Shown: positions 1 through 64,000 of the stretch, in pieces
Layout: every line of letters begins with the position of its first letter
Position numbering within the stretch: the first letter of the stretch is position 1
From: Candidatus Dormiibacterota bacterium
GTDB taxonomy: Bacteria > Chloroflexota > Dormibacteria > Aeolococcales > Aeolococcaceae
Length of the DNA stretch: 64,000 bases
Direction: 5' to 3'
NCBI GenBank assembly: GCA_963718525.1
Contig: OY970355.1
Span: 1,120,001 to 1,184,000, forward strand
Position numbers and translations under genes: made by a program
Notes under the pieces: model-generated
Databases searched by the model: none
What the model was told of the DNA's origin: nothing
The model's input: the letters and a program-made list of their open reading frames with translations, nothing else

Positions 1-175
1 CGGGCTCGAGGCCCTCGAGGATCTGGATCTGGTCAGCCGAATACGTGTCCTTGCCTACCCGCCCGGCGCTCTCCGGACTGGGGTCCGGATTGCCGTCTGA
101 ATGGGTCGTGGCGGGGCTCGTCTCTGTCTCGATCGCTACCTCATCGGGGCGTTCGGGGCGTGCGGTGTCGGTTAT
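1..175 (-). CDS. gyrB: DNA gyrase/topoisomerase IV subunit B, N-terminal fragment (runs off window)
   Basis: Not in the ORF track. The minus strand reads ...GKDTYSADQIQILEGLEP, the GyrB/ParE N-terminal motif. Start is uncertain: ATA at 175 after GGAG, or in-frame TTG at 259. Could be parE. Confidence 0.8.
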   Translation of the reverse strand, partial: MTDTARPERPDEVAIETETSPATTHSDGNPDPSPESAGRVGKDTYSADQIQILEGLEP

Positions 176-281
176 GTGTGCTGCTCCGGTTGTGACGTGA
201 CTGAGGGAGAGTGGGCCAAGGGTGAAACCGCTCGATTGTTCCAGCGGGGGACCGCTCAAATCGGCCGTTCCAAGTGCTTCT

Positions 282-290
282 ATTCTACCA
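282..290 (-). promoter_or_regulatory. Extended -10 promoter element for gyrB
   Basis: TGGTAGAAT (TGn-TAGAAT) on the minus strand upstream of the gyrB frame. Confidence 0.5.
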
Positions 291-401
291 GCCTGACGGC
301 CCAGTTCGCTCTATTGGAGTGGTTCGCTGCACTAGCATCAACGGCGTGAAGGACACTGTCCGTTGTGCGCCGATCCGGCCTGGTCGAGGGGGTCGATAAC
401 G

Positions 402-3236
402 GTGCCCACATCCACCCTTGAAGAGTACCGCCGCAAGCGCGATTTCAATCAGACCCCGGAGCCCAGCGGCGACCCGATCCCGCGTTCCGGTACGGACACT
501 TCGGCGTGGGAGGGCCTGCCCCATGGAACGCGCTTCTGCGTCCAGAAACACCGGGCCACACGACTGCATTTCGACTTTCGCCTGGAGCATCAGGGCGTGC
601 TGCTCTCGTGGGCGATCCCGAGGGGTCCCAGCCTCGATCCGGCCAAGAAGCGCCTGGCAGTGCAGACCGAGGACCATCCGATCGACTATGGCGAATTCGA
701 GGGTGTCATCCCCTCCGGGTACGGCGCCGGCACGGTCATGCTCTGGGACATCGGCACGTACGAGTGGATCAAGGAAACCGCCGAGGATTACGAGCGTTCG
801 CTGCAACGAGGCGACCTCAAGTTCCGCCTTCAGGGCACCAAGCTCTCGGGCGAGTTCGCGCTGATTCGTATCGGTGATCGTGGACGTCAGTACGGTGGCA
901 GCAACGACGGAGACAGGAACTGGCTGTTGATCAAAAAGCGCGACGCCTCCGTGGTGGAGGGATACGAGGCAAGCGACTACGACGTTTCAGTCAAAACCGG
1001 CAGAAGCCTGGCTCAGATCGCTCAGGAAGGAGGTGGTGATCGTCGCGAGATGCGCCGCGCCGCTCGTGTCCGTGGTGCTCCCGCCCCGGCACAGCCCACC
1101 GTGCCCACCTCGACGCTCGCTCAGGCGCCCTCGCCGATGCTGGCCACGCCGGTCGACAAGCCGTTTTCGCGGGATGGCTGGCTGTTCGAGCTGAAATACG
1201 ACGGCATTCGCGCCATGGTGACCGTCGCCGGTGACCTGATACGCATCACGGGCCGGCGCGGCGGGGATGAGACCGCTCGCTACCCGGAGGCCACGGCGAT
1301 ACGTTCGGGAATACGAGCTGGGCAGGCGATCGTCGACGGCGAGCTGGTGGTGCTCAACGCCGACGGCCGTCCGTCGTTCGAGCGGATGCAGCAGCGGATC
1401 GGCGTCAGCCGCGAGCCCGATGTCCGCCGAGTCTCGGCCGAACATCCAGTGACCTTCATCGCGTTTGACCTGCTCGAGTTGGACGGCCGCGACCTGCTCA
1501 ACACCGAGCTGCGCATTCGCAAGAAGACGCTTCGCGAAACCATCGTCAACTCGCCCCACATCCTGTTCGCCGAACACGTCGAGCGCGATGGAACATCGCT
1601 CTTCGAGGTTGCTCGTTCGTCCGGCATCGAAGGCATTGTCGGCAAGCGCGCCGATTCCCTGTACCACCCAGGAATTCGCAGCCCCGATTGGGTGAAGATC
1701 AAGTCGTGGCTCAGCCAGTCGTGCGTCATCGTCGGCTACACCGCAGGACGCGGACGCCGGGCAAACCAGCTCGGCGCACTCATCCTGGCCGTGCGCGACG
1801 GAGGGCATCTCGTCCACTGCGGACAGGTCGGCACCGGCTTCGATGACAAGACCCTGCGCGATATCAGGGACCGCCTCCGACCCCTCGAGGTGAAGACCTG
1901 CCCGCTCGACGTCACGCCGAAAACCGCAGAGCCGGCGACCTGGGTCAAACCCGAGCTCGTCTGCGAAGTCCGTTTCGCCGGATGGACGCGCGACGGCATC
2001 CTCCGCCACCCCGCCTACCGCACCCTCCGCCTCGACCAGCGCCCCGAAGACACCGTCCGCGAAGTCTTCCTGAAATCTGAGCCGGCCAACGCGCCCCGGC
2101 CTCGAAGGGAGGGGACTAAGGCCAGCATCCGTTCGAGGCGCACAGCAAAGGGCGTACGCACGCCCACCAGGGACTCGCGACCGGGTGGCGGGGTGGGGGA
2201 TGGCGCCACCGGAGCGCTGGGCGACGAGGATGCGTCGCCCACAAGAAAAACCGACACGCCAAAGGAGACCCGGCGCGCAGGTGGCGAGGGCCCCCCACCC
2301 CGACAGGACCCGGAGGATCATGCGGCGCTCAGCACGCTGAGAACCCTGCACGGCAATGCGCATTGGGAAATCGCAAGCCGAAGACTTCCGCTCACGAATC
2401 TCCAAAAGGTGCTCTGGCCGGCGGACGGCATCACCAAGCGGGACATGATCGAGTACTACGTCCGAATGGCACCGTACATGCTGCCCTACCTGCGCGACCG
2501 TCCCCTGTCGATGCAGGTGTTCCCCGACGGTATCGACGGAAAGTCCTTCTGGCGCAAGGATAAACCCACGCATGCTCCGGCATGGATCGAGGCGTGGACA
2601 TACCACGGTGAGAAGACCAAGACGTACATCGTGGTCAACGAGGTTGCCACGCTCGCCTGGGTCGCCAACGCCGGTGTCATCGATCTGCATCCGTGGCACT
2701 CGCGCATCGATGCGCCGGAGCAACCGGATTGGGCGGTCTTCGACCTGGATCCATTCGAGCCCGCAACGTTCCAGGACGTCATCGATATCGCCAAGCTGGT
2801 CAAGGCGGCGCTGGACCACTACGGCATGCATGGCGTGGTGAAGACGAGTGGGCAGACGGGGTTGCAGATCTACGTGCCCGTTCGCCGAGGCCCCGACTAC
2901 TCGGCGGTGCGTCACTGGGTGGAGGAGGTGGGCAGAGCGATCGATCAGGCGGCGCCCGGGCGCGTGAGCTGGGAGTGGTCGGTTGCGAAGCGGACGGGAC
3001 GTATCCGGATCGACTACACCCAGAACATCATCAACAAAACCCTTGCGGCGCCTTACTCTCTCCGCCCAGCGCCCGGCGCCCCGGTATCGACGCCGATCGA
3101 GTGGGCGGAGCTCGACGACCCGGACCTGAGACCCGATCGATGGAACATCGCAACCATCGCGGAGCGCGTCGCGGAGAAGGGGGACCTCTTCGCGCCAGCC
3201 CTGCTGGCAGACCAGGACCTTCCGAGCCATCCGTAG
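402..3236 (+). CDS. ligD: NHEJ DNA ligase D (phosphoesterase-ligase-polymerase order)
   Basis: PE motifs LEEYRRKRDF and QKHRATRLHFDFRLE; ligase motifs ELKYDG, DGE, FDLL, EGIVGK, WVKIK; primase-polymerase motifs FDLDP, KTSG, RIDY. GTG start at 402 follows GAGGGG. Confidence 0.95.
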   Translation: MPTSTLEEYRRKRDFNQTPEPSGDPIPRSGTDTSAWEGLPHGTRFCVQKHRATRLHFDFRLEHQGVLLSWAIPRGPSLDPAKKRLAVQTEDHPIDYGEFEGVIPSGYGAGTVMLWDIGTYEWIKETAEDYERSLQRGDLKFRLQGTKLSGEFALIRIGDRGRQYGGSNDGDRNWLLIKKRDASVVEGYEASDYDVSVKTGRSLAQIAQEGGGDRREMRRAARVRGAPAPAQPTVPTSTLAQAPSPMLATPVDKPFSRDGWLFELKYDGIRAMVTVAGDLIRITGRRGGDETARYPEATAIRSGIRAGQAIVDGELVVLNADGRPSFERMQQRIGVSREPDVRRVSAEHPVTFIAFDLLELDGRDLLNTELRIRKKTLRETIVNSPHILFAEHVERDGTSLFEVARSSGIEGIVGKRADSLYHPGIRSPDWVKIKSWLSQSCVIVGYTAGRGRRANQLGALILAVRDGGHLVHCGQVGTGFDDKTLRDIRDRLRPLEVKTCPLDVTPKTAEPATWVKPELVCEVRFAGWTRDGILRHPAYRTLRLDQRPEDTVREVFLKSEPANAPRPRREGTKASIRSRRTAKGVRTPTRDSRPGGGVGDGATGALGDEDASPTRKTDTPKETRRAGGEGPPPRQDPEDHAALSTLRTLHGNAHWEIASRRLPLTNLQKVLWPADGITKRDMIEYYVRMAPYMLPYLRDRPLSMQVFPDGIDGKSFWRKDKPTHAPAWIEAWTYHGEKTKTYIVVNEVATLAWVANAGVIDLHPWHSRIDAPEQPDWAVFDLDPFEPATFQDVIDIAKLVKAALDHYGMHGVVKTSGQTGLQIYVPVRRGPDYSAVRHWVEEVGRAIDQAAPGRVSWEWSVAKRTGRIRIDYTQNIINKTLAAPYSLRPAPGAPVSTPIEWAELDDPDLRPDRWNIATIAERVAEKGDLFAPALLADQDLPSHP

Positions 3237-3270
3237 CGTGGAGCGCGGATTGCGGGTACCCTGCGACGCG

Positions 3271-3903
3271 ATGCGACGGGTGCTCCTTCCGGCTGTGCTC
3301 CTCGCGGCCGCGACTGCCATCGCGTGTGGTTCGGGGTCCCCGACGGTGACGAGCACCGAGCCGACGCCCTTCACCGTGGCCCCGACGCCGGTTCAGAGCC
3401 AGACACCCCTGGCATCACCGACCGCCACTTCGACCGCCACGCCGACGGTGACCGCAACCGGGCCGTGCATGCCGGGTCAGTTCCAGGTCGCAATCCTGAA
3501 CACCCAGGGCGCCGCGGGCACCATCTACGCCACCTTCGAGGTTCGCAACGCTTCGACGAGCGACTGCACCGAGAACGGCTACGCCAGGCTGCAGCTGCTC
3601 AACTCCGGCCACGGTCTGCTGAGCACGAGCTGGTCGAACGACAACTCAATGGCCACTCCGAGCCCGGTCGACCTGCCCGCGGGCACCCAGCCGCTCGGAG
3701 TCACCGGCGCGACGGGACACGGCTATTTCCTGGTCTCGTGGACCGACGCGACCTGCTCCGCCGCGCAGTCCGAGATGCCCAAGTTCTGGCGGGTCACCCT
3801 GCCGACATCGCGGTTCCAGACGGATGTGGCCGATATCGACTCGAGCATGGTGTGCGGGGGTGCGATCAAGGTCGGCCCGATCAAGTCAGCCCCCTACGTC
3901 TGA
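3271..3903 (+). CDS. Lipoprotein, DUF4232-like
   Basis: Signal peptide with lipobox AIAC, Thr/Pro linker, then GAAGT...N.S...C...GY..L.L pattern. Confidence 0.7.
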   Translation: MRRVLLPAVLLAAATAIACGSGSPTVTSTEPTPFTVAPTPVQSQTPLASPTATSTATPTVTATGPCMPGQFQVAILNTQGAAGTIYATFEVRNASTSDCTENGYARLQLLNSGHGLLSTSWSNDNSMATPSPVDLPAGTQPLGVTGATGHGYFLVSWTDATCSAAQSEMPKFWRVTLPTSRFQTDVADIDSSMVCGGAIKVGPIKSAPYV

Positions 3904-3944
3904 CTGACCCCGGGGATCCTCGCTTCCCAATAGAATTCGGGGCC

Positions 3945-4466
3945 ATGGCAGTGTTGCTGCTCAACGCCTCGATGCAACCGCTCAACGTGATCAGTCACCG
4001 GCGGCTGGTGGTGCTCCTGACCAAGGAACGAGTCGCGTTCGTGGACGAGGCGGCGGAACGAGCTGCTGCGGAGGCGCTCGCGGGGCGCCGGCTGCCGGAA
4101 GGCGTCGTCATCGTCCGCCTGCTCCGGACCATCCACGTACCGCGCCGGTTGCTTCGACCCAACCGCCGCAACCTTCTGCTCCGCGACGATCACACGTGCC
4201 AATACTGTGGGCGCCTCGGCACCGCCGCCGAGCTCACCGTCGACCACGTCGTCCCGGTGTCTCGAGGGGGCGCTCCGGATCGCTGGGACAACGTCGTGAT
4301 CGCGTGCAGGAAGTGCAACTGGCGAAAGGCGAATCACCGTCCCGAAGAGGTCGGGCTCGTGCTCCGGCGTAAGCCGGTGCCGCTGACGCAGGAATACGCG
4401 CACATCATCTTTCTGCGCTACCCCGAGCTCAAGGCGGCGTACGACAGGCTGCTCGCCGCTGCCTGA
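3945..4466 (+). CDS. HNH endonuclease (McrA/HNH_5-type)
   Basis: LLLNASMQPL N-terminus; RDDHTCQYCG, TVDHVVPVSRGG, ACRKCNWRK. Confidence 0.9.
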   Translation: MAVLLLNASMQPLNVISHRRLVVLLTKERVAFVDEAAERAAAEALAGRRLPEGVVIVRLLRTIHVPRRLLRPNRRNLLLRDDHTCQYCGRLGTAAELTVDHVVPVSRGGAPDRWDNVVIACRKCNWRKANHRPEEVGLVLRRKPVPLTQEYAHIIFLRYPELKAAYDRLLAAA

Positions 4467-4528
4467 ATCGCGCCACGCCGATCCGACGATCGTCCAAGCC
4501 GATCCCGCGCGCCTATACTCGGGGGGCC

Positions 4529-5389
4529 ATGCCTCGATCCATGTGGCGCGGCGCCATCAGCTTTGGCATGGTGGCGATCCCCGTGCGGCTGTACCTGGCG
4601 ACCGAATCGAAGAGCGTTTCGTTCCGGCTTCTGTGTCCGGCTGACCACACGCCTGTCCGCAACAAGCGCTGGTGCCCGGAGGAGGACCGCGAGATCGGCT
4701 GGAGCGAAGCCGTTCGCGGGTACGAAGTGGGCAAGGACGAGTACGTGGTCGTCACCGATCAGGATCTCGACAACCTGCCGCTGATCACGACGCACACCAT
4801 CGACATCGTCGAGTTCTGCCCGGATTCGGAGATCGAGGCTGGCGTGTACCTCAAGAGCGCGTACTACCTGGAACCCGAGGCCGTCGGCGTCAAGCCCTAC
4901 GCGCTGCTCCGGGAGGCACTCGAGAAGACCGGCACGGTCGCCATCGGCAAGATCGCCCTTCGCGACCGCGAGCACCTCTGCCGCCTTGCACTGCATGAGC
5001 AGGGGCTGCTGCTCAACACGCTGCACTGGCCCGACGAGATCCGCTCCGCCGCCGAGCTGGCGATCCCCGAGCAGGCTCCTGACGTCGCCAAGAAGGAGCT
5101 GGACATGGCGGTGATGCTCGTCGAGAACATGAGCGCGCATTTCGACCCGGCGCGCTATCACGACAACTACCGCGAGGCGGTGATCCAGGTTGTCGAGGCC
5201 AAGCTGGCCAACAAGCCGATCGAGCGCCCGGAGGTGCAGGAACCCGGCAAGGTAACCGACCTCATGGCCGCGCTCAAGGCGTCTGTCGAAGCGGCGAAAA
5301 CGCGGCGGGCGGAAGGTGGTGCCTCCGAGGAATCCGAGGCCGACGACGCCGAGTCCCTGGAACCGGCCCGCCGTCGCCGGGCCTCCTGA
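4529..5389 (+). CDS. ku: Prokaryotic Ku, NHEJ end-binding protein
   Basis: MWRGAISFGMVAIPVRLY, YYLEP, LHWPDEIR, DLMAALKASV, basic C-terminal tail. Confidence 0.97.
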   Translation: MPRSMWRGAISFGMVAIPVRLYLATESKSVSFRLLCPADHTPVRNKRWCPEEDREIGWSEAVRGYEVGKDEYVVVTDQDLDNLPLITTHTIDIVEFCPDSEIEAGVYLKSAYYLEPEAVGVKPYALLREALEKTGTVAIGKIALRDREHLCRLALHEQGLLLNTLHWPDEIRSAAELAIPEQAPDVAKKELDMAVMLVENMSAHFDPARYHDNYREAVIQVVEAKLANKPIERPEVQEPGKVTDLMAALKASVEAAKTRRAEGGASEESEADDAESLEPARRRRAS

Positions 5390-5406
5390 GGCTTCACGGG
5401 TCACGC

Positions 5407-6516
5407 GTGGCTGGAAGACCAAGCCTGTCTCGTGCCGCCCTGGAGGCCTGCGGCGACCCTCTGCCCTTTCGATCGCCGGTACCGCCCCGGCTCCCGGGCT
5501 ACATCCCGTTTGAGACCTCCGTCCCGTGCGCGGAGGCGTTCGATGACCCCGACTGGCTGTTCAGCGTCGACTGGGATGGAGCAAGAGCGCTGCTCTTCAT
5601 CGACGCGGACGGATCGGTGCGCATCCAGGGCGAAGTGCTCCGTGACCTCGCGCGGCGTTTCCCTGACATCCCTGCGGCCGCGGCCATCCCCAATGGCCGG
5701 GGCGCTGTCCTCGACGGTGTCATCGGAGTGCTCGACCGGGAAGGCCGTCCGGACCTGGCGGGCTTCGGCCGTCGCCTCGCCGCCGGGCCGGCCGCAGCAG
5801 CAGAGCTTCCGGCGGTGTACCTCTGCTGTGACGTGCTGCACCTCGACGGGCGCTCGACGATGGGATGGCCCCTGGATCGTCGCCTCGATGCGCTCAGCGA
5901 TCTCACCCGCCGGAGTGACGTCCTCCAGGCGCCGGACCACGTGCGCGGACGCGGCGAGGCGCTCGCGGCCGCAGCAGCCGGACGGAGCCTGCCGGCGCTG
6001 CTCGCCCGGCGGGGCGCGGCTTGCTACCGGCCGGGCGTCGCCTCCCCTGATCGACTGCGCATCGGGCTCGCCGATCAGACGACCTGCGTCATCGCAGGCG
6101 TGGTTCCGCGCCGGGCTGGCACGAGGCTCATTCTCGGAGAGCATGTCGACGGTCGCCTCACCTTCGCGGGACAGGTCGAGGGACCGCGTGACCCGCTTGT
6201 GGCCGCGTGGCTCGCGCGGCACATCGCCGACCTGACGGTCAAAACCGCATCACTCGACGGCGTGCAACCTGTCAACGCGACCTGGCTGCGACCCGCGCTC
6301 ACCGCGACCGTCCGGCACCACGGCCGCAGCGCTGCCGGCGCGCTCCTGCGCCCGGCGCTCCTCGCGGTGCGCGACGACGTCGATCCGCGCTGGTGCGTGC
6401 AACGACCCGCGGTCGCCGGCCCGGTCGAGCTGCACGCCGGGACCCGCTTCTCGCCGACACTCCTGATACCGCTCCCTCTCGGCGATCTTTCAGGGCTCCC
6501 TCAGGCAAGTCGATGA
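5407..6516 (+). CDS. ATP-dependent DNA ligase-like protein (LigD/LigC ligase fold), predicted catalytically inactive
   Basis: Colinear with the LigD ligase and OB domains, but motif I is VDWDG (no Lys), III is DGVI, IV is PALLAR, V is RLRIG. Confidence 0.8.
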   Translation: MAGRPSLSRAALEACGDPLPFRSPVPPRLPGYIPFETSVPCAEAFDDPDWLFSVDWDGARALLFIDADGSVRIQGEVLRDLARRFPDIPAAAAIPNGRGAVLDGVIGVLDREGRPDLAGFGRRLAAGPAAAAELPAVYLCCDVLHLDGRSTMGWPLDRRLDALSDLTRRSDVLQAPDHVRGRGEALAAAAAGRSLPALLARRGAACYRPGVASPDRLRIGLADQTTCVIAGVVPRRAGTRLILGEHVDGRLTFAGQVEGPRDPLVAAWLARHIADLTVKTASLDGVQPVNATWLRPALTATVRHHGRSAAGALLRPALLAVRDDVDPRWCVQRPAVAGPVELHAGTRFSPTLLIPLPLGDLSGLPQASR

Positions 6517-7352
6517 CCGCTTCGGTCCTCATGTGCCGGCCCGATCACTTCGGGATCGAGTACGAGATCAACCCGTGGATGCACGTTGCGGTCGAGGTCG
6601 ATCACGCGCTGGCGGCGTCGCAGTGGGACGCGCTGTACCGCAAGTACGTCGATCTCGGCGTGGTTGTGGAGTTGGCGACATCCGTCGCGGGTCTGCCCGA
6701 CATGGTCTTCACCGCCAACGCGGCCGTGCTCTGGGACGACCGTGCGGTGCTGAGCAACTTCCATCATGCCGAACGGCAGGGCGAGGAGACGCACTGGCGC
6801 GAGGAACTCGAGCGCCTCGGCTTCGATGTTCACGAGCTGCCGCGATCGCTGTCCTTCGAGGGCGCCGGCGATGCCCTGTTCGTCGGTGATCGCCTGTTCT
6901 GCGGTTACGGGTTCCGGACCGACCGCGAGGCGCACCACCCGGTGGCGCGCATCCTCGAGGTCGAGGTCGTGTCACTCCAACTGGTCGACCCGCGCTTCTA
7001 TCACCTGGACACCTGCTTCTGCCCACTCGATGCCACCAATGTTCTCGCGGCCCCTGCCGCATTCGCCCCGGAGTCGATGCGCTTGATTCGCGAGCTGGTG
7101 CCGAATCTGATCGAGGTGCCGGTCGAGGTGGCGGCGGGCTTTGCGTGCAACGCCATGCCGCTCGGGCGGCACTTGCTCTCCTCGCTGACGATCTCGCAGT
7201 TGGAGACTCCTCTGAAGGCCGCCGGGTACACTCCGATTCCGCTGCCTATGGGGGAGTTCCTCAAGGCCGGTGGTGGGGTCCGCTGCCTCTCGCTGCCACT
7301 CGGTGAGCGAGGTCGCGCCCGCACCCAGGATGCCGCCCAAGGCTCAGGGTAG
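6513..7352 (+). CDS. Amidinotransferase/dimethylargininase (pentein) family protein
   Basis: YEINPWM, PDMVFTAN, FEGAGD, YHLDTC, KAGGGVRC; ATGA overlap with the upstream gene. Confidence 0.9.
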   Translation: MTASVLMCRPDHFGIEYEINPWMHVAVEVDHALAASQWDALYRKYVDLGVVVELATSVAGLPDMVFTANAAVLWDDRAVLSNFHHAERQGEETHWREELERLGFDVHELPRSLSFEGAGDALFVGDRLFCGYGFRTDREAHHPVARILEVEVVSLQLVDPRFYHLDTCFCPLDATNVLAAPAAFAPESMRLIRELVPNLIEVPVEVAAGFACNAMPLGRHLLSSLTISQLETPLKAAGYTPIPLPMGEFLKAGGGVRCLSLPLGERGRARTQDAAQGSG

Positions 7353-7363
7353 ATCCAACAACC

Positions 7364-7381
7364 TCTGAGCGTTTTCCCAGA
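7364..7381 (+). promoter_or_regulatory. PhoP-like direct-repeat box upstream of the response regulator
   Basis: TCTGAGC-gttt-TCCCAGA, same heptamer and 11-bp spacing as the boxes at 12391-12472. Confidence 0.45.
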
Positions 7382-7402
7382 CTTCCGCGCGAAGATGGTC
7401 CG

Positions 7403-8128
7403 GTGACCACCCCCACCCCTGGACAGCCGAGCCGGCTGCTTGTCGTTGACGATGAGCGTGCCATCACCGATCTTGTCGCGATGGCCCTCAAATACGAGGG
7501 CTTCTCGGTGCAGACCGCCGCCACCGCGAAGCAGGCCCGTCACGCGGTGATGGACTTCCGTCCGGACCTGATGATCCTGGACGTCGGGCTGCCGGACGAC
7601 GATGGATTCACGCTCGTCCAGCGCCTCATCACCGACGGCATCAAGGTGCCGGTGATCTTCCTCACCGCTCGGGATGCCACCGAGGAAAAGGTCCACGGGT
7701 TGACCATCGGTGGCGACGACTACGTGACCAAGCCCTTCAGCATCGAGGAGCTCGTCGCGCGGATCCGTGTCGTGCTCCGGCGCCACAATCCCGACGGCGC
7801 GGCGGCGAACGCCAAGCTCGTCCTCCACGACCTGGAGCTGGATGACGAGACGCACGAGGTCTTCCGCGCCGGGGAAGCGGTGGAGTTGACGCGCACCGAG
7901 TTCCGTCTGCTCCGCTATCTCATGATGAACAGCGGCCGCGTGCTGTCGCGCTCGCAGATCCTCGATCACGTCTGGGACTACGACTTCGGCGGCGACGCCA
8001 GCGTGCTCGAGACGTATATCAGCTACCTCCGCCGCAAGGTCGACAACGTCGACCCGCCGCTCATTCACACGGTCCGCGGGATCGGCTACGTCATTCGCCT
8101 CCCGCGCACCGCATCGGCGCATGCGTAA
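7403..8128 (+). CDS. OmpR-family response regulator (PhoP/TcrX-like)
   Basis: LVVDDE, ILDVGLP, DDYVTKPF, winged helix ILDHVWDYDFGGDASVLETYISYLRRK. Confidence 0.95.
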   Translation: MTTPTPGQPSRLLVVDDERAITDLVAMALKYEGFSVQTAATAKQARHAVMDFRPDLMILDVGLPDDDGFTLVQRLITDGIKVPVIFLTARDATEEKVHGLTIGGDDYVTKPFSIEELVARIRVVLRRHNPDGAAANAKLVLHDLELDDETHEVFRAGEAVELTRTEFRLLRYLMMNSGRVLSRSQILDHVWDYDFGGDASVLETYISYLRRKVDNVDPPLIHTVRGIGYVIRLPRTASAHA

Positions 8129-8158
8129 GCGGCGCGGGTGATGTTCTCAGGACGATAG

Positions 8159-9559
8159 ATGTCTCTTCGACTCCGGCTGCTGCTGACCCTGGCGCCGCTG
8201 TTCGTCCTCGGGCTCGCAGCCGCCGACGCCGGGACGTACGTGGCGTTGCAGAGCTCGCTGCTGCAGAACGTCGACAATCAGCTGGTCGCACTCCGCGACG
8301 GCGCAGAGAACGCCCTCGGGCATTCCGGGCCACCTGGCGGGCAGTTTGACAACGGCGGAGGCAGCGGCCAATTACCGCCGGGCACCTATGGCGAGCTCGT
8401 CGACGCATCCGGGCCTCTGAGCGGCGGCGGCCTGTACGGCGGCTACGTCCAGTCGACGCCATCGCATCCCGTGTTGCCCGCAACGATCTACAAAGACGCG
8501 GGCACGACGCTGTTGACGGTTCCCGGAGTCGGGACGTGGGATTCGTACCGAGTCCTCGTGACTCCGGACTCGAGTCAGCCCGGCACCGATCTGGTGGTCG
8601 CGCTCCCGCTCGACGGCGTCGACACCACCCTCGGCACGCTCCTGCTCTTCGAGATCGCCATCAGCAGTGGCATCACGATTGTCGTCCTGGTCGTCACGTG
8701 GTTGCTGGTACGCCGCGGGATGCGCCCCCTCGAACGCATGGGTGCCACCGCGCGGTCGATCGCGGCGGGTAACCTCGGTCGCCGGGTATCGCCGTCAAAC
8801 GAACGCACTGAGGTCGGCCAGCTCGGCCTCGCCCTCAACGGGATGTTGAGCCAGATCGAGCGAGCCTTTGCCGAGCGCGACGTCACCGAGCAGAAGTTGC
8901 GCCACTTCGTCTCCGACGCCTCGCACGAGTTGCGCACCCCGCTCACGTCGATGCGCGGCTACGCGGAGCTGCTGCAACGAAACCCCGACATGACGCGTGA
9001 CGATGTCCTGCTCGCGGTGCGGCGCATCGAGGACGAGACCCGGCGCATGGGCCTGCTGGTCGACGACCTGCTCCTGCTCGCGAGACTGGACCAGGGACGC
9101 CCCCTGGACAGGGCACCGGTCGATCTCACGTCGATGGTCAACGACGCCGTGAGCGACGCCCGGGCGGCCGACCCGGGGCGCTCGGTCAGCGCCCGGATCG
9201 AGGCGCCGATCGTGGTCACCGGCGACGACCTTCGCCTCCGACAGGCTGTGGCCAACCTCGTCCGAAACGCGCTGGTGCACACGCCGGCGGGGAGTCCTGT
9301 GGAGGTTGCGCTGCATCCCGAGAACGGGCACGTCGAGATCGACGTCATCGACCACGGTCCGGGCGTGCCAACCGCGCAGCGCGAGCGCATCTTCGAGCGT
9401 TTTCATCGTGCGGATCCTCTCCGCAGTCGCGACCAGGGCGGCAGCGGGTTGGGTCTGAGCATTGCGACGGCGGTGGTGACCGCGCATGGGGGAAGTATCA
9501 GCGTCACCGACACACCCGGCGGCGGCGCCACCTTCCGGATCGCGCTTCCGGCGGCGTGA
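8159..9559 (+). CDS. HAMP sensor histidine kinase (HisKA)
   Basis: Two TM helices, HAMP, H-box DASHELRTPL, NLVRNA, DHGPG, GSGLGLSI. Confidence 0.95.
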   Translation: MSLRLRLLLTLAPLFVLGLAAADAGTYVALQSSLLQNVDNQLVALRDGAENALGHSGPPGGQFDNGGGSGQLPPGTYGELVDASGPLSGGGLYGGYVQSTPSHPVLPATIYKDAGTTLLTVPGVGTWDSYRVLVTPDSSQPGTDLVVALPLDGVDTTLGTLLLFEIAISSGITIVVLVVTWLLVRRGMRPLERMGATARSIAAGNLGRRVSPSNERTEVGQLGLALNGMLSQIERAFAERDVTEQKLRHFVSDASHELRTPLTSMRGYAELLQRNPDMTRDDVLLAVRRIEDETRRMGLLVDDLLLLARLDQGRPLDRAPVDLTSMVNDAVSDARAADPGRSVSARIEAPIVVTGDDLRLRQAVANLVRNALVHTPAGSPVEVALHPENGHVEIDVIDHGPGVPTAQRERIFERFHRADPLRSRDQGGSGLGLSIATAVVTAHGGSISVTDTPGGGATFRIALPAA

Positions 9560-9571
9560 GGATGGGGCCTG

Positions 9572-10159
9572 ATGTCTAGTCAACTGCTCTGGTACACCAC
9601 CCGCGGCGCGGGCGCCGTCAGCATCGTGCTGCTGAGCGTGGTCGTCGTCCTCGGCCTGCTCGCACGCGTGCGCTTCGAGACACGTGGCTGGCCGCGGTTT
9701 CTGAGTGCGGCCGTCCACCGTGATCTTGCGCTGATGACGCTCGTGTTCCTGCTCCTGCACATCGTCACCGCAGTGGTCGACCCGTTCACCCATCTTGGCC
9801 TCGTGGCCGCGCTGGTTCCGTTCGGCTCGTACTACCGAACGTTCTGGCTCGGCCTCGGGACGATCGCCTTTGAACTGCTCATCGCGATCGTCGCCACCAG
9901 CCTGCTCCGGAAGCACATCGGTGCGCGTGTGTGGCGGTCGATCCACTGGCTTGCCTATCTGAGCTGGCCTGTCGCGGTGGTGCATGGCATCGGCACCGGC
10001 ACCGATGGGACAGCGCGATGGATGCTGACCATCGATGCGGTATGCGTCGTCGCAGTTGGGGCGGCGCTCATGTGGCGGCTGGTTGCGGCTCCCCCGGATC
10101 CGCTCGCCGACGAGCGCCGCCTGGCCGCGGAGCGCGCGTCGTTCGGCACCGATCGATGA
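9572..10159 (+). CDS. Ferric reductase-like/MsrQ-like heme-binding membrane protein
   Basis: LWYTTRGAG start; multiple TM helices with four His (VHRDL, LHIV, IHWL, VHGI). Confidence 0.85.
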   Translation: MSSQLLWYTTRGAGAVSIVLLSVVVVLGLLARVRFETRGWPRFLSAAVHRDLALMTLVFLLLHIVTAVVDPFTHLGLVAALVPFGSYYRTFWLGLGTIAFELLIAIVATSLLRKHIGARVWRSIHWLAYLSWPVAVVHGIGTGTDGTARWMLTIDAVCVVAVGAALMWRLVAAPPDPLADERRLAAERASFGTDR

Positions 10160-11383
10160 GCATCGCGCTGCTGGCCGGCAAGCCCGCCGTCGAGGGGATG
10201 GAGCATCTCGCCGAGCATCGGCAGCGTCTCGGAGCGCTCCCACCCCCGTCGTCCGCACTCGTCGATGCGATCGAGCGCAGCACCCTGCGTGGTAAGGGCG
10301 GCGCAGGGTTTCCCGTTGCCACCAAATGGCGGTCGGTAGCGGCGCAGCGCTCGGGGACTCCGGTCGTCCTCGCCAACGGCGGCGAGGGCGAGCCGTTGAG
10401 CCAGAAGGATCGCATGCTCATGGAGCAGCGGCCACACCTCGTCATCGACGGCGCCCTGCTTGCTGCGGATGCCGTCGGCGCGGACGAGGTCATCCTGTAC
10501 ATCGGTGCGGACCACGCCGGCGCCGTCCAGGCGATGCACCGGGCTGTCGCGGAGCGTCCGGTTTCCGAGCGTGGCCGGCTTCGCCTTGTGAGCGCCCCGG
10601 TTCGCTACGTCTCCGGAGAGGAGACCGCGGCGGTGCATTTCGTCAATGACGGGATCGCGCTCCCCACGTCGATCCCACCCCGGCCGTTCGAACGCGGAGT
10701 CGACGGTCGCCCCACACTCGTGCAGAACGTCGAGACACTCGCGCACGTCGCGTTGATCGCCCGCTTCGGCGATGAGTGGTTCCGCTCCCTCGGCGATGGC
10801 AAGGCGTCGGGGACCACGCTGGTGACGGTGGGTGGCGCGGTGCCGCAGAGTGTCCTCATCGAGATCCCGCAGGGCATCGCGCTTGCCGATGCCGTCAACG
10901 CGGCCGGTGGCCTCACGTCGGACAGCGACGCGGTGCTCCTCGGCGGTTATTTCGGCGGGTGGGTCGAACTCGGGCACAGCCTGGGGCCTCCCTCTGGACG
11001 CCGATCCGTTGCGGCAGCGCGGTTACTCGCTCGGCTGCGGGGTGATCGCAGTGCTTCCATCGACCCGATGCGGCGTGATCGAGACCGCGAGAATCGTGTC
11101 GTACCTTGCGCACGAGAGCGCGCGACAGTGCGGGCCCTGCACCTTCGGATTGCGTGCCATCTCGGCGGCCACAGGCCGCATCGCCGGGCTCGCGGCGACC
11201 GCCGGTGACCTCGAGCATGTGCAGCGGTGGGCGGGACTGCTTGCCGGGCGCGGCGCGTGCCGGCACCCGGACGGGGCCGCCGGGCTGCTCGCCTCCGCGC
11301 TGCGAGTCTTCGCAGGCGAATTCCAGCTCCACGATGACGAGCGGCGTTGCAGTGTTGCGCGCGTCGCGGCGGCGGTGTCATGA
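10156..11383 (+). pseudogene. NuoF (51 kDa subunit)-like FMN/4Fe-4S oxidoreductase, frameshifted near 10967
   Basis: LRGKGGAGFP, NGGEGEP, YVSGEET in one frame; SLGCG, ESARQCGPC, GACRHPDG in another. Removing one A from GTCGAACTCG fuses them. May be a sequencing error. Confidence 0.8.
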
Positions 11384-11601
11384 GCGATCGCGTCACGCTC
11401 GCCATCGATCGCATCAAGTGCGATGGTCACGGCGTGTGCGCCGACCTGGTCCCCGAGCTCATCGAGCTCGACGACTGGGGATACCCGATCATCCGAGCCG
11501 GTGCGATCCCGCCGTCGGTCGTTCCCCATGCGCGCAGGGCTGTCTCAGGTTGCCCGACGCTTGCCTTGCGCCTCCAGGCACTGGTCAATTCGCGCCGCTG
11601 A
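11380..11601 (+). CDS. Ferredoxin (3Fe-4S type)
   Basis: CDGHGVC...CPTLAL; ATGA overlap. Confidence 0.9.
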   Translation: MSDRVTLAIDRIKCDGHGVCADLVPELIELDDWGYPIIRAGAIPPSVVPHARRAVSGCPTLALRLQALVNSRR

Positions 11602-11612
11602 CGTACGCCGCG

Positions 11613-12356
11613 TCAGCCGTGCTGCAACAAGAGATCGAACTCCATCGTGGCCGTGTTGTCGACGGTGACGAAACCCCCGACGTTTGGCGCCTGCATGTTG
11701 AACTCGCTCCACGGGAACGAGATCGACCCGACCACCTCGATCTGCGAGCCTGAGAGCCGCGCTTTCACGGGAATGGTGACGGTCCTGGCCGTCCCATGGA
11801 TCGTCAGCTTGCCCGTCAACGACACCTGTATCTGCGCCCCCGACGTCGCATTCGCGGGCAGGGTCACCGGCGATGACAGCACGAACGTCGCCTTGGGAAA
11901 CTGGGCGCTCTCGATGCCGAGGGTCTCGAGATGGCTGTCGCGCATCGACTGATCACTGGTCAGCGATTGCACGTTGACGGTGAACGATCCGGCGCTGACC
12001 GTCAATGCTGACGCCGACCCCGCGATGGTCACGCTTCCGGTGATCTGCGAAGTTCGCCCAACGGCATCGCTTGGTGCCGAAAGAAACGCGAGCTTCTCGC
12101 GAACGCGGTATCCGGCGACGGACTTCGAGGCAACGCTCCAGATTCCGGGAATCGCAGTCGAGGTGAGCGCCGGCGATTGCGCGGTTGCCGCCGGCGACGT
12201 CAGGGCCAGCGGCGCCGGTGCCGAGTGGCTGAACAGCACGAAGTAGACGAACAGCACGCCCGTGGCCCCAAGGGCGACGACAGCTCCGAGTCCGGTGAGG
12301 AGCCAGGCGCGCATGCTTCGTGGGCGAGGGAATGAGCCGGATTTGGTCTGGGGCAT
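11613..12356 (-). CDS. YceI-family lipid/polyisoprenoid-binding protein, membrane anchored
   Basis: N-terminal TM; SVAGYRVRE, RDSHL, GKLTIHG; SD AAGGAGG. Confidence 0.9.
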   Translation of the reverse strand: MPQTKSGSFPRPRSMRAWLLTGLGAVVALGATGVLFVYFVLFSHSAPAPLALTSPAATAQSPALTSTAIPGIWSVASKSVAGYRVREKLAFLSAPSDAVGRTSQITGSVTIAGSASALTVSAGSFTVNVQSLTSDQSMRDSHLETLGIESAQFPKATFVLSSPVTLPANATSGAQIQVSLTGKLTIHGTARTVTIPVKARLSGSQIEVVGSISFPWSEFNMQAPNVGGFVTVDNTATMEFDLLLQHG

Positions 12357-12390
12357 CGGGCCTCCTTGCCTGGGAACGGTAGAGGCGCCG

Positions 12391-12430
12391 GCTCAGAGGC
12401 CGGCCTGAAATCGCTATGAGTCCGCTCAGA
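12391..12430 (-). promoter_or_regulatory. Four tandem PhoP-like heptamer repeats upstream of the YceI gene
   Basis: Minus strand TCTGAGC-ggac-TCATAGC-gatt-TCAGGCC-ggcc-TCTGAGC with exact 11-bp period, followed by -10-like TACCGT. Confidence 0.7.
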
Positions 12431-12443
12431 GATCGCCCCGACT

Positions 12444-12472
12444 TCACAGCGGCCTCCCAGCTTCCTCGGGGC
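12444..12472 (+). promoter_or_regulatory. PhoP-like box upstream of the GT2-apbE operon
   Basis: TCACAGC-ggcc-TCCCAGC-ttcc-TCGGGGC. Confidence 0.65.
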
Positions 12473-12505
12473 TGGTGTCAAGGAGCGGGCGCCAGCCTTG
12501 ATCTC

Positions 12506-13288
12506 ATGAACGATCTTCGCGGAACAGCGACCGCACCGGTCCTGGATATCGCCATTCCCGTCTACAACGAGGAGCGAGTCCTGGAACGGAGCGTGCTCCA
12601 GCTCCACAATCACCTTCGCGCCGAGATCCCGTTCGCAACGAGGATCACCATCATCGACAACGCGAGCGAGGACGGCACGCGCTTGATCGGCATGCGGCTC
12701 GCGAACGCGCTCGACGGGGTGCGTTTCCTCCACCTGCCTCAGAAGGGGCGCGGTCGGGCTCTGCGCAGCGCGTGGACGGCGAGCGACGCGCGCGTCGTCG
12801 CGTACATGGACGTCGACCTCTCGACGCAACTCGATGCGCTGACAGCGCTGATCGCCCCGATTCTCTCGGGCAGCTGTGACATCGCCATCGGCAGCCGGCT
12901 CGCCGCGGGCGCGCGCGTGGTTCGGAGCCCGTGGCGTGAATTCATCTCGCGCGGGTACAACCTTCTCCTCCGCGCGCTGCTGCACACCTGCTTTCGCGAC
13001 GCCCAGTGCGGGTTTAAGGCGATGCGCGCACAGGTCGCCCACGAACTCGTGCCGATCGTCCGGGATCAGGGGTGGTTCTTCGACACCGAACTGCTCGTCG
13101 CGGCGCAGCGTGCCGGCATGCGCATCCAGGAGGTTCCCGTGGAGTGGGTCGAGGATCCGGACTCGCGCGTCGACATACCGGCAACGGTGCTCACCGATCT
13201 TCGCGGCGTGCTGCGGCTGCTCCGCGAGACACCGCATGCACGTCATGCCGTGCTTCCGCAACCGGCACCTTCCCAGGAGCACGCGTGA
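12506..13288 (+). CDS. GT2 polyprenol-phosphate glycosyltransferase
   Basis: IPVYNEE, IDNASED, KGRGRA, YMDVDLS, DAQCGFK, WFFDTELL. Confidence 0.9.
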   Translation: MNDLRGTATAPVLDIAIPVYNEERVLERSVLQLHNHLRAEIPFATRITIIDNASEDGTRLIGMRLANALDGVRFLHLPQKGRGRALRSAWTASDARVVAYMDVDLSTQLDALTALIAPILSGSCDIAIGSRLAAGARVVRSPWREFISRGYNLLLRALLHTCFRDAQCGFKAMRAQVAHELVPIVRDQGWFFDTELLVAAQRAGMRIQEVPVEWVEDPDSRVDIPATVLTDLRGVLRLLRETPHARHAVLPQPAPSQEHA

Positions 13289-13599
13289 TGCAGTCCCCCA
13301 AGCGGCGAATCACCGTCGAGCAGCGCGACCGTGCTCTCCGCCTGCGCGGCAGGCTCACCGCGTCATTCGGTGTCATCGGGACAGCCGCCGTCGCAGTGCT
13401 GGCGGTCACAGCGGCGCACACCCACGCCGGAACATCCACAAGCGCTGCATCGTCTTCGGCTATCAAGTCGTCCACCTCGACCACGACGACGCCGGCGTCG
13501 TCGTCCGCGTCGAGCAGCACCGGCTCGTCGTCGCTGTCCACCGGATCGGCGAGCACCGGAAGCTCGTCCTCTGCGAGTACCGTCAGCGGCGGCTCATGA
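13288..13599 (+). CDS. Small exported Ser/Thr-rich protein, candidate ApbE flavinylation substrate
   Basis: Basic N-terminus, hydrophobic helix, poly-Ser/Thr linker, ends TVSGGS; coupled to both neighbours by overlapping stop/start. Confidence 0.65.
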   Translation: MQSPKRRITVEQRDRALRLRGRLTASFGVIGTAAVAVLAVTAAHTHAGTSTSAASSSAIKSSTSTTTTPASSSASSSTGSSSLSTGSASTGSSSSASTVSGGS

Positions 13600-14531
13600 C
13601 TCTTGCCACCTATCGTGGAACCGCGCTCGGGACATCGATGCACGTGGTGGTGACAGACCCGGGCAGCCTCGACGCGGCGACGGCGCGTGTCCAGGGAGTG
13701 GTCGATGCCATCGACCTGGCGTGCAGCCGGTTCCGGGACGACAGCGAGTTGAGCCGCCTGCAGGCAGGTACCGGACCGCGGGAGGGCGCCGTCTCGCCGC
13801 TTCTGGCCCAGGCGCTGGCCACGGCGCTTCGAGCGGCGGAGCTGACCGACGGGGCAGTCGATCCGACAGTCGGTGAGGCGATCCGCTCAGCCGGGTACGA
13901 CGTGGACTTCAACTCGCTACCCGCCGAAGGTGAGGCGCTGATCCTTGCGGTCACGCCGGTGCCGGGGTGGCGGCGGATCCGGCTCTTTCCAGCTACCCGG
14001 CGCGTGGAGATCGATGCCGGCGTCGAGGTCGACCTCGGGGCAACCGCGAAAGCGCTCGCCGCCGATCTCGCCGCCACAGCCGCACTCGAGGCGATGTCTG
14101 CCGGCGGCGTCCTCGTGAGCCTGGGTGGCGACGTTTCCGTGGCCGGCGTTCCTCCGGAGGAGGGATGGCACATCCAGATCGCCGAGAACAGCCGGGCCGC
14201 CATCACCACGGACGGGGAGACGATCGCCATACGTGCCGGCGGCGTCGCCACCTCGAGCACGACCGTGCGCCGCTGGCGGCGTGGCGGAGTCGAGTTGCAT
14301 CACATCATCGATCCGGCCACCGGACTTCCGGCTGCCGGCCCCTGGCGGACGGTCAGCGTCGTTGCCGGAAATTGCGTCGACGCCAATATCGCTGCCACCG
14401 CTGCAATCGTTCGGGGTTTGACGGCGGCGGCGTGGCTCCACGAGGCCGGCCTGCCGGCGCGGCTGGTCGATGCGAGCGGCGCCCTGACCCGAGTCGGCGG
14501 CTGGCCTGAGCCGGGCGCTCAGCCGTCCTGA
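13596..14531 (+). CDS. apbE: FAD:protein FMN transferase
   Basis: ALGT, CSRFRDDSEL, TDGAVDPTVG, DLGATAK, SLGGD, ATSS, HHIIDP. Confidence 0.93.
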   Translation: MTLATYRGTALGTSMHVVVTDPGSLDAATARVQGVVDAIDLACSRFRDDSELSRLQAGTGPREGAVSPLLAQALATALRAAELTDGAVDPTVGEAIRSAGYDVDFNSLPAEGEALILAVTPVPGWRRIRLFPATRRVEIDAGVEVDLGATAKALAADLAATAALEAMSAGGVLVSLGGDVSVAGVPPEEGWHIQIAENSRAAITTDGETIAIRAGGVATSSTTVRRWRRGGVELHHIIDPATGLPAAGPWRTVSVVAGNCVDANIAATAAIVRGLTAAAWLHEAGLPARLVDASGALTRVGGWPEPGAQPS

Positions 14532-15319
14532 GCGATGAGCTCCTGGACCTGGCGCTGATAGCGTCGCGTGTCGTCATACACGCCATGGCTGGCGACGCTC
14601 GCATCTCCCTGGTAGTAGCCGGCGAGCGTGGCGGGGATATCGGCCTCGTGCTTGGTCATCAGATGGCGCAGCAGCATCGCGCCGGCGACGACGTTGTCCT
14701 GCGCGCGCCAGATGTCAAGGTGCGTCCCTGCCAGGTGACGCGACACCCACTCACCGGTGAAGGGCTCGAGCTGCATGATCCCCACGGCCCCGGTTGGTGA
14801 GACGCGCTCCTGACGCCACCCCGACTCCGCCCATGCGACACCCCGCAACAGTCGACCATCGACGCCGACGTCCGCCGCAACGAAGCTCACCAGCGCGTTC
14901 ATGCGTATCAGTCGTCCCGGCACCACCAACTCGTCGCCCTCGGCGATCGGGGCGTTGACGCCGATCCCGTTGGTACGAGCGAGCGCGGTCGGATCGACGC
15001 CGAATCGGCGAGCCGTCTCAAAGACGCCCTCACCGCGCCCGACGCGATAGGTCTCGGTGTCGTCTCCACCTCGCGCATAACCGGGGAGCGCCAGGGAGGC
15101 GTCGGGGATCCGAAGCATCTGGCCGACCCGGATCAGCTCCGGAGCCGCCATGCGATTTGCGTCGAGCAGTGCTGCCACGGTGGTCCCATGGCGGACCGCG
15201 ATATCGGACGCCGTGTCGCCTGGGCGCACCACGTACGAGGTCGCGAAAACGGCGGAGGGGATCGTGGCCACCGCGGTGGCGCCGAGCGCAGCAGCGGCAA
15301 GACGAGACCTTGTCGGCAT
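14519..15319 (-). CDS. Secreted LysM-repeat lytic transglycosylase (SLT)
   Basis: Signal peptide, two LysM domains (YVVRPGDT; YRVGRGE), AWAESGW, GAVGIMQL, AGYYQG. Confidence 0.88.
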   Translation of the reverse strand: MPTRSRLAAAALGATAVATIPSAVFATSYVVRPGDTASDIAVRHGTTVAALLDANRMAAPELIRVGQMLRIPDASLALPGYARGGDDTETYRVGRGEGVFETARRFGVDPTALARTNGIGVNAPIAEGDELVVPGRLIRMNALVSFVAADVGVDGRLLRGVAWAESGWRQERVSPTGAVGIMQLEPFTGEWVSRHLAGTHLDIWRAQDNVVAGAMLLRHLMTKHEADIPATLAGYYQGDASVASHGVYDDTRRYQRQVQELIAQDG

Positions 15320-15509
15320 TGGGTTCCTCGTGTGGTGGGACGTGGGGGGATGTGGGAACCGGCCGCGCGATCGCGGCACCAGGCAGCGTAGGCACAGTAG
15401 ATCGCGCGCGTCAAGCGTTGCAAGCCGCCGTAACGGTTTCGTCACAACCAGGTCGCCTCTGTGTGAAGCGTCGTCCTGTCGGCGTGAGTGCTACGCTGCG
15501 ACCAAAGCC

Positions 15510-15863
15510 ATGCGACTCCCGAGCCTGCCGCGGACCTCGCTGCCGACCACGTTTCTGGCCGCTTCATGCGGCGCGGGCCTGGGCATCGTCACGTTCATCC
15601 TGAGCGCATGGCTGCACGCCGTCGGCGCCACCGGCGCCGCAGCTCTCCTCGCAGAGTCGGCGCTCCTCATCGCGCTGGCATGCGTGGCTGCGTTCGCGCT
15701 CTTTGACGGCAACACGCGGCTGCGCGGAGCCCGGGTGCCGATCAACCGGGCACTGCCCCCCGCGTGGTGGCCTCGTGACCCGGATTCCGTCTCGCTGCTT
15801 GCAGCATGCGTTGGCGGTCCGCTCGTGATCGGCGCCGGGGCGGCGGTCCTCCTCTTCCGCTGA
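15510..15863 (+). CDS. Small membrane protein, hypothetical
   Basis: Three hydrophobic segments; fills the gap between neighbours; TACGCT upstream. Confidence 0.55.
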   Translation: MRLPSLPRTSLPTTFLAASCGAGLGIVTFILSAWLHAVGATGAAALLAESALLIALACVAAFALFDGNTRLRGARVPINRALPPAWWPRDPDSVSLLAACVGGPLVIGAGAAVLLFR

Positions 15864-15878
15864 AGGCACCGGCCGCGT

Positions 15879-16970
15879 TCAGCCGGTCAGCCGGTTGATC
15901 GCCCACCCAGCGGCCTCGCGAACGACCTCGTCCGGGTCGAGCTGCGCGCTTCGCCGGAGCGATGGCAGCGCGGCATCATCCCCGGCGTTGCCGAGCGCGA
16001 TCGCACAGTTGCGGGCCAGACCGGCACGTCCGGTCCGCGACACCGCTGTCCCGTTGAATCGTGCCGCGAACTCTGCGTCGGTGAGATCGAGACATTCGAT
16101 GAGGTCCGGGTGCGGCACGGGGCCGCCCGCGGTGGTCGCCATCCCAACGTCGAGATGCTGGGGCGCGAGGCGGTGGTTGATCGGGCATGCCTCCTGGCAG
16201 AGGTCGCAGCCGAACGCCCAGGTTCCCATCAGCGGTCGCAGGTCGTTCGGAATCGGGCCCCGATGCTCGATGGTGAGGTACGAGATGCAGCGCCGGGCGT
16301 CGATCACACCGGGTGCCACGATCGCACCGGTCGGACACGCCGGAAGGCACGCCATGCAGCGGCCGCACCCGCGCCTCGAGGCACCGTCGACCGGCAGCGG
16401 CACCGACACGGCGATCGCTGCGAGAAGCACGTAGGATCCGGCGCCGGTGGTGATCACCGACGCGTGCTTCCCCGCAAATCCAATCCCGGCTCGCTCGGCG
16501 ATGGCGCGGTCGAGTGCCCAACCGTGATCGACGAAACGCTTTGCCCTGACAGGGTGAACCCGTTCCTGCAGCCACGCGACGAGGGCGTCGCAGCGCTCGG
16601 CGAGCAGGTCGTGGTAATCGATGGGGCGTCCGCCATCCTCGGTGCAGGCGTACGCAGAGAACCGTCCCCGGACGGTGCCGTCGGCAGCTGGGATCGGGCC
16701 TCGAACGGGGGCGGGTCGATACGGCCACGCCAGCGCGATGATCGATCGCGCCCACGGGTAGCGGCCGCCGATATCGGCAGACGCCGCAACGCGGTTCCGC
16801 GTGTACCAGGACATCCCATCCATCCGCCCGGCGTCGATCGCCTCGAGCGCTCGTGTGCGCGCCTCGGCGAACGGACGCACCGAGGTCACGCCACATGCCG
16901 CGAATCCGAGGCCGCGCGCCTCGACGCTCAACGCATCCTTGAGCGCAGCCATATCGGTGGATTGGGCCAT
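15879..16970 (-). CDS. queG: Epoxyqueuosine reductase
   Basis: DYH, AERAGIGFAGK, CGRCMACLPACP, DARRCISYLTIE, FGCDLCQEACP, RNCAIALGN HEAT tail. Confidence 0.93.
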   Translation of the reverse strand: MAQSTDMAALKDALSVEARGLGFAACGVTSVRPFAEARTRALEAIDAGRMDGMSWYTRNRVAASADIGGRYPWARSIIALAWPYRPAPVRGPIPAADGTVRGRFSAYACTEDGGRPIDYHDLLAERCDALVAWLQERVHPVRAKRFVDHGWALDRAIAERAGIGFAGKHASVITTGAGSYVLLAAIAVSVPLPVDGASRRGCGRCMACLPACPTGAIVAPGVIDARRCISYLTIEHRGPIPNDLRPLMGTWAFGCDLCQEACPINHRLAPQHLDVGMATTAGGPVPHPDLIECLDLTDAEFAARFNGTAVSRTGRAGLARNCAIALGNAGDDAALPSLRRSAQLDPDEVVREAAGWAINRLTG

Positions 16971-17016
16971 TTCCTTCGATGATGGTTGCACGGCCCGCAC
17001 ACCGTAGGATCGAGCA

Positions 17017-18315
17017 ATGAATGCCGCCGAAGACGCAGCCCGGTTGCCGCGCCTGCTCTGCATCATGGGGTCCGGCGAGACCACGCCGACGATGGTGTCC
17101 GTCCACCAGGATCTGCTCTCGAGGCTCGGGCCGCGGCCGGTGCCCGCGGTGCTCCTCGACACGCCATTCGGCTTTCAGGAGAATGCCGCGGACATCAGCG
17201 AGCGCACCGTGGCGTACTTCCGCGATCGCGTCGGATTTCCGATCAGCGTGGCGTCCTTTCGGAGTCGCGAGCGGGCTACCCCCCTCGAGTACGAGACCAT
17301 GCTCGCTCGCGTTGCTGAAGCGCGCTACGTCTTCGCCGGCCCAGGGAGCCCGAGCTACGCGCTCCGCCAGTGGGTCGGCACCGCCGTCGCTGACCTGCTC
17401 GGGGGGAAGCTGCGAGATGGCGGCTGCGTGACTTTCGCCAGCGCAGCGGCCGTCGGCCTCGGCGTGTGCTCGCTTCCGGTGTACGAGGTCTACAAGGTCG
17501 GCGAGGAGCCGCGATGGCTTGAGGGCCTCGACCTGCTGAGCGCCACGGGGATTCGCGCGGCGGTGGTGCCGCATTACAACAACGCAGAGGGCGGAACCCA
17601 CGACACCCGCTACTGCTACATGGGCGAGCGCCGCCTGCGCATGCTCGAAGAACTCCTTCCGGACGGTGTCGACATCCTCGGGGTCGACGAGCACACGGCG
17701 GCGATCTTCGATATCGATGCGGGGTCCGTCTCGATACGCGGGCGCGGCGGGGTGACGTGGCGCCACAGGGGGGAATCGCAGCGATTCGAGAACGGCTTGA
17801 CGATGCCGATCCGCGCCCTTGCATCCGGCATGTCGTCGCCAGGCGATGCCGTCCCTGTCGAGCGTGGCGGTGCATCCGGCGATCTCGAGGACGCGCTACC
17901 GGCCGGGGCGGCATCGCCATTCCTCGAGGAGGTGACCCGGCAGTCGGACGCGGCCGACGTCGCGCTCGCGACCCGAGACGTCGACGGCGCAGTCGGTGCG
18001 GTGCTGGCGATCGACACGCAGATCCACGATTGGGCTGCCGACACCCTCGACTCGGATGAGCAGGACCGGGCACGCGAAGCGTTCCGCCGCTACGTCGTGC
18101 GCCTCGGCGACCTCGCGCGCAACGGAGCCACCGACCCACGCGATCTGGTGGGTCCGGTCGTCGACAGGATTCTCGACCTCCGCGTGCAGATGCGCGGCGC
18201 CGGACAATACACGCTCGCCGACAAGCTGCGCGATGCGCTCGTGGAAGCCGGGGTCGAGGTGCATGACACGCCGGCAGGATCCACCTGGGAGTTCGCGCCG
18301 GTGGCCGCCGGCTGA
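17017..18315 (+). CDS. Peptidase S51 (PepE/cyanophycinase-like) with C-terminal CysRS anticodon-binding-like tail
   Basis: MGSGE, FAGPGSP, FASAAA, VVPHYN, LGVDE; C-terminus ADKLRDALVEAGVEVHDTPAGSTW. Confidence 0.75.
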   Translation: MNAAEDAARLPRLLCIMGSGETTPTMVSVHQDLLSRLGPRPVPAVLLDTPFGFQENAADISERTVAYFRDRVGFPISVASFRSRERATPLEYETMLARVAEARYVFAGPGSPSYALRQWVGTAVADLLGGKLRDGGCVTFASAAAVGLGVCSLPVYEVYKVGEEPRWLEGLDLLSATGIRAAVVPHYNNAEGGTHDTRYCYMGERRLRMLEELLPDGVDILGVDEHTAAIFDIDAGSVSIRGRGGVTWRHRGESQRFENGLTMPIRALASGMSSPGDAVPVERGGASGDLEDALPAGAASPFLEEVTRQSDAADVALATRDVDGAVGAVLAIDTQIHDWAADTLDSDEQDRAREAFRRYVVRLGDLARNGATDPRDLVGPVVDRILDLRVQMRGAGQYTLADKLRDALVEAGVEVHDTPAGSTWEFAPVAAG

Positions 18316-18326
18316 TCGAGCGAGGG

Positions 18327-20645
18327 TCAGGCGGTGGCCTCGCCACGCTCCTCGGGAGCGAGCTCCATGTGACGTGGGCGGCCGAGCCAGTATCCCTGTC
18401 CGGCCGTCACCCCGAGCGCGGCGAGCCGATCAGCGGTCGCCTCGTCCTCGATCCCCTCGGCGATCACGGTCGAGCCGGAACTCCGCGCGTAGGCAACCGT
18501 CGCCTCGATGACGGCACGGGCTCCACGCTCGACGCAGGCCTGGGTGATGCTCTTGGCCACCTTCACGAATTCCGGGACGGCCGCGGCGAGCAGCTCGAGC
18601 GTGGAGTGGCCTTCGCCGATGTCATCGAGCGCGAACTGAAAGCCGTGCTCGCGATAGCTGGCGAGCACCAGCTTGAGGCGCTGCTGGTCGGCGATTGACT
18701 CGCGCTCGGTGATCTCGAGCACCATGGTCTCCGGGTCACGACCAGCCCAGCGGGCGAGCAGGAGCATGTGATCGACGGGATGAAGTGGATCCAGGAGCAT
18801 CGCCGCCGAGACGTTGAGGAACAGCGGATCAGACGCCGGGAGCCCGGACGCGGCCGACATGGCGATCCGCCTGCAGATCCAGTCGATCTCCTTGGTCACC
18901 CCGCGCCGGTGAGCCAGCGCGAACACGTCCTCGACGCCGTCGACGGGGTCGCGCAGGCCGGGGACGCGCGCGAGAGCCTCCCATCCGATCGCCTTGTGAT
19001 CGCTGAGGAGCACGATCGGCTGGAACACCGCCTGGATCACGCGCCGCTTGCCGAGGATGGCGTCCAGCATTGCCCCGGCGTCACCGCCGCCGCGCACGAG
19101 GCTCGGGAGCGAGCGGTCGCTCGCGACGACGACCCGATCGCGCCCGTCCTTCTTCGCCTTCGAGAGAGCTTCGTCGGCCGCGATCCAGAGCGCGTGCACG
19201 CCACCACCCCCCGCGGCGACGCCGGCGCTGATCCGGGCCTTGCCATGAGGGAGGGCTACTCCATGCAGCGAGGTGCGCATCCGCTCGGCGATCGCCACCG
19301 CCTCGGCCTCGGTGGTTGCATCCATGATTGACACAAACTCGTCACCGCCGATGCGGAGCAGCTGATCGCCCGCGCGCAGCTGCGCGCGCAATGTCCGGGC
19401 AACCTCGATGAGCAACATGTCGCCGGCTTCGTGACCGAACTCGTCGTTGATCGGCTTGAGGTGGTCGACGTCGATGGCGACCACCGCGGTTGCGCCGGTC
19501 AGCTCCCCGAGGCGCTCCTCGAATGCCCGCCGGTTCCCGACCTTCGTCAGCGGATCGGTGGTGGCGTGCAGCGCCTTCTCCTCGAACAGCCCGGCACGCG
19601 CCACGGCCACCGCGGCCTCGTCGGCGATCGCCTGGACGACTGTCAGGTCGTGCGTATCCCACGCGCCGCGGCGGGCATGTGAGATGAGCACGAGGACGCC
19701 GATCACGCGTCCGCCCGCGGCGCGCAGCGGCGCGGCGACGACGCTTCTCGAGCGGCGTCCACCGCCGAGGCTCTCGAGCTCGGCGAGATTCGATCCCGGC
19801 ATCGACGCGTACGCCTGCTTGATCTCGCGAGGTGTCCTGAGCATGCAGGGTTCGCCGGTTGAGAACACGCGCCCGATGACCCCCTCGCCCGGCGCCATGA
19901 CCACAATCGGTCCCGCTGCCGGTGAGACGCCGGCCGGCCCCAGGATCAGTGGGAGCGTTGCGAGGCCCCCCGAGGCCGAATCGAACAAGAGGACCCGGCC
20001 CCACGTGGCGTCCGGGTACGTCTCATGGCAGCCGCCGAGCACAGCGGCCGCGACCTCTCCCGAGTTGGTGGTCAACCCGAGGCTCCGGGCCACGTCCGCA
20101 ACCGCGCGGAGCCGGCGCGTCTGCGCCTGGTAGTGGCGGTCGGTCAACGACCAGTTGGAATAGGCAAGCACGACGACGCCCACCATCAGCGCAAGCACCT
20201 GGATGAGCTGGCTGACGCCTACTGTGTGAAACAGACCCGCCCACCACCAGACCGTGGTCAGCCCACCGCAGGAGGCCACCAGGATGGTCCAGAGCGCCGG
20301 CGCTCGTGCGGACGGGTCCACCGTGAGCAGCACGGCGACAAACCCAAGCACGATGAGCGGCAACGGGTGGGTCAGCCGTGGCGCCGAGAGTCCGAGGATC
20401 AACGTGCACAGGGCAACGCTGGTCAACCCCTGCACCAGCGCTGCAATCGATGGGCTGACCCGGGCACCACGACGCAGCCGGATGGTGATCTCGAGCATCA
20501 CGGCCGCCACGACCACGACCTCGATCTCGACGAAGACGATGCGAGAGGGGAGCGACGAATCGATCAGCTGCCAGCTGGTGATACCGAGCAGTACCGCTGT
20601 CGCGAATATCGGCAGCCAGCGCCGCGCGGCGCTCTCGTTTTGCAT
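18327..20645 (-). CDS. Membrane GAF-GGDEF-EAL diguanylate cyclase/phosphodiesterase
   Basis: N-terminal TMs, GAF, DPLT, RAGD I-site, GGDEF, EALAR, DDIGEG, AEGIE. Confidence 0.93.
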   Translation of the reverse strand: MQNESAARRWLPIFATAVLLGITSWQLIDSSLPSRIVFVEIEVVVVAAVMLEITIRLRRGARVSPSIAALVQGLTSVALCTLILGLSAPRLTHPLPLIVLGFVAVLLTVDPSARAPALWTILVASCGGLTTVWWWAGLFHTVGVSQLIQVLALMVGVVVLAYSNWSLTDRHYQAQTRRLRAVADVARSLGLTTNSGEVAAAVLGGCHETYPDATWGRVLLFDSASGGLATLPLILGPAGVSPAAGPIVVMAPGEGVIGRVFSTGEPCMLRTPREIKQAYASMPGSNLAELESLGGGRRSRSVVAAPLRAAGGRVIGVLVLISHARRGAWDTHDLTVVQAIADEAAVAVARAGLFEEKALHATTDPLTKVGNRRAFEERLGELTGATAVVAIDVDHLKPINDEFGHEAGDMLLIEVARTLRAQLRAGDQLLRIGGDEFVSIMDATTEAEAVAIAERMRTSLHGVALPHGKARISAGVAAGGGGVHALWIAADEALSKAKKDGRDRVVVASDRSLPSLVRGGGDAGAMLDAILGKRRVIQAVFQPIVLLSDHKAIGWEALARVPGLRDPVDGVEDVFALAHRRGVTKEIDWICRRIAMSAASGLPASDPLFLNVSAAMLLDPLHPVDHMLLLARWAGRDPETMVLEITERESIADQQRLKLVLASYREHGFQFALDDIGEGHSTLELLAAAVPEFVKVAKSITQACVERGARAVIEATVAYARSSGSTVIAEGIEDEATADRLAALGVTAGQGYWLGRPRHMELAPEERGEATA

Positions 20646-20724
20646 AACCCTCTCGAGCAAGAGCGTACGTGGAGCCGTGCCGCGAGAAATGGGCGTGACA
20701 ATCTTGTGTCCGGTTCCTCAGAGG

Positions 20725-21216
20725 TCAGGGGTTGCGCACGGATATGGATCCGGTGAGCGCCTGGCCGATCACCTGCGAACCGTTGATGGGGGACAGCACC
20801 AGCTGCGCCGTCGCCGGGGATCCAGCGTCGAACAGGAGCTGGACCGGGGCGCTCGACTGGCTGGTGAGCTCGCCGCCGCACGCCTTCCAGCCACCCGCGT
20901 CCGCGATGAACGGCTCCTTGTCGACGTTCTGGAAGATGGCCTCAACCGGCGTGAGCGGCCCCTGCACCAGGGCTCCGACACAGAGCTGTCCGATCACCGC
21001 GTCACCGACGTTGTCGATGGAGACGTCGATCTCCACTCGCTTACCGGCGGCTGCGCTGGTCGGCAGTGCCCCGCTGATGTCCGCCATCGGGGGTCCCGCG
21101 GTTGCGAAGAGGGGCGTGATGACTCCGAGGAAGAGACCGAGGAGCACCACGCCGACGACGACCAGGAACACGGTTCGAGGGTTGGCTCCGAGCCAGCGTC
21201 GGACCGAAGCGAGCAC
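20725..21216 (-). CDS. Hypothetical membrane-anchored protein with beta-rich extracellular domain
   Basis: N-terminal TM then a beta-strand-rich domain with two Cys; directly downstream of the mutase. Confidence 0.6.
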   Translation of the reverse strand: MLASVRRWLGANPRTVFLVVVGVVLLGLFLGVITPLFATAGPPMADISGALPTSAAAGKRVEIDVSIDNVGDAVIGQLCVGALVQGPLTPVEAIFQNVDKEPFIADAGGWKACGGELTSQSSAPVQLLFDAGSPATAQLVLSPINGSQVIGQALTGSISVRNP

Positions 21217-21221
21217 GCCTT

Positions 21222-22931
21222 TCAGATCGTGGCCGGCGGCTGGTATTCACCGAACACGGATCGCAGCGCGCCACAGATCTCACCGAGGGTCGCTTCCGCT
21301 CGAACCGCGTCGAGGATTCGCGGCATCAGCGTTCCGTCGGACGAGGCGGCGTTCCTGACCGCGACGAGCGACGATTCGACAGGCCCCGGGTCGCGCAGGG
21401 TGCGATAGCTCGCCAGCCGCTCGGCCTGTTCCGCCATGGCGCGGACGTCGGGCCGGAACAGCAGTGGCGGTTCGCCCTCCTCGGTCTCCGTGTATCGGTT
21501 CACGCCGACGATCACCTTGTCGCCTGAGGCGACCGCTCGCTCGGATCGATACGCCTCATCCTGGATGCGTTGCTGCATCCACCCCGCCTCGATGCACGCC
21601 ACCGCGCCGCCGAGCTCGTCGATCTCATCAAGCAGCCGCGTGGCGTCACGCTCGAGCTCGTCGGTGAGCCACTCGACGAAGTACGAGCCACCGAGCGGGT
21701 CGACGGTGCTCGTCACGCCGGTTTCCTCGGCGATGATCTGTTGGGTTCGAACCGCGATGCGCTGCGCCTTCTCGGTGGGGATGGACAGCGCCTCGTCGTA
21801 GCACGAAAGTGCCAGTGACTGGACGCCGCCGAGCACCGCCGCGAGCGCTTCGATGGCCGCGCGCACGATGTTGTTCTCCGGCTGCTGTGCTGTCAGCGTC
21901 GAACCGCCGGTCTGCGTGTGCGTCCGCAGCATCAGCGAGCGTGGGTCACATGCGCCGAACCGCGTGCTCATGATCCGCGACCACATGCGCCGCAGCGCCC
22001 GGTACTTCGCGATCTCCTCAAAAAAATCGATGTGCGTGTTGAAGATCCACGACAGCTTGGGAGCGAAGTCGTCAACCCCGACACCTCGATCGACAGACGC
22101 CTGCACGTACGCGCATGCATTCGCGATGGCAAACGCCATCTCCTGCGGGGCGGTGCTGCCCGCTTCGCGGATGTGGTATCCGGAGAGCGATATCGGGTTG
22201 AACTTCGGGGTGTTGACGGTGCACCAGACGATCAGATCTGCCGCGAGGCGCAGCGACGCCCTCGGTGGATAGATGAAGGTGCCCCGAGCGATGTACTCCT
22301 TGAGCACGTCGTTCTGGACGGTCCCCATGACCGAGGCCGCGTCGAGGCCCTGACGTTCCGCGGCGACGACATACATGGCGACGAGCACGGGCGCCGGTGC
22401 GTTGATGGTCATCGAGGTGCTCACCGCGCTGAGCGGAATACCCTCGAAGAGGTCCTCCATGTCGCGCACCGAGTCAATCGCGACCCCGACCTGGCCGACC
22501 TCCCCAAGGCTGCGCGGATCATCGCTGTCCAGGCCCATCTGCGTCGGGAGGTCGAACGCCACCGACAGCCCCGGCTGACCCTGCGCGAGCAGGTAGCGGA
22601 ACCGTGCGTTGGCATCAGCAGCGGTGCCGTATCCGGCGTACTGGCGGATGCTCCAGACGCGACCGCGGTACATCGTCGGCTGGATGCCACGGGTGAAGGG
22701 CGGCACGCCCGGGAAACCCTCGTGACGAAGCGAGTCGTGGCGTGCGAGGTCGGCCTCCGTGTAGAGCGGTTCCACCGGGATGCCGCTGCCGGTTTCGAAG
22801 ACATCCCTTCGCTCACCGCGCGCGCGGGCAGGGGCGAGCACCGTGTCCTGCCACTCGATGAGGGCCTCGATGAAGTCCGGCGCCCCTTCCTCCACCGTCA
22901 CGGACGACGCAGCATCCTCCTCGGCGGCCAT
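21222..22931 (-). CDS. Methylmalonyl-CoA mutase, substrate-binding (large) subunit
   Basis: PFTRGIQPTMYRGRVW, RQYAG, LSVAFDLPT, STSMTIN, QNDVLKEYIARG, SGYHIREAG; no B12-binding domain. Confidence 0.93.
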   Translation of the reverse strand: MAAEEDAASSVTVEEGAPDFIEALIEWQDTVLAPARARGERRDVFETGSGIPVEPLYTEADLARHDSLRHEGFPGVPPFTRGIQPTMYRGRVWSIRQYAGYGTAADANARFRYLLAQGQPGLSVAFDLPTQMGLDSDDPRSLGEVGQVGVAIDSVRDMEDLFEGIPLSAVSTSMTINAPAPVLVAMYVVAAERQGLDAASVMGTVQNDVLKEYIARGTFIYPPRASLRLAADLIVWCTVNTPKFNPISLSGYHIREAGSTAPQEMAFAIANACAYVQASVDRGVGVDDFAPKLSWIFNTHIDFFEEIAKYRALRRMWSRIMSTRFGACDPRSLMLRTHTQTGGSTLTAQQPENNIVRAAIEALAAVLGGVQSLALSCYDEALSIPTEKAQRIAVRTQQIIAEETGVTSTVDPLGGSYFVEWLTDELERDATRLLDEIDELGGAVACIEAGWMQQRIQDEAYRSERAVASGDKVIVGVNRYTETEEGEPPLLFRPDVRAMAEQAERLASYRTLRDPGPVESSLVAVRNAASSDGTLMPRILDAVRAEATLGEICGALRSVFGEYQPPATI

Positions 22932-23008
22932 GACCGCAGCATATCGTTGTGTCACGAGCGCGCGAACTCGTTCGCGGCCGTCCTGAACCTGTGCAACACT
23001 CCGCCGGG

Positions 23009-23851
23009 ATGGCGCTTCCTGTGACCACGTCGCTCGTCGAGGACTCAGCGGCCCGGCTTGCAGCCGGGGGCTGGCACTTCACTCGCCGTCAGCTGTACTA
23101 CGCCACGTGCGCTCGCGCGGAAACCACCCCCGGCAACGCCGCATCCAATGGCGAGATCGGTCTCGGGGTGCTGATGATCCTCATCGGATTGATCCTCGTC
23201 AGCATCAAGGGGCTGTTCGCGCTGTTCGTGACCCTGGGGGTGGCGCTCATCCTCACCGGAATCCTCGGGAGACTGCGCCGTCCGAGGCTGAGCGGGCGGC
23301 TCCTCGCGCTCTCGTTCGACGAATTCCGTGCGCGCTTCGCATCACTCGACCTGGACGGCCTCATCCCTGATGCCGGCCCGGCTGCGCCCGCAGACGCGGC
23401 TGCGGAGACCATCATCGTCACCGACACGGCGGATACCGCGGCGCTGATCGCCGCGAACGCGGTCCGCGCGGAGCTCGGTGCGGTCAAGGCTACCGTGGCG
23501 AACGGTGGGCAGACTCCCGACCGCGGGACCCGAGTGATCGTGCTCCACGATGCGTCCCCGCGCGGATGCGCCCTGGTGATGGACCTCGGGGACGCCGGCG
23601 TCGAGGTGGTCGATGCGGGGCTGCGTCCTCGCGAGGTTGACGGGCCGTCGCATCAGGTGATCGAGGGTGCCCCCGCCCGGCTGCCTCGAGATCTGAGCGC
23701 CCTCCTGGACGTTGACGAGATCAACTGGCTCCTCAGTGGCCGGCGAGTCGAGCTCGCGACGCTCCCGCCCGAGGTCGTGATGGACCGAGTCCGCGCCGCC
23801 GTCAGCGAAGCTCCACGGCTTCGCGGCGATGCCCCGCAGCCAGCTCGCTGA
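23009..23851 (+). CDS. Hypothetical membrane protein with Topo VI-A/Spo11-like (winged helix plus TOPRIM) motifs
   Basis: TRRQLYY, TM hairpin, VLHDASPRG, GLRP, EINWLLSGRRVELATL. Confidence 0.55.
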   Translation: MALPVTTSLVEDSAARLAAGGWHFTRRQLYYATCARAETTPGNAASNGEIGLGVLMILIGLILVSIKGLFALFVTLGVALILTGILGRLRRPRLSGRLLALSFDEFRARFASLDLDGLIPDAGPAAPADAAAETIIVTDTADTAALIAANAVRAELGAVKATVANGGQTPDRGTRVIVLHDASPRGCALVMDLGDAGVEVVDAGLRPREVDGPSHQVIEGAPARLPRDLSALLDVDEINWLLSGRRVELATLPPEVVMDRVRAAVSEAPRLRGDAPQPAR

Positions 23852-24803
23852 GCACCTCGGGCGACAGCTCGCTGCCCGACGCCGCGGCAACGCGGCACAC
23901 CGTCACCGCCCTGAGCGTTGCGGTTCGCCGGCCACCTTCGAGCAGCGCGCGCTCGCCGAGCACGGTCCCCGGTCCGACCTGAGCCACCGGCTTCCCGTCG
24001 ACCTCGACCGCGAGCACGCCGTCGAGGAGCAGGTACATGTCCTTTCCCTCGTCGCCCTGGGCCACAAGGGTCGCGCCCGCCTTGATCGTCTCGATGCGCG
24101 GTCTCACCCCGCCCCGCATGATGCGAAGCGACAGTTCGCGCTCGAGCGCGGTTTCGACCTCCGTGACCAGCGCCGGCGAATCCTCGTCGCCCCACGGCGT
24201 GTGCCTGCCGAACGCGTGCTGGTACCAGCGCTTGAAATCCACCAACCCGGACTTCTCCGCGAGGTTGCCGTCACGGTCGTAGACCCAATGGCGCGGAAAC
24301 GGACTGGCGCCGCTGAGCTCATGGTGTGACGTCCCGTCCGAGGCGATCGTGAGCGTCAGGCTCGTCCACGCGAGGGGTGCCGCGAGCTGGACGAAGGGAG
24401 GCCGATTCACCTTGCGTGGTGCTGGAACGCCGGTCCGTCCGCCGGCGGTCTGCGTGAAGCGAACCCAGCCGTCGCCCACGACAGGCGCCTGGCGCTTGTC
24501 GGGGAACGCAACCGCGGCGATCGTCATACCGCGACCGCCGAGATTGATCGTCGTCGCGCCGATCTCCCCGGCGCCGCTCTGGCCGTGGTCGACGATGCGG
24601 CCGTTGTCTACCTCGATCCACGCACTCAATTGGTTGGCAAATCGAAAGCGGTCCGCTTCCCGGAGCGCTGTCAGCGACTCGATGTGATCCGGCGGCGGGT
24701 CGTCGTAATGCGCCAGGCCAATCTCGAATGGGAGCTTGGTGGTGCCCTTGACGGCCTCGGAAGGAATCCACGAGATGGTCGTGACTGACGATTCGATGCG
24801 CAT
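23802..24803 (-). CDS. Cyclic nucleotide-binding protein with uncharacterised N-terminal domain
   Basis: C-terminal CNB: LVAQGDEGKDMYLLLDG, LGERALLEGGRRTATL; SD GGAGG. Confidence 0.85.
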   Translation of the reverse strand: MRIESSVTTISWIPSEAVKGTTKLPFEIGLAHYDDPPPDHIESLTALREADRFRFANQLSAWIEVDNGRIVDHGQSGAGEIGATTINLGGRGMTIAAVAFPDKRQAPVVGDGWVRFTQTAGGRTGVPAPRKVNRPPFVQLAAPLAWTSLTLTIASDGTSHHELSGASPFPRHWVYDRDGNLAEKSGLVDFKRWYQHAFGRHTPWGDEDSPALVTEVETALERELSLRIMRGGVRPRIETIKAGATLVAQGDEGKDMYLLLDGVLAVEVDGKPVAQVGPGTVLGERALLEGGRRTATLRAVTVCRVAAASGSELSPEVLSELAAGHRREAVELR

Positions 24804-24949
24804 GTCGTACCTCCGTTGGCGCGAATCATGGCGTGCGTGTGACAACGTGGTCGAGGGTGCCGGGACCACAGGTGACAGTGAGGATGACCCCCGCACACCG
24901 TGGTGGCTGCCCCCATGTGCTTCGCCCAGTCGCTGACTACAGTTGATCC

Positions 24950-26266
24950 ATGCCATCGGAGCCGTCGATTCGCGTGGTGCTCGCGGATGACAACCTGATC
25001 GTGCGCGAGGGAGTGCGTGCGCTCCTCGCGGTATCCGGAGACGTCGAGGTGGTCGGAGTCGCCGGTGATTACGACGAACTTCTCGCCGGGGCTGCGGAAC
25101 ACGTTCCCCAGGTGGTGGTGACCGATATCCGTATGCCCCCGGATTTCACCGATGAGGGGATCCGCGCCGCACGCATCGTGCGCAAGCAGTATCCGGGGAC
25201 GGGGGTGGTGATCCTCTCCCAGTACGACGAGCCCGAATACGCCATCTCGCTGCTCAGTGAAGGTGCGGCCGGGTATGCGTACCTCCTCAAGGATCGAGTT
25301 GCGGAGGGCGATCAACTTGCCCGCGCAGTACGCGAGGTGAGCACCGGCGGATCGATGCTCGACCCTCGCATCGTCGACGCGCTGACGCAGCCCGTCAGTG
25401 CCGAGGGAGGCTTGAACACCGTCGAGGAGCGGCTGCTGCGCATGGTGGCCGAGGGGAAGCCGATCAAGGCGATCGCCGCGTCGCTCCATTCGACGCCGGC
25501 TTCGGTCGCCGACGATGTCGAGCAGCTCTTCCTCAAGCTCGCGCAGCAGGCGAGTGCCGGGACCCAGGGCGCGCTCGAGCGGCTGCGCCTGCTGCACAAG
25601 GTGATCATCGATCGCGAGGAGCAGGGCGAGAGCTTGAGCCGGATGCTGCCCGGCGGCGTTGCGCAACAGATGCGCGAGAACGGGGTGCAGCCCGGCAAGA
25701 CGGAGCGGCTCACGGTCACGGTGCTGATGTCCGACATCCGGGCCTATTCGACGATCGCCGAGGTGTCGGATCCGTCAGTGCTGGCGGGCCAGCTCAACGA
25801 GCATCGCGCCGCGATGAATCATGCGGTGCTCAACGAGGGCGGAACCGTGATGCAGTTCGTCGGTGATGCGGTGATGGCGGTCTTCGGCGCGCCCTTTCCG
25901 CAGCCCGACCATGCGCAACGAGCGCTCGCCTCGGCTCTTGCGATGCACGCCGGACAGCACGAGGTCAACGAGCACTGGAAGCAACGGAACCTCCCCCCGT
26001 TCTTTCTCGGCATCGGCCTTTCCACCGGTGACGTCGCCGCGGCATTGCTGGGGTCAGAGGAACGGCTCGAGTATTCGCTGGTCGGCGATGCGGTGAACCT
26101 TGCGCAGCGCCTGCAGCAGTGGGGCGAGGGCGGCCAGACGGTGTTGAGCGAACCAACATATGACGCGCTGGTTGAGAAGCCCGACGCCGAGCGTATCGAG
26201 CCGGCGCTGGTCAAGGGACGTCACACGCCGGTCGGCGCGTATCGACTGGGCGCGGCAACGGCATGA
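24950..26266 (+). CDS. Response regulator (REC plus LuxR-like segment) fused to a class III nucleotide cyclase
   Basis: VLADD, TDIRMPP, YLLK; cyclase SDIRAYS, FVGDAVM, GIGLSTG, VGDAVNLAQRL, VKG. Confidence 0.9.
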   Translation: MPSEPSIRVVLADDNLIVREGVRALLAVSGDVEVVGVAGDYDELLAGAAEHVPQVVVTDIRMPPDFTDEGIRAARIVRKQYPGTGVVILSQYDEPEYAISLLSEGAAGYAYLLKDRVAEGDQLARAVREVSTGGSMLDPRIVDALTQPVSAEGGLNTVEERLLRMVAEGKPIKAIAASLHSTPASVADDVEQLFLKLAQQASAGTQGALERLRLLHKVIIDREEQGESLSRMLPGGVAQQMRENGVQPGKTERLTVTVLMSDIRAYSTIAEVSDPSVLAGQLNEHRAAMNHAVLNEGGTVMQFVGDAVMAVFGAPFPQPDHAQRALASALAMHAGQHEVNEHWKQRNLPPFFLGIGLSTGDVAAALLGSEERLEYSLVGDAVNLAQRLQQWGEGGQTVLSEPTYDALVEKPDAERIEPALVKGRHTPVGAYRLGAATA

Positions 26267-28401
26267 CTGCCAGGACCGCGTCGCGGCTGGCCTGGGGCAT
26301 TGCCGCGTTCGGGGTCGCTCTTGGTCTCAGTTGCGGGGCACTGGCGGTTGCGAACGGCGCATCGATTCACGCTGTCGACGCCGCCAACCCGCTCGAGATC
26401 GTCATGGCATTGACATTTGCGATCGTCGGCGGCCTGATAGCCTCGCAGCGGTCGCGCAACCCTGTCGGCTGGCTCTTTCTGTTCATGGCGATCGTCATGG
26501 GTGTCGGCGGCGTGGCCGCGCAGTACGCCCGCTTGGCTGCGATCACGCACCCGGGGCTGCCCGGGGCGCAATGGGCACTGTGGTGGTACATCTGGTCGGA
26601 GCAACTCGTCTATCCGGCCGGTGGCGCGACCGTCACTCTCCTGCTGATTCCCGACGGACGGCTCCCCTCCCGTCGATGGCGACCCGTGATCCCGGTCGCA
26701 ATTGTCGTCACGCTCGTCGTAACGGTCGTGATCGATGCGCTCGGCGCCTCACCGCTGCAGGGTCCGGAAAATCAGCCGCAACTCCCCAATCCGGTCGGCG
26801 TCCGGAGTATCGAGGTGCTCACCCAGGGGCCTCTTGGGTTGGTGTGGGTGATCGCGCTTGCGCTGCTGCTGATCGCCGCAACAGCGCCGTTTGTGCGTCT
26901 GCGCCGGGCTCGAGGCGAGGAACGCGAGCAACTGAAGTGGATCGCGTACGTCGTTGTGTGTACGGCGTTGGCGACCATCGCCGTTTACGTCGCGCAGCTG
27001 ATAGCACCCCAGAGCGTGGTTGCAAGCGCTGACGGCTGGCTGTTCGTCAACCTCCTGGGGTTCGGGATCGCCCTCCCAGTCGCCATCGGAATTGCGGTGC
27101 TCAAGTATCGCCTGTACGACATCGACATCATCATCAGTCGGACGATCGTCTACGGCGCGCTCGCCGTGTTTATCACCGCGGTGTACGTCGGTATCGCCGT
27201 CGGGATCGGAGCTCTTGTGGGCGGCGGAGGCAAACCCAACCTGGCGCTGTCCATCCTGGCCACGGCGATCGTCGCTCTCGGTTTCCAACCGGTGCGCGAG
27301 CGGATGCAGCGAGTCGCGAACCGGCTCGTCTACGGCAAGCGCGCGAGTCCGTACGAGGTGCTGAGCGAGTTCTCAGGACGGCTCGCGGAAACATACGCGG
27401 CCGACGAGGTGTTGCCGCGCATGGCCCGGGTGCTGAAGGAGGGGACCGGCGCGGAGTTCGCGACGGTATGGCTGCGGGGCGGCGCGGATCTGCGGCCGGC
27501 GGCGACATTCCCTGATGGAATCGCTGCGCACGAGTCGCTTCACACGTCCAACGTTGCGCTGCCGTTATTGCCAGAGGCAACGCGAACCGCTGAGGTGCGC
27601 CACCAGGGCGAACTCCTTGGCGCGTTGAGCGTCACCAAACGTCGCGGCGAATCGCTGACGCCGATCGAAGAGAAGCTCGTCGACGACCTGGCCCATCAGG
27701 CGGGGCTGGTGCTCAAGAACGTCGGCCTGAGCGCAGATCTGCGAGCCCGGCTCGACGACCTGCGCGCATCTCGGCAACGGTTGGTGCACGCGCAGGATCT
27801 CGAACGCCGTCGCCTGGAACGCAACCTGCACGACGGTGCGCAGCAGCACCTCGTGGCGCTCAAGGTGAAGCTGGGCTTGGCGGAGATGCTCCTCGGGCGC
27901 GACCCGACCAAGGCGATGGCGACCTTGGAACAGCTCAAGGGCGATGCCGACGAGGCGCTCGAGACGCTGCGTGACCTGGCTCGCGGCATCTACCCGCCGC
28001 TCCTCGCCGACAAGGGACTGGTGGTTGCGCTGGAATCGCAGGCTCGTAAGGCGACCGTTCCAGTGACCGTGCGCACCGATGGCGTGGAGCGCTATTCACA
28101 GGATGTTGAGGCGACGGTGTACTTCTGCGTACTCGAGGCCTTGCAGAACGTGCAGAAGTACGCACGGGCATCACACGTCGGGGTGCGCCTCCACGGGCAA
28201 GGTGAGAGCTTGACCTTCGAGGTCTATGACGACGGCGTCGGGTTCGACAGCGCGATCGCGAAGAAGGGTGCCGGACTCACCAACATGGCAGACCGTCTTG
28301 ACTCACTCGGCGGGTCACTGAAGGTGACGTCAAGCCCGAACGGTGGAACCACGATCAGCGGGACGTTGGCCGTCGATGGTGCAGCCCTGGTGGCGGTTTG
28401 A
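26263..28401 (+). CDS. Multi-TM sensor histidine kinase (HisKA_3, GAF-like)
   Basis: Many TMs, ERRRLERNLHDGAQQ, EALQNVQKYA, DDGVGF, GAGLTNM. Confidence 0.93.
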   Translation: MTARTASRLAWGIAAFGVALGLSCGALAVANGASIHAVDAANPLEIVMALTFAIVGGLIASQRSRNPVGWLFLFMAIVMGVGGVAAQYARLAAITHPGLPGAQWALWWYIWSEQLVYPAGGATVTLLLIPDGRLPSRRWRPVIPVAIVVTLVVTVVIDALGASPLQGPENQPQLPNPVGVRSIEVLTQGPLGLVWVIALALLLIAATAPFVRLRRARGEEREQLKWIAYVVVCTALATIAVYVAQLIAPQSVVASADGWLFVNLLGFGIALPVAIGIAVLKYRLYDIDIIISRTIVYGALAVFITAVYVGIAVGIGALVGGGGKPNLALSILATAIVALGFQPVRERMQRVANRLVYGKRASPYEVLSEFSGRLAETYAADEVLPRMARVLKEGTGAEFATVWLRGGADLRPAATFPDGIAAHESLHTSNVALPLLPEATRTAEVRHQGELLGALSVTKRRGESLTPIEEKLVDDLAHQAGLVLKNVGLSADLRARLDDLRASRQRLVHAQDLERRRLERNLHDGAQQHLVALKVKLGLAEMLLGRDPTKAMATLEQLKGDADEALETLRDLARGIYPPLLADKGLVVALESQARKATVPVTVRTDGVERYSQDVEATVYFCVLEALQNVQKYARASHVGVRLHGQGESLTFEVYDDGVGFDSAIAKKGAGLTNMADRLDSLGGSLKVTSSPNGGTTISGTLAVDGAALVAV

Positions 28402-30602
28402 TGTCTGCGGTCGCGACGCCAAACAGCGAGCCTTTAGCCACGCGGCGGCTCGCGAGGCCGGCAACCGCGTGGTTGTTCCTCTCCGTCGTCGTTGCGATGT
28501 ATGTGGCTTTCGGAGTGGTCTTCTACTCCCCGCTGACGTCGCCGGCACTGTTCCGCGCCTTGGGTGGTCTGAGCGCGGCGTTTGTCTTCCCCTTCTGCTC
28601 GTTTGCGATCGTCGGCGCCGTCATCGCGACGCGCCGGCCGGCCAACCCGGTGGGCTGGTTGTGCATCGCGGGATCCGCTGTCCTCGTCATCGGGTCGCTG
28701 GCGGCGCTCGTGGGTTCCATCCTCATCGACGCGCATAACGGTTTCGGCCGCTATGTTCTGCTCCTCTCGGCGTTCTGGAATAGCCCGGGCGGGAATGCGG
28801 CGATGCTGTTCCTGGTCATGCTGCTCGTCTTTCCCGACGGGCGGTTGCTGTCGCCGAAGGTGCGCTGGCTGGTATATGCAGTGGTGGGATTTGGACTATC
28901 GGGGCTCATCCTGGGGGTCATCAATCCAACTCCCGGAACGCTGAGCGCTGTGTCGACCACCCAGCCCGGCGTCGCCATCCCCGTCAGCGTTCTGGCCATC
29001 CCCGGTTCAGCGCCGGTGGTAAACACGCTGAGCACGCTCTGGAACGTGATCTCGAATGTGCTCACCGCAGGTGTGATCGTGGCCGTCTTCCTCCGCCTGC
29101 GTGGCGCCGATTCCGACACGCGCCACCAGATCAAATGGGTCGCGTCGGCAGCCCTGTTCTTGACGGCGACGATCCTTCTTTCGAACTTCCTTCCTATCAC
29201 GGTGTTCACCGATCCCGGTCCAGTGGTTGGCCCGGCGGCCGCACTGCTGGTGTCACTTGCGGTGCTCAGCGTGCCAGTGGCGATTGGCGTAGCCGTCTTG
29301 AAATACCGCCTCTACGACATCGACCTGATCATCAGCCGAACCCTTGTCTACGGCGTCCTCGCGGCATCCATCACCGCCGTCTACATCGGTATCGCGGTGG
29401 GCATCGGCACGCTGGTTGGCAGTGGCGGTCAGCCGAACCTCTGGCTGTCGATCGTCGCGACGATCATCGTCGCGATCGGGTTTCAGCCGGTCCGTGAGCG
29501 TGTGCAGAAGATCGCGAACCGGCTCGTGTACGGCAAACGTGCCACTCCGTACGAGGTGCTCACCGCCTTCTCGGATCAGGTGGCCGAAGCGTACGCGGCC
29601 GATGAGGTGTTGCCACGCATGGCGCGGGTGCTCCAGGAGGCGACTGGTGCTCAGTCTGCGACGGTGTGGCTCAAGGGCCCAACAACGTTGCGTGCAGCGG
29701 CGACGCATCCGAATGTTGAGGCATCGACCCCCGTACTGCTGCCGATGTCCAACGGCTCGCTCCCCGAGATCCCGGGCGCGACGACCTCAGTACCCGTCGA
29801 GCATCAGGGGCGTCTGCTCGGCGCGCTCAGCGTCGTCAAGCGCAGGGGTGACCCCGTGACCCCCACCGAGCAGAAGCTCATCGACGACCTTGCACACCAG
29901 GCGGGGTTGGTATTGAGAAATGTGGGTCTCACCGCCGAGTTGCATCAGCGCCTCGACGAGCTGCGCGCCTCCCGTCAGCGACTCGTGCGCGCCCAGGACG
30001 AGGAGCGTCGCCGCATCGAGCGCAACCTGCACGATGGTGCCCAGCAACACCTCGTGGCGCTCAAGGTGAAGCTCGGGCTCGCGCAGATGCTTGCAGCCAC
30101 GTCGCCGGAGAAAGCAAAGGTGACGCTGGTGCAATTGAAAGCGGATGCTGATGAGGCGCTTGAAACGTTACGAGATCTGGCGAGAGGCATTTACCCGCCT
30201 TTGCTCGCCGACAGAGGATTGGTTGCGGCGCTCGAGTCACAAGTGCGCAAAGCGATGGTGCAAGTCCGTGTTGACGCCGAGGATGTGGAGCGCTATGCCC
30301 AGGATGTGGAAGCAACGGTGTACTTCTGCGTGCTCGAGGCGCTTCAGAACGTGCAGAAATACGCCAATGCGTCCCAGGTTGTGGTGCGCCTTCGTGGTCA
30401 GGAGGCTGGGCTGACGTTCGAGATCGAGGACGACGGCACCGGCTTCGACACCTCGGCAGTGACGAGAGGTGCGGGACTCACCAACATGGTCGATCGAGTC
30501 GAGGCCCTCGGCGGCAGCGTCGACGTGACTTCGGCTCCGGGAGCGGGGACTCGCGTGTCCGGGAACGTCCCCGCACCGGCTCGCGAAGCCGTCCTCGCCT
30601 GA
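28398..30602 (+). CDS. Multi-TM sensor histidine kinase (HisKA_3), paralog of the upstream kinase
   Basis: ERRRIERNLHDGAQQ, EALQNVQKYA, DDGTGF; C-terminal half nearly colinear with 26263..28401. Confidence 0.93.
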   Translation: MMSAVATPNSEPLATRRLARPATAWLFLSVVVAMYVAFGVVFYSPLTSPALFRALGGLSAAFVFPFCSFAIVGAVIATRRPANPVGWLCIAGSAVLVIGSLAALVGSILIDAHNGFGRYVLLLSAFWNSPGGNAAMLFLVMLLVFPDGRLLSPKVRWLVYAVVGFGLSGLILGVINPTPGTLSAVSTTQPGVAIPVSVLAIPGSAPVVNTLSTLWNVISNVLTAGVIVAVFLRLRGADSDTRHQIKWVASAALFLTATILLSNFLPITVFTDPGPVVGPAAALLVSLAVLSVPVAIGVAVLKYRLYDIDLIISRTLVYGVLAASITAVYIGIAVGIGTLVGSGGQPNLWLSIVATIIVAIGFQPVRERVQKIANRLVYGKRATPYEVLTAFSDQVAEAYAADEVLPRMARVLQEATGAQSATVWLKGPTTLRAAATHPNVEASTPVLLPMSNGSLPEIPGATTSVPVEHQGRLLGALSVVKRRGDPVTPTEQKLIDDLAHQAGLVLRNVGLTAELHQRLDELRASRQRLVRAQDEERRRIERNLHDGAQQHLVALKVKLGLAQMLAATSPEKAKVTLVQLKADADEALETLRDLARGIYPPLLADRGLVAALESQVRKAMVQVRVDAEDVERYAQDVEATVYFCVLEALQNVQKYANASQVVVRLRGQEAGLTFEIEDDGTGFDTSAVTRGAGLTNMVDRVEALGGSVDVTSAPGAGTRVSGNVPAPAREAVLA

Positions 30603-30608
30603 CCTCCG

Positions 30609-30992
30609 CTACGCCGTTGCGGTCGCCGAGGCCCACGCCTCCGCGAGCCGGTCGGGACTGAAGTCGGACTTGGAGATGAACCCTGCGGCGCCCGCCTCGG
30701 CGGCGCGGGGGGCATACTCGTCAGCCTCGTACGTCGACAGGACCAGCACCACGACAGGCCTGGTTTCCTCAACGCCCGCAAGGATCTGGCGAGTGGCGTC
30801 GAGCCCGCTGATCCCCGGCAGGTTCACATCCATCAGGACCAGGTCAGGGCGCAGATCGCGAGCCGACGTCACCGAATCCTCGCCGGTTTCAACCTCACCG
30901 ACCACCTCGAAGCCATCGGTGAGCTCGACGACGGTACGCGCGACATCGCGAAACGGCGCCTGATCGTCGACGATCAACACTCTCACACTCAT
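30609..30992 (-). CDS. Single-domain response regulator (REC)
   Basis: VLIVDDQ, LMDVNLP, VLST, FISK. Confidence 0.9.
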   Translation of the reverse strand: MSVRVLIVDDQAPFRDVARTVVELTDGFEVVGEVETGEDSVTSARDLRPDLVLMDVNLPGISGLDATRQILAGVEETRPVVVLVLSTYEADEYAPRAAEAGAAGFISKSDFSPDRLAEAWASATATA

Positions 30993-31096
30993 CTCACCTC
31001 GCACGGTATCCCGATGTGCGTCGCCTGGCAAGCGTATCTGCCTCACCTGTTCGGTGATGCAGGCACCCGGCACCTGTTCGCGCCTATTCTCTGGGC

Positions 31097-31762
31097 GTGG
31101 CGATTCGCGTGATCCTCGCCGAGGACAACTACCTCTTGCGGGAAGGCATCCGGCAACTGCTGGAGACGTCCAACGAGATCGAGTTGCTCGCCACGTGTGT
31201 CGACCTTCCCTCGCTGGAGCGCGCGATCGAGGAGCACAGCCCAGAGGTCGTGATCACCGACATACGGATGCCACCGATGGGGACCGACGAGGGGCTGCGC
31301 GCCGCCGAGCGTTTGCGCGCTGAGCGTCCGGGGGTCGGTGTCGTCGTGCTCAGCCAGTACGCCGAGCCGGAGTACGCGCTCGCGCTGCTCGAGAAGGGTG
31401 CGAGCGGTCGCGCCTACCTGCTCAAGGAGCGCGTGTCGGACATCGACCAGCTCGTCGGGGCGGTCCGCGAAGTCGCCCGCGGTGGATCGGTGATCGACCC
31501 GCGCGTCGTCGAGGTGCTCGTCGCCGCCCGCAGCGCGGTCCGGGACTCGCCGATCGCGCAGCTCACGCCCCGTGAGCGTGATGTGCTCCAGCAGGTTGCC
31601 ATGGGGAGGAACAACGCGGGCATCGCAACCACGCTGTTCCTGACCGAGCGCGCCGTTGAGAAGCACATCAACGCAATCTTCTCCAAGCTCGAGCTCTCAG
31701 AGGAACCGGACGCGCATCGTCGCGTCAAAGCGGCGCTCGTGTACCTCGCCGCGCAGCACTAG
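31097..31762 (+). CDS. NarL/LuxR-family response regulator
   Basis: ILAEDN, TDIRMPP, LTPRERDVL, VEKHINAIFSKL. Confidence 0.95.
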   Translation: MAIRVILAEDNYLLREGIRQLLETSNEIELLATCVDLPSLERAIEEHSPEVVITDIRMPPMGTDEGLRAAERLRAERPGVGVVVLSQYAEPEYALALLEKGASGRAYLLKERVSDIDQLVGAVREVARGGSVIDPRVVEVLVAARSAVRDSPIAQLTPRERDVLQQVAMGRNNAGIATTLFLTERAVEKHINAIFSKLELSEEPDAHRRVKAALVYLAAQH

Positions 31763-31763
31763 A

Positions 31764-33005
31764 TCAGTCGCGCTGCTCGGGATCGGTCGCGCCGACGAGG
31801 ATGGACATGTTGCCCATCGGGTGCTTGTTCTCGCGCATGAGCTGATGCGCGAGTCCCACCTCCTCGAACCCGAACGTCCGTGACAGGCACGGGTCGACAG
31901 CGCCGCTCGTGACCATGGCGTTGTAGGCGGCGCATTCCGCGTCGTTGGCGAAGTGCGAGCCCTGCAGGCGTTTCTGACGCATCCAGAGGTAGCGCAGGTC
32001 GACCGCAGCGTGGTATCCCGTCGTGCCCGCGCAGATCACCACCATGCCGCCGTTGTCGCAGACGAAGATGGATGTCGGGATCGTGTCCTCACCGGGATGC
32101 TCGAACACGATCCTCGGATTCCGGCGTTCACCCAGCACGTCCCACAGGGCCTTGCCGAAGGCGCGCGCACCGGCGGACCACGTGGCGAATGCCGCATCGT
32201 CGCGCCAATCGGGGATCACTCCCCAGTGGGAGAAGTCGCGTCTGTCGATGTAGCCGCGGGCGCCGAGCCCGATGCAGTACTCACCGCGTTCCGGACCGGA
32301 TGTCACCGCGACCGGAATAGCTCCTTTGGCTTTGGCGATCTGGATGGCCTGCGAGCCGAGGCCGCCCGACCCGCCCCAGATCAGCACCACGTCGTTCTCG
32401 GCAACCGCATGCGGATGCCACGAGCAGAGCATCCGATACGCGGTGGCACCGACCAGCGTGCACGCAGCCGCAGCGGCCCAGCTGAGGTCTGGGGCTTTGG
32501 GGAGCAGCTGATGTGCCTGGACGAGCGTGTACTGCGCGAAGCTCCCCCAGTTCGTCTCGTATCCCCATATCCGTGCGCTCGGCGCGATGATCGGGTCGCC
32601 GCCGGCGGTGATCCAGGGATCGGCCGCATCCCACATCCCGCAGTGCGCGACGACATGGTCGCCGACTCGAACGCTGTCGACTCCGTCGCCGACCGCCCAG
32701 ACGATGCCCGCGGCGTCGCTGCCACCGATGTGGAATTCCTCGACCTCGCCGGCCTTGCGCCGCGCGGCGACGACATCGACGGGCCGTCCGAGCGCCGCCC
32801 AGACGTTGTTGTAGTTGACCCCCGCAGCCATCACGTACACGAGCACCTGTCCGGGACCCGGCTGCGGCGTCGACACCGTCTCGCCCACGAACGCTGTTTG
32901 AGGATCGCCATATCGCTCGGGCCGGATCACCTGGGCGTGCATCCTTGCCGGCACATCACCAAGGCGCGGCATCGAGCCGACGTCGGTCACATCCTGCATG
33001 GGCAT
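31764..33005 (-). CDS. ccr: Crotonyl-CoA carboxylase/reductase
   Basis: [63 protein letters not shown]. Confidence 0.93.
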
Positions 33006-33037
33006 CGCGCTCCGACAATACAGGGACGGTCCAGCAC

Positions 33038-34291
33038 TCAGGGGTCGGTTCGATAGCGCCAGACGGACGGGAATGCGACAGCCGCGGCGCCAAGGCCCAC
33101 CAGGCACAGCGCACCGCCGGTGACGATCGCCACCTCAGCACCGAACGCATTCGCGACGATGCCCGTCTCAACGTCGCCGAGATTGGGGCCACCGTTGACC
33201 ACCATGAAGTGCAGGGAACTGAGCCGCCCGCGCAATTCGTTGGGGGCGATGCGCTGCATGATCGTCGACCGGCAGACAGCGCTGAACGCATCTGCGCCAC
33301 CGGCAACGGCGAGCAGCAGCAGGGCGATCCACAGCGTCGTCGTGAATCCGAAGCCGATGATCGCCACGCCCCAGGCGACTATGGCGATCACGATGATGCG
33401 GCCCAGCCGCTTGGATCGCGACACTGCGCCGCTTGCAAGCGCGGCCGTGACCGCGCCGCATCCGGGGGCGGCGTAGAGCAGGCCGAGCCCCTGTGCTCCC
33501 GCATGGAACGTCGTCACGGCGAGCAGCGGGAACACCGCGCGCGGAAGGCCGAAGATCATCGCGGCAAGATCCATCGCGAAACCGCCGAGGATCACAGGCT
33601 GGCGGCGGGCGAAGCTCACGCCGCGCACGATGGATGCGAGCGGCCGCTCTCGCTCAGTTGACCAGCGGCCCTGTGGCGGCAGCAGTGCCACCGCAGCGAG
33701 CGCCGCGCCGAAGGTGACCACGTCGACGGAGTACGCGGCGGGAAGACCGAGGTGGGCGATGACCAGTCCGCCGATCGCGGGCCCCGCGACGAGGGTCGTC
33801 TGAAAGAGGACGACGTTGAGCGAGAGCGCACCCGCCAGCCGGTCGACGCCGACAAGGTTCGGAATGATTGCGGTTCTGGTCGGAGCGTCGACGGCGCCAA
33901 CCAATGCGGCCAGCGCCACCACTGCGTAGATCTCGACCAGCGGGGGATGCCCGACGAAGGCACCCACTGCGAGCAACCCGGAACACAGTGCGAGCCCGAG
34001 CTGGGTCACGATCAGCACTCGGCGGCGGTCGAACCTGTCGGCGATCGCACCGCCCCCCAGTGAACCGCAGATCAGTGGCACCACCTGGACGATGCCGAGC
34101 AATCCGACATCGAGCGCCGAACGGGTCAGCGAGTACACCTGATATGGCACGGCGACCAGCGTGATCTGGCGGCCGGCCATGGAGATGAGCTGGCCGAACC
34201 AGAGCCGCCTGAACGGCTGTGACTCACGAAGCGATCGCGTGTCCACGGCGAGCGTTCGGAATGCCCGGCTCGCGTTCGGTCTGGAGCGCAC
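33038..34291 (-). CDS. MFS transporter (EntS/DHA3-like)
   Basis: [16 protein letters not shown], about 12 TMs; start uncertain. Confidence 0.88.
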
Positions 34292-34354
34292 CTGGGCAAC
34301 GCTATCCTGTCCGCCGATGCCCACGATGCTGACACCCGCGTCGCGCGCCCCGTC

Positions 34355-35137
34355 ATGACGGCGCGCGACACCTGGAATCCAACCCAATACGAGCGTTTTC
34401 GCTCAGAGCGCGAGCAGCCGTTTCACGACCTGGTGGCGCTCATCACGCGACGTCCCGCCAATCGAGTTGTCGATCTCGGATGTGGCACGGGCGTGCTGAC
34501 CGCAGCCCTGCATCGCGAGCTCGGGGCGGAGTCAACCCTCGGAGTGGACTCGTCGGACGCCATGCTCAAGCGAGCTCGGACGCTCGACGTCCCGGGGTTG
34601 GACTTCGTGCACGGTGACATCGGCCAGTGGCGGCCGGAGGCCTCGTTCGATGTGGTCTTCTCCAACGCCGCGATCCAATGGTTGGGCGATCATCCCGCGC
34701 TGTTCGCGCGCCTCAGGGCGATGCTCGTCCCCGGAGGCGAACTGGCAGTCCAGGTGCCTGCCAACTTCGATCATCTCTCGCACAGGCTCGCTGCTGAGAT
34801 CGCTCGCGAGGAGCCTTTCATCGACGCCATGCGCGGCTACACCAGAACGTTCGCAGTGCTGCCACCCGAGGAGTACGCAACGCTCCTCCATCAACTCGGA
34901 TTCATCACGCAGTCGGTGCGGCTGCAGGTGTATGCCCACGTGCTGGAGTCGCCCGACTCGGTTGTCGAGTGGGTGCGCGGCACGCTGCTGACCGACTACG
35001 AGTTGCGCATGCCGGCTGCCCTGTATCAGGAGTTCGTCACGCGCTACCGTGAGCGGCTGAACGCTGCGCTCGGCGATCAGCGCCCGTTTTTCTACCCGTT
35101 CAAACGGATCCTGCTCTGGGGAAGGCTTCCAGGCTGA
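34355..35137 (+). CDS. tam: Trans-aconitate 2-methyltransferase
   Basis: WNPTQYERF, VDLGCGTG, SNAAIQW, AVQVPANF, YPFKRI. Confidence 0.88.
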   Translation: MTARDTWNPTQYERFRSEREQPFHDLVALITRRPANRVVDLGCGTGVLTAALHRELGAESTLGVDSSDAMLKRARTLDVPGLDFVHGDIGQWRPEASFDVVFSNAAIQWLGDHPALFARLRAMLVPGGELAVQVPANFDHLSHRLAAEIAREEPFIDAMRGYTRTFAVLPPEEYATLLHQLGFITQSVRLQVYAHVLESPDSVVEWVRGTLLTDYELRMPAALYQEFVTRYRERLNAALGDQRPFFYPFKRILLWGRLPG

Positions 35138-35163
35138 GCGACCGGTTCCGCGAGGAGCAGTGG

Positions 35164-35802
35164 ATGCAGATCAAGCGTCTCGACCTCGGCCATCTCACCG
35201 TCGCCACGCACGAGTGGCCGGTGCACGGGTACGTGATTCTGCATGACCAGCTCGGCGTCATCCTCGTCGACACCGGTTGCGGCGGCCCTGACGAGGTCCT
35301 CCGCTACTTCAAGGTCGTGAATCGCACCGTTGCCGATGCCCTCGCCGACCATGGGCTGGCACCGATCGACGTGAAGATGGTGATCAACACGCACCTGCAT
35401 TTCGACCACTGCGGGCAGAACCCGGCATTCGCCAACGCACCGCTGATGGTCCAGCGATCGGAGCACGATCGAATCCTTCGGGAGCGTGACGAGGTCACTG
35501 ACTGGATCGAGGCGTCGGGAATGCGGTTCGATCTCGTCGACGGCGATGTCGCCCTCGCGAACGACCTCAGCATCGCGACCACCCCTGGGCACACGGCCGG
35601 GCATCAATCAGTCATCGCAACGACGGAGCTCGGGACAGAGCTGTTCATCGGCGATGCCGCGTACACGCGGGCGATCTGGAATCACCCGGACATGTCGCGA
35701 CTTCCCGAGGGACAGGCTGACGACGTCGATGCGTGGCACCGATCGCTATCGGATTTGAAGAGCCTGGAGCCGGCGCGAGTTCACTTCTGCCACGACGGAT
35801 AA
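35164..35802 (+). CDS. Metallo-beta-lactamase fold hydrolase, AHL-lactonase family
   Basis: VDTG, THLHFDHCG, TPGHTAGHQS, GD, C-terminal HD. Confidence 0.85.
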   Translation: MQIKRLDLGHLTVATHEWPVHGYVILHDQLGVILVDTGCGGPDEVLRYFKVVNRTVADALADHGLAPIDVKMVINTHLHFDHCGQNPAFANAPLMVQRSEHDRILRERDEVTDWIEASGMRFDLVDGDVALANDLSIATTPGHTAGHQSVIATTELGTELFIGDAAYTRAIWNHPDMSRLPEGQADDVDAWHRSLSDLKSLEPARVHFCHDG

Positions 35803-35818
35803 CGTGGGCCGGCCCGCG

Positions 35819-36439
35819 CTACGCGTCTGGATCGCTTCCGTCCCATTCCTCGAGAGGCCGCGACCACCATCCCCAGTCCGGACCGAGGCGCGGACGATCA
35901 GGCAGCGCGATCCGGCCGTTGCACCAGAGGAACGCGTCCTCGGGAGCGGCGTCAATGGGGAGCCGCATCGGGAACAGGCGCGTCACCACGCGCCCGCAGA
36001 GGTCGCCGGGCAGGGGAAACGGAACCCCGAAGCCGCGACCGATGTCCCAGGTGTGGACGAGCAGCTCGTCGCAAGACATCGCACTGTACCCGGTCCGTTC
36101 GGTCATGCCCGAGTTGTGCCACGAGCGCGCCTCCGGCGGCGCATCGCGGATCACCGCGGCGAGCATCGAGACGTTCGCCTCGAGGTTGTCGAGCAGCCCA
36201 TCGACGTCAAGACCGGGATTGACGTCCCGCCCGACAGCCAGCCGCCGCGTCGCCCTGCTCGCGAGGTGAGCCGCGTACACGAACTGAGCGTTGATCGCGT
36301 GGCGCAACGTCTCCTCGCAGTTCCATTCCAGATCGGGCACCGGCGCCTGCCAGTCGAGACCCCGCAAGGGTCTCAGGAATCCGAGGACCCGGTCACGCGT
36401 TGCCACCACGTCGGCGGCGGTGACCAGGTCGGTGGTCAA
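35819..36439 (-). CDS. DinB/MDMPI-family protein
   Basis: W.CEETLRH, ELLVHTWDI, LWCNGR. Confidence 0.75.
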   Translation of the reverse strand: MTTDLVTAADVVATRDRVLGFLRPLRGLDWQAPVPDLEWNCEETLRHAINAQFVYAAHLASRATRRLAVGRDVNPGLDVDGLLDNLEANVSMLAAVIRDAPPEARSWHNSGMTERTGYSAMSCDELLVHTWDIGRGFGVPFPLPGDLCGRVVTRLFPMRLPIDAAPEDAFLWCNGRIALPDRPRLGPDWGWWSRPLEEWDGSDPDA

Positions 36440-36443
36440 GGGT

Positions 36444-38003
36444 TCACGCGACTGCGTCGACGATCTCCTCGCGAAGCCCGGGAAAGGTCGCGAGGTAGGC
36501 GTGCCGCTCCGCCTTGAGCTGCTCCACCAGGGTGCGGTACTCATCCATCCGACCCTGACGCTCGTACAGCTTTCGGGGCTGGAGGATCTCCGGGTCATCG
36601 AGGCCGGGAAGCACCGCGGCCACCTCATACCCGAAGTCGGGGTCCGTCTCCCACTCGATGGTGCCTTCCGAGATCGCCTTGACGATGGCGCTGGAGTAGG
36701 GGATCGACACCTTCTTGCCGCGCTCATCGTCATCGGTGCCGCCGACCCGGCCGGTGTTGAGCAGGTAGACCTGAAAGTTGCTGCTGTCCATCAACTCGAG
36801 GAACCGGTTTCCCTGCTGCTCGTGGCGAAGCGGGAAGAAGGGATTGGTGCCGGGAACGCGCAGGAACTTGCCGGCCTCCTCCTTGCCACCCGCTGATGTT
36901 CCCCGGGTCTCGCCGAGCATGAAGTAGAGCGCTGCCTGCTCTCGATTGAGGCGTGCCACTCCCGGGATCAGGTTGTCGTTGCGATTGAGGATCAGGAAGT
37001 GATCGACCGCCTTCACCTCGCGCGCGTCCTTGTGCCAGCCGAGGGCGTCCATGCGGAAGACGGCGCGACCATTGGGGGTATACGCGGTATCGAAGAAGTC
37101 GACTGCGCCGGCATCGTTCTGCGAGACGTTCTCGAGGTAGGCCTCCGGCTTGCAGACGGCGCCGAAGATGCTGGGCTCGAACTGCGGATCGAGCGCGAAC
37201 GTCTTGGCGAAGCAGCCGTTCTCGGTGGCCACGATTCGGCCGCCGGGATACAGCGCGACAAAGTCGTCCTGGACCGGCTTGCTGTCGTTCTGGCGCGTGA
37301 ATGTGGTGGTGGTCTTGCCTGTCCCCGACAGGCCGATGATCAGCAGCGCCTGGTCGCCGCGAGCGGTTGGAACCACCTTGCAGCCCGCGTGCAGCGACAG
37401 GCCGCCCCGGTCATAGGTGAGCTTGTTCCACATGCGCAGGCCGCCCTTCTTCGACTCGCCGAAGTAGTCGCTGTTCAGGATGCGCGTGACACCGGCTTCC
37501 AGGTCCACGGCGATGACCCGATCACTCGGGTATCCGGGAGCGTCAAGGTTGGGCGTGTAGATGACCGTCAGGACCGGCGCGAAATCAGGGCCGGGGTTCC
37601 CGGCATCGAAGTACAGCCAGTGCTGCATTCCCGCGATGTTGGCGTTGGCCGCTTCGATGTAGAGGCGCGCCGCAACGCGGTGCTCGGGGTCGTTGCCGAT
37701 GTACCCGTCGACGACGAGCATCTCCTGGTCGCGGATGTACGCGTCCTGGCGCTCGGCGACCTTCGCGCCGTCGGCGCGGCTCATCGTCTGGTCGGAGTGT
37801 TCCTCGGGATGGTCCGTGACCACGTAGGTGCTCGCCTTGCTTCTCGAGACGACCTTCGTCTGCACGTTGTAGTTGTCGAATTCGGTGTGCCGCGCGTTGG
37901 GCATCCGCGACGTCATGTCGCGCAACTCCGCAGGGGACGGGTTCCAGCGGACCCCGCGGGCGGCCGGAAGGGTGCTCGCGCGGGATTTGATGACGTCGGT
38001 CAT
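36444..38003 (-). CDS. pckA: Phosphoenolpyruvate carboxykinase (ATP)
   Basis: YFGESKKG, LHAGCK, GLSGTGKTT, QDD, ENGCFAK, ENV, NGR, LLNTG. Confidence 0.9.
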   Translation of the reverse strand: MTDVIKSRASTLPAARGVRWNPSPAELRDMTSRMPNARHTEFDNYNVQTKVVSRSKASTYVVTDHPEEHSDQTMSRADGAKVAERQDAYIRDQEMLVVDGYIGNDPEHRVAARLYIEAANANIAGMQHWLYFDAGNPGPDFAPVLTVIYTPNLDAPGYPSDRVIAVDLEAGVTRILNSDYFGESKKGGLRMWNKLTYDRGGLSLHAGCKVVPTARGDQALLIIGLSGTGKTTTTFTRQNDSKPVQDDFVALYPGGRIVATENGCFAKTFALDPQFEPSIFGAVCKPEAYLENVSQNDAGAVDFFDTAYTPNGRAVFRMDALGWHKDAREVKAVDHFLILNRNDNLIPGVARLNREQAALYFMLGETRGTSAGGKEEAGKFLRVPGTNPFFPLRHEQQGNRFLELMDSSNFQVYLLNTGRVGGTDDDERGKKVSIPYSSAIVKAISEGTIEWETDPDFGYEVAAVLPGLDDPEILQPRKLYERQGRMDEYRTLVEQLKAERHAYLATFPGLREEIVDAVA

Positions 38004-38153
38004 GACTCCTCCAATATCCCTGGGTCACGATCCCCCGCTCGGCCTCGATCGTCGTTCCAGGCAGGCTCTCCGGACCTCGCGAGCATAGCAAAGGGCCCCT
38101 CGAGATTGGCCCAGGCCACGGTTTGCGACGCCTCTGGTTGTAGGCTGTGACCG

Positions 38154-39113
38154 ATGACGCAGACCGCTCCCGCTCCAATCGCTGAGGCCACGTCGCTCCG
38201 CGAGAAATCCTGGGTGTTCTTCAATGGCGAGGTCGTCCATTACGCCGACGCCAAGGTCGGGTTGCTGACCCACGGGCTCAACTACGGCACCGGCGTGTTC
38301 GAGGGCATTCGCGCCTACTGGAACGAGGAGCGTGAGCAACTGTTCGCGCTGAGCCTCCCCGAGCACTACGAGCGCATGCTCCAGAACACGCGCGCCCTGC
38401 AGATGACGATTCCGTGGAGCGTCGAGGACCTGGTCGCGACGACGATCGATCTGTTGCGCCGCAACGAGTACCGTGAGGACACCTACGTCCGGCCGCTCTC
38501 GTTCAAGTCGGCCGAGATCATCGGCGTCAAGCTGCATGACGTTCCCGACAGCTTCGCGATCGTCACCGCTCCGATGGGGCTGTACGTCGGCAACGGCGGG
38601 ATCCGCTGCATGGTGTCGTCATGGCGACGCATCGACAACTCGATGGCACCGGTGCGGACCAAGTGCACCGGGCTGTATGTGAACTCCGCGCTGGCGAAGA
38701 GCGAAGCGCTGCAGAATGGCTTCGACGAGGCGATCATGCTCTCCGGCGACGGCCACGTCTGCGAAGGCAGCGCAGAGAACATCTTCATCGTGCGCAAGGG
38801 CGAGATCATCACGCCACCCCCTTCGGACAACATCCTCGAAGGCATCACCCGGGCATCCGTGATGCACCTGGTGCGCGAGGAGCTTGGCCTCGAGGTGCGC
38901 GAGCGCTCCATCGACCGCTCCGAGCTCTACGTCGCCGACGAGGTGTTCCTGGTGGGCACCGGAGCGCAGGTCGCGCCGGTGATCGAGATCGACCGCCGGC
39001 GTATCGGAGATGGTGAACCTGGTCCGCTGACGAATCGCGTCCAGGACACCTACCACAAGGTCGTGACGGGTCGGGACCCGAAATACGCGGCCTGGCTGAC
39101 CCCCGTCTACTGA
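38154..39113 (+). CDS. ilvE: Branched-chain amino acid aminotransferase
   Basis: HGLNYGTGVFEG, YVRP, KCTGLY, EGSAEN, LEGITR, EVFLVGT. Confidence 0.93.
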   Translation: MTQTAPAPIAEATSLREKSWVFFNGEVVHYADAKVGLLTHGLNYGTGVFEGIRAYWNEEREQLFALSLPEHYERMLQNTRALQMTIPWSVEDLVATTIDLLRRNEYREDTYVRPLSFKSAEIIGVKLHDVPDSFAIVTAPMGLYVGNGGIRCMVSSWRRIDNSMAPVRTKCTGLYVNSALAKSEALQNGFDEAIMLSGDGHVCEGSAENIFIVRKGEIITPPPSDNILEGITRASVMHLVREELGLEVRERSIDRSELYVADEVFLVGTGAQVAPVIEIDRRRIGDGEPGPLTNRVQDTYHKVVTGRDPKYAAWLTPVY

Positions 39114-39132
39114 CCCAGGCCGAGACCGCCGC

Positions 39133-40254
39133 TCAGGCGGCGCGCTGCAGCCAGCGCTCAGGATTGCGAAGCTCGTCCAGCGTCGGCATCATCTCCGCCG
39201 ACTCCCAGACGCGGTTCAGGGTATCGATCCCCGTCCGTTCCACCACCGCGACCGCGAAGTGCTCGCCCACCTCGTACTGGCGCATCTTCATCTCCAGGCC
39301 GGTGACGGCGAGCACGAGCCGCTCGATGGGTCCGCGCTGGCGCCGGCGCTGCTGCATCGCCGCCTCCAGCAGCTCGGACCCGCGTATCGCGGAGCGACCG
39401 GCCCGGTGCATCACGAAGTTGCTGTATCCCTCGAGCACGCTCATGATCGCCTGCACGTTGCGGACGGTCTGGACCTGAGCGCGAACGGTATCGGGCAGCT
39501 TGCGAACCAGCTGACTGGACGGAAGCAGCGTCTTGCCATCGGCAGAGAGGGCGTCGAGCATCAGCCCGCGCATCAGGCTCTCGAGATGATGACCCAGCCA
39601 CGGATGCATCTCGAACTGCCAGGCGTGGGTCAGCTCGTGCAGGATCAGCCAGGGGCGAAGGTCGGTACGGGCGAGATCGAGATCACGCTCGATCGCGGCG
39701 ATGTTCGGCTCCACGAGATAGAGGGCGCTCGCCTGTCGCGGCGTCTCCGGGAGGTCCTCGAGCGCGAGGACGGGGTCGTACTGCCCGAGGACGCGACGCG
39801 ACATCAGGCCGAACAGCTCGCCGACGTACCGGTCCAGCAGCCGCCGGCCCATCCCGGTCGCCAGCGATTCGGGGACAGTCGCGCGGATCCGCTCGACCGG
39901 GGCGAGGAGGCGCTGGACCATCCCGAGGTTGGCGTCGATGAAACCCCGGCGATCGAGGGCGACGAACCGCGGATACGTGGTCAGGGGCACCTGGCAAATC
40001 TCGGTGAGCAACGGCGCGACCCGCGCGGCCATCTCGGTGTACGCAGCCTCGAGCGCCTCCGCGTTGATCCCTGCACCGTCCCGGCCGCCGGAGCGCGACA
40101 CGGCGATGCGGCGAACGTCGTCCCAATCGACCAGCCGCCGAGGTGCCTTGAGCTGAGGGCGCAGGAGAACGCGGGCCGACAGCGCGGCTCCAGCGCCGAC
40201 CGCTCCCACGGCGAGCGTCCTCCGGACCACATGTCCTCGACTGGCGGGACTCAT
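39133..40254 (-). CDS. Zincin-like metalloprotein (F420-biosynthesis-associated/DUF2342-type)
   Basis: VLGQYDP, LVEPNI, HELTH, MSVLEG, KMRQY, PTLDEL..P.RW. Confidence 0.85.
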   Translation of the reverse strand: MSPASRGHVVRRTLAVGAVGAGAALSARVLLRPQLKAPRRLVDWDDVRRIAVSRSGGRDGAGINAEALEAAYTEMAARVAPLLTEICQVPLTTYPRFVALDRRGFIDANLGMVQRLLAPVERIRATVPESLATGMGRRLLDRYVGELFGLMSRRVLGQYDPVLALEDLPETPRQASALYLVEPNIAAIERDLDLARTDLRPWLILHELTHAWQFEMHPWLGHHLESLMRGLMLDALSADGKTLLPSSQLVRKLPDTVRAQVQTVRNVQAIMSVLEGYSNFVMHRAGRSAIRGSELLEAAMQQRRRQRGPIERLVLAVTGLEMKMRQYEVGEHFAVAVVERTGIDTLNRVWESAEMMPTLDELRNPERWLQRAA

Positions 40255-40293
40255 GCCTCGATCATACGGGGGGATCGCCGTTCGCCCCGGTCG

Positions 40294-41139
40294 CTACATG
40301 GAGGAGCCCGACCGCCCGTCGATGTAGACGGGATGATCGGGAGGCTTGCCCTCCAGCCAGTAGGCATCGAGGCGCTCGTCGGTCCAGCCCCGCGCACGCA
40401 GGAAGGGCTCGTCGAGGATCTGCTGCCCCGTGAGCGACGGTGGCTCGGTGCTGACGATCTCCATCATCGCGTCGCAGAGGATGTCGGGCGAGCGCCACTG
40501 GCTGCGGTCGCCAAGGCCCCAGTTGATGCTCGCAAGGCTCTCGATGATCGTCACCGGCCAGAGGGAGTTGCCGGCGATGCCGTCGGCGGCATGCTCCGCA
40601 GCGATGCCGATGGCGAGCCGTGTCATCCCCATCTTGGTGGTCATGTAGGCGACGTGACCGGGGCTGGGCTGCGTGCTGATCGGCGGAGAGCAATTGATGA
40701 TGTGGCCCCAATGCTGCTCGACCATGTGGGGCAGGGCGTAGTACGCGCACAGGTACGCGGCACGAACGTTGATCTCCCACATCAGGTCATAGCGCTTTGG
40801 CGGCGTCTGCAAGATCGACTGCCACCAGAGGGCGCCTGCATTGTTGATGAGGATGTCGAGCCGGCCGAAGCGCTCGATCGTCGCCTCGACCATTGCCTTG
40901 ACCTCGTCCTCGTGGCGCACGTCGACACGCACCGCGAGCGCGGATCCCCCGGCAGCCTCGACCTCCGCCGCCACCGTGTGAATGCTTCCGGGAAGCTTGT
41001 CGGTGCCGCTCTCGGACTTGCCGGTGATCACGACGGAGGCCCCCTCGCGCGCTAGGCGGAGCGACATCGCCCGGCCGATCCCGCAACTCGATCCCGTGAC
41101 CAACGCCACGCGGCCGTCGAGTGGACGTGGGGCACTCAC
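40294..41139 (-). CDS. Short-chain dehydrogenase (HSDL2-like)
   Basis: TGSSCGIG, LPGSIH, NNAG, YMTTK, NSLWP; GTGA overlap with the HD gene. Confidence 0.9.
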   Translation of the reverse strand: MSAPRPLDGRVALVTGSSCGIGRAMSLRLAREGASVVITGKSESGTDKLPGSIHTVAAEVEAAGGSALAVRVDVRHEDEVKAMVEATIERFGRLDILINNAGALWWQSILQTPPKRYDLMWEINVRAAYLCAYYALPHMVEQHWGHIINCSPPISTQPSPGHVAYMTTKMGMTRLAIGIAAEHAADGIAGNSLWPVTIIESLASINWGLGDRSQWRSPDILCDAMMEIVSTEPPSLTGQQILDEPFLRARGWTDERLDAYWLEGKPPDHPVYIDGRSGSSM

Positions 41140-41750
41140 GCGACGAAGTTCCTGATCGCGTCCACCAGCTCCGCGAGCTGGTCGGTCGGCGGGCCGGGCA
41201 TACGTCGCTGGAGGATGCTCAACACGCTCGTGTAGTACCAGAGTTGCTCGTGCGGATCCTCGACGGTGAAGCGCTGCCACACTGCCGCGCCTTCGGTACG
41301 AAGGTCGGCAAGGATCGAACCCGCGTTGTGGATCTTGTCGCACGCCGACACCAGGAGCGCATCGCGATCGGCGTCGCGCTCGAGGTGGTCGAGATATCGC
41401 TGTTTGCGCTCCTTCCATGGTGGTTTCGGCTCGCCCGGGACGGCGACGACGTCACTGCACGTCAGGACGATCCGCGCCACACGTGGGCCGAAGTCCTCCT
41501 CGAGGCGCCGAAGCATCGCGGCCCCGTCCTTCGAGTCCTCCACGGTGTCGTGAAGCAGCGCCGCGATTGCGACATCCTCATCCGCACCGTTCTCGAGCGC
41601 CAGCGCGCACACGGCCATGACGTGCGCCATGTATGGGATGCCGGTCTTCTTTCGCAGCTGGCGGCCGTGCACCTCCCACGCGACCACGAATGCCGAGGTG
41701 AACCGCTCGGTCAGCCGCGGGGCGGTGTTCGACTCCGGCACGCCGGTCAT
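41136..41750 (-). CDS. HD-domain protein, small alarmone hydrolase (SpoT/Mesh1 HD_4)-like
   Basis: HGRQLRK, PYMAH, AALLHDTVED, WKERK..YL, DKIHN. Confidence 0.88.
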   Translation of the reverse strand: MTGVPESNTAPRLTERFTSAFVVAWEVHGRQLRKKTGIPYMAHVMAVCALALENGADEDVAIAALLHDTVEDSKDGAAMLRRLEEDFGPRVARIVLTCSDVVAVPGEPKPPWKERKQRYLDHLERDADRDALLVSACDKIHNAGSILADLRTEGAAVWQRFTVEDPHEQLWYYTSVLSILQRRMPGPPTDQLAELVDAIRNFVA

Positions 41751-41807
41751 TGTCCGTTGCGGCGGGCAGGTCATGAGGGTGCATGCGGTCTGGAGCCAGA
41801 ATGGGGC

Positions 41808-42302
41808 GTGCGCTTCTACCTCGGCCATCGCCTCCCCGGAGGATTCTGGGCCGGCCTCTCGACCTACGGGAGGCGACCGCACCGCGCCGTCCGGCAGGCC
41901 GCGCACGCGACCGGTGGCATCGGATGCGTCGGTTTCGTCGTCCTGGTCGTGGTGATCGCGCTGGGGATCGCCTACTGGTACGTCAGCGTCCCGGTCCTGG
42001 TGCTCACGGCCATCGCCGTCGGTGTCACCGTGCACCGGCAGCATGTGCATCGGACGCGGCCGGCGCGCGTTGTGTCCGACACTCCCGTGCCTCCGCCGGT
42101 CCCGGTGGCACTGGCGGCGCGCGGGCAGCGCACCGCCAAGCCTCGCCCGCTGACCATGCCAGCGGACACCTTCAAGATCGGCTCGCTGGTCCACCTCGAG
42201 AAAGAGGGGAACCGCACGACGTACTTCGTCGACCACGGGCGGACCCCGGACGAGATCGTGCTCAAACGCGTGACGACGACGCCGATCGAGATGGATGCCT
42301 GA
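41808..42302 (+). CDS. Hypothetical membrane protein
   Basis: Basic N-terminus, TM hairpin, Pro-rich linker, small beta domain; overlaps the ATPase start by 8 nt. Confidence 0.55.
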   Translation: MRFYLGHRLPGGFWAGLSTYGRRPHRAVRQAAHATGGIGCVGFVVLVVVIALGIAYWYVSVPVLVLTAIAVGVTVHRQHVHRTRPARVVSDTPVPPPVPVALAARGQRTAKPRPLTMPADTFKIGSLVHLEKEGNRTTYFVDHGRTPDEIVLKRVTTTPIEMDA

Positions 42303-44730
42303 CGCCGCCCTGCTCGGTCTCGTGGTCGACCGTATCGCAGTCCGGCCGCCGGCGGACCCGGGGGGGCGCCTCGTGCTCGCGGCGTTCGGCGGGCCGGCGG
42401 CGGTTGACGCCGCCCTCCATGCCGAGTTCGAGCCGGCATCGGCGGCTGGTCCCAACGGAGCGACGGCACGGCCGCGCTCCGCCGTCTACCTCACGGACAT
42501 CGAGGTGGAGGGCTTCCGGGGCGTCGGACCGACGACCAGGCTGGCGATCGACCCGGGCCCCGGGCTCACCCTGGTGGTGGGCCGCAACGGGTCGGGGAAG
42601 TCCTCATTCTCCGAGGCTCTCGAGATGGTGTTGCTCGGCACCAACAAGCGGTGGGAGCAGCGGGTCAAGGTGTGGCGCGACGGGTGGCAAAACCTCCACC
42701 ACCGCCACACGAGGGTCGTGGCCCGGTTCGCGGTCGATGGGCGCAAGCAGCCGCTCGAGGTCGCACGTGTCTGGAAGGACGGTGACGGCTTGGAAGGATC
42801 GACGCTGTTCGTCGACGGCAAGCCGGCCGACCTGGATGGGCTGGGCTGGGCGCACCCGCTCACCGGGTACCCGCCGCTGCTCTCCCACAACGAACTCGAA
42901 CATGCCCTCGATCGCGAGCAGTCGAAGCTGTACGACGCGCTCGCCGGGATTCTCGGCCTCGGAGACCTCGCCGAAGCCCAGCAGGTGCTGCAGAAAGCGC
43001 GCCTTGCTCGCGAGCGCGAGGTGAAAGACGCACGCGAGGCACTGCCGGCGTTGCGCGCGTTGCTCGAAAGAACCTCGGACGAACGCGCGGCGCTGGTTCG
43101 CTCGGCGCTCGCTGCCAAAGTGTGGGATCTCGACGCGGTCTCGAGCACCGTCGGCGGCGACGCCGAGAGTGACGAGCGCAGCGTGCTCCGTAAGCTGCGC
43201 GATCTTGCAGGTCTGCCGGTGCTGGATCGCGACAGGCTCAACGCGGCGATCGCCGGCCTGCGTGATGCGCATGCGGCCACTGAGCGGCTGCGGGGCACCG
43301 ATGCCGGAAGGGCACATGAGCTGGCGGCGCTCCTCGAGCAGGCACTCGCCGTGCACGCCCACGCCGAGGACGAGCGGTGCCCGGTGTGTGGCACCGAGGG
43401 CGTGCTGACCTACCGGTGGCGCGTGCAGGCGCGCGACCAGGTCGTCGCGCTCCGGGTCGAGGCGGAGGCCCTTCGCACCTCCCGCCGCATGCTTGAGGAT
43501 GCGATCCGCCAGGCTCGGCAGCTGATCACCGCACCGCTGAAGGCGTTGCGTGACGGCGCCGGCGCCGGTATCGATATCCACCCGGTGATCGCGCTCTGGG
43601 AGCGATGGGCCGAAGTTTCTGCCGATGATGACGCTATCGCGCTGGCCAGCAACCTCGAGACGCACGGTCCACCGCTTCTCGTGTCCGTCGCCGATCTGCG
43701 TCGGGCAGCCGCAGCCGAGCTCGAGCGGTTGGAGCGAGCATGGCGACCGGCCGCCGACGCGATTGCGTTGTGGCTGCCGCTGGGTCGTCGGGCGCACGAG
43801 GCGGAACGGGAGATCAACGGGCTCAAGGATGCCGAGCGATGGCTCCGAGATGCGCACGACGAGCTGCGTGATGAACGCTTCCGTCCCATCGCAAGTGCGG
43901 TCCAGGAGAACTGGACGGCGCTGCGCCAGGACAGCAACGTCTCGCTCGGTGAATTACGTCTGCTCGGCGCGCAGACCCAGCGCCGACTCTCGCTCGACGT
44001 CAAGGTCGATGGTGAGGATGGGTCCGCCCTCGGGGTCATGAGTCAGGGCGAGCTCAACTGCCTCGCGCTGTCGCTGTTCCTCCCGCGCGCGTCGATGCCC
44101 GAGTCGCCGTTTCGGTTCGTCGTGATCGACGACCCGGTGCAGGCGATGGATCCGGCGAAGGTGGCCGGCTTGGCGACGGTGCTTGCGCGTGCGGCCAGGG
44201 AGCGTCAGGTCATCGTCCTCACGCACGACACCCGTCTCGCGGATGCCATGCGCGCGCTGGATATTGCGGCCACGGTGGTCGAGGTGGTGCGGCGCGAGCA
44301 GTCGGTCGTTGAGCTGCGCCGGATACAGGATCCCGTACAGCGCTACATCGACGATGCGCTTGCGGTTGCGATGAGCAGGGACGTCCCCGTTGAGGCATTG
44401 CGGGTGATCCCCGGCTTCTGCAGGCTCGCGCTCGAGGCCGCGGCGGCACTCGCGGCGACGCGGCGCCTGCTGCGTCAGGGCACCGCGTACGCGGAGGTGC
44501 AGAACGTGTTGGCGAAGCCGACCACGCTGAACATGTGGCTGGCACTGGCGCTGTTGAACGATCCGGAGCGAAGCGGCGACGTGATCGGCTTCCTGCAGAA
44601 GCAGCATCCCTGGGCGGTCGATGCCGTCAGGGAGTGCAACCGCGGAACGCACAGCGGCAAGGTCTATGGCGATATGAAGGAGTTCATCCGCAGTGTCGAG
44701 CGGCTGACCAAGAAGATGCTCGAGCGTTGA
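42295..44730 (+). CDS. Rad50/SbcC/RloC-like ABC ATPase with zinc hook and HEPN-like C-terminal domain
   Basis: EGFRG, Walker A GRNGSGKS, coiled coils with CPVC, signature MSQGE, VIDDPVQAMD, LTHD; tail CRLALE...RECNRGTH. Confidence 0.85.
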   Translation: MPDAALLGLVVDRIAVRPPADPGGRLVLAAFGGPAAVDAALHAEFEPASAAGPNGATARPRSAVYLTDIEVEGFRGVGPTTRLAIDPGPGLTLVVGRNGSGKSSFSEALEMVLLGTNKRWEQRVKVWRDGWQNLHHRHTRVVARFAVDGRKQPLEVARVWKDGDGLEGSTLFVDGKPADLDGLGWAHPLTGYPPLLSHNELEHALDREQSKLYDALAGILGLGDLAEAQQVLQKARLAREREVKDAREALPALRALLERTSDERAALVRSALAAKVWDLDAVSSTVGGDAESDERSVLRKLRDLAGLPVLDRDRLNAAIAGLRDAHAATERLRGTDAGRAHELAALLEQALAVHAHAEDERCPVCGTEGVLTYRWRVQARDQVVALRVEAEALRTSRRMLEDAIRQARQLITAPLKALRDGAGAGIDIHPVIALWERWAEVSADDDAIALASNLETHGPPLLVSVADLRRAAAAELERLERAWRPAADAIALWLPLGRRAHEAEREINGLKDAERWLRDAHDELRDERFRPIASAVQENWTALRQDSNVSLGELRLLGAQTQRRLSLDVKVDGEDGSALGVMSQGELNCLALSLFLPRASMPESPFRFVVIDDPVQAMDPAKVAGLATVLARAARERQVIVLTHDTRLADAMRALDIAATVVEVVRREQSVVELRRIQDPVQRYIDDALAVAMSRDVPVEALRVIPGFCRLALEAAAALAATRRLLRQGTAYAEVQNVLAKPTTLNMWLALALLNDPERSGDVIGFLQKQHPWAVDAVRECNRGTHSGKVYGDMKEFIRSVERLTKKMLER

Positions 44731-44738
44731 AGCCTGAT

Positions 44739-45128
44739 ATGAACACCGTGGTGGACGCACATGCGCTGGTTTCGGCGGCGCGTGACCTCATCTGCGACGA
44801 CGATTCGACGACAGCCGGGCTCTGGCCCCGCGCCGCGGCGCTACTCGCGCGCCAGGGACTCGAGCTTGCCATGGCGGGGCTCTGGGAGGTAACGGCTCCC
44901 GGGCTGGAGCGAACCTCGACGCGATGTCAGTTGCTCTGTGTCGGCGACATGCTCAACGATCGCGAGCTCGGCGGCCGCGCGACGTTGACGTGGCGCTCAC
45001 TCTCCAACGCCTGCCACCATCGCATCTACGAGCTGCCACCCACCGCGAGCGAGCTCAACATGGCCCTCGAGACGGTGTGGGACCTTGCGGAGTCAGTGGA
45101 GCGCGTGCGCGGGAGGATCCAGACGTGA
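44739..45128 (+). CDS. Small alpha-helical protein, HEPN-like
   Basis: WPRAAALLARQGLE...LSNACHHRIYEL; starts 8 nt after the ATPase stop. Confidence 0.6.
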   Translation: MNTVVDAHALVSAARDLICDDDSTTAGLWPRAAALLARQGLELAMAGLWEVTAPGLERTSTRCQLLCVGDMLNDRELGGRATLTWRSLSNACHHRIYELPPTASELNMALETVWDLAESVERVRGRIQT

Positions 45129-45198
45129 GGCGCGGTCAACCTGTTGCCATGGTTCGACGCCGCGGTCTCGTCGTGCTCGTTTCCGGGACCCTCACCCC

Positions 45199-45248
45199 TT
45201 AGCACTCCCCCCCGCGCCCCGCTAGCAGTCAGGCATCGCGAGTGCTAA
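45199..45248 (+). promoter_or_regulatory. CIRCE (HrcA operator) plus an extra half-site
   Basis: CTAGCAGTC-N9-GAGTGCTAA at 45222-45248; perfect left arm TTAGCACTC at 45199-45207. Confidence 0.88.
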
Positions 45249-45293
45249 ACTGAGCCCTGGAACCCAGGCTAGAGGATCAAACCAGGAGGAACC

Positions 45294-46904
45294 ATGGCCA
45301 AACAACTGCTATTCGACGTCGAGGCTCGGGCCCATCTCAAACGAGGGGTCGATCGGGTCGCGGACGCCGTGAAGATCACCATCGGCCCCAAGGGCCGGAA
45401 CGTCGTGCTGGACAAGAAGTTCGGGTCGCCGACCATCACCAACGACGGAGTCACGATCGCCAAGGAGATCGAGCTCGAGGAGCCCTTCGAGAACATGGGC
45501 GCCCAGCTGGTCAAGGAAGTGGCGAGCAAGACGAACGACATCGCTGGTGACGGGACCACCACCGCCACCGTGCTTGCCCAGGCCCTGATCGCAGCCGGCC
45601 TGCAGAACGTGGCCGCCGGCGCCAACCCCATCCAGCTCAAGAAGGGCATCGAGCTCGGCGTTGAGGCGATCGTCAAGGCGATCAAGGAGCAGTCGATCCC
45701 GATCTCCGAGCGCGAGAAGATCGCTCAGGTTGCGTCGATCTCCGCGGCTGACCCCACCATCGGCGAGACAGTCGCCGATGCGATGGAGAAGGTCGGCAAG
45801 GATGGCGTCATCACCGTCGAGGAGTCGAAGGGCCTCGAGACCGAACTCGAGCTCGTCGAGGGCATGCAGTTCGACAAGGGGTACATCTCCGCGTACATGG
45901 TCACCAATGCCCAGCGCATGGAGGCCGTCCTCGAAGATCCGTACATCCTCATCACTGACAAGAAGATCTCGGCGATCGCCGACCTGCTCCCGATCCTCGA
46001 GAAGGTGGTCCAGAGCGGCAAGCCGCTGCTGATCATCGCCGAGGACGTCGAGGGCGAGGCGCTCGCAACTCTCATCGTCAACAAGCTCCGCGGCACCTTC
46101 AACGCGGTTGCGGTCAAAGCCCCGGGCTTCGGTGATCGCCGCAAGGCGATGCTGCAGGACATCGCGATCCTGACCGGTGGCCAGGTGATCAGTGAGGAAG
46201 TGGGCCTCAAGCTCGATTCCGCGCAGCTCAGCTCGCTCGGCCGCGCCCGCAGCGTGACTGTCACCAAGGACGACACCACGCTCGTCGAGGGCAACGGCAG
46301 TAAGGACGCGATCAAGGGCCGCATCGAGCAGATCAAGGCCGAGATCGAGAAGTCCACGAGCGACTGGGACAAGGAAAAGCTCCAGGAGCGTCTTGCCAAG
46401 CTCAGCGGCGGCGTCGCCGTGATCAAGGTCGGCGCGCCGACCGAGACCGAGCTCAAGGAGAAGAAGCACCGCATGGAGGACGCCGTGTCCGCCACGCGCG
46501 CCGCTGTCGAAGAGGGCATCGTGCCTGGTGGTGGCGTCGTGCTCGTGAACGCGATCCCCGCGCTCGACACTGTGAAGGCCGAGGGCGATGTGCTCACCGG
46601 CGTGAACATCCTCCGTCGCGCACTGGAGGAGCCCCTCCGCCAGATCGCGCAGAACGCCGGCATGGAAGGCTCCGTCGTGGTCGACAAGGTGAAGTCGCTC
46701 CCCAAGGGGCAGGGCTTCGACGCGGCCAAGGGCGAGTACGTCGACATGGTCAAGGCCGGCATCATCGACCCGACCAAGGTCACCCGTTCGGCGGTGCAGA
46801 ACGCGGCATCGATCGCCGCGCTGCTGCTCACCACCGAGGCGCTGATCACCGACATTCCCGAGAAGAAGGGAGCACCGGCGGGTCCGCCGATGCCGGAGTA
46901 CTGA
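45294..46904 (+). CDS. groL: Chaperonin GroEL
   Basis: [40 protein letters not shown]; SD GGAGG. Confidence 0.99.
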
Positions 46905-46925
46905 TCGGCAACTGATTCGATTCCT

Positions 46926-46968
46926 GAAAGGGCGGTCCGGGATTCTTCCCGGGCCGCTCTCTTCTTTT
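46926..46968 (+). terminator. Rho-independent terminator after groEL
   Basis: AGGGCGGTCCGGGA / TCCCGGGCCGCTCT stem followed by CTTCTTTT. Confidence 0.85.
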
Positions 46969-47082
46969 GTCCGTATATCCGCGATGAGTTGATCAACGAT
47001 CGGCTACAACCCGGCGACGGCCGGACGCGCCTCGATCGACCCTGCGTAGATTCGACCTTCGAACCCACTCAGAGGTACTTCA

Positions 47083-47625
47083 ATGACCGACGCGCTGCCA
47101 GACGATTCGTTCGTGGAGTCAATGGGCTCCGGGTTGCTGCATCTCACCGGGATCGGGAGCCGCCTCGCGAAGCGCGAGACTGACGAGGAGCAACTGGACG
47201 CGCTCGACGGCAAGCTGATCACGGATCTCGGCCGGGAGTTTCACGATCGCGGCGACGAAGCCGCTCCAGGCCTCGACCTTGCGTCCGTGGCACAGGTGGA
47301 TCCCGAATTCACACCGGACGCGTTCCTGCTCATCGCGAGAGATGCGTTTCGCGTCCTCCAGGACGCGCACACCGAGGGAGCACCGGCCCTCGACGCGGAC
47401 ATAGCTTCGGCAGAGGTCACGGCGGTCTCGATGGAGGGCGGGCGAGAGCGAGCTGTCGTGCGTTTCGGTATCACGGGCACCGCGGCGGTCACTCAGGATT
47501 GGACCTTCGAGCGCGACCCGTCGGTCGACACGACCACCGAGGACGAGGATCACGAGGTTGCCGACGGCGGATGGTTGGTCGCCCACCGCGGGTGGCGCCT
47601 CACAGGGATCGCAGCCGCCGCCTGA
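47083..47625 (+). CDS. Tim44-like domain protein
   Basis: DPEFTPDAFL..AR..F..LQ.A, VVRF, WTFER, WRLTGI. Confidence 0.65.
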   Translation: MTDALPDDSFVESMGSGLLHLTGIGSRLAKRETDEEQLDALDGKLITDLGREFHDRGDEAAPGLDLASVAQVDPEFTPDAFLLIARDAFRVLQDAHTEGAPALDADIASAEVTAVSMEGGRERAVVRFGITGTAAVTQDWTFERDPSVDTTTEDEDHEVADGGWLVAHRGWRLTGIAAAA

Positions 47626-47665
47626 AAAGCGATTGTGTCCATCATGGGCGCCGCGTGAGACGCCC

Positions 47666-48883
47666 ATGCTGAGCAATACCCGACTACCTGGCCCGTTCTC
47701 GCGCCTGCCCATTGCCTGGGTCATCGCGTTGGTCGTGTTCGTCCTGGCTGGCCTCAGCGCGCTCACCAAGAGCGGCGGTCAGCAGGCGCTGCTCCTGGCC
47801 GCCCTCGGTGTGATCCTCGTCCTTCGCGGAGCGACGGTCTTCTACCAGCGCCGGCCGATCGCGGGCCCGCCCCCGATCGAGCCGTCCTCCGAATCACCCG
47901 CCCCTCCACGCGTTGTTGGAGCTCGGTCACCGTCAGCCCCAGTCTCGATCGCGACCGTCCCCGAAGTCCCCCAGACGGTGATCGAGGCGCGAGATCTCGC
48001 CAAGCGATACGGGCAGATCGTCGCGGTCGACGGAGTCAGTTTCTCGGTCGAGAGCGGCGAGATCTTTGCACTGCTCGGCCCCAACGGTGCGGGGAAGTCA
48101 ACAACGCTCGAGATGCTCGAGGGGCTCCGGGACATCGATAGCGGCACCGCGCTGGTGCTGGGAACCGACATCAAGTCAAACGCCGTGGCCGTGAAACGGC
48201 GCATCGGCGTCCAACTCCAGGCGACAGCGCTTCCGAGCTTCACGACCGTCCGAGAGTCGATCGACCTGTTCCGCGCCTTCTATGACCACACGCGCGATAC
48301 CGCAGATCTCCTCGTGGAGTTTGACCTGGTTGCGCAGGCGAAGCAGGTCACCACAAAGCTCAGCGGGGGCCAACAGCAGCGGCTCAGCATCGCACTCGCC
48401 ATGGTCAATGATCCCGACGTGGTGTTTCTCGACGAGCCGACCACCGGCCTCGATCCCCAGGCGCGAATCTCGTTGTGGGGCTTCATCGAACGTTTCCGGA
48501 GCCGTGGCAAGACGGTGATGCTCACCACGCACTACATGGAGGAGGCGGAGCGGCTGTGCGATCGCGTCGCGGTCATGGACCAGGGGCACATCGTGGCGCT
48601 CGATACGCCGGACCGCCTGGTGACATTGCACGCACCGGGCACGACGATCTGCTTCACGAGTCCGCACCCAGACGCGGAAGGACTGCGTGCGTTGACCGGT
48701 GTCGAATCGATTGAGGTCGACGCTGGAACAGTGCGCATCGTCACACGGACTCCCGAGACCGTCCTCGCGCAGTTGCTCCACCCTGACAGCCCGGAGTCGC
48801 ACGGGCTTAGCAACCTGCGCGTGGAACGGGGCACGCTCGAAGACGTGTTCATCGCTCTGACCGGGCGCGACCTGCGCTCATGA
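47666..48883 (+). CDS. ABC-2 exporter ATP-binding protein with N-terminal TM extension
   Basis: GPNGAGKS, LSGGQ, FLDEPT, TTHYMEEA, TLEDVF. Confidence 0.93.
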   Translation: MLSNTRLPGPFSRLPIAWVIALVVFVLAGLSALTKSGGQQALLLAALGVILVLRGATVFYQRRPIAGPPPIEPSSESPAPPRVVGARSPSAPVSIATVPEVPQTVIEARDLAKRYGQIVAVDGVSFSVESGEIFALLGPNGAGKSTTLEMLEGLRDIDSGTALVLGTDIKSNAVAVKRRIGVQLQATALPSFTTVRESIDLFRAFYDHTRDTADLLVEFDLVAQAKQVTTKLSGGQQQRLSIALAMVNDPDVVFLDEPTTGLDPQARISLWGFIERFRSRGKTVMLTTHYMEEAERLCDRVAVMDQGHIVALDTPDRLVTLHAPGTTICFTSPHPDAEGLRALTGVESIEVDAGTVRIVTRTPETVLAQLLHPDSPESHGLSNLRVERGTLEDVFIALTGRDLRS

Positions 48884-49968
48884 GGGCATGGTTCGCTCTC
48901 GTCAAGACAACCGTGCGAAGCAGCTTCCGAAACCGTGCCGCGCTGATCTTCACGCTGCTCATTCCGATCTTCCTCATGGTGCTGCTCGGCAACGTGCTCG
49001 GTGGTGGGAATGCGTCGGTGAACATCGGCGTTGTGAACCAGGCCTCCACCCCGTTGAGCACGGCATACGTGGCGACGCTCAAGAACGAGAAGAACCTGGT
49101 GGTCGAGCAGGGAAATGCTTCGAAAGAGTTGAATCGTCTCCAGCACGACAACGTGGTGGCTGTGATTGTGATCCCATCGACCTTCGGTGCCCAGTGTGCG
49201 ACCGGATCTTCGTGTCCAAGCCCCGCTGTGAGCCTTCACCTCGACAGCAACGACCCGTCGAATTCGCAAGTTGCCGCCGCGATCATCGCCGCCGTGACGA
49301 GTGGATTCGCCCAGACGGCCCACCTCGGTGGCTCATCCGGAATCACCCTCACCACCACCGAGGTCGGCACGCAGAACATCACGTCCATCGACTACTACCT
49401 GCCATCGATGATGGCCTACGTCGCAGTTCTCGCCGGGCTGACCTACGTCTCCATCACGATCGTCGATCAGCGTGAACGCAACGTCCTTCGCCGTTACCGG
49501 GCCACACCGCTCCACCCGCTGCAGGTGCTGGGAGCCGCCATGACCGGAGGTGCGGTCACGGTTGCTCTCGAGGTGGCAGCGCTCGCGCTTGTCGGCGTCT
49601 TCATCTTCGGCGCGCGTGGGCACGGCAGCTGGCTCCTTGCTGTGATCGCGCTCGTGGTCGGGATCGCCAGCTTCGTCAGCATGGGATTCCTGCTGACGTC
49701 ATTTGTCAGCACCAGTGATGCGGCCCGGGGGATCTCGACGCTGATCGGGTTTCCCATGCTGTTCCTCAGCGGCATCTTCTTCCCGGTCGATGCCCTGCCA
49801 CAGTGGATCCAGAGCATCGTCCACGTCCTCCCGGTCTACTACGTTTCCGACGCGCTGCATCAAATCCTCAACTCGGGCACCGGACTCCCGCTGCTCGACG
49901 TCGTGGTGCCACTCGCCTGGGCGGCGGGATGCTTTGCGCTCGCCACCTGGCGGTTCCGCTGGGAGTAG
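48880..49968 (+). CDS. ABC-2 type permease
   Basis: TM, extracellular domain, further TMs; FLSGIFFP, WRFRWE; ATGA overlap. Confidence 0.92.
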   Translation: MRAWFALVKTTVRSSFRNRAALIFTLLIPIFLMVLLGNVLGGGNASVNIGVVNQASTPLSTAYVATLKNEKNLVVEQGNASKELNRLQHDNVVAVIVIPSTFGAQCATGSSCPSPAVSLHLDSNDPSNSQVAAAIIAAVTSGFAQTAHLGGSSGITLTTTEVGTQNITSIDYYLPSMMAYVAVLAGLTYVSITIVDQRERNVLRRYRATPLHPLQVLGAAMTGGAVTVALEVAALALVGVFIFGARGHGSWLLAVIALVVGIASFVSMGFLLTSFVSTSDAARGISTLIGFPMLFLSGIFFPVDALPQWIQSIVHVLPVYYVSDALHQILNSGTGLPLLDVVVPLAWAAGCFALATWRFRWE

Positions 49969-49972
49969 CGGC

Positions 49973-50368
49973 TCAGGAGCAGGTGGTCGCCCGGTACGAG
50001 GCGTTGCCCAGGTCCGGTGCGGCCTTACCGGTCACGGTGATCGTCGAGGCGCGGGCAGGCGGTGCGCAGCCTCGAGGAAAGACGATGAACACGCTCCGTG
50101 CGCCCGCAGAGATGTAGCCGTCGCAACTCGTGCTGTTGCACTGATAGGGCTCGAAGCTTCCCGAGAGCGTTGTTGTCCCGTCCGGAGCCACTGACCTCAC
50201 CGGGTTGGCGAAGAGCCCCGTGAACCCGACGACGAAGAGGACAGCGATCACCAGCACGGCAAGCACCACCACGGGAACGCCCCAGACCGGCCGGCGCCGT
50301 AAACGCTCGGCGTGGTCCGTTGGGGACTGCACCAGTGCCTGCTCGGTGGTGCTCGGCGGATTCTCCAT
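49973..50368 (-). CDS. Hypothetical membrane-anchored protein
   Basis: Single TM then a small domain with four Cys. Confidence 0.55.
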   Translation of the reverse strand: MENPPSTTEQALVQSPTDHAERLRRRPVWGVPVVVLAVLVIAVLFVVGFTGLFANPVRSVAPDGTTTLSGSFEPYQCNSTSCDGYISAGARSVFIVFPRGCAPPARASTITVTGKAAPDLGNASYRATTCS

Positions 50369-50395
50369 TGCACTGGTACGGTACCGAAGTCCGCC

Positions 50396-51166
50396 ATGCG
50401 GCAGCCGATCGTCTTCGTCACCGACTTCGGGCGCGACGACGCGTACGCGGCGTCGCTGGTTGGCGCTGCCTGGCGCGTCGACCCGCACGCGATCTGCGTG
50501 GAGGGGACCCACGGCATTCCGCCGGGAGACGTGCTCGCCGGCGCCTACCAGCTCAAGGCGCTGGCGCGAGCGTTCAGCGGAGGTGCCGTCTTCTGTGCCG
50601 TCGTCGATCCGGGGGTGGGAACCGCGCGACGAGCGATTGCCGTCAAGGCGGGAAGGATCCGCTGTGTGGCGCCCGACAATGGACTGGTGTCGTACCTCTG
50701 GGACGAGGCGGCGGCGGACGACCGCCGGGCGGTGAGCATCGACGTCAACGCCGACGCCTCGCCGACCTTCCACGGTCGCGACGTGTTCGCCCCGTTCGCC
50801 GCCGAACTATCGTCGAACCAGCGGTTCGACGTCGCCGGCGACCTCATCGATGAGCCTGTCGTCCTCGCCGCAGCATTCGCACGGCGGGTCGGGAGCCGGA
50901 TCGCTGGGCGAGTTGCCGTGGTCGATCACTTTGGCAACGCGATCACGACCATCCGTGCCGCGGACATCGAAGGCGCCACCGTTCGCGCGGTGACATGGCC
51001 GGGAGGTCGCTCCTCGGGGTTGGTGTCGACATATGGCCACATCGACGCCGGCCCCGCCGCGGTGCTCGGGAGTGCGGGACATGTGGAGATCGCGGGCCGG
51101 GGTGTGGCCGCTGCCGCCATCGGCGGCCCCCGGCTGGGCGATGGAGTGGAGGTCGAACTCGCGTGA
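50396..51166 (+). CDS. SAM hydroxide adenosyltransferase (DUF62, chlorinase/fluorinase family)
   Basis: TDFG, VVDPGVGT.RR, PDNG, TFHGRDVFAP, DHFGN. Confidence 0.9.
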   Translation: MRQPIVFVTDFGRDDAYAASLVGAAWRVDPHAICVEGTHGIPPGDVLAGAYQLKALARAFSGGAVFCAVVDPGVGTARRAIAVKAGRIRCVAPDNGLVSYLWDEAAADDRRAVSIDVNADASPTFHGRDVFAPFAAELSSNQRFDVAGDLIDEPVVLAAAFARRVGSRIAGRVAVVDHFGNAITTIRAADIEGATVRAVTWPGGRSSGLVSTYGHIDAGPAAVLGSAGHVEIAGRGVAAAAIGGPRLGDGVEVELA

Positions 51167-51903
51167 CCGCACACCCCGACGGCGCTGGAGCGCTCGGTGA
51201 CCTCACCTCCGAGCAGGTGGCGCGGCTCGACGCCGCCGCCCTCGAGTGTGGCGTGGCCACGACGCAGCTCATGGAGATCGCCGGATGGCAGGTGGCGCGG
51301 TGCGCCTGGCACCGGCTTGGCCGCCCGAGGGGCGTGCGCGTTGTCGCCGGATATGGCAACAACGGAGGCGACGGCCTGGTGGCGGCGCGACATCTGTCGA
51401 CCTGGGGATGTGCGGTACGGGTGCTCGTCCTTGGCGATGACGCGCGCGTCATCGGCGTGGTGCGCGACCATGTCACCTCGGCGCGAAGGTGCGGTGTCGA
51501 CGTCACCGTGGACAACGATCCCGAGGCCGTGCGCGAACTCGTCGACAGCGGGGCTGAACTGGTCGTGGACGCGATCCTCGGCACCGGATTGCGGAGCGCG
51601 CCTCGCGAGCCTCAGGCCGGCGCGATCCGCGCACTCAACGAGTCTCGTCTCCCAGTCCTTGCCGTCGACGTCCCGAGCGGCCTGGACGCCACGACCGGTG
51701 AGGCATTCGACCCCACCATCGTCGCAGCCTTGACGTGCACGCTGACCGCGATGAAGCGGGGTCTGCGACAGGGCGACGGTGCCCGGCACGCGGGCGAAGT
51801 CTGGGTTGCGGACATCGGCATGCCCACCGGTGCCTGGCTCCGAGCCGGGCTCGAGCGACCAGCGCGTGTCACCGGCGGTGAGTTGGTGCACACTTCGTCC
51901 TGA
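51163..51903 (+). CDS. nnrE: NAD(P)H-hydrate epimerase (YjeF N-terminal domain)
   Basis: LMEIAG, GYGNNGGDG, DAILGTG, AVDVPSG, ADIG. Confidence 0.92.
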   Translation: MTAHPDGAGALGDLTSEQVARLDAAALECGVATTQLMEIAGWQVARCAWHRLGRPRGVRVVAGYGNNGGDGLVAARHLSTWGCAVRVLVLGDDARVIGVVRDHVTSARRCGVDVTVDNDPEAVRELVDSGAELVVDAILGTGLRSAPREPQAGAIRALNESRLPVLAVDVPSGLDATTGEAFDPTIVAALTCTLTAMKRGLRQGDGARHAGEVWVADIGMPTGAWLRAGLERPARVTGGELVHTSS

Positions 51904-51976
51904 TCTCCTAGTTGACCGCAGAGCGGACTCCCGGCTATTCTTCGACCGTACTCCGCGCCCCTCAAGCGCAAACGTC

Positions 51977-52498
51977 ATGATCAACGTCTCAGCACACATC
52001 GCTCCCGAGGCGCGCGAGCTTGCCGCAACCGCACGCGAGCAGCTCGACGATCTAGTCACGTATGCCACCCATCTGGTCAATCACCAGGCGGACGCCGTGG
52101 CATTCGTCGCCGGAGGCATCCACCACGCGAGCCGCTATCCGCCCGCGCGTCTGCGCGTCGACGGTCGGGCCGCGCTGTACCGGGCGGTCACCCGCGCGTG
52201 CAGGCACGGTCAGCGGTTCCCGCCACGGCCGCAGGGCTTCGGCAGGATGTTCCGCCGGGGCGCCGGATCGATTCGTGTGGAGGTCGATGACGTGAACGCC
52301 GGTCGCATCAATACCGTCAAGCGCGCCCTTGCGATGCTCGGGTTTGACCGGCGGGCAGCGCTCCTCCTTCGCGACCTGTGCGGTCTCGACTATCACGAGA
52401 TGTCTCGCGCCCTCGAGTGCTCGCCCGAGGCGGCGGCGCGGCTGGTCGCGGCGGCGCGCAGAGAGTTCGGCTCGATCTATCGAGAGATCGCGATATGA
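51977..52498 (+). CDS. ECF sigma-factor-like protein with degenerate region 2
   Basis: Region 4-like ALAMLGFDRRAALLLRDLCGLDYHEMSRALECS; ATGA overlap with the zf-HC2 gene. Confidence 0.65.
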   Translation: MINVSAHIAPEARELAATAREQLDDLVTYATHLVNHQADAVAFVAGGIHHASRYPPARLRVDGRAALYRAVTRACRHGQRFPPRPQGFGRMFRRGAGSIRVEVDDVNAGRINTVKRALAMLGFDRRAALLLRDLCGLDYHEMSRALECSPEAAARLVAAARREFGSIYREIAI

Positions 52499-54525
52499 GG
52501 TGCAGCCTCCTCGCGCTCAGCAGTTACATCGACGCCGAGCTCGACGCGGAGCCGACCGGCGAGCTCGAGGCACACCTGGTCGCTTGCGATCGCTGCCGGA
52601 CGGCAGTCGGTCACCTCCAGGAGGAATCGGCACGCATTGAGGGGCTCGCCCGAGTCCACGTACCCGATGACGCCGTCCGCGAACTGTTCAGTCAGATCGG
52701 TTTGATTGCGGAGGAGGACGACTTGCCCGAAGGACCTGTGCGTCGCGACCGTCCGGAATCAGTCGAGGCCCCTCCCTGGTTCGGCGCCGAGCGTGGGGCG
52801 GCATTGCCGTGGGCACCACGTCCGACCGCGCACGATCGTTCGAATCCGCGCGAGCTGGTCGGCGAGCGCACCCCCACCATCGCGATCGCCGAGCCGCCCG
52901 AGCTGTTCCTGTGGGACGAGGGCATCGATCAGATCGCTACCGCCGTCCCCGAGCCGCCGGCGGTGCATGTGCTGGCTGCGGAGGCCGAAGCCGAGCAGGC
53001 GCCTGAGGACGAGCCCGAAGCGCAGCCGGTTGTCGATGTGCGCGACGAGCCCATGGCCGAGGCGCCGACGCCGCTGATCGACACGCGTGACGAACCGGTG
53101 GCCACCAGGCCGGAGCCGGCCCACCACGTGCAGGCTTGGCCCGTCGCGATGGACCAGCCACCTCCGACGACCACGCCCGCACCCCAGCCGCCGGACCTGT
53201 CGACGTCGGCGCCGATGGTGGCGCCGCCACGGCTGGCAGCCGGATCAAATGCGCTCCAGCGGCTTCGCGACGCGGTTGCGGTGCGCTTCGCGCTGCGCCG
53301 GGGCGCGGGCTCACAACTCGATCCGGACGTCGAGATCGTGAGCGGCGTCGGCGCTCCCAGGTGGAACGAGCGCGCACATCGATCCCATTGGTCCGACAGC
53401 CCGCCGATTGTGGCTGCCGCAGCGCCTGCACTCGCTGAACCGTCGCCACCACCCGTGGTCAAACCGAGGCGTGCCAGCCGTTTCCTCGCTCGGCTCACCG
53501 CCGAGCCGGCGGTCGAGGCCCCTGCCACCGCCGTCGAGTCCGTCGAGCCTGATCTCCCAGCGAGCGACCCCCTACCCGAGACTGTCGCAGCCACGGCCGC
53601 GCCTGCGCTCGCAGACGTGCTCAGCGAGGTGGCGAGCCTCGCGGCGCCACTCGAGCGCATTCACACACCGGCACCGGCGGACACCCCGCCGGCGCACGTC
53701 GAGCGCGAACGCAGTCTCGACCGTTGGGCACCTGCACCCGACAGCGACCCGGCTGACTCGCCGGACGATGACCTGCAATTCGGCGTGCAAGCCGAACCCG
53801 CGTCCTCACCCGTCCCGGGACGGCATATGCGGCGTCTGCATTCGCAGAAATCGGACCGCCGGCAGTGGGCTCCGACCCAACCGGTGACCGGGCGTCATGT
53901 TCTGCCGCTTGGTGGACCCGCCGTGGGTGCCGCAGATCGTGACCGGCGCCTCTGGCTGTTCGGTGCGATCACCGTGGTGCTGATGCTTCTGGGTCTGCTC
54001 GTCGGCAGGCAGGTCACCCAGACGGGGCCGCTTGTCGCGTCCACCCTCCCGCGCTCCACCCCCGCGGTTCATGCCACGACGCCGACCGCCGCGCCGCTGC
54101 CCATTGCGACAGCAGCCCCGGCTCCGACCGCGGTGGTCCCGTCGGCGCCAACGCCCCAGCAGCTCACCGGAGCCAAGACGATCGGTTCAGGGAGCAGCGG
54201 GTTCTCAGTCGCCGACGTCCGATACGGCGAGCATCCCAATGACTTCCGGCTGGTCTTCGATATGGCGTTCCCCAGCACCGTCACCGGCAGCCCATCGACG
54301 GTGATCGGTTACGACGGACCCACCACCCTCTACGTCGAGTTCACCGGCGTGGCTGGAGCGACGAACATCGCGACAATGCCGCACGGTCAGGTGGTGACGT
54401 CGGTCGTGGCGCTGCTGATGGCCCGCAACACCAATCGTCTGATCTTCAAGATCACGCTGAGCAAGAACGCACCCTTCGACGCCTACTACCTCTCGGGCTC
54501 TCGGCTCGTCATCGACATCACCTAG
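52495..54525 (+). CDS. Large anti-sigma-like protein (zf-HC2, disordered linker, TM, AMIN-like domain)
   Basis: C...LSSYIDAEL...HLVACDRC; P/A/E-rich region; TM; DVRYGEH...RLVFD...RLVIDI. Confidence 0.75.
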   Translation: MRCSLLALSSYIDAELDAEPTGELEAHLVACDRCRTAVGHLQEESARIEGLARVHVPDDAVRELFSQIGLIAEEDDLPEGPVRRDRPESVEAPPWFGAERGAALPWAPRPTAHDRSNPRELVGERTPTIAIAEPPELFLWDEGIDQIATAVPEPPAVHVLAAEAEAEQAPEDEPEAQPVVDVRDEPMAEAPTPLIDTRDEPVATRPEPAHHVQAWPVAMDQPPPTTTPAPQPPDLSTSAPMVAPPRLAAGSNALQRLRDAVAVRFALRRGAGSQLDPDVEIVSGVGAPRWNERAHRSHWSDSPPIVAAAAPALAEPSPPPVVKPRRASRFLARLTAEPAVEAPATAVESVEPDLPASDPLPETVAATAAPALADVLSEVASLAAPLERIHTPAPADTPPAHVERERSLDRWAPAPDSDPADSPDDDLQFGVQAEPASSPVPGRHMRRLHSQKSDRRQWAPTQPVTGRHVLPLGGPAVGAADRDRRLWLFGAITVVLMLLGLLVGRQVTQTGPLVASTLPRSTPAVHATTPTAAPLPIATAAPAPTAVVPSAPTPQQLTGAKTIGSGSSGFSVADVRYGEHPNDFRLVFDMAFPSTVTGSPSTVIGYDGPTTLYVEFTGVAGATNIATMPHGQVVTSVVALLMARNTNRLIFKITLSKNAPFDAYYLSGSRLVIDIT

Positions 54526-54534
54526 CCCGCGCGG

Positions 54535-56109
54535 TCACCCCGCGGAGGTCGCGGCCCCCTCGGGCTGAGTGGATGACTTCGTCTCGACGACCGGCTGCCC
54601 GTGCGTCTCGCGAAGATCGAACTTGAGCACCTTGCCGGCGGGATTGCGGGGCAGCGCATCGATGAACACCACGGATTTGGGTTGCTTGTATCGGGCCAGC
54701 TTGTCGTACGTGAAGTCGATGACATCCTGCTCGGTGAGTGACACCCCGTCCTTCGGTACAACGATCGCGCGCACCGTCTCGCCCCAGCGCGGATGCTGCA
54801 CACCGATGACGGCGACCTCCTTGACGCCGGGGTGCTGATAGAGGGTGTCCTCGACCTCAGCCGGGTACACGTTCTCGCCGCCGGTGATGATCAGGTCCTT
54901 CTTGCGGTCGACGATGTAGAAGTAGCCGTCGGCATCACGTACACCGACGTCCCCGGTGTGGAACCAGCCGTCGACGAGCACCTCGGCAGTGGCGTCTGGA
55001 CGGTTCCAGTAGCCCTTCATCACGTTGGGACCACGGACGACGATCTCGCCGCGCTCGCCGTCGGGGACATCATGACCGTTGTCATCGACGATCTTGACGT
55101 CCGTGAAGAATGGTGCGATGCCTGCGGACCCGAGCTTTTCGGTTGCCATCGACGAGGGCAGGAACGACGCGAACGGCGATGTCTCCGTGAGCCCGTACCC
55201 CTGGTTGAAGGGGAGTCCGCGTGCCCCGTAAATCTTGATCAGCGCCTCGGGAACGGGCGCGCCTCCGCACGACAGCACACGGATGCTGGTCAGATCGCGC
55301 GTCGCGAAATCCGGATGCTGTGCCATGAAGAGATACATGGCCGGCACCCCGAACATCGACGTGATATGGAACTTCTCGATGTTCTCGAGCACCATACCGG
55401 GCTCAAACATCTGCTCCATCACGACCGTCGCCCCTTTGATCAGGGAGAGCAGTGGTGTGACGTTCAATCCGCCGATGTGAAACAGGGGCGCGACCACAAG
55501 TGAGATCTCCTGGGACGTCGCGTCGTCGGCGAGCATCGCGTTGATGTTGTTCCAGATGATGTTGCCGTGGGTGAGCATCGCGCCCTTCGGCCGGCCGGTG
55601 GTTCCCGATGTATACATGATCAGCGCGACATCGCTCATCGCCACCGGGTAGTCGAGATCGCCGTCGCGCTGATCGTGGACGAGCGAGTCGAAGCCGCGCG
55701 CACCGCTCTGGTCGACCGCGCAGACGTATTCACTCACGCCCAACTCCCCGCGGATCGAATCGACGATTGCGGTGAACGCCTCCTCATACACCAGGGTGTG
55801 CAGCCCCGCATCACGAATGATGAAGCTGAGCTCGGGACCCGTGAGCCGGAAGTTGAGCGGTACGAAGATGGCGTCGAGCTTCGCGGCGGCGAACAGCGTG
55901 AAGAAGAATCGAGGATGGTTGAGGCCGAGGAATCCGACACGATCGCCAGGGTTGACGCCGAGTTCGTGGAGACCGTGCGCCACCCTGTTGGTGAGCCGGT
56001 TGAGCTCGGCGTATGTCCACCGATCGTCTCGGAAGATGAGCGCGGTGCTGTCCGGGTTGAGCTGGGCCCGCCGGCTCAGCGTGAAGCCGAGACCCTGGTC
56101 ATTCGCCAT
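54535..56109 (-). CDS. Long-chain fatty-acid/acyl-CoA ligase
   Basis: YTSGTTGRPKG, GYGLTE, WFHTGD, DRKKD, GGENVYP, PRNPAGK. Confidence 0.95.
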   Translation of the reverse strand: MANDQGLGFTLSRRAQLNPDSTALIFRDDRWTYAELNRLTNRVAHGLHELGVNPGDRVGFLGLNHPRFFFTLFAAAKLDAIFVPLNFRLTGPELSFIIRDAGLHTLVYEEAFTAIVDSIRGELGVSEYVCAVDQSGARGFDSLVHDQRDGDLDYPVAMSDVALIMYTSGTTGRPKGAMLTHGNIIWNNINAMLADDATSQEISLVVAPLFHIGGLNVTPLLSLIKGATVVMEQMFEPGMVLENIEKFHITSMFGVPAMYLFMAQHPDFATRDLTSIRVLSCGGAPVPEALIKIYGARGLPFNQGYGLTETSPFASFLPSSMATEKLGSAGIAPFFTDVKIVDDNGHDVPDGERGEIVVRGPNVMKGYWNRPDATAEVLVDGWFHTGDVGVRDADGYFYIVDRKKDLIITGGENVYPAEVEDTLYQHPGVKEVAVIGVQHPRWGETVRAIVVPKDGVSLTEQDVIDFTYDKLARYKQPKSVVFIDALPRNPAGKVLKFDLRETHGQPVVETKSSTQPEGAATSAG

Positions 56110-56178
56110 CGCCGGGACCCTCCAAGTACCCACTTCGCCTCATCGCGATTCTGCCATTCGCAGCAGCGACGCGTTTCG

Positions 56179-56946
56179 CTAGACGGTCCAGCCACCGTCG
56201 ACGACGAGGACCGACCCCGTGACGAACGACGCCGCGTCGGACGCGAGGAACAGGGCTGCTCCCGCGATCTCATCGGGAACGGCGTGGCGGCCGAGTGCGG
56301 TCTGGGCGAGGATGTGATCATGGATCTCGGGGGTTTCCACGAGGTAGCGCGCGAGCTTTGTCTCGACAAGGCCCGGGGCAATTGCGTTGACCCGGACCGC
56401 GAGTGGCCCGAGCTCGCGTGACAGCGTCCGCGTCAGCGTGATGAGCGCTGCCTTGCTCATGTTGTACGCGCCCGTGAGCGCCTCGGGCCGTATCCCGGCA
56501 ACCGACGCCATGTTGATGACGCTGCCACCGTGATCGCGCATCCACGCGTGGACCGCGTGGCGGGTGAGCCGGATCGGACCCATGACGTTGACTTCCCAGA
56601 TCTTGTTGATCGCTCCCTCGTCCGCGTCGAGGATTGGTCCGTACTGCGGGTTGGTTGCCGCGTTGTTGACCAGGACGTCGACCCGCCCGGCCTGTCGCAT
56701 CACCTCAGCGACCACCGCCTCGCAGGTTGCGGCGTCGCCGACGTGCCCAGGCACGGCCAGTGCTCGACCGCCGGCGGCGACGAGCTGCGCAGCGGCGGCC
56801 TCGCAAGCCTCGGCGTGACGTGCGTTGACCGCCACCGTTGCCCCAGCCTCGGCAAGTGCCGTGGCTATGGCCAGGCCGATCCCACGGCTACCACCGGTCA
56901 CCAGTGCCACCCGGCCGTCGAGCGAGAACCGCTCCGCGACGCTCAC
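56179..56946 (-). CDS. Short-chain dehydrogenase (DHRS4-like)
   Basis: TGGSRGIG, NNAATNP, YNMSK, NAIAPG, DGG. Confidence 0.92.
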   Translation of the reverse strand: MSVAERFSLDGRVALVTGGSRGIGLAIATALAEAGATVAVNARHAEACEAAAAQLVAAGGRALAVPGHVGDAATCEAVVAEVMRQAGRVDVLVNNAATNPQYGPILDADEGAINKIWEVNVMGPIRLTRHAVHAWMRDHGGSVINMASVAGIRPEALTGAYNMSKAALITLTRTLSRELGPLAVRVNAIAPGLVETKLARYLVETPEIHDHILAQTALGRHAVPDEIAGAALFLASDAASFVTGSVLVVDGGWTV

Positions 56947-56964
56947 GTCAGTCCAGGCTGCAAG

Positions 56965-57618
56965 TCAGTTCAGGCTGGACGTGGCGGCGTGGTCCTTCGA
57001 GCGAACCAGCATGCGGTCGAGCAGGGCCGCCTCGCGCCGCAGCAGTCGCAGGCAGGCGGCGAGCCGTTCCGCCGTGCCGTCGATCTCGAGCAGGCGCTGG
57101 CGCTGAGCGGTCTCGACCTGCATCGCCGCGGCCACGAGATAGGAGAGCAGCTCCGGATCGGCAGGGAAGCCGAATTCGAACGCGTCCTCCTGCCCAATTC
57201 CGCGCAGCTGCCCGGCGTACCCGCGAAACGCTGCGGTCACCGCGGCCGCGAGGCGCTCGGTGTCATCGGCCGGAGCCGGGATGTCCTGGAGGTAGCGCAC
57301 CGACCCGACGAGGTACGGCCGTCGATGCGAGAAGGCGTCGATGTGGAAGCGAGACGCTCCGGTGACCACAAGGTTGTATCCGCCATCGTCGAGCTCTTCG
57401 ACCTCATCGAGCTGTGCCAGGGTGCCCACGTCGTAGGGGATGGCGCCGCCACCGGTCTCCTGGCCCGAGCGGATCGCGACGATGCCGAACGTCGTCGAGC
57501 CCCTTCGGCAGTCGCGCATCATCGTCTTGTAGCGGTCCTCGAAGATGTGCAGCGACATCGGCATGTGCGGGAAGAGCACCGTCCCGAGTGGAAACAGCGG
57601 GACTTCCACGGCCATCAC
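56965..57618 (-). CDS. LON peptidase substrate-binding domain protein
   Basis: PLFPL..VLFP...LHIFE.RY, G..RF, RQRLLE. Confidence 0.9.
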   Translation of the reverse strand: MMAVEVPLFPLGTVLFPHMPMSLHIFEDRYKTMMRDCRRGSTTFGIVAIRSGQETGGGAIPYDVGTLAQLDEVEELDDGGYNLVVTGASRFHIDAFSHRRPYLVGSVRYLQDIPAPADDTERLAAAVTAAFRGYAGQLRGIGQEDAFEFGFPADPELLSYLVAAAMQVETAQRQRLLEIDGTAERLAACLRLLRREAALLDRMLVRSKDHAATSSLN

Positions 57619-57648
57619 GAGCTGATCCGCGCTCGCATCAGCGCCGCA

Positions 57649-57846
57649 CTACGCGGCTTTGCAGTTCTTGGTGTGCTTGATGATCCGCTCGCGGCGTGGC
57701 TCTCCTGGACGGCGGCTGTGCCGGAAAGCGATCTCCACCCCGATCTCGTTCTGACGCATGAGGTTGTTGCAGATCGGGCAGCGGACGTGCGTGAGGATGT
57801 CGCGCTGAGACGCGACACCCTTGGATTCCTTGATCGTGTTTGCCAT
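57649..57846 (-). CDS. Small basic putative Zn-finger protein
   Basis: 65 aa, CPIC...HTKNC; SD AAGGAG upstream. Confidence 0.6.
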   Translation of the reverse strand: MANTIKESKGVASQRDILTHVRCPICNNLMRQNEIGVEIAFRHSRRPGEPRRERIIKHTKNCKAA

Positions 57847-57943
57847 GGCTACTGGGGCTCCTTGAGATATGGGCTACATTCGATTGTACGCGGCGTCGGG
57901 GTACGATTTGCCGCCGATGGCCCAGTATCTCGATAACCTCCGC

Positions 57944-58447
57944 ATGCGTCTCGCCGGCGCCATCGCCGTCGTGACGGCGCTGGTTGCGCTCAGCGGCTGC
58001 GGCACTCTGGTGACCGTCAGCAGTCAGATCACCCCGCCCCCGCCGACGTGCTCCACGCCACGGCCGGTCTCGGCCTCGGACTCCTTCGCCATCCAGGTGC
58101 CGCTCACGGCAGGCGCCTCAGGACTGCAGTACGCCGATCTCAGCCGTGGCTGCGGGGCGCTCGCCACGCCCACGTCGAACGTCAACGTCCAGTTCACGGT
58201 CTGGCTTTCCACTGGAAAGCTGGTCATCACCACGCGAGGCGCAAACCAGCCGACCAATGCGCTCCAGCTGGCCAGTGCGACCACGCTCCAGTTCTGGAGG
58301 GTGGGGGTCCCCGGGATGCGGGTCGGAGGGACGCGCCGGCTCGTCGTTCCGCCCGCGCTGGGGTTTGGAGCGAGCGGAAACTCGTCGGCGAACGTGCCCG
58401 CCAACGCCACCCTCGTGATCGACGTCGAGCTTGTGTCTCTGGCCTGA
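57944..58447 (+). CDS. FKBP-type peptidyl-prolyl isomerase, lipoprotein
   Basis: Lipobox LSGC; SGLQYAD, GMRVGGTRRLVVPPALGFG, VPANATLVIDVEL; alternative start 57917. Confidence 0.88.
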   Translation: MRLAGAIAVVTALVALSGCGTLVTVSSQITPPPPTCSTPRPVSASDSFAIQVPLTAGASGLQYADLSRGCGALATPTSNVNVQFTVWLSTGKLVITTRGANQPTNALQLASATTLQFWRVGVPGMRVGGTRRLVVPPALGFGASGNSSANVPANATLVIDVELVSLA

Positions 58448-58454
58448 AATCTCG

Positions 58455-58574
58455 CTAGGAGCGGGCGCGAGTCCAGAGGATGAACAGGCCCAGACACGCT
58501 CCAGCGGAGAGCAGCACGAACGCGACCGGGAGGCCGATCACCACCGAGAGGCCGGGAGCCGTCGTTGCGAACAT
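58455..58574 (-). CDS. 39-aa single-TM small protein
   Basis: Read by hand: MFATTAPGLSVVIGLPVAFVLLSAGACLGLFILWTRARS; TATGCT 8 nt upstream of the ATG. Confidence 0.5.
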   Translation of the reverse strand: MFATTAPGLSVVIGLPVAFVLLSAGACLGLFILWTRARS

Positions 58575-58625
58575 GCGGCGTAAGCATACCGCCACGACGA
58601 TCCATGCCCCTGACGCCGGGTCAGC

Positions 58626-59348
58626 TCAGGAAGCGACTTCCATGCGCGCGCCGAGCAACCCCAACTCGATGTCGTGCATCACGGTGATGCGGAAAGCCTG
58701 ACGTGCGGCCGCGTCGAGCTCCGGCGCGATCGTCTCGTTGCGGGGGCGGCCGATCCACGGGGGTTGATGGCGGCCCATGGGCTCGCCCGCGACCCGGACC
58801 ACCACCGCGCGGTCATCCTCCTCATCGACCTCGATGGACACGTGCTGGAGGACGCCCGTGCTGTCGACCAGGGTCCACGACCGAAGCCAGACGGGCATCG
58901 TGCTTCCCGGCACCCGCACCGGGCGCACCGCGCCACTGACAACGTACGCGTCCTTGTGGGGAGCATCAGCGGTCAGCGCAATCCTGACGGCGGTGTCAAG
59001 CTCCCCGCCCACCCAGGTGGCGAGCGAAGGTGCGCGGTTCTCGACGTCCGGAAGCATGTGGGTGAAGAAGCCGTTCGAAAGCGAGGGCGCCACCGTCGCA
59101 TGGCGGCGGCAGTAGGGGAGCCCCAGGACGATGCGGCTGTGTTCGTCACACCAGGTCGTGCCGCACTTCACCTGACGGCGATCGACGTACGTGCAGCGGC
59201 AGGTGGCAGGCTTCGAGCATTCCCCGTCCAGACACTTGCCCAGCGCGTGGCTCTCGCTGTCAGCCGACCCGGCGTCGCCCGACTGCCTCCTGGAGAGCCG
59301 CTGCCACGGCTTCAGCTTGTCCACTGTCGATAACTCCTCGGCACCCAC
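58626..59348 (-). CDS. Hypothetical protein with Cys/His-rich N-terminal domain
   Basis: C....C.....CRC.YVDRR...C...WC..H...YCRRH; start uncertain. Confidence 0.6.
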   Translation of the reverse strand: MGAEELSTVDKLKPWQRLSRRQSGDAGSADSESHALGKCLDGECSKPATCRCTYVDRRQVKCGTTWCDEHSRIVLGLPYCRRHATVAPSLSNGFFTHMLPDVENRAPSLATWVGGELDTAVRIALTADAPHKDAYVVSGAVRPVRVPGSTMPVWLRSWTLVDSTGVLQHVSIEVDEEDDRAVVVRVAGEPMGRHQPPWIGRPRNETIAPELDAAARQAFRITVMHDIELGLLGARMEVAS

Positions 59349-59567
59349 AACCGGCGCCAGGACCCCAGCCTAGCCGCCTTTCCGCCTCGATCACGATGGG
59401 TGCATCATCTTGTTACGTCTCGGATGCGTGCCGTGACCCGAGCCGCCGTCCCCGGCAATGGTGGGATCATCGCCGCGACGCCCGAGCTTACGACATGCAC
59501 TGCGGTCGATCGATGCAGCGTGCGCGCGAACTCGGGACGGGGCCTGCGCTGTGCGAGGAGGTATCAC

Positions 59568-60356
59568 GTGGCCGACGGCCGGATGGTCGATCTCAACGCC
59601 GATCTGGGTGAAAGCTTCGGCGCCTACACCCTCGGCGCCGACGCTCAGGTGATGCAGCTCATCACGTCGGCGAATGTGGCCTGCGCCATGCACGCCGGCG
59701 ACCCTCGAATCATGGACGACACCGTGCAGCTGAGTCGAGACGCCGCTATTTCGATCGGCGCCCACCCTGGCTTCCCGGACCTGGTGGGATTCGGGAGGCG
59801 AGTTCTCGACGCGACTCCACGCGACGTTGAAACCGACGTTGTGTTCCAGATCGGTGCGCTGAGCGGCTTCTGCCGCCGCCACAACGTCGCGCTCGAGCAC
59901 GTCAAAGCCCACGGGGCGCTGTACAACGTTGCCGTTGGGGATCCGTCGATTGCGAAGGCGATCGCAGCAGCCGTGGCCAGCTTTGACACCAACCTCATCT
60001 TTGTCGCCCCGTTCGGTTCCAGCCTGGCGCAGGCCGGGCGCGACGCCGGCCTTCAGGTGGCTCTCGAAGGGTTCGCCGACAGGGCATACACGGCTGACGG
60101 AAGGCTCGCATCCCGAAGGCTGCCGGGTTCGGTGATTCACGATCCGGCTCTCGCCGCCGAGCGTGCGGTGCAGATGATCGACGACGGGACGGTCGAAACC
60201 ATCGACGGCGCGACGCTGCCGATTCAGGTCCACACCATCTGCGTCCATGGAGATAATCCGAACGCGGTGGAGATCCTGAAGGAGGTGCGCTCCGCGCTCG
60301 CCGGTCGCGGCATCCGGTTGGGCAGCATGCGCGCGGTGCTCAACGCGGCTTCGTGA
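59568..60356 (+). CDS. pxpA: 5-oxoprolinase subunit A (LamB/YcsF)
   Basis: DLNADLGE, SANVAC..HAGDP, GAHP, HVKAHGALYN, FADRAY, TICVHGD; SD AGGAGG. Confidence 0.95.
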   Translation: MADGRMVDLNADLGESFGAYTLGADAQVMQLITSANVACAMHAGDPRIMDDTVQLSRDAAISIGAHPGFPDLVGFGRRVLDATPRDVETDVVFQIGALSGFCRRHNVALEHVKAHGALYNVAVGDPSIAKAIAAAVASFDTNLIFVAPFGSSLAQAGRDAGLQVALEGFADRAYTADGRLASRRLPGSVIHDPALAAERAVQMIDDGTVETIDGATLPIQVHTICVHGDNPNAVEILKEVRSALAGRGIRLGSMRAVLNAAS

Positions 60357-61036
60357 TCCGCGACATCATCGCTGCGGGGGAATGCGGCGCCTACGTCAGG
60401 TTCGGAACCGACATCGACCTGGGTACAAGCAGGACCATCCAGGCATTCGCATCCGCGCTGCGCGCCCTGCGACGGCCCGAGATCACAGACATCGTGCCCG
60501 GATATGTCTCGCTGTACATCGAATTCGATGTCCTGCTCGTGACATTGCGCGACGTGCAACGCATCGTTGAGGGCATCGATCCCATCGAGCTGCCGCGCCT
60601 TGAATCCGAGCCGGTCATCGAGGTCGGCGTGTATTACGGCGGCGAATATGGACCGGATCTCGCCCAGGTGGCCGCGGACTGCCGCATGTCGGAAGCCGAC
60701 GTCGTCGACATTCACTCGTCGAGCGAATACGAGGTGTTCTTCCTCGGGTTCACGCCCGGTTTCCCCTTCCTGGGAGTCGTTGACGAGCGCATCGCAGTGC
60801 CGCGTCTGGCCCGCCCGCGCACCAGGGTGCCGGCGGGTGCTGTTGGCATGGCGGGGCGGCAGACAGGTGTGTACCCGGTTGCGAGTCCCGGTGGCTGGCG
60901 TCTGATCGGGAGAACACCGGACAGGATGGTGGATCTTTCAGGACCGGAGCCTCAATTCCTGCTGATACCCGGCCGCCGGGTGCGGTTCGTTCCCAGAGAC
61001 CCCGGCGGGTTCTCCGCGAACGCTGGTCGCGAGTAG
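60353..61036 (+). CDS. pxpB: 5-oxoprolinase subunit B
   Basis: YGPDL, GFTPGFPFL, PRTRVPAG.V, SPGGWRLIGRT. Confidence 0.93.
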   Translation: MIRDIIAAGECGAYVRFGTDIDLGTSRTIQAFASALRALRRPEITDIVPGYVSLYIEFDVLLVTLRDVQRIVEGIDPIELPRLESEPVIEVGVYYGGEYGPDLAQVAADCRMSEADVVDIHSSSEYEVFFLGFTPGFPFLGVVDERIAVPRLARPRTRVPAGAVGMAGRQTGVYPVASPGGWRLIGRTPDRMVDLSGPEPQFLLIPGRRVRFVPRDPGGFSANAGRE

Positions 61037-61054
61037 GCGGGAGCGGGTACCCAT

Positions 61055-62002
61055 ATGGTCGGCACCGTTCGCGTGCTGCGATCCGGTCCACGAACGACGG
61101 TCCAGGACGGTGGCCGGCACGGTTACCAACACATCGGCTTCGGCGTCGCGGGGGCATCCGACGAGCGCTGCGCCCGATTGGCGAATCACCTCGTCGGGAA
61201 TGGCCCGGATGCAGCGATCCTGGAGTCGACCATACAGGGACCCCGGCTCCAGTTCACGGGGTCGGCTCAGCTGAGCGTCGTCGGATGCGATCCCGCGATC
61301 ACGGTGAACGGCGTCGTAACGGACGGCAACTGCACGCTGACGCTGGCGCCTGGGGATGTCGTCGATGTCGCACGGACCGGTGGAGCGCGGGCATACATCG
61401 GTATTCGTGGCGGCGTCAGCGTGCCGCTCGCACTCAACTCTCGATCGACGGACCTGGTCGCGGGCTTTGGTGGCCATCATGGGAGGCCGATCCAGCAGGG
61501 CGATGAATTCGACATTGCCCTCGCGGATCCGATCCGGCGGCGAGGCATTCGGGAGCCCTGGCGTCCGGTCAGGCGGGTGTCCATCGAGGTCCGCTGTGTC
61601 CTCGGCCCTGAAGCGGAACTGTTCACCGACCGCGAGCACGAGGTGTTCATCACCTCGCCCTACCTTGTGCACCACGACTCCAACAGCATGGGGCTGCGCC
61701 TCGACGGCTCGGTGGTCGCCTCACCGCGGCACATCCTCTCTGAAGGTCAGCCCGCGGGCTCCGTCCAGATCCCTCCCGGTGGTCAGCCGATCGTGTTGCT
61801 GCCGGCGCGGCAGACACTCGGCGGCTACCCCAAGATTGCCGTGGTCGTCCGTCCGGATCTGTCGATGCTCGCGCAGGCGCTCCCCGGGGACACCGTCAAC
61901 TTCACACGGATCGAGATCGAAAACGCGACGGCGCTGACGCGGCGGTGGCTCCGTGACCTGACGACTGCGGCAACCGTGACCGACATGCTCGAGGCCGGCT
62001 AG
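61055..62002 (+). CDS. pxpC: 5-oxoprolinase subunit C
   Basis: TTVQDGGR.G, ANHLVGN, SRST, NSMGLRL, GSVQIPPGGQP, TLGGYPK. Confidence 0.93.
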   Translation: MVGTVRVLRSGPRTTVQDGGRHGYQHIGFGVAGASDERCARLANHLVGNGPDAAILESTIQGPRLQFTGSAQLSVVGCDPAITVNGVVTDGNCTLTLAPGDVVDVARTGGARAYIGIRGGVSVPLALNSRSTDLVAGFGGHHGRPIQQGDEFDIALADPIRRRGIREPWRPVRRVSIEVRCVLGPEAELFTDREHEVFITSPYLVHHDSNSMGLRLDGSVVASPRHILSEGQPAGSVQIPPGGQPIVLLPARQTLGGYPKIAVVVRPDLSMLAQALPGDTVNFTRIEIENATALTRRWLRDLTTAATVTDMLEAG

Positions 62003-62014
62003 GTCGGTGGTCCC

Positions 62015-63295
62015 ATGAACCAGGGCCCGCTGGCGATTCTCAACCGCGACGCCCGCGTGCTCTTCGCTGCACGCACTGGGCGGATGTTTGCCTATGGCTT
62101 CGTTTCCGTGATCCTCGTGATCTACCTTGCGGCCCTGGGCTTCGACGGTCTGCACATCGGCCTGCTGCTCACCCTCACGCTGGTCGGCGATGCGGCGATC
62201 AGCCTGTGGCTGACGACGCACGCTGACGCCCTCGGCCGGCGGCGCGTCCTCCAGGTTGGGGCGCTGCTGATGGCCGGCGCGGGAATCGCCTTCACGCTGT
62301 CCGGCAACTTCTGGATACTCCTCGTGGCGGCCACCATCGGGGTCATCAGCGTCAGCGGCAGCGAGGTGGGGCCGTTCATCGCCGTGGAGCAGGCTTCGTT
62401 GAGCCATCTCCTGCCCGCCCGGGAACGGACTCGGGTGTTTGCGTGGTACAGCCTGGTCGGCTCGTTCGCCGTGGCGCTGGGCGCCCTTGCCGCGGGGTCG
62501 CTGGTGAGCGGGCTTCGTGCCATCGGCGCGTCGCCGATCGACAGCGATCGAGCGGTGGTTGTGGGGTATGCGCTGGTGGGTGTGTTGCTGTGGATCGGGT
62601 TCCGGCTGCTTTCACCGGCGATCGAGCTCGACGCGGCGGACCAATCCACGATCGCTGGACGCCTTGGCCTGCATCGATCGCGCGCGACCGTGTTCAGGCT
62701 CTCCGGGTTGTTCGGCCTCGACGCTTTTGGTGGTGCTCTGGTTGCGCAGAGCCTGGTGGCGTACTGGTTCACGCTGCGATACGGAGCGCAGCCGGTGCTG
62801 CTGGGCGTGCTCTTCTTTGTCGCGAATGTCCTCGCCGGCCTGTCCGCGCTGGTTGCGGCCAGTCTTGCCAAGCGCATCGGGCTGATTCGCACCATGGTCT
62901 TCACGCACCTTCCCGGGAACGTTCTGATCATCGCCCTCCCGCTCATGCCCAACCTGTTGCTGGCGGCGCTGGTCCTGTTTGCCCGGTTCAGCGTCAATCA
63001 GATGGACATCCCCGCACGGCAGTCATATCTGCTCGCGGTGGTCGACCCCGACGAACGCTCGGCTGCCGGCGGTGTCACCGCCATCGCACGCACACTCTCG
63101 GCGGCACCGGCACCGTTGCTTTCGACTCCGCTCATCGGAGTCGCCGCCCTCGCGAGCATTCCGTTCTTCGTGGGCGGGGCGCTGAAGCTCACCTACGACC
63201 TGGCGCTCTATATCCTCTTCCGAGCCCTGCACCCGCCCGAGGAGGCTCCCGTGATCACAGAGGTCACGGCATTGGATGCGAGCGGGCCGCGCTGA
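62015..63295 (+). CDS. MFS transporter
   Basis: ADALGRRR, about 12 TMs, MVFTH, QMDIPARQSY. Confidence 0.88.
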   Translation: MNQGPLAILNRDARVLFAARTGRMFAYGFVSVILVIYLAALGFDGLHIGLLLTLTLVGDAAISLWLTTHADALGRRRVLQVGALLMAGAGIAFTLSGNFWILLVAATIGVISVSGSEVGPFIAVEQASLSHLLPARERTRVFAWYSLVGSFAVALGALAAGSLVSGLRAIGASPIDSDRAVVVGYALVGVLLWIGFRLLSPAIELDAADQSTIAGRLGLHRSRATVFRLSGLFGLDAFGGALVAQSLVAYWFTLRYGAQPVLLGVLFFVANVLAGLSALVAASLAKRIGLIRTMVFTHLPGNVLIIALPLMPNLLLAALVLFARFSVNQMDIPARQSYLLAVVDPDERSAAGGVTAIARTLSAAPAPLLSTPLIGVAALASIPFFVGGALKLTYDLALYILFRALHPPEEAPVITEVTALDASGPR

Positions 63296-63346
63296 TCGGA
63301 ATTGCGCCCGCGCGACCGATCCATCTGCACGCGCGCCGGCAAGTCG

Positions 63347-63420
63347 TACCCCGTATCGGATTCGAACCGATGGTCTCCGCCTTGAGAGGGCGGTGTCCTG
63401 GGCCACTAGACGAACGGGGC
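63347..63420 (-). tRNA. tRNA-Glu (CTC)
   Basis: GCCCCGT/ACGGGGT acceptor stem, CCGCC-CTCTCAA-GGCGG anticodon arm, GGTTCGAATCC T-arm; CCA not encoded. Confidence 0.95.
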
Positions 63421-63464
63421 CCGAAGGCCCCGGATCATACCAGCGCCCGGACGTGCCTCCCGGC

Positions 63465-64000
63465 TCAGACCTGGTCGGGGGCGGCCATCCCGAGGGTGTG
63501 CAGCGCATCGGCCAGCGTGACCCGCGTGGCCGCGACCAGCCCGCGCCGGAACCGTCGCATCTGGGAGTCCTCCTCGCGGACGATCGCCGGCGTGTGCTCG
63601 TAGAAGTCGCTGAATGCCGATGCAAGACCGAACGCGTAGGTCGTGAGCAGGGACGGCGAGAGCGCGGCCGCCGTCTCGGTGAGCGCCCGCGCGTACGCCT
63701 CGATGCTGTGGAGCAACTCCCGCTCTGCTGGGTGCAGCTCCGCGGGAAACGCAACCGGCTCAGCGCCGTCGGTGACCTTGCGCAGGATACCGGCGGCCCG
63801 AGCATGCGCGTATTGCAGGTACACCCCAGTGTCACCGGTGACGCGCAGCGCCTCATCGAAGTCGAAGGCGATGATCTGATTCAGTGAGAACTTGAGCAGG
63901 TAGTAGCGCACGGCCCCTGCGGCAACCGCTGTTGCGCTGGCGGCGTCGCGAGCGTTGGCGCTGAGCCGCGCGATCGCTCGGTCCAGCAGATCGTCGGCGC
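63465..64000 (-). CDS. argS: Arginyl-tRNA synthetase, C-terminal fragment
   Basis: VRYYLLK, FDFDEAL, GDTGVYLQYAHARAAGIL, FSDFYE, LHTLGM.APDQV (DALR domain). Confidence 0.93.
   Translation of the reverse strand, partial: ADDLLDRAIARLSANARDAASATAVAAGAVRYYLLKFSLNQIIAFDFDEALRVTGDTGVYLQYAHARAAGILRKVTDGAEPVAFPAELHPAERELLHSIEAYARALTETAAALSPSLLTTYAFGLASAFSDFYEHTPAIVREEDSQMRRFRRGLVAATRVTLADALHTLGMAAPDQV

Follow-up and report, generated by a model that had tools for sequence, protein, structure and literature searches.

A ku-linked pseudo-ligase in a soil bacterium: a possible third, non-enzymatic component of bacterial DNA break repair not recognised so far

Described end-joining ligases and the ku locus

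In excerpts of three papers (PMC7969030, PMC12784961, PMC12784962), bacterial end joining (NHEJ) is described as consisting of Ku and LigD only. Direct binding of M. tuberculosis Ku to the ligase domain of LigD is reported in the available portions of PMC9638933 and PMC13717202. According to a partial text of PMC12848934, repair efficiency stays comparable in M. smegmatis with LigD K484A. PMC10858965, as far as its accessible part goes, deals with what DNA ligase IV contributes structurally to vertebrate NHEJ. Actinobacteria have an extra stand-alone ATP-dependent ligase paralog beside LigD, LigC, which serves as an NHEJ back-up and in excision repair; a partial text of PMC5663958 describes it as catalytically active and not ku-linked. 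A search of the literature, with subscription-only papers and supplements outside its scope, returned no description of a LigD paralog that lacks the motif I lysine. The word "pseudoligase" was found for ubiquitin ligases only, and a term search of the available text of two reviews (PMC8656161, PMC7719229) gave no mention of a lysine-less LigD paralog.

The DNA analysed here is a stretch of 64,000 nucleotides, referred to as the window. It encodes such a lysine-less paralog, called the pseudo-ligase below, in the following surroundings.

363..3236, + strand: full-length LigD (phosphoesterase-ligase-polymerase), 957 aa, ligase motifs all intact (Pfam, NCBIfam, alignment)
3945..4466 (approximate start), + strand: gene of a small HNH endonuclease, between LigD and ku (PF01844, 1.7e-13)
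4529..5389, + strand: ku, 286 aa, directly upstream of the pseudo-ligase (PF02735, 3.7e-42; TIGR02772, 7e-87)
5407..6516, + strand: pseudo-ligase, a lysine-less LigD-type ligase paralog, 369 aa and stop (ORF, homology, fold, conservation, selection)
6513..7352, + strand: dimethylargininase / arginine dihydrolase-like (DDAH-like) gene, its ATG overlapping the pseudo-ligase stop (Pfam, NCBIfam)

The earlier note had placed the reading frame 17 nt after ku with a stop that overlaps the next start, and both are seen in the sequence: a gap of 17 nt separates the ku stop from the GTG start codon, and the TGA at 6514-6516 overlaps the ATG at 6513-6515 as ATGA. There is no clear Shine-Dalgarno sequence ahead of the GTG; the N terminus is conserved among homologues. 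Scans of positions 1-9800 gave 0 promoter-like sites and 3 terminator-like sites where 3.7 were expected, and both scans are uninformative in this high-GC organism. Neither the pseudo-ligase nor Ku matched the anti-phage defence models of PADLOC. The ku gene at this locus is the only one in the genome, and the LigD of the window is presumed to be the working NHEJ ligase. Three more lysine-scoring ATP-ligase genes lie elsewhere in the genome. Like LigC, the pseudo-ligase is an additional stand-alone paralog beside LigD, but it is lysine-less and ku-linked, and the three other genes are more likely to be the LigC-like enzymes of this genome.

Synteny with ku, which the earlier note had proposed as a check, is conserved. 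The sequences compared all derive from uncultured organisms, as metagenomes or MAGs. In the 24 close metagenome loci that reach upstream, ku is directly upstream of the pseudo-ligase without exception, as it is in all five other genomes of the same family that carry the gene. LigD is on the same strand in 18 of the 18 close loci that extend that far. The pseudo-ligase was not found in three of eight family genomes, and those three also show no Ku and no LigD-type match, so that both linkage and co-occurrence place it in the NHEJ gene set. Close relatives share the order ku, pseudo-ligase, DDAH-like gene, response regulator, kinase. The DDAH-like gene is context, and no membership in the system is claimed for it. 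The position of the HNH gene is likewise conserved in close loci, with a dN/dS of 0.05, and is also given as context only.

Fold, motifs and conservation of the pseudo-ligase

With the LigD of the window, the pseudo-ligase shares 30% identity over 333 residues of the ligase and OB parts (BLASTP, E 1e-30). Pfam PF01068 scores just above its cut-off (26.6 bits, cut-off 26.2), and both PF04679 (23.1, cut-off 27.5) and NCBIfam TIGR02779 (112.3 bits, cut-off 227.75) score below theirs. The AF2 model has a pLDDT of 80.5 and a pTM of 0.78, with residues 47-335 confident. Comparison with LigD ligase structures, suggested earlier, gave clear matches: the top Foldseek hits of the model are the LigD ligase domains 6nhx, 6nhz and 1vs0, with 6nhx the best (E 5e-23), and the family profile finds the M. 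tuberculosis LigD ligase domain in the PDB with an E-value of about 1e-33. The model, Foldseek and the profile search all give the two-domain nucleotidyltransferase and OB fold, and chance is excluded as a source of the homology by the E-values and the fold. The protein is divided as follows.

5407..5544, + strand: N-terminal segment, aa 1-46, predicted disordered (pLDDT <50 at aa 1-26 and 42-46)
5545..6081, + strand: nucleotidyltransferase-like domain, aa 47-225, active-site motifs remodelled (profile, fold, alignment)
5563..5586, + strand: motif I remnant SVDWDGAR, with Asp55 in the adenylated-lysine column (profile alignment to 1vs0/6nhx)
6082..6411, + strand: OB-fold domain, aa 226-335 (Pfam, profile, fold, alignment)
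6412..6513, + strand: disordered C-terminal tail, aa 336-369 (pLDDT 34-41)

The N-terminal segment is the counterpart of the PMLA-type lead-in of the LigD ligase domain, with the Met replaced by Glu, and residues Pro-30, Glu-36, Pro-40, Cys-41, Phe-45 and Asp-46 within it are conserved. The structural residues that had been listed as kept (WLF, GRPD, DVLHLDG, YRPG..SPD and WLRP) are present. The core (aa 47-335) is still basic, with a pI of 9.06; that of the LigD ligase part is 9.09.

The motif changes read earlier from the letters were confirmed by BLASTP against the window's LigD and by alignments: ELKYDG is replaced by SVDWDG, VDGELVV by LDGVIGV, EGIVGKR by PALLARR, and DWVKIKS by DRLRIGL. 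A KxDGxR motif I with the adenylated lysine is absent. In the profile alignment, Asp-55 lies opposite the lysine of FEGKWDGYR in M. tuberculosis LigD (1vs0/6nhx). This column contains Asp or Glu in 25 of 25 pseudo-ligase-type members and in 32 of 32 in a second alignment, so that the loss of the lysine is kept in all orthologs examined. Beyond the changes given in the earlier note, motif Ia has Glu in place of its Arg, motif IIIa varies at the position of its aromatic residue, and one Arg of motif VI is lost. In active ligases the motif Ia arginine contacts DNA, and with a Glu in its place the usual nick-binding mode may be lost as well.

The remodelled domain reads S53-V-D55-W-D-G-A-R60, E76, D103-G-V105, R201-R202 and D215-R-L-R218. 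Asp-57, Gly-58 and Arg-60 of motif I are kept, three arginines replace the motif IV/V lysines or the neighbouring Trp, and motif VI is partly retained in the OB fold (Arg-322, Asp-324). As a reference we used 70 lysine-bearing LigD-type domains, in which 48 columns are at least 85% conserved. In the pseudo-ligases 22 of these 48 columns are altered, every catalytic motif position included. The positions of motifs III, IIIa, IV and V, which are 94–100% conserved as E, F, E/G/K and W/K/K in the 70 domains, here read DGV, variable-D, PALLAR and DRLRIG. The replacements are themselves 94–100% conserved (Ser-53, Asp-55, Glu-76, Val-105, Arg-201, Ala-212, Arg-216 and Arg-218). In an alignment of 87 sequences no column has Lys in at least 30% of the rows, and the median Lys count is 1 per protein.

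The pseudo-ligase thus resembles the LigD ligase domain of M. tuberculosis (PDB 1vs0, 6nhx, 6nhz) in fold, in sequence homology and in the company of ku and LigD. Unlike that domain, it lacks the motif I lysine and shows replacements in motifs Ia, III, IIIa, IV and V and in part of VI. It also differs from LigD in that it is not fused to polymerase or phosphoesterase domains, and it adds a C-terminal tail of 34 residues.

We found 147 intact homologues, down to 45% identity, and among the 120 matches listed the length is mostly 330-375 aa. The median pairwise dN/dS of the pseudo-ligase (26 sequences, 322 pairs) is 0.133, compared with 0.140 for LigD, 0.149 for the LigD ligase part and 0.109 for Ku. 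Within the protein the nucleotidyltransferase part has the lowest value (0.109), and the C-terminal tail has a value of 0.175. The catalytic residues are gone, the fold is retained, and the protein is under purifying selection, with a dN/dS below 1 and comparable to that of LigD. Taken with the ku linkage and the conserved replacement residues, these observations bear out the earlier view of a retained pseudo-enzyme: the pseudo-ligase is selectively maintained and is not a decaying pseudogene.

The wider clade and its C-terminal tail

The closest relatives of the pseudo-ligase are ku-linked stand-alone ligases and not the LigD of the window. Of the four Dormibacteria families sampled, three have lost the lysine, with D/E, A or R in its place, and one retains it. 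Among ku-adjacent, tail-bearing stand-alone ligases, family f2 shows K to A (four of four genomes), family f4 shows K to R (three of three), and family f3 keeps the lysine (six of six). Lysine-less stand-alone copies (I/L/M) also adjoin LigD in Dehalococcoidia-labelled genomes. In the related family f16, the K-to-R proteins do not adjoin ku, and the linkage is therefore not universal across the wider clade.

A branch of the tree with support 97/90 separates the tail-bearing set from the other sequences. In the best tree the lysine-keeping family is nested inside the lysine-less ones; a single lysine-less clade is not rejected by the AU test (p 0.19), and one loss followed by a reversal remains compatible with the tree. 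Every genome of these families that was examined contains an intact LigD-type ligase. A link of lysine loss to a full LigD, and of retention to its absence, was rejected, since the lysine-keeping f3 genomes also have an intact phosphoesterase-ligase gene and a polymerase gene elsewhere.

The f3 ligases (loci L013, L015, L016, L019, L022 and L023) belong to a family of the same taxonomic class as the organism of the window, and are 33–35% identical to its pseudo-ligase. They share its position right after ku, its length and its side of the tree, as well as a P-x-x-C-[VI]-R segment, after which come a basic stretch and a hydrophobic end motif. Unlike the pseudo-ligase, they keep all catalytic motifs (EVKWDG, DGELV, EGVVAKH, WLKVK) and, judged by these motifs, look like working enzymes. 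No experimental study of an f3-type ligase was found in the literature.

The tail of the pseudo-ligase ends in the motif F348-x-P-T-[LV]-L-x-x-L356-P357-L, in which Phe-348, Leu-356 and Pro-357 are invariant and Pro-350 and Thr-351 are at least 90% conserved. It is missing from the LigD of the window and from other LigD domains. In three other families, the stand-alone ligases linked to ku carry related tails; throughout the clade the tail is disordered and ends in a hydrophobic LP-x-LP-type motif, which in f2 and f4 follows a basic stretch. The conserved tail is a concrete candidate for a docking motif. A strict regular-expression scan for the motif at other C termini gave 0 matches, with a pattern that also missed the window's own tail. 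A sliding-clamp-binding motif was considered as well and rejected on the weak evidence that the tail is unlike the canonical QLDLF of the genome's own DinB. Fused forms were sought among longer proteins, and no recurrent fusion that would name a partner was found there; the one singleton, P0286 (804 aa), joins a receiver domain to a ligase part and most probably arose in gene calling or assembly.

Possible roles in end joining

We favour the reading, with a probability of roughly 55%, that the pseudo-ligase serves the Ku-LigD machine of NHEJ as an accessory subunit without catalysis and derives from a ku-linked stand-alone ligase. Its basis, established by computation, is the homology, the fold, the loss of catalytic residues, purifying selection, ku linkage and recurrent loss of the lysine. 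The ancestor would have been a ku-linked stand-alone NHEJ ligase with a short disordered C-terminal docking tail. Since a complete LigD able to seal DNA is encoded in the same genome, catalysis by this copy may have become dispensable, and a second, structural job would have been retained. The present protein is predicted to be unable to form lysyl-AMP, its old nucleotide pocket having been rebuilt, by this account, into a new conserved set of residues. Made together with Ku, it would act as an accessory subunit of Ku-LigD end joining: the ligase-fold body may occupy the usual place of the ligase domain on Ku or on the DNA end, and the tail may dock on a partner, so that the protein helps to assemble, hold or time the repair complex. 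We infer that it binds Ku, LigD or DNA, with an effect that may be positive or negative; the Ku-binding adaptor, end protector and dominant-negative regulator proposed in the earlier note are candidate roles of this kind. A co-fold of the Ku dimer with the whole pseudo-ligase (one job, with alignment input) gave scores of 0.28 and 0.18, both under the mark of 0.32 required for a verdict. The Glu at the DNA-contacting motif Ia position, the missing Shine-Dalgarno signal ahead of the GTG and the f16 proteins that lie away from ku count against the accessory reading.

The idea of a ligase fold that aids end joining without sealing is shared with ligase-dead mutants of LigD and DNA ligase IV. Those are laboratory mutants with a single substitution; the pseudo-ligase is natural, separately encoded and evolutionarily fixed, and its pocket is rebuilt. 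With XRCC4, XLF, PAXX and APLF there is functional analogy only, that of a possible non-catalytic factor with a short disordered terminal peptide; the pseudo-ligase has no sequence or fold kinship with these scaffolds or their Ku-binding motifs. To our knowledge, bacterial Ku lacks the domains that these eukaryotic motifs bind.

A broader version of the accessory reading is more tentative. NHEJ of Dormibacteria and other Chloroflexota might be a three-component system, whose third component would be a structural subunit of ligase fold that lost catalysis several times independently, docks by a C-terminal peptide as a counterpart of the eukaryotic Ku-binding motifs, and helps Ku and LigD to bridge or order the ends. 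Such a protein would, by analogy, be the natural equivalent of the "structural ligase" role of ligase-dead Lig4 and LigD mutants. If true, bacterial NHEJ would have its first natural accessory factor without enzymatic activity, a protein that a whole family has fixed in its ku operon and that has lysine-less counterparts in neighbouring lineages. The protein also makes it possible to study, in a naturally occurring case, what ligases contribute structurally to break repair, so far inferred only from engineered ligase-dead mutants.

The same structural facts, and the fixed, non-random replacement of catalytic residues, would also suit a negative regulator or decoy. Since direct contact between Ku and the ligase domain of LigD is reported for M. 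tuberculosis in the excerpts cited above, a look-alike could compete with that domain for Ku or for 5'-phosphate ends. It could thereby postpone or curb sealing, for instance while ends still await processing, or hold back mutagenic joining. Nothing sets such a decoy apart from a positive scaffold. However, recurrent loss of the lysine with the protein kept is simpler to explain if the active ancestor already had a structural role, and strict 1:1 linkage to ku throughout the Ku-bearing genomes of the family would be a possible but less economical arrangement for a pure inhibitor. We regard a decoy as unlikely.

Less probable is a role of the rebuilt pocket (Ser-53, Asp-55, Glu-76, Arg-201, Arg-216 and Arg-218) in residual chemistry with a non-lysine nucleophile, or in the binding of a ligand such as a nucleotide or a 5'-adenylated DNA end. 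The high conservation of the replacements, the retained Asp-57, Gly-58 and Arg-60, the three arginines at or next to the motif IV/V lysine sites, and the low dN/dS of the nucleotidyltransferase part speak for a pocket in use. Yet no Lys is conserved anywhere in the protein, Val takes the place of the ribose-binding Glu in motif III, and motif IIIa varies at the aromatic position that stacks on adenine. All members of this nucleotidyltransferase superfamily known to us use the motif I lysine.

A function outside end joining, for instance with the arginine-metabolism gene or the two-component system, the ku linkage being historical, we consider slightly less probable again. The ATGA overlap with the DDAH-like gene is a point against the accessory role and could mean an unrelated one, and the gene order of close relatives fits this. 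In distant genera, however, the DDAH-like gene is separated from the pseudo-ligase or missing at the locus with ku still directly upstream, the presence or absence of the pseudo-ligase tracks Ku and LigD, and its relatives are all NHEJ ligases. A non-functional relic or an annotation artefact, for which the loss of all catalytic motifs and Pfam scores at or below the cut-offs could be cited, is refuted as far as sequence evidence reaches by the intact frame in all 147 homologues, a dN/dS at the level of LigD, many invariant residues and a confident fold.

Automatic annotation gives proteins of this kind the label "bifunctional NHEJ protein LigD" or "ATP-dependent DNA ligase", and genome surveys that count such labels may therefore overcount ligases.

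A ligase fold with replaced active-site residues

The genome that contains the window is a single contig of 3.34 Mb with one Ku gene. This gene is part of a cluster on the forward strand, which comprises the following features.

363–3236, +: full-length LigD, with strong scores for each of the phosphoesterase, ligase and primase-polymerase domains
3238–3903, +: DUF4232 gene
about 3945–4466, +: small HNH endonuclease gene
4529–5389, +: ku (TIGR02772, 7e-87)
5407–6516, +: pseudo-ligase ORF of 369 amino acids, GTG start
6513–7352, +: dimethylargininase/arginine-dihydrolase-like (DDAH-like) gene, its ATG overlapping the pseudo-ligase stop (ATGA)

The pseudo-ligase ORF starts after a gap of 17 nt from the ku stop. 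An ATP-ligase domain model matches five stretches in the genome: LigD, the pseudo-ligase ORF and three distant others. BLASTP aligns the pseudo-ligase with the nucleotidyltransferase and OB parts of the window's LigD at 30% identity over 333 residues (E 1e-30). The family profile matches the ligase domain of Mycobacterium tuberculosis LigD with an E-value of about 1e-33, placing Asp55 at the position of the adenylated lysine. An AlphaFold2 model computed from 87 family sequences has a mean pLDDT of 80.5 and a pTM of 0.78, and its confident region spans residues 47–335. The comparison with LigD ligase structures that the earlier note had suggested gives 6nhx and 6nhz, both ATP-bound, closed LigD ligases, as the top matches, followed by 1vs0. 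By fold and descent, the pseudo-ligase is a LigD-type ligase domain.

As a ligase enzyme it lacks the motif I lysine and motifs III–V, and it scores below the curated NCBIfam cut-off. The motif changes listed in the earlier note are all present: ELKYDG to SVDWDG, DGE to DGV, EGIVGK to PALLAR and WVKIK to RLRIG. A comparison of 70 lysine-bearing LigD-type domains with 32 members of the pseudo-ligase family gave 48 columns with conservation of 85% or more among the lysine-bearing domains; the family retains 26 of them and alters 22. The retained columns are mainly Gly, Pro, Trp, Leu and Asp with a few Arg; the altered ones include all catalytic positions, one motif VI arginine and the arginine of motif Ia, where Glu76 now stands. 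In the 87-sequence family alignment no column contains lysine in 30% or more of the sequences, and the median is one lysine per protein, which leaves no candidate for a displaced nucleophile. The core is still basic, with a pI of 9.06 versus 9.09 for the LigD ligase part, but the Glu at the motif Ia arginine position suggests that classical nick binding may have been lost.

In the window's LigD, the linker between ligase and polymerase is about 90 residues long (about 575–665; window 2100–2400) and rich in Arg, Pro, Gly and Thr. The DDAH-like gene scores slightly below its NCBIfam cut-off (278.7 versus 300).

Conservation, selection and linkage to ku

All sequences analysed come from uncultured organisms, and the nearest named homologues of the pseudo-ligase are labelled Candidatus Dormibacteria. 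A word-indexed search returned 147 homologues with a lowest identity of 45%; the 120 listed are mostly 330–375 residues long. An exhaustive profile search found about 25 clusters of the pseudo-ligase type at the 50%-identity level, with scores falling from 480 to 222 bits, and below these ordinary LigD proteins on a plateau near 200 bits. Invariant residues in the family are Cys41, Phe45, Trp56, Gly58, Arg60, Asp103, Gly104, Arg201, Arg202, Tyr207, Ser213, Arg216, Trp329, Cys330, Arg333, Phe348, Leu356 and Pro357. The residues that substitute for catalytic ones (Ser53, Asp55, Glu76, Val105, Arg201, Ala212, Arg216 and Arg218) are 94–100% conserved among the 32 family members, which marks a new fixed state rather than drift; Asp or Glu stands in the lysine column in all 32.

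Selection was estimated by the Nei-Gojobori method on 26 codon-aligned sequences, using 322 pairs with dS of 0.05–1.5. The pseudo-ligase has a median dN/dS of 0.133, a rough value given a median dS of about 0.9, so that the weight lies on the comparison with neighbouring genes treated by the identical procedure: 0.140 for LigD, 0.149 for the LigD ligase part, 0.109 for Ku, 0.105 for the DDAH-like gene, 0.218 for DUF4232 and 0.050 for HNH. Within the pseudo-ligase, the nucleotidyltransferase part has 0.109, the OB part 0.18 and the tail 0.175. Together with the long series of homologues and the fixed substituting residues, a ratio below 1 bears out the view of the earlier note that the gene is retained and not decaying.

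The predicted synteny with ku also holds. Among 27 close metagenome loci, ku lies immediately upstream of the pseudo-ligase in all 24 that have upstream sequence, the other three contigs beginning within or shortly before the gene; LigD, DUF4232 and HNH keep their order in 18 of 18 close loci of sufficient reach. The pseudo-ligase is also found in five of eight other genomes sampled from its GTDB family (one of the five unpublished, G173), at 44–50% identity and always directly after ku. The remaining three (1.5–2.0 Mb, 91–98% complete) gave no LigD-type match with the pseudo-ligase as query and no Ku match with the Pfam model. The DDAH-like gene adjoins the pseudo-ligase in closer relatives only.

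The HNH gene is the best conserved of the cluster (protein identity 95–99% versus 81–98% for Ku), and its position is unchanged in all close relatives. It has weak defence-model matches, to HNH parts only (PtuB-like); its product may process DNA ends for this locus, or the gene may just be a housekeeping one. DUF4232, located between LigD and HNH, evolves fastest, yet its position is conserved; its protein has a signal-peptide-like N terminus.

Stand-alone relatives and the loss of the lysine

GTDB families are given here under the codes f1–f19. In other families of the class, the gene right after ku is likewise a stand-alone LigD-type ligase of 345–400 residues. In family f3 (6/6 genomes) all motifs are kept (EVKWDG, DGELV, EGVVAKH, WLKVK). 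The lysine is replaced by Ala in f2 (4/4 genomes), where motif V is gone, and by Arg in f4 (3/3 genomes), where the motif III Glu and motif V are gone. In f16, a family of another class, the gene is not beside ku, the lysine is Arg and one Gly is altered; one of its rows, L035, is from the unpublished genome G038, and four more loci are of like type. Flagged-unpublished genomes contribute one row each at L010 and L035, and the counts hold without them. An intact-motif LigD-type ligase domain is also present in all genomes examined from the window's family (f1) and f2–f4.

The ku-linked proteins of f1–f4 and those of f16 share a C-terminal tail beyond the OB domain, which occurs in none of the 70 lysine-bearing LigD-type domains. 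It consists of a P-x-x-C-[VI]-R segment, 10–25 residues that are often basic or proline-rich, and a hydrophobic end motif: PT[LV]L..LP[LFI] in the window's family, LP[QR]LP[LI] or like in f2, ELPQLPF in f4, DLTRFPF in f3 and TLPLPL in f16. In the AlphaFold2 model the pseudo-ligase tail is disordered.

A maximum-likelihood tree of 58 ligase domains, from which a fill filter removed the tail columns, separates the tail-bearing proteins from all LigD domains, including the window's own, by a branch with support 97/90. The pseudo-ligase therefore did not arise by recent duplication of the LigD beside it but descends from a ku-linked stand-alone ligase. The best tree nests the families as (f1,(f16,(f4,(f2,f3)))), with the lysine-keeping f3 innermost, and both the substitutes (D/E, A, R) and the extent of decay in other motifs differ between lineages. 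The simplest reading, short of proof, is that descendants of an active ancestor lost the lysine several times independently. An AU test does not reject the tree uniting all lysine-less rows (p 0.19), and a one-time loss with a later return from Arg to Lys in f3 is a possible alternative.

Two further observations are independent of the number of losses. Among the best 150 representatives of the exhaustive search, motif I has K in 103, D in 24, L in 6, R in 4, A in 3, N in 2, and E, G, S and I in one each, four fragments being without the region; all lysine-less proteins have at most 401 residues, and all proteins of at least 460 have the lysine. Of 15 stand-alone copies near the query type in genome records that bear a Dehalococcoidia or Chloroflexota label, 13 carry Ile, Leu or Met at the lysine position. 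These copies (L132–L147) are without the C-terminal tail and adjoin a complete LigD encoded on the other strand, head-to-head or tail-to-tail, with Ku just past LigD where the locus reaches far enough. A second, stand-alone LigD-type ligase has thus lost its lysine repeatedly in the phylum. Loci L135 and L140 have the same arrangement beside LigD and keep the lysine.

The f16 loci (L033, L035, L120–L122) have the motif E[VT]RW[DNS][CG], no ku within 2.5 kb and a longer tail, in which a further conserved element, RP.LR[LV]V, comes after TLPLPL. LigD of f3 (L114–L119) is split into two adjacent, intact-looking genes, phosphoesterase-ligase and polymerase. In f4, LigD downstream of the dead ligase has intact ligase motifs (L021, L025), and the genome search flags one in-frame stop (TAG or TGA) inside the match to it (G110:C1:51781-52713, G041:C19:62128-63075).

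A putative role in the repair complex

What the analysis establishes is a non-catalytic protein with a ligase fold, kept by selection and encoded together with ku. According to two reports, M. tuberculosis Ku uses both its core and its C terminus to bind the LigD ligase domain directly (PMC9638933, PMC13717202), and a third gives comparable repair efficiency for M. smegmatis LigD K484A (PMC12848934). It follows that a ligase fold which seals nothing can still be part of the complex and make a difference there. We propose that the ancestral ku-linked ligase would already have had a structural role, that the lysine became dispensable once a complete LigD took over sealing, and that the catalytic pocket was rebuilt in this family. 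The acidic Asp55 and Glu76 would putatively lie opposite Arg201, Arg216 and Arg218, possibly filling the pocket from within, and the tail is the most evident candidate for a docking peptide. The net effect may be to assemble or hold the repair complex, to which we give a probability of roughly 55%. Competition with LigD that slows sealing is an unlikely outcome by comparison, a distinction on which sequence alone is silent.

Among natural proteins, its nearest relatives are the ligases of f3, which are uncharacterised, carry the tail and are linked to ku; in function, the nearest precedents are LigD and Lig4 engineered to be ligase-dead. In the literature searched, including reviews searched by term, no description of a natural lysine-less LigD paralog turned up. 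We rate the pseudo-ligase as a pseudoenzyme branch within the NHEJ ligase family; it calls into question the view of bacterial end joining as a two-component system, and its tail supplies a putative docking motif that can be tested.

Among longer proteins, a ligase part of the family type turned up only in P0286 (804 amino acids, a metagenome singleton), where it is attached to a response-regulator receiver domain; two adjacent gene calls have probably been fused here. Outside the window, the genome's DinB homologue (G000:C1:1097363-1097827, reverse strand) has the canonical clamp-binding motif QLDLF some 45 residues before its C terminus.
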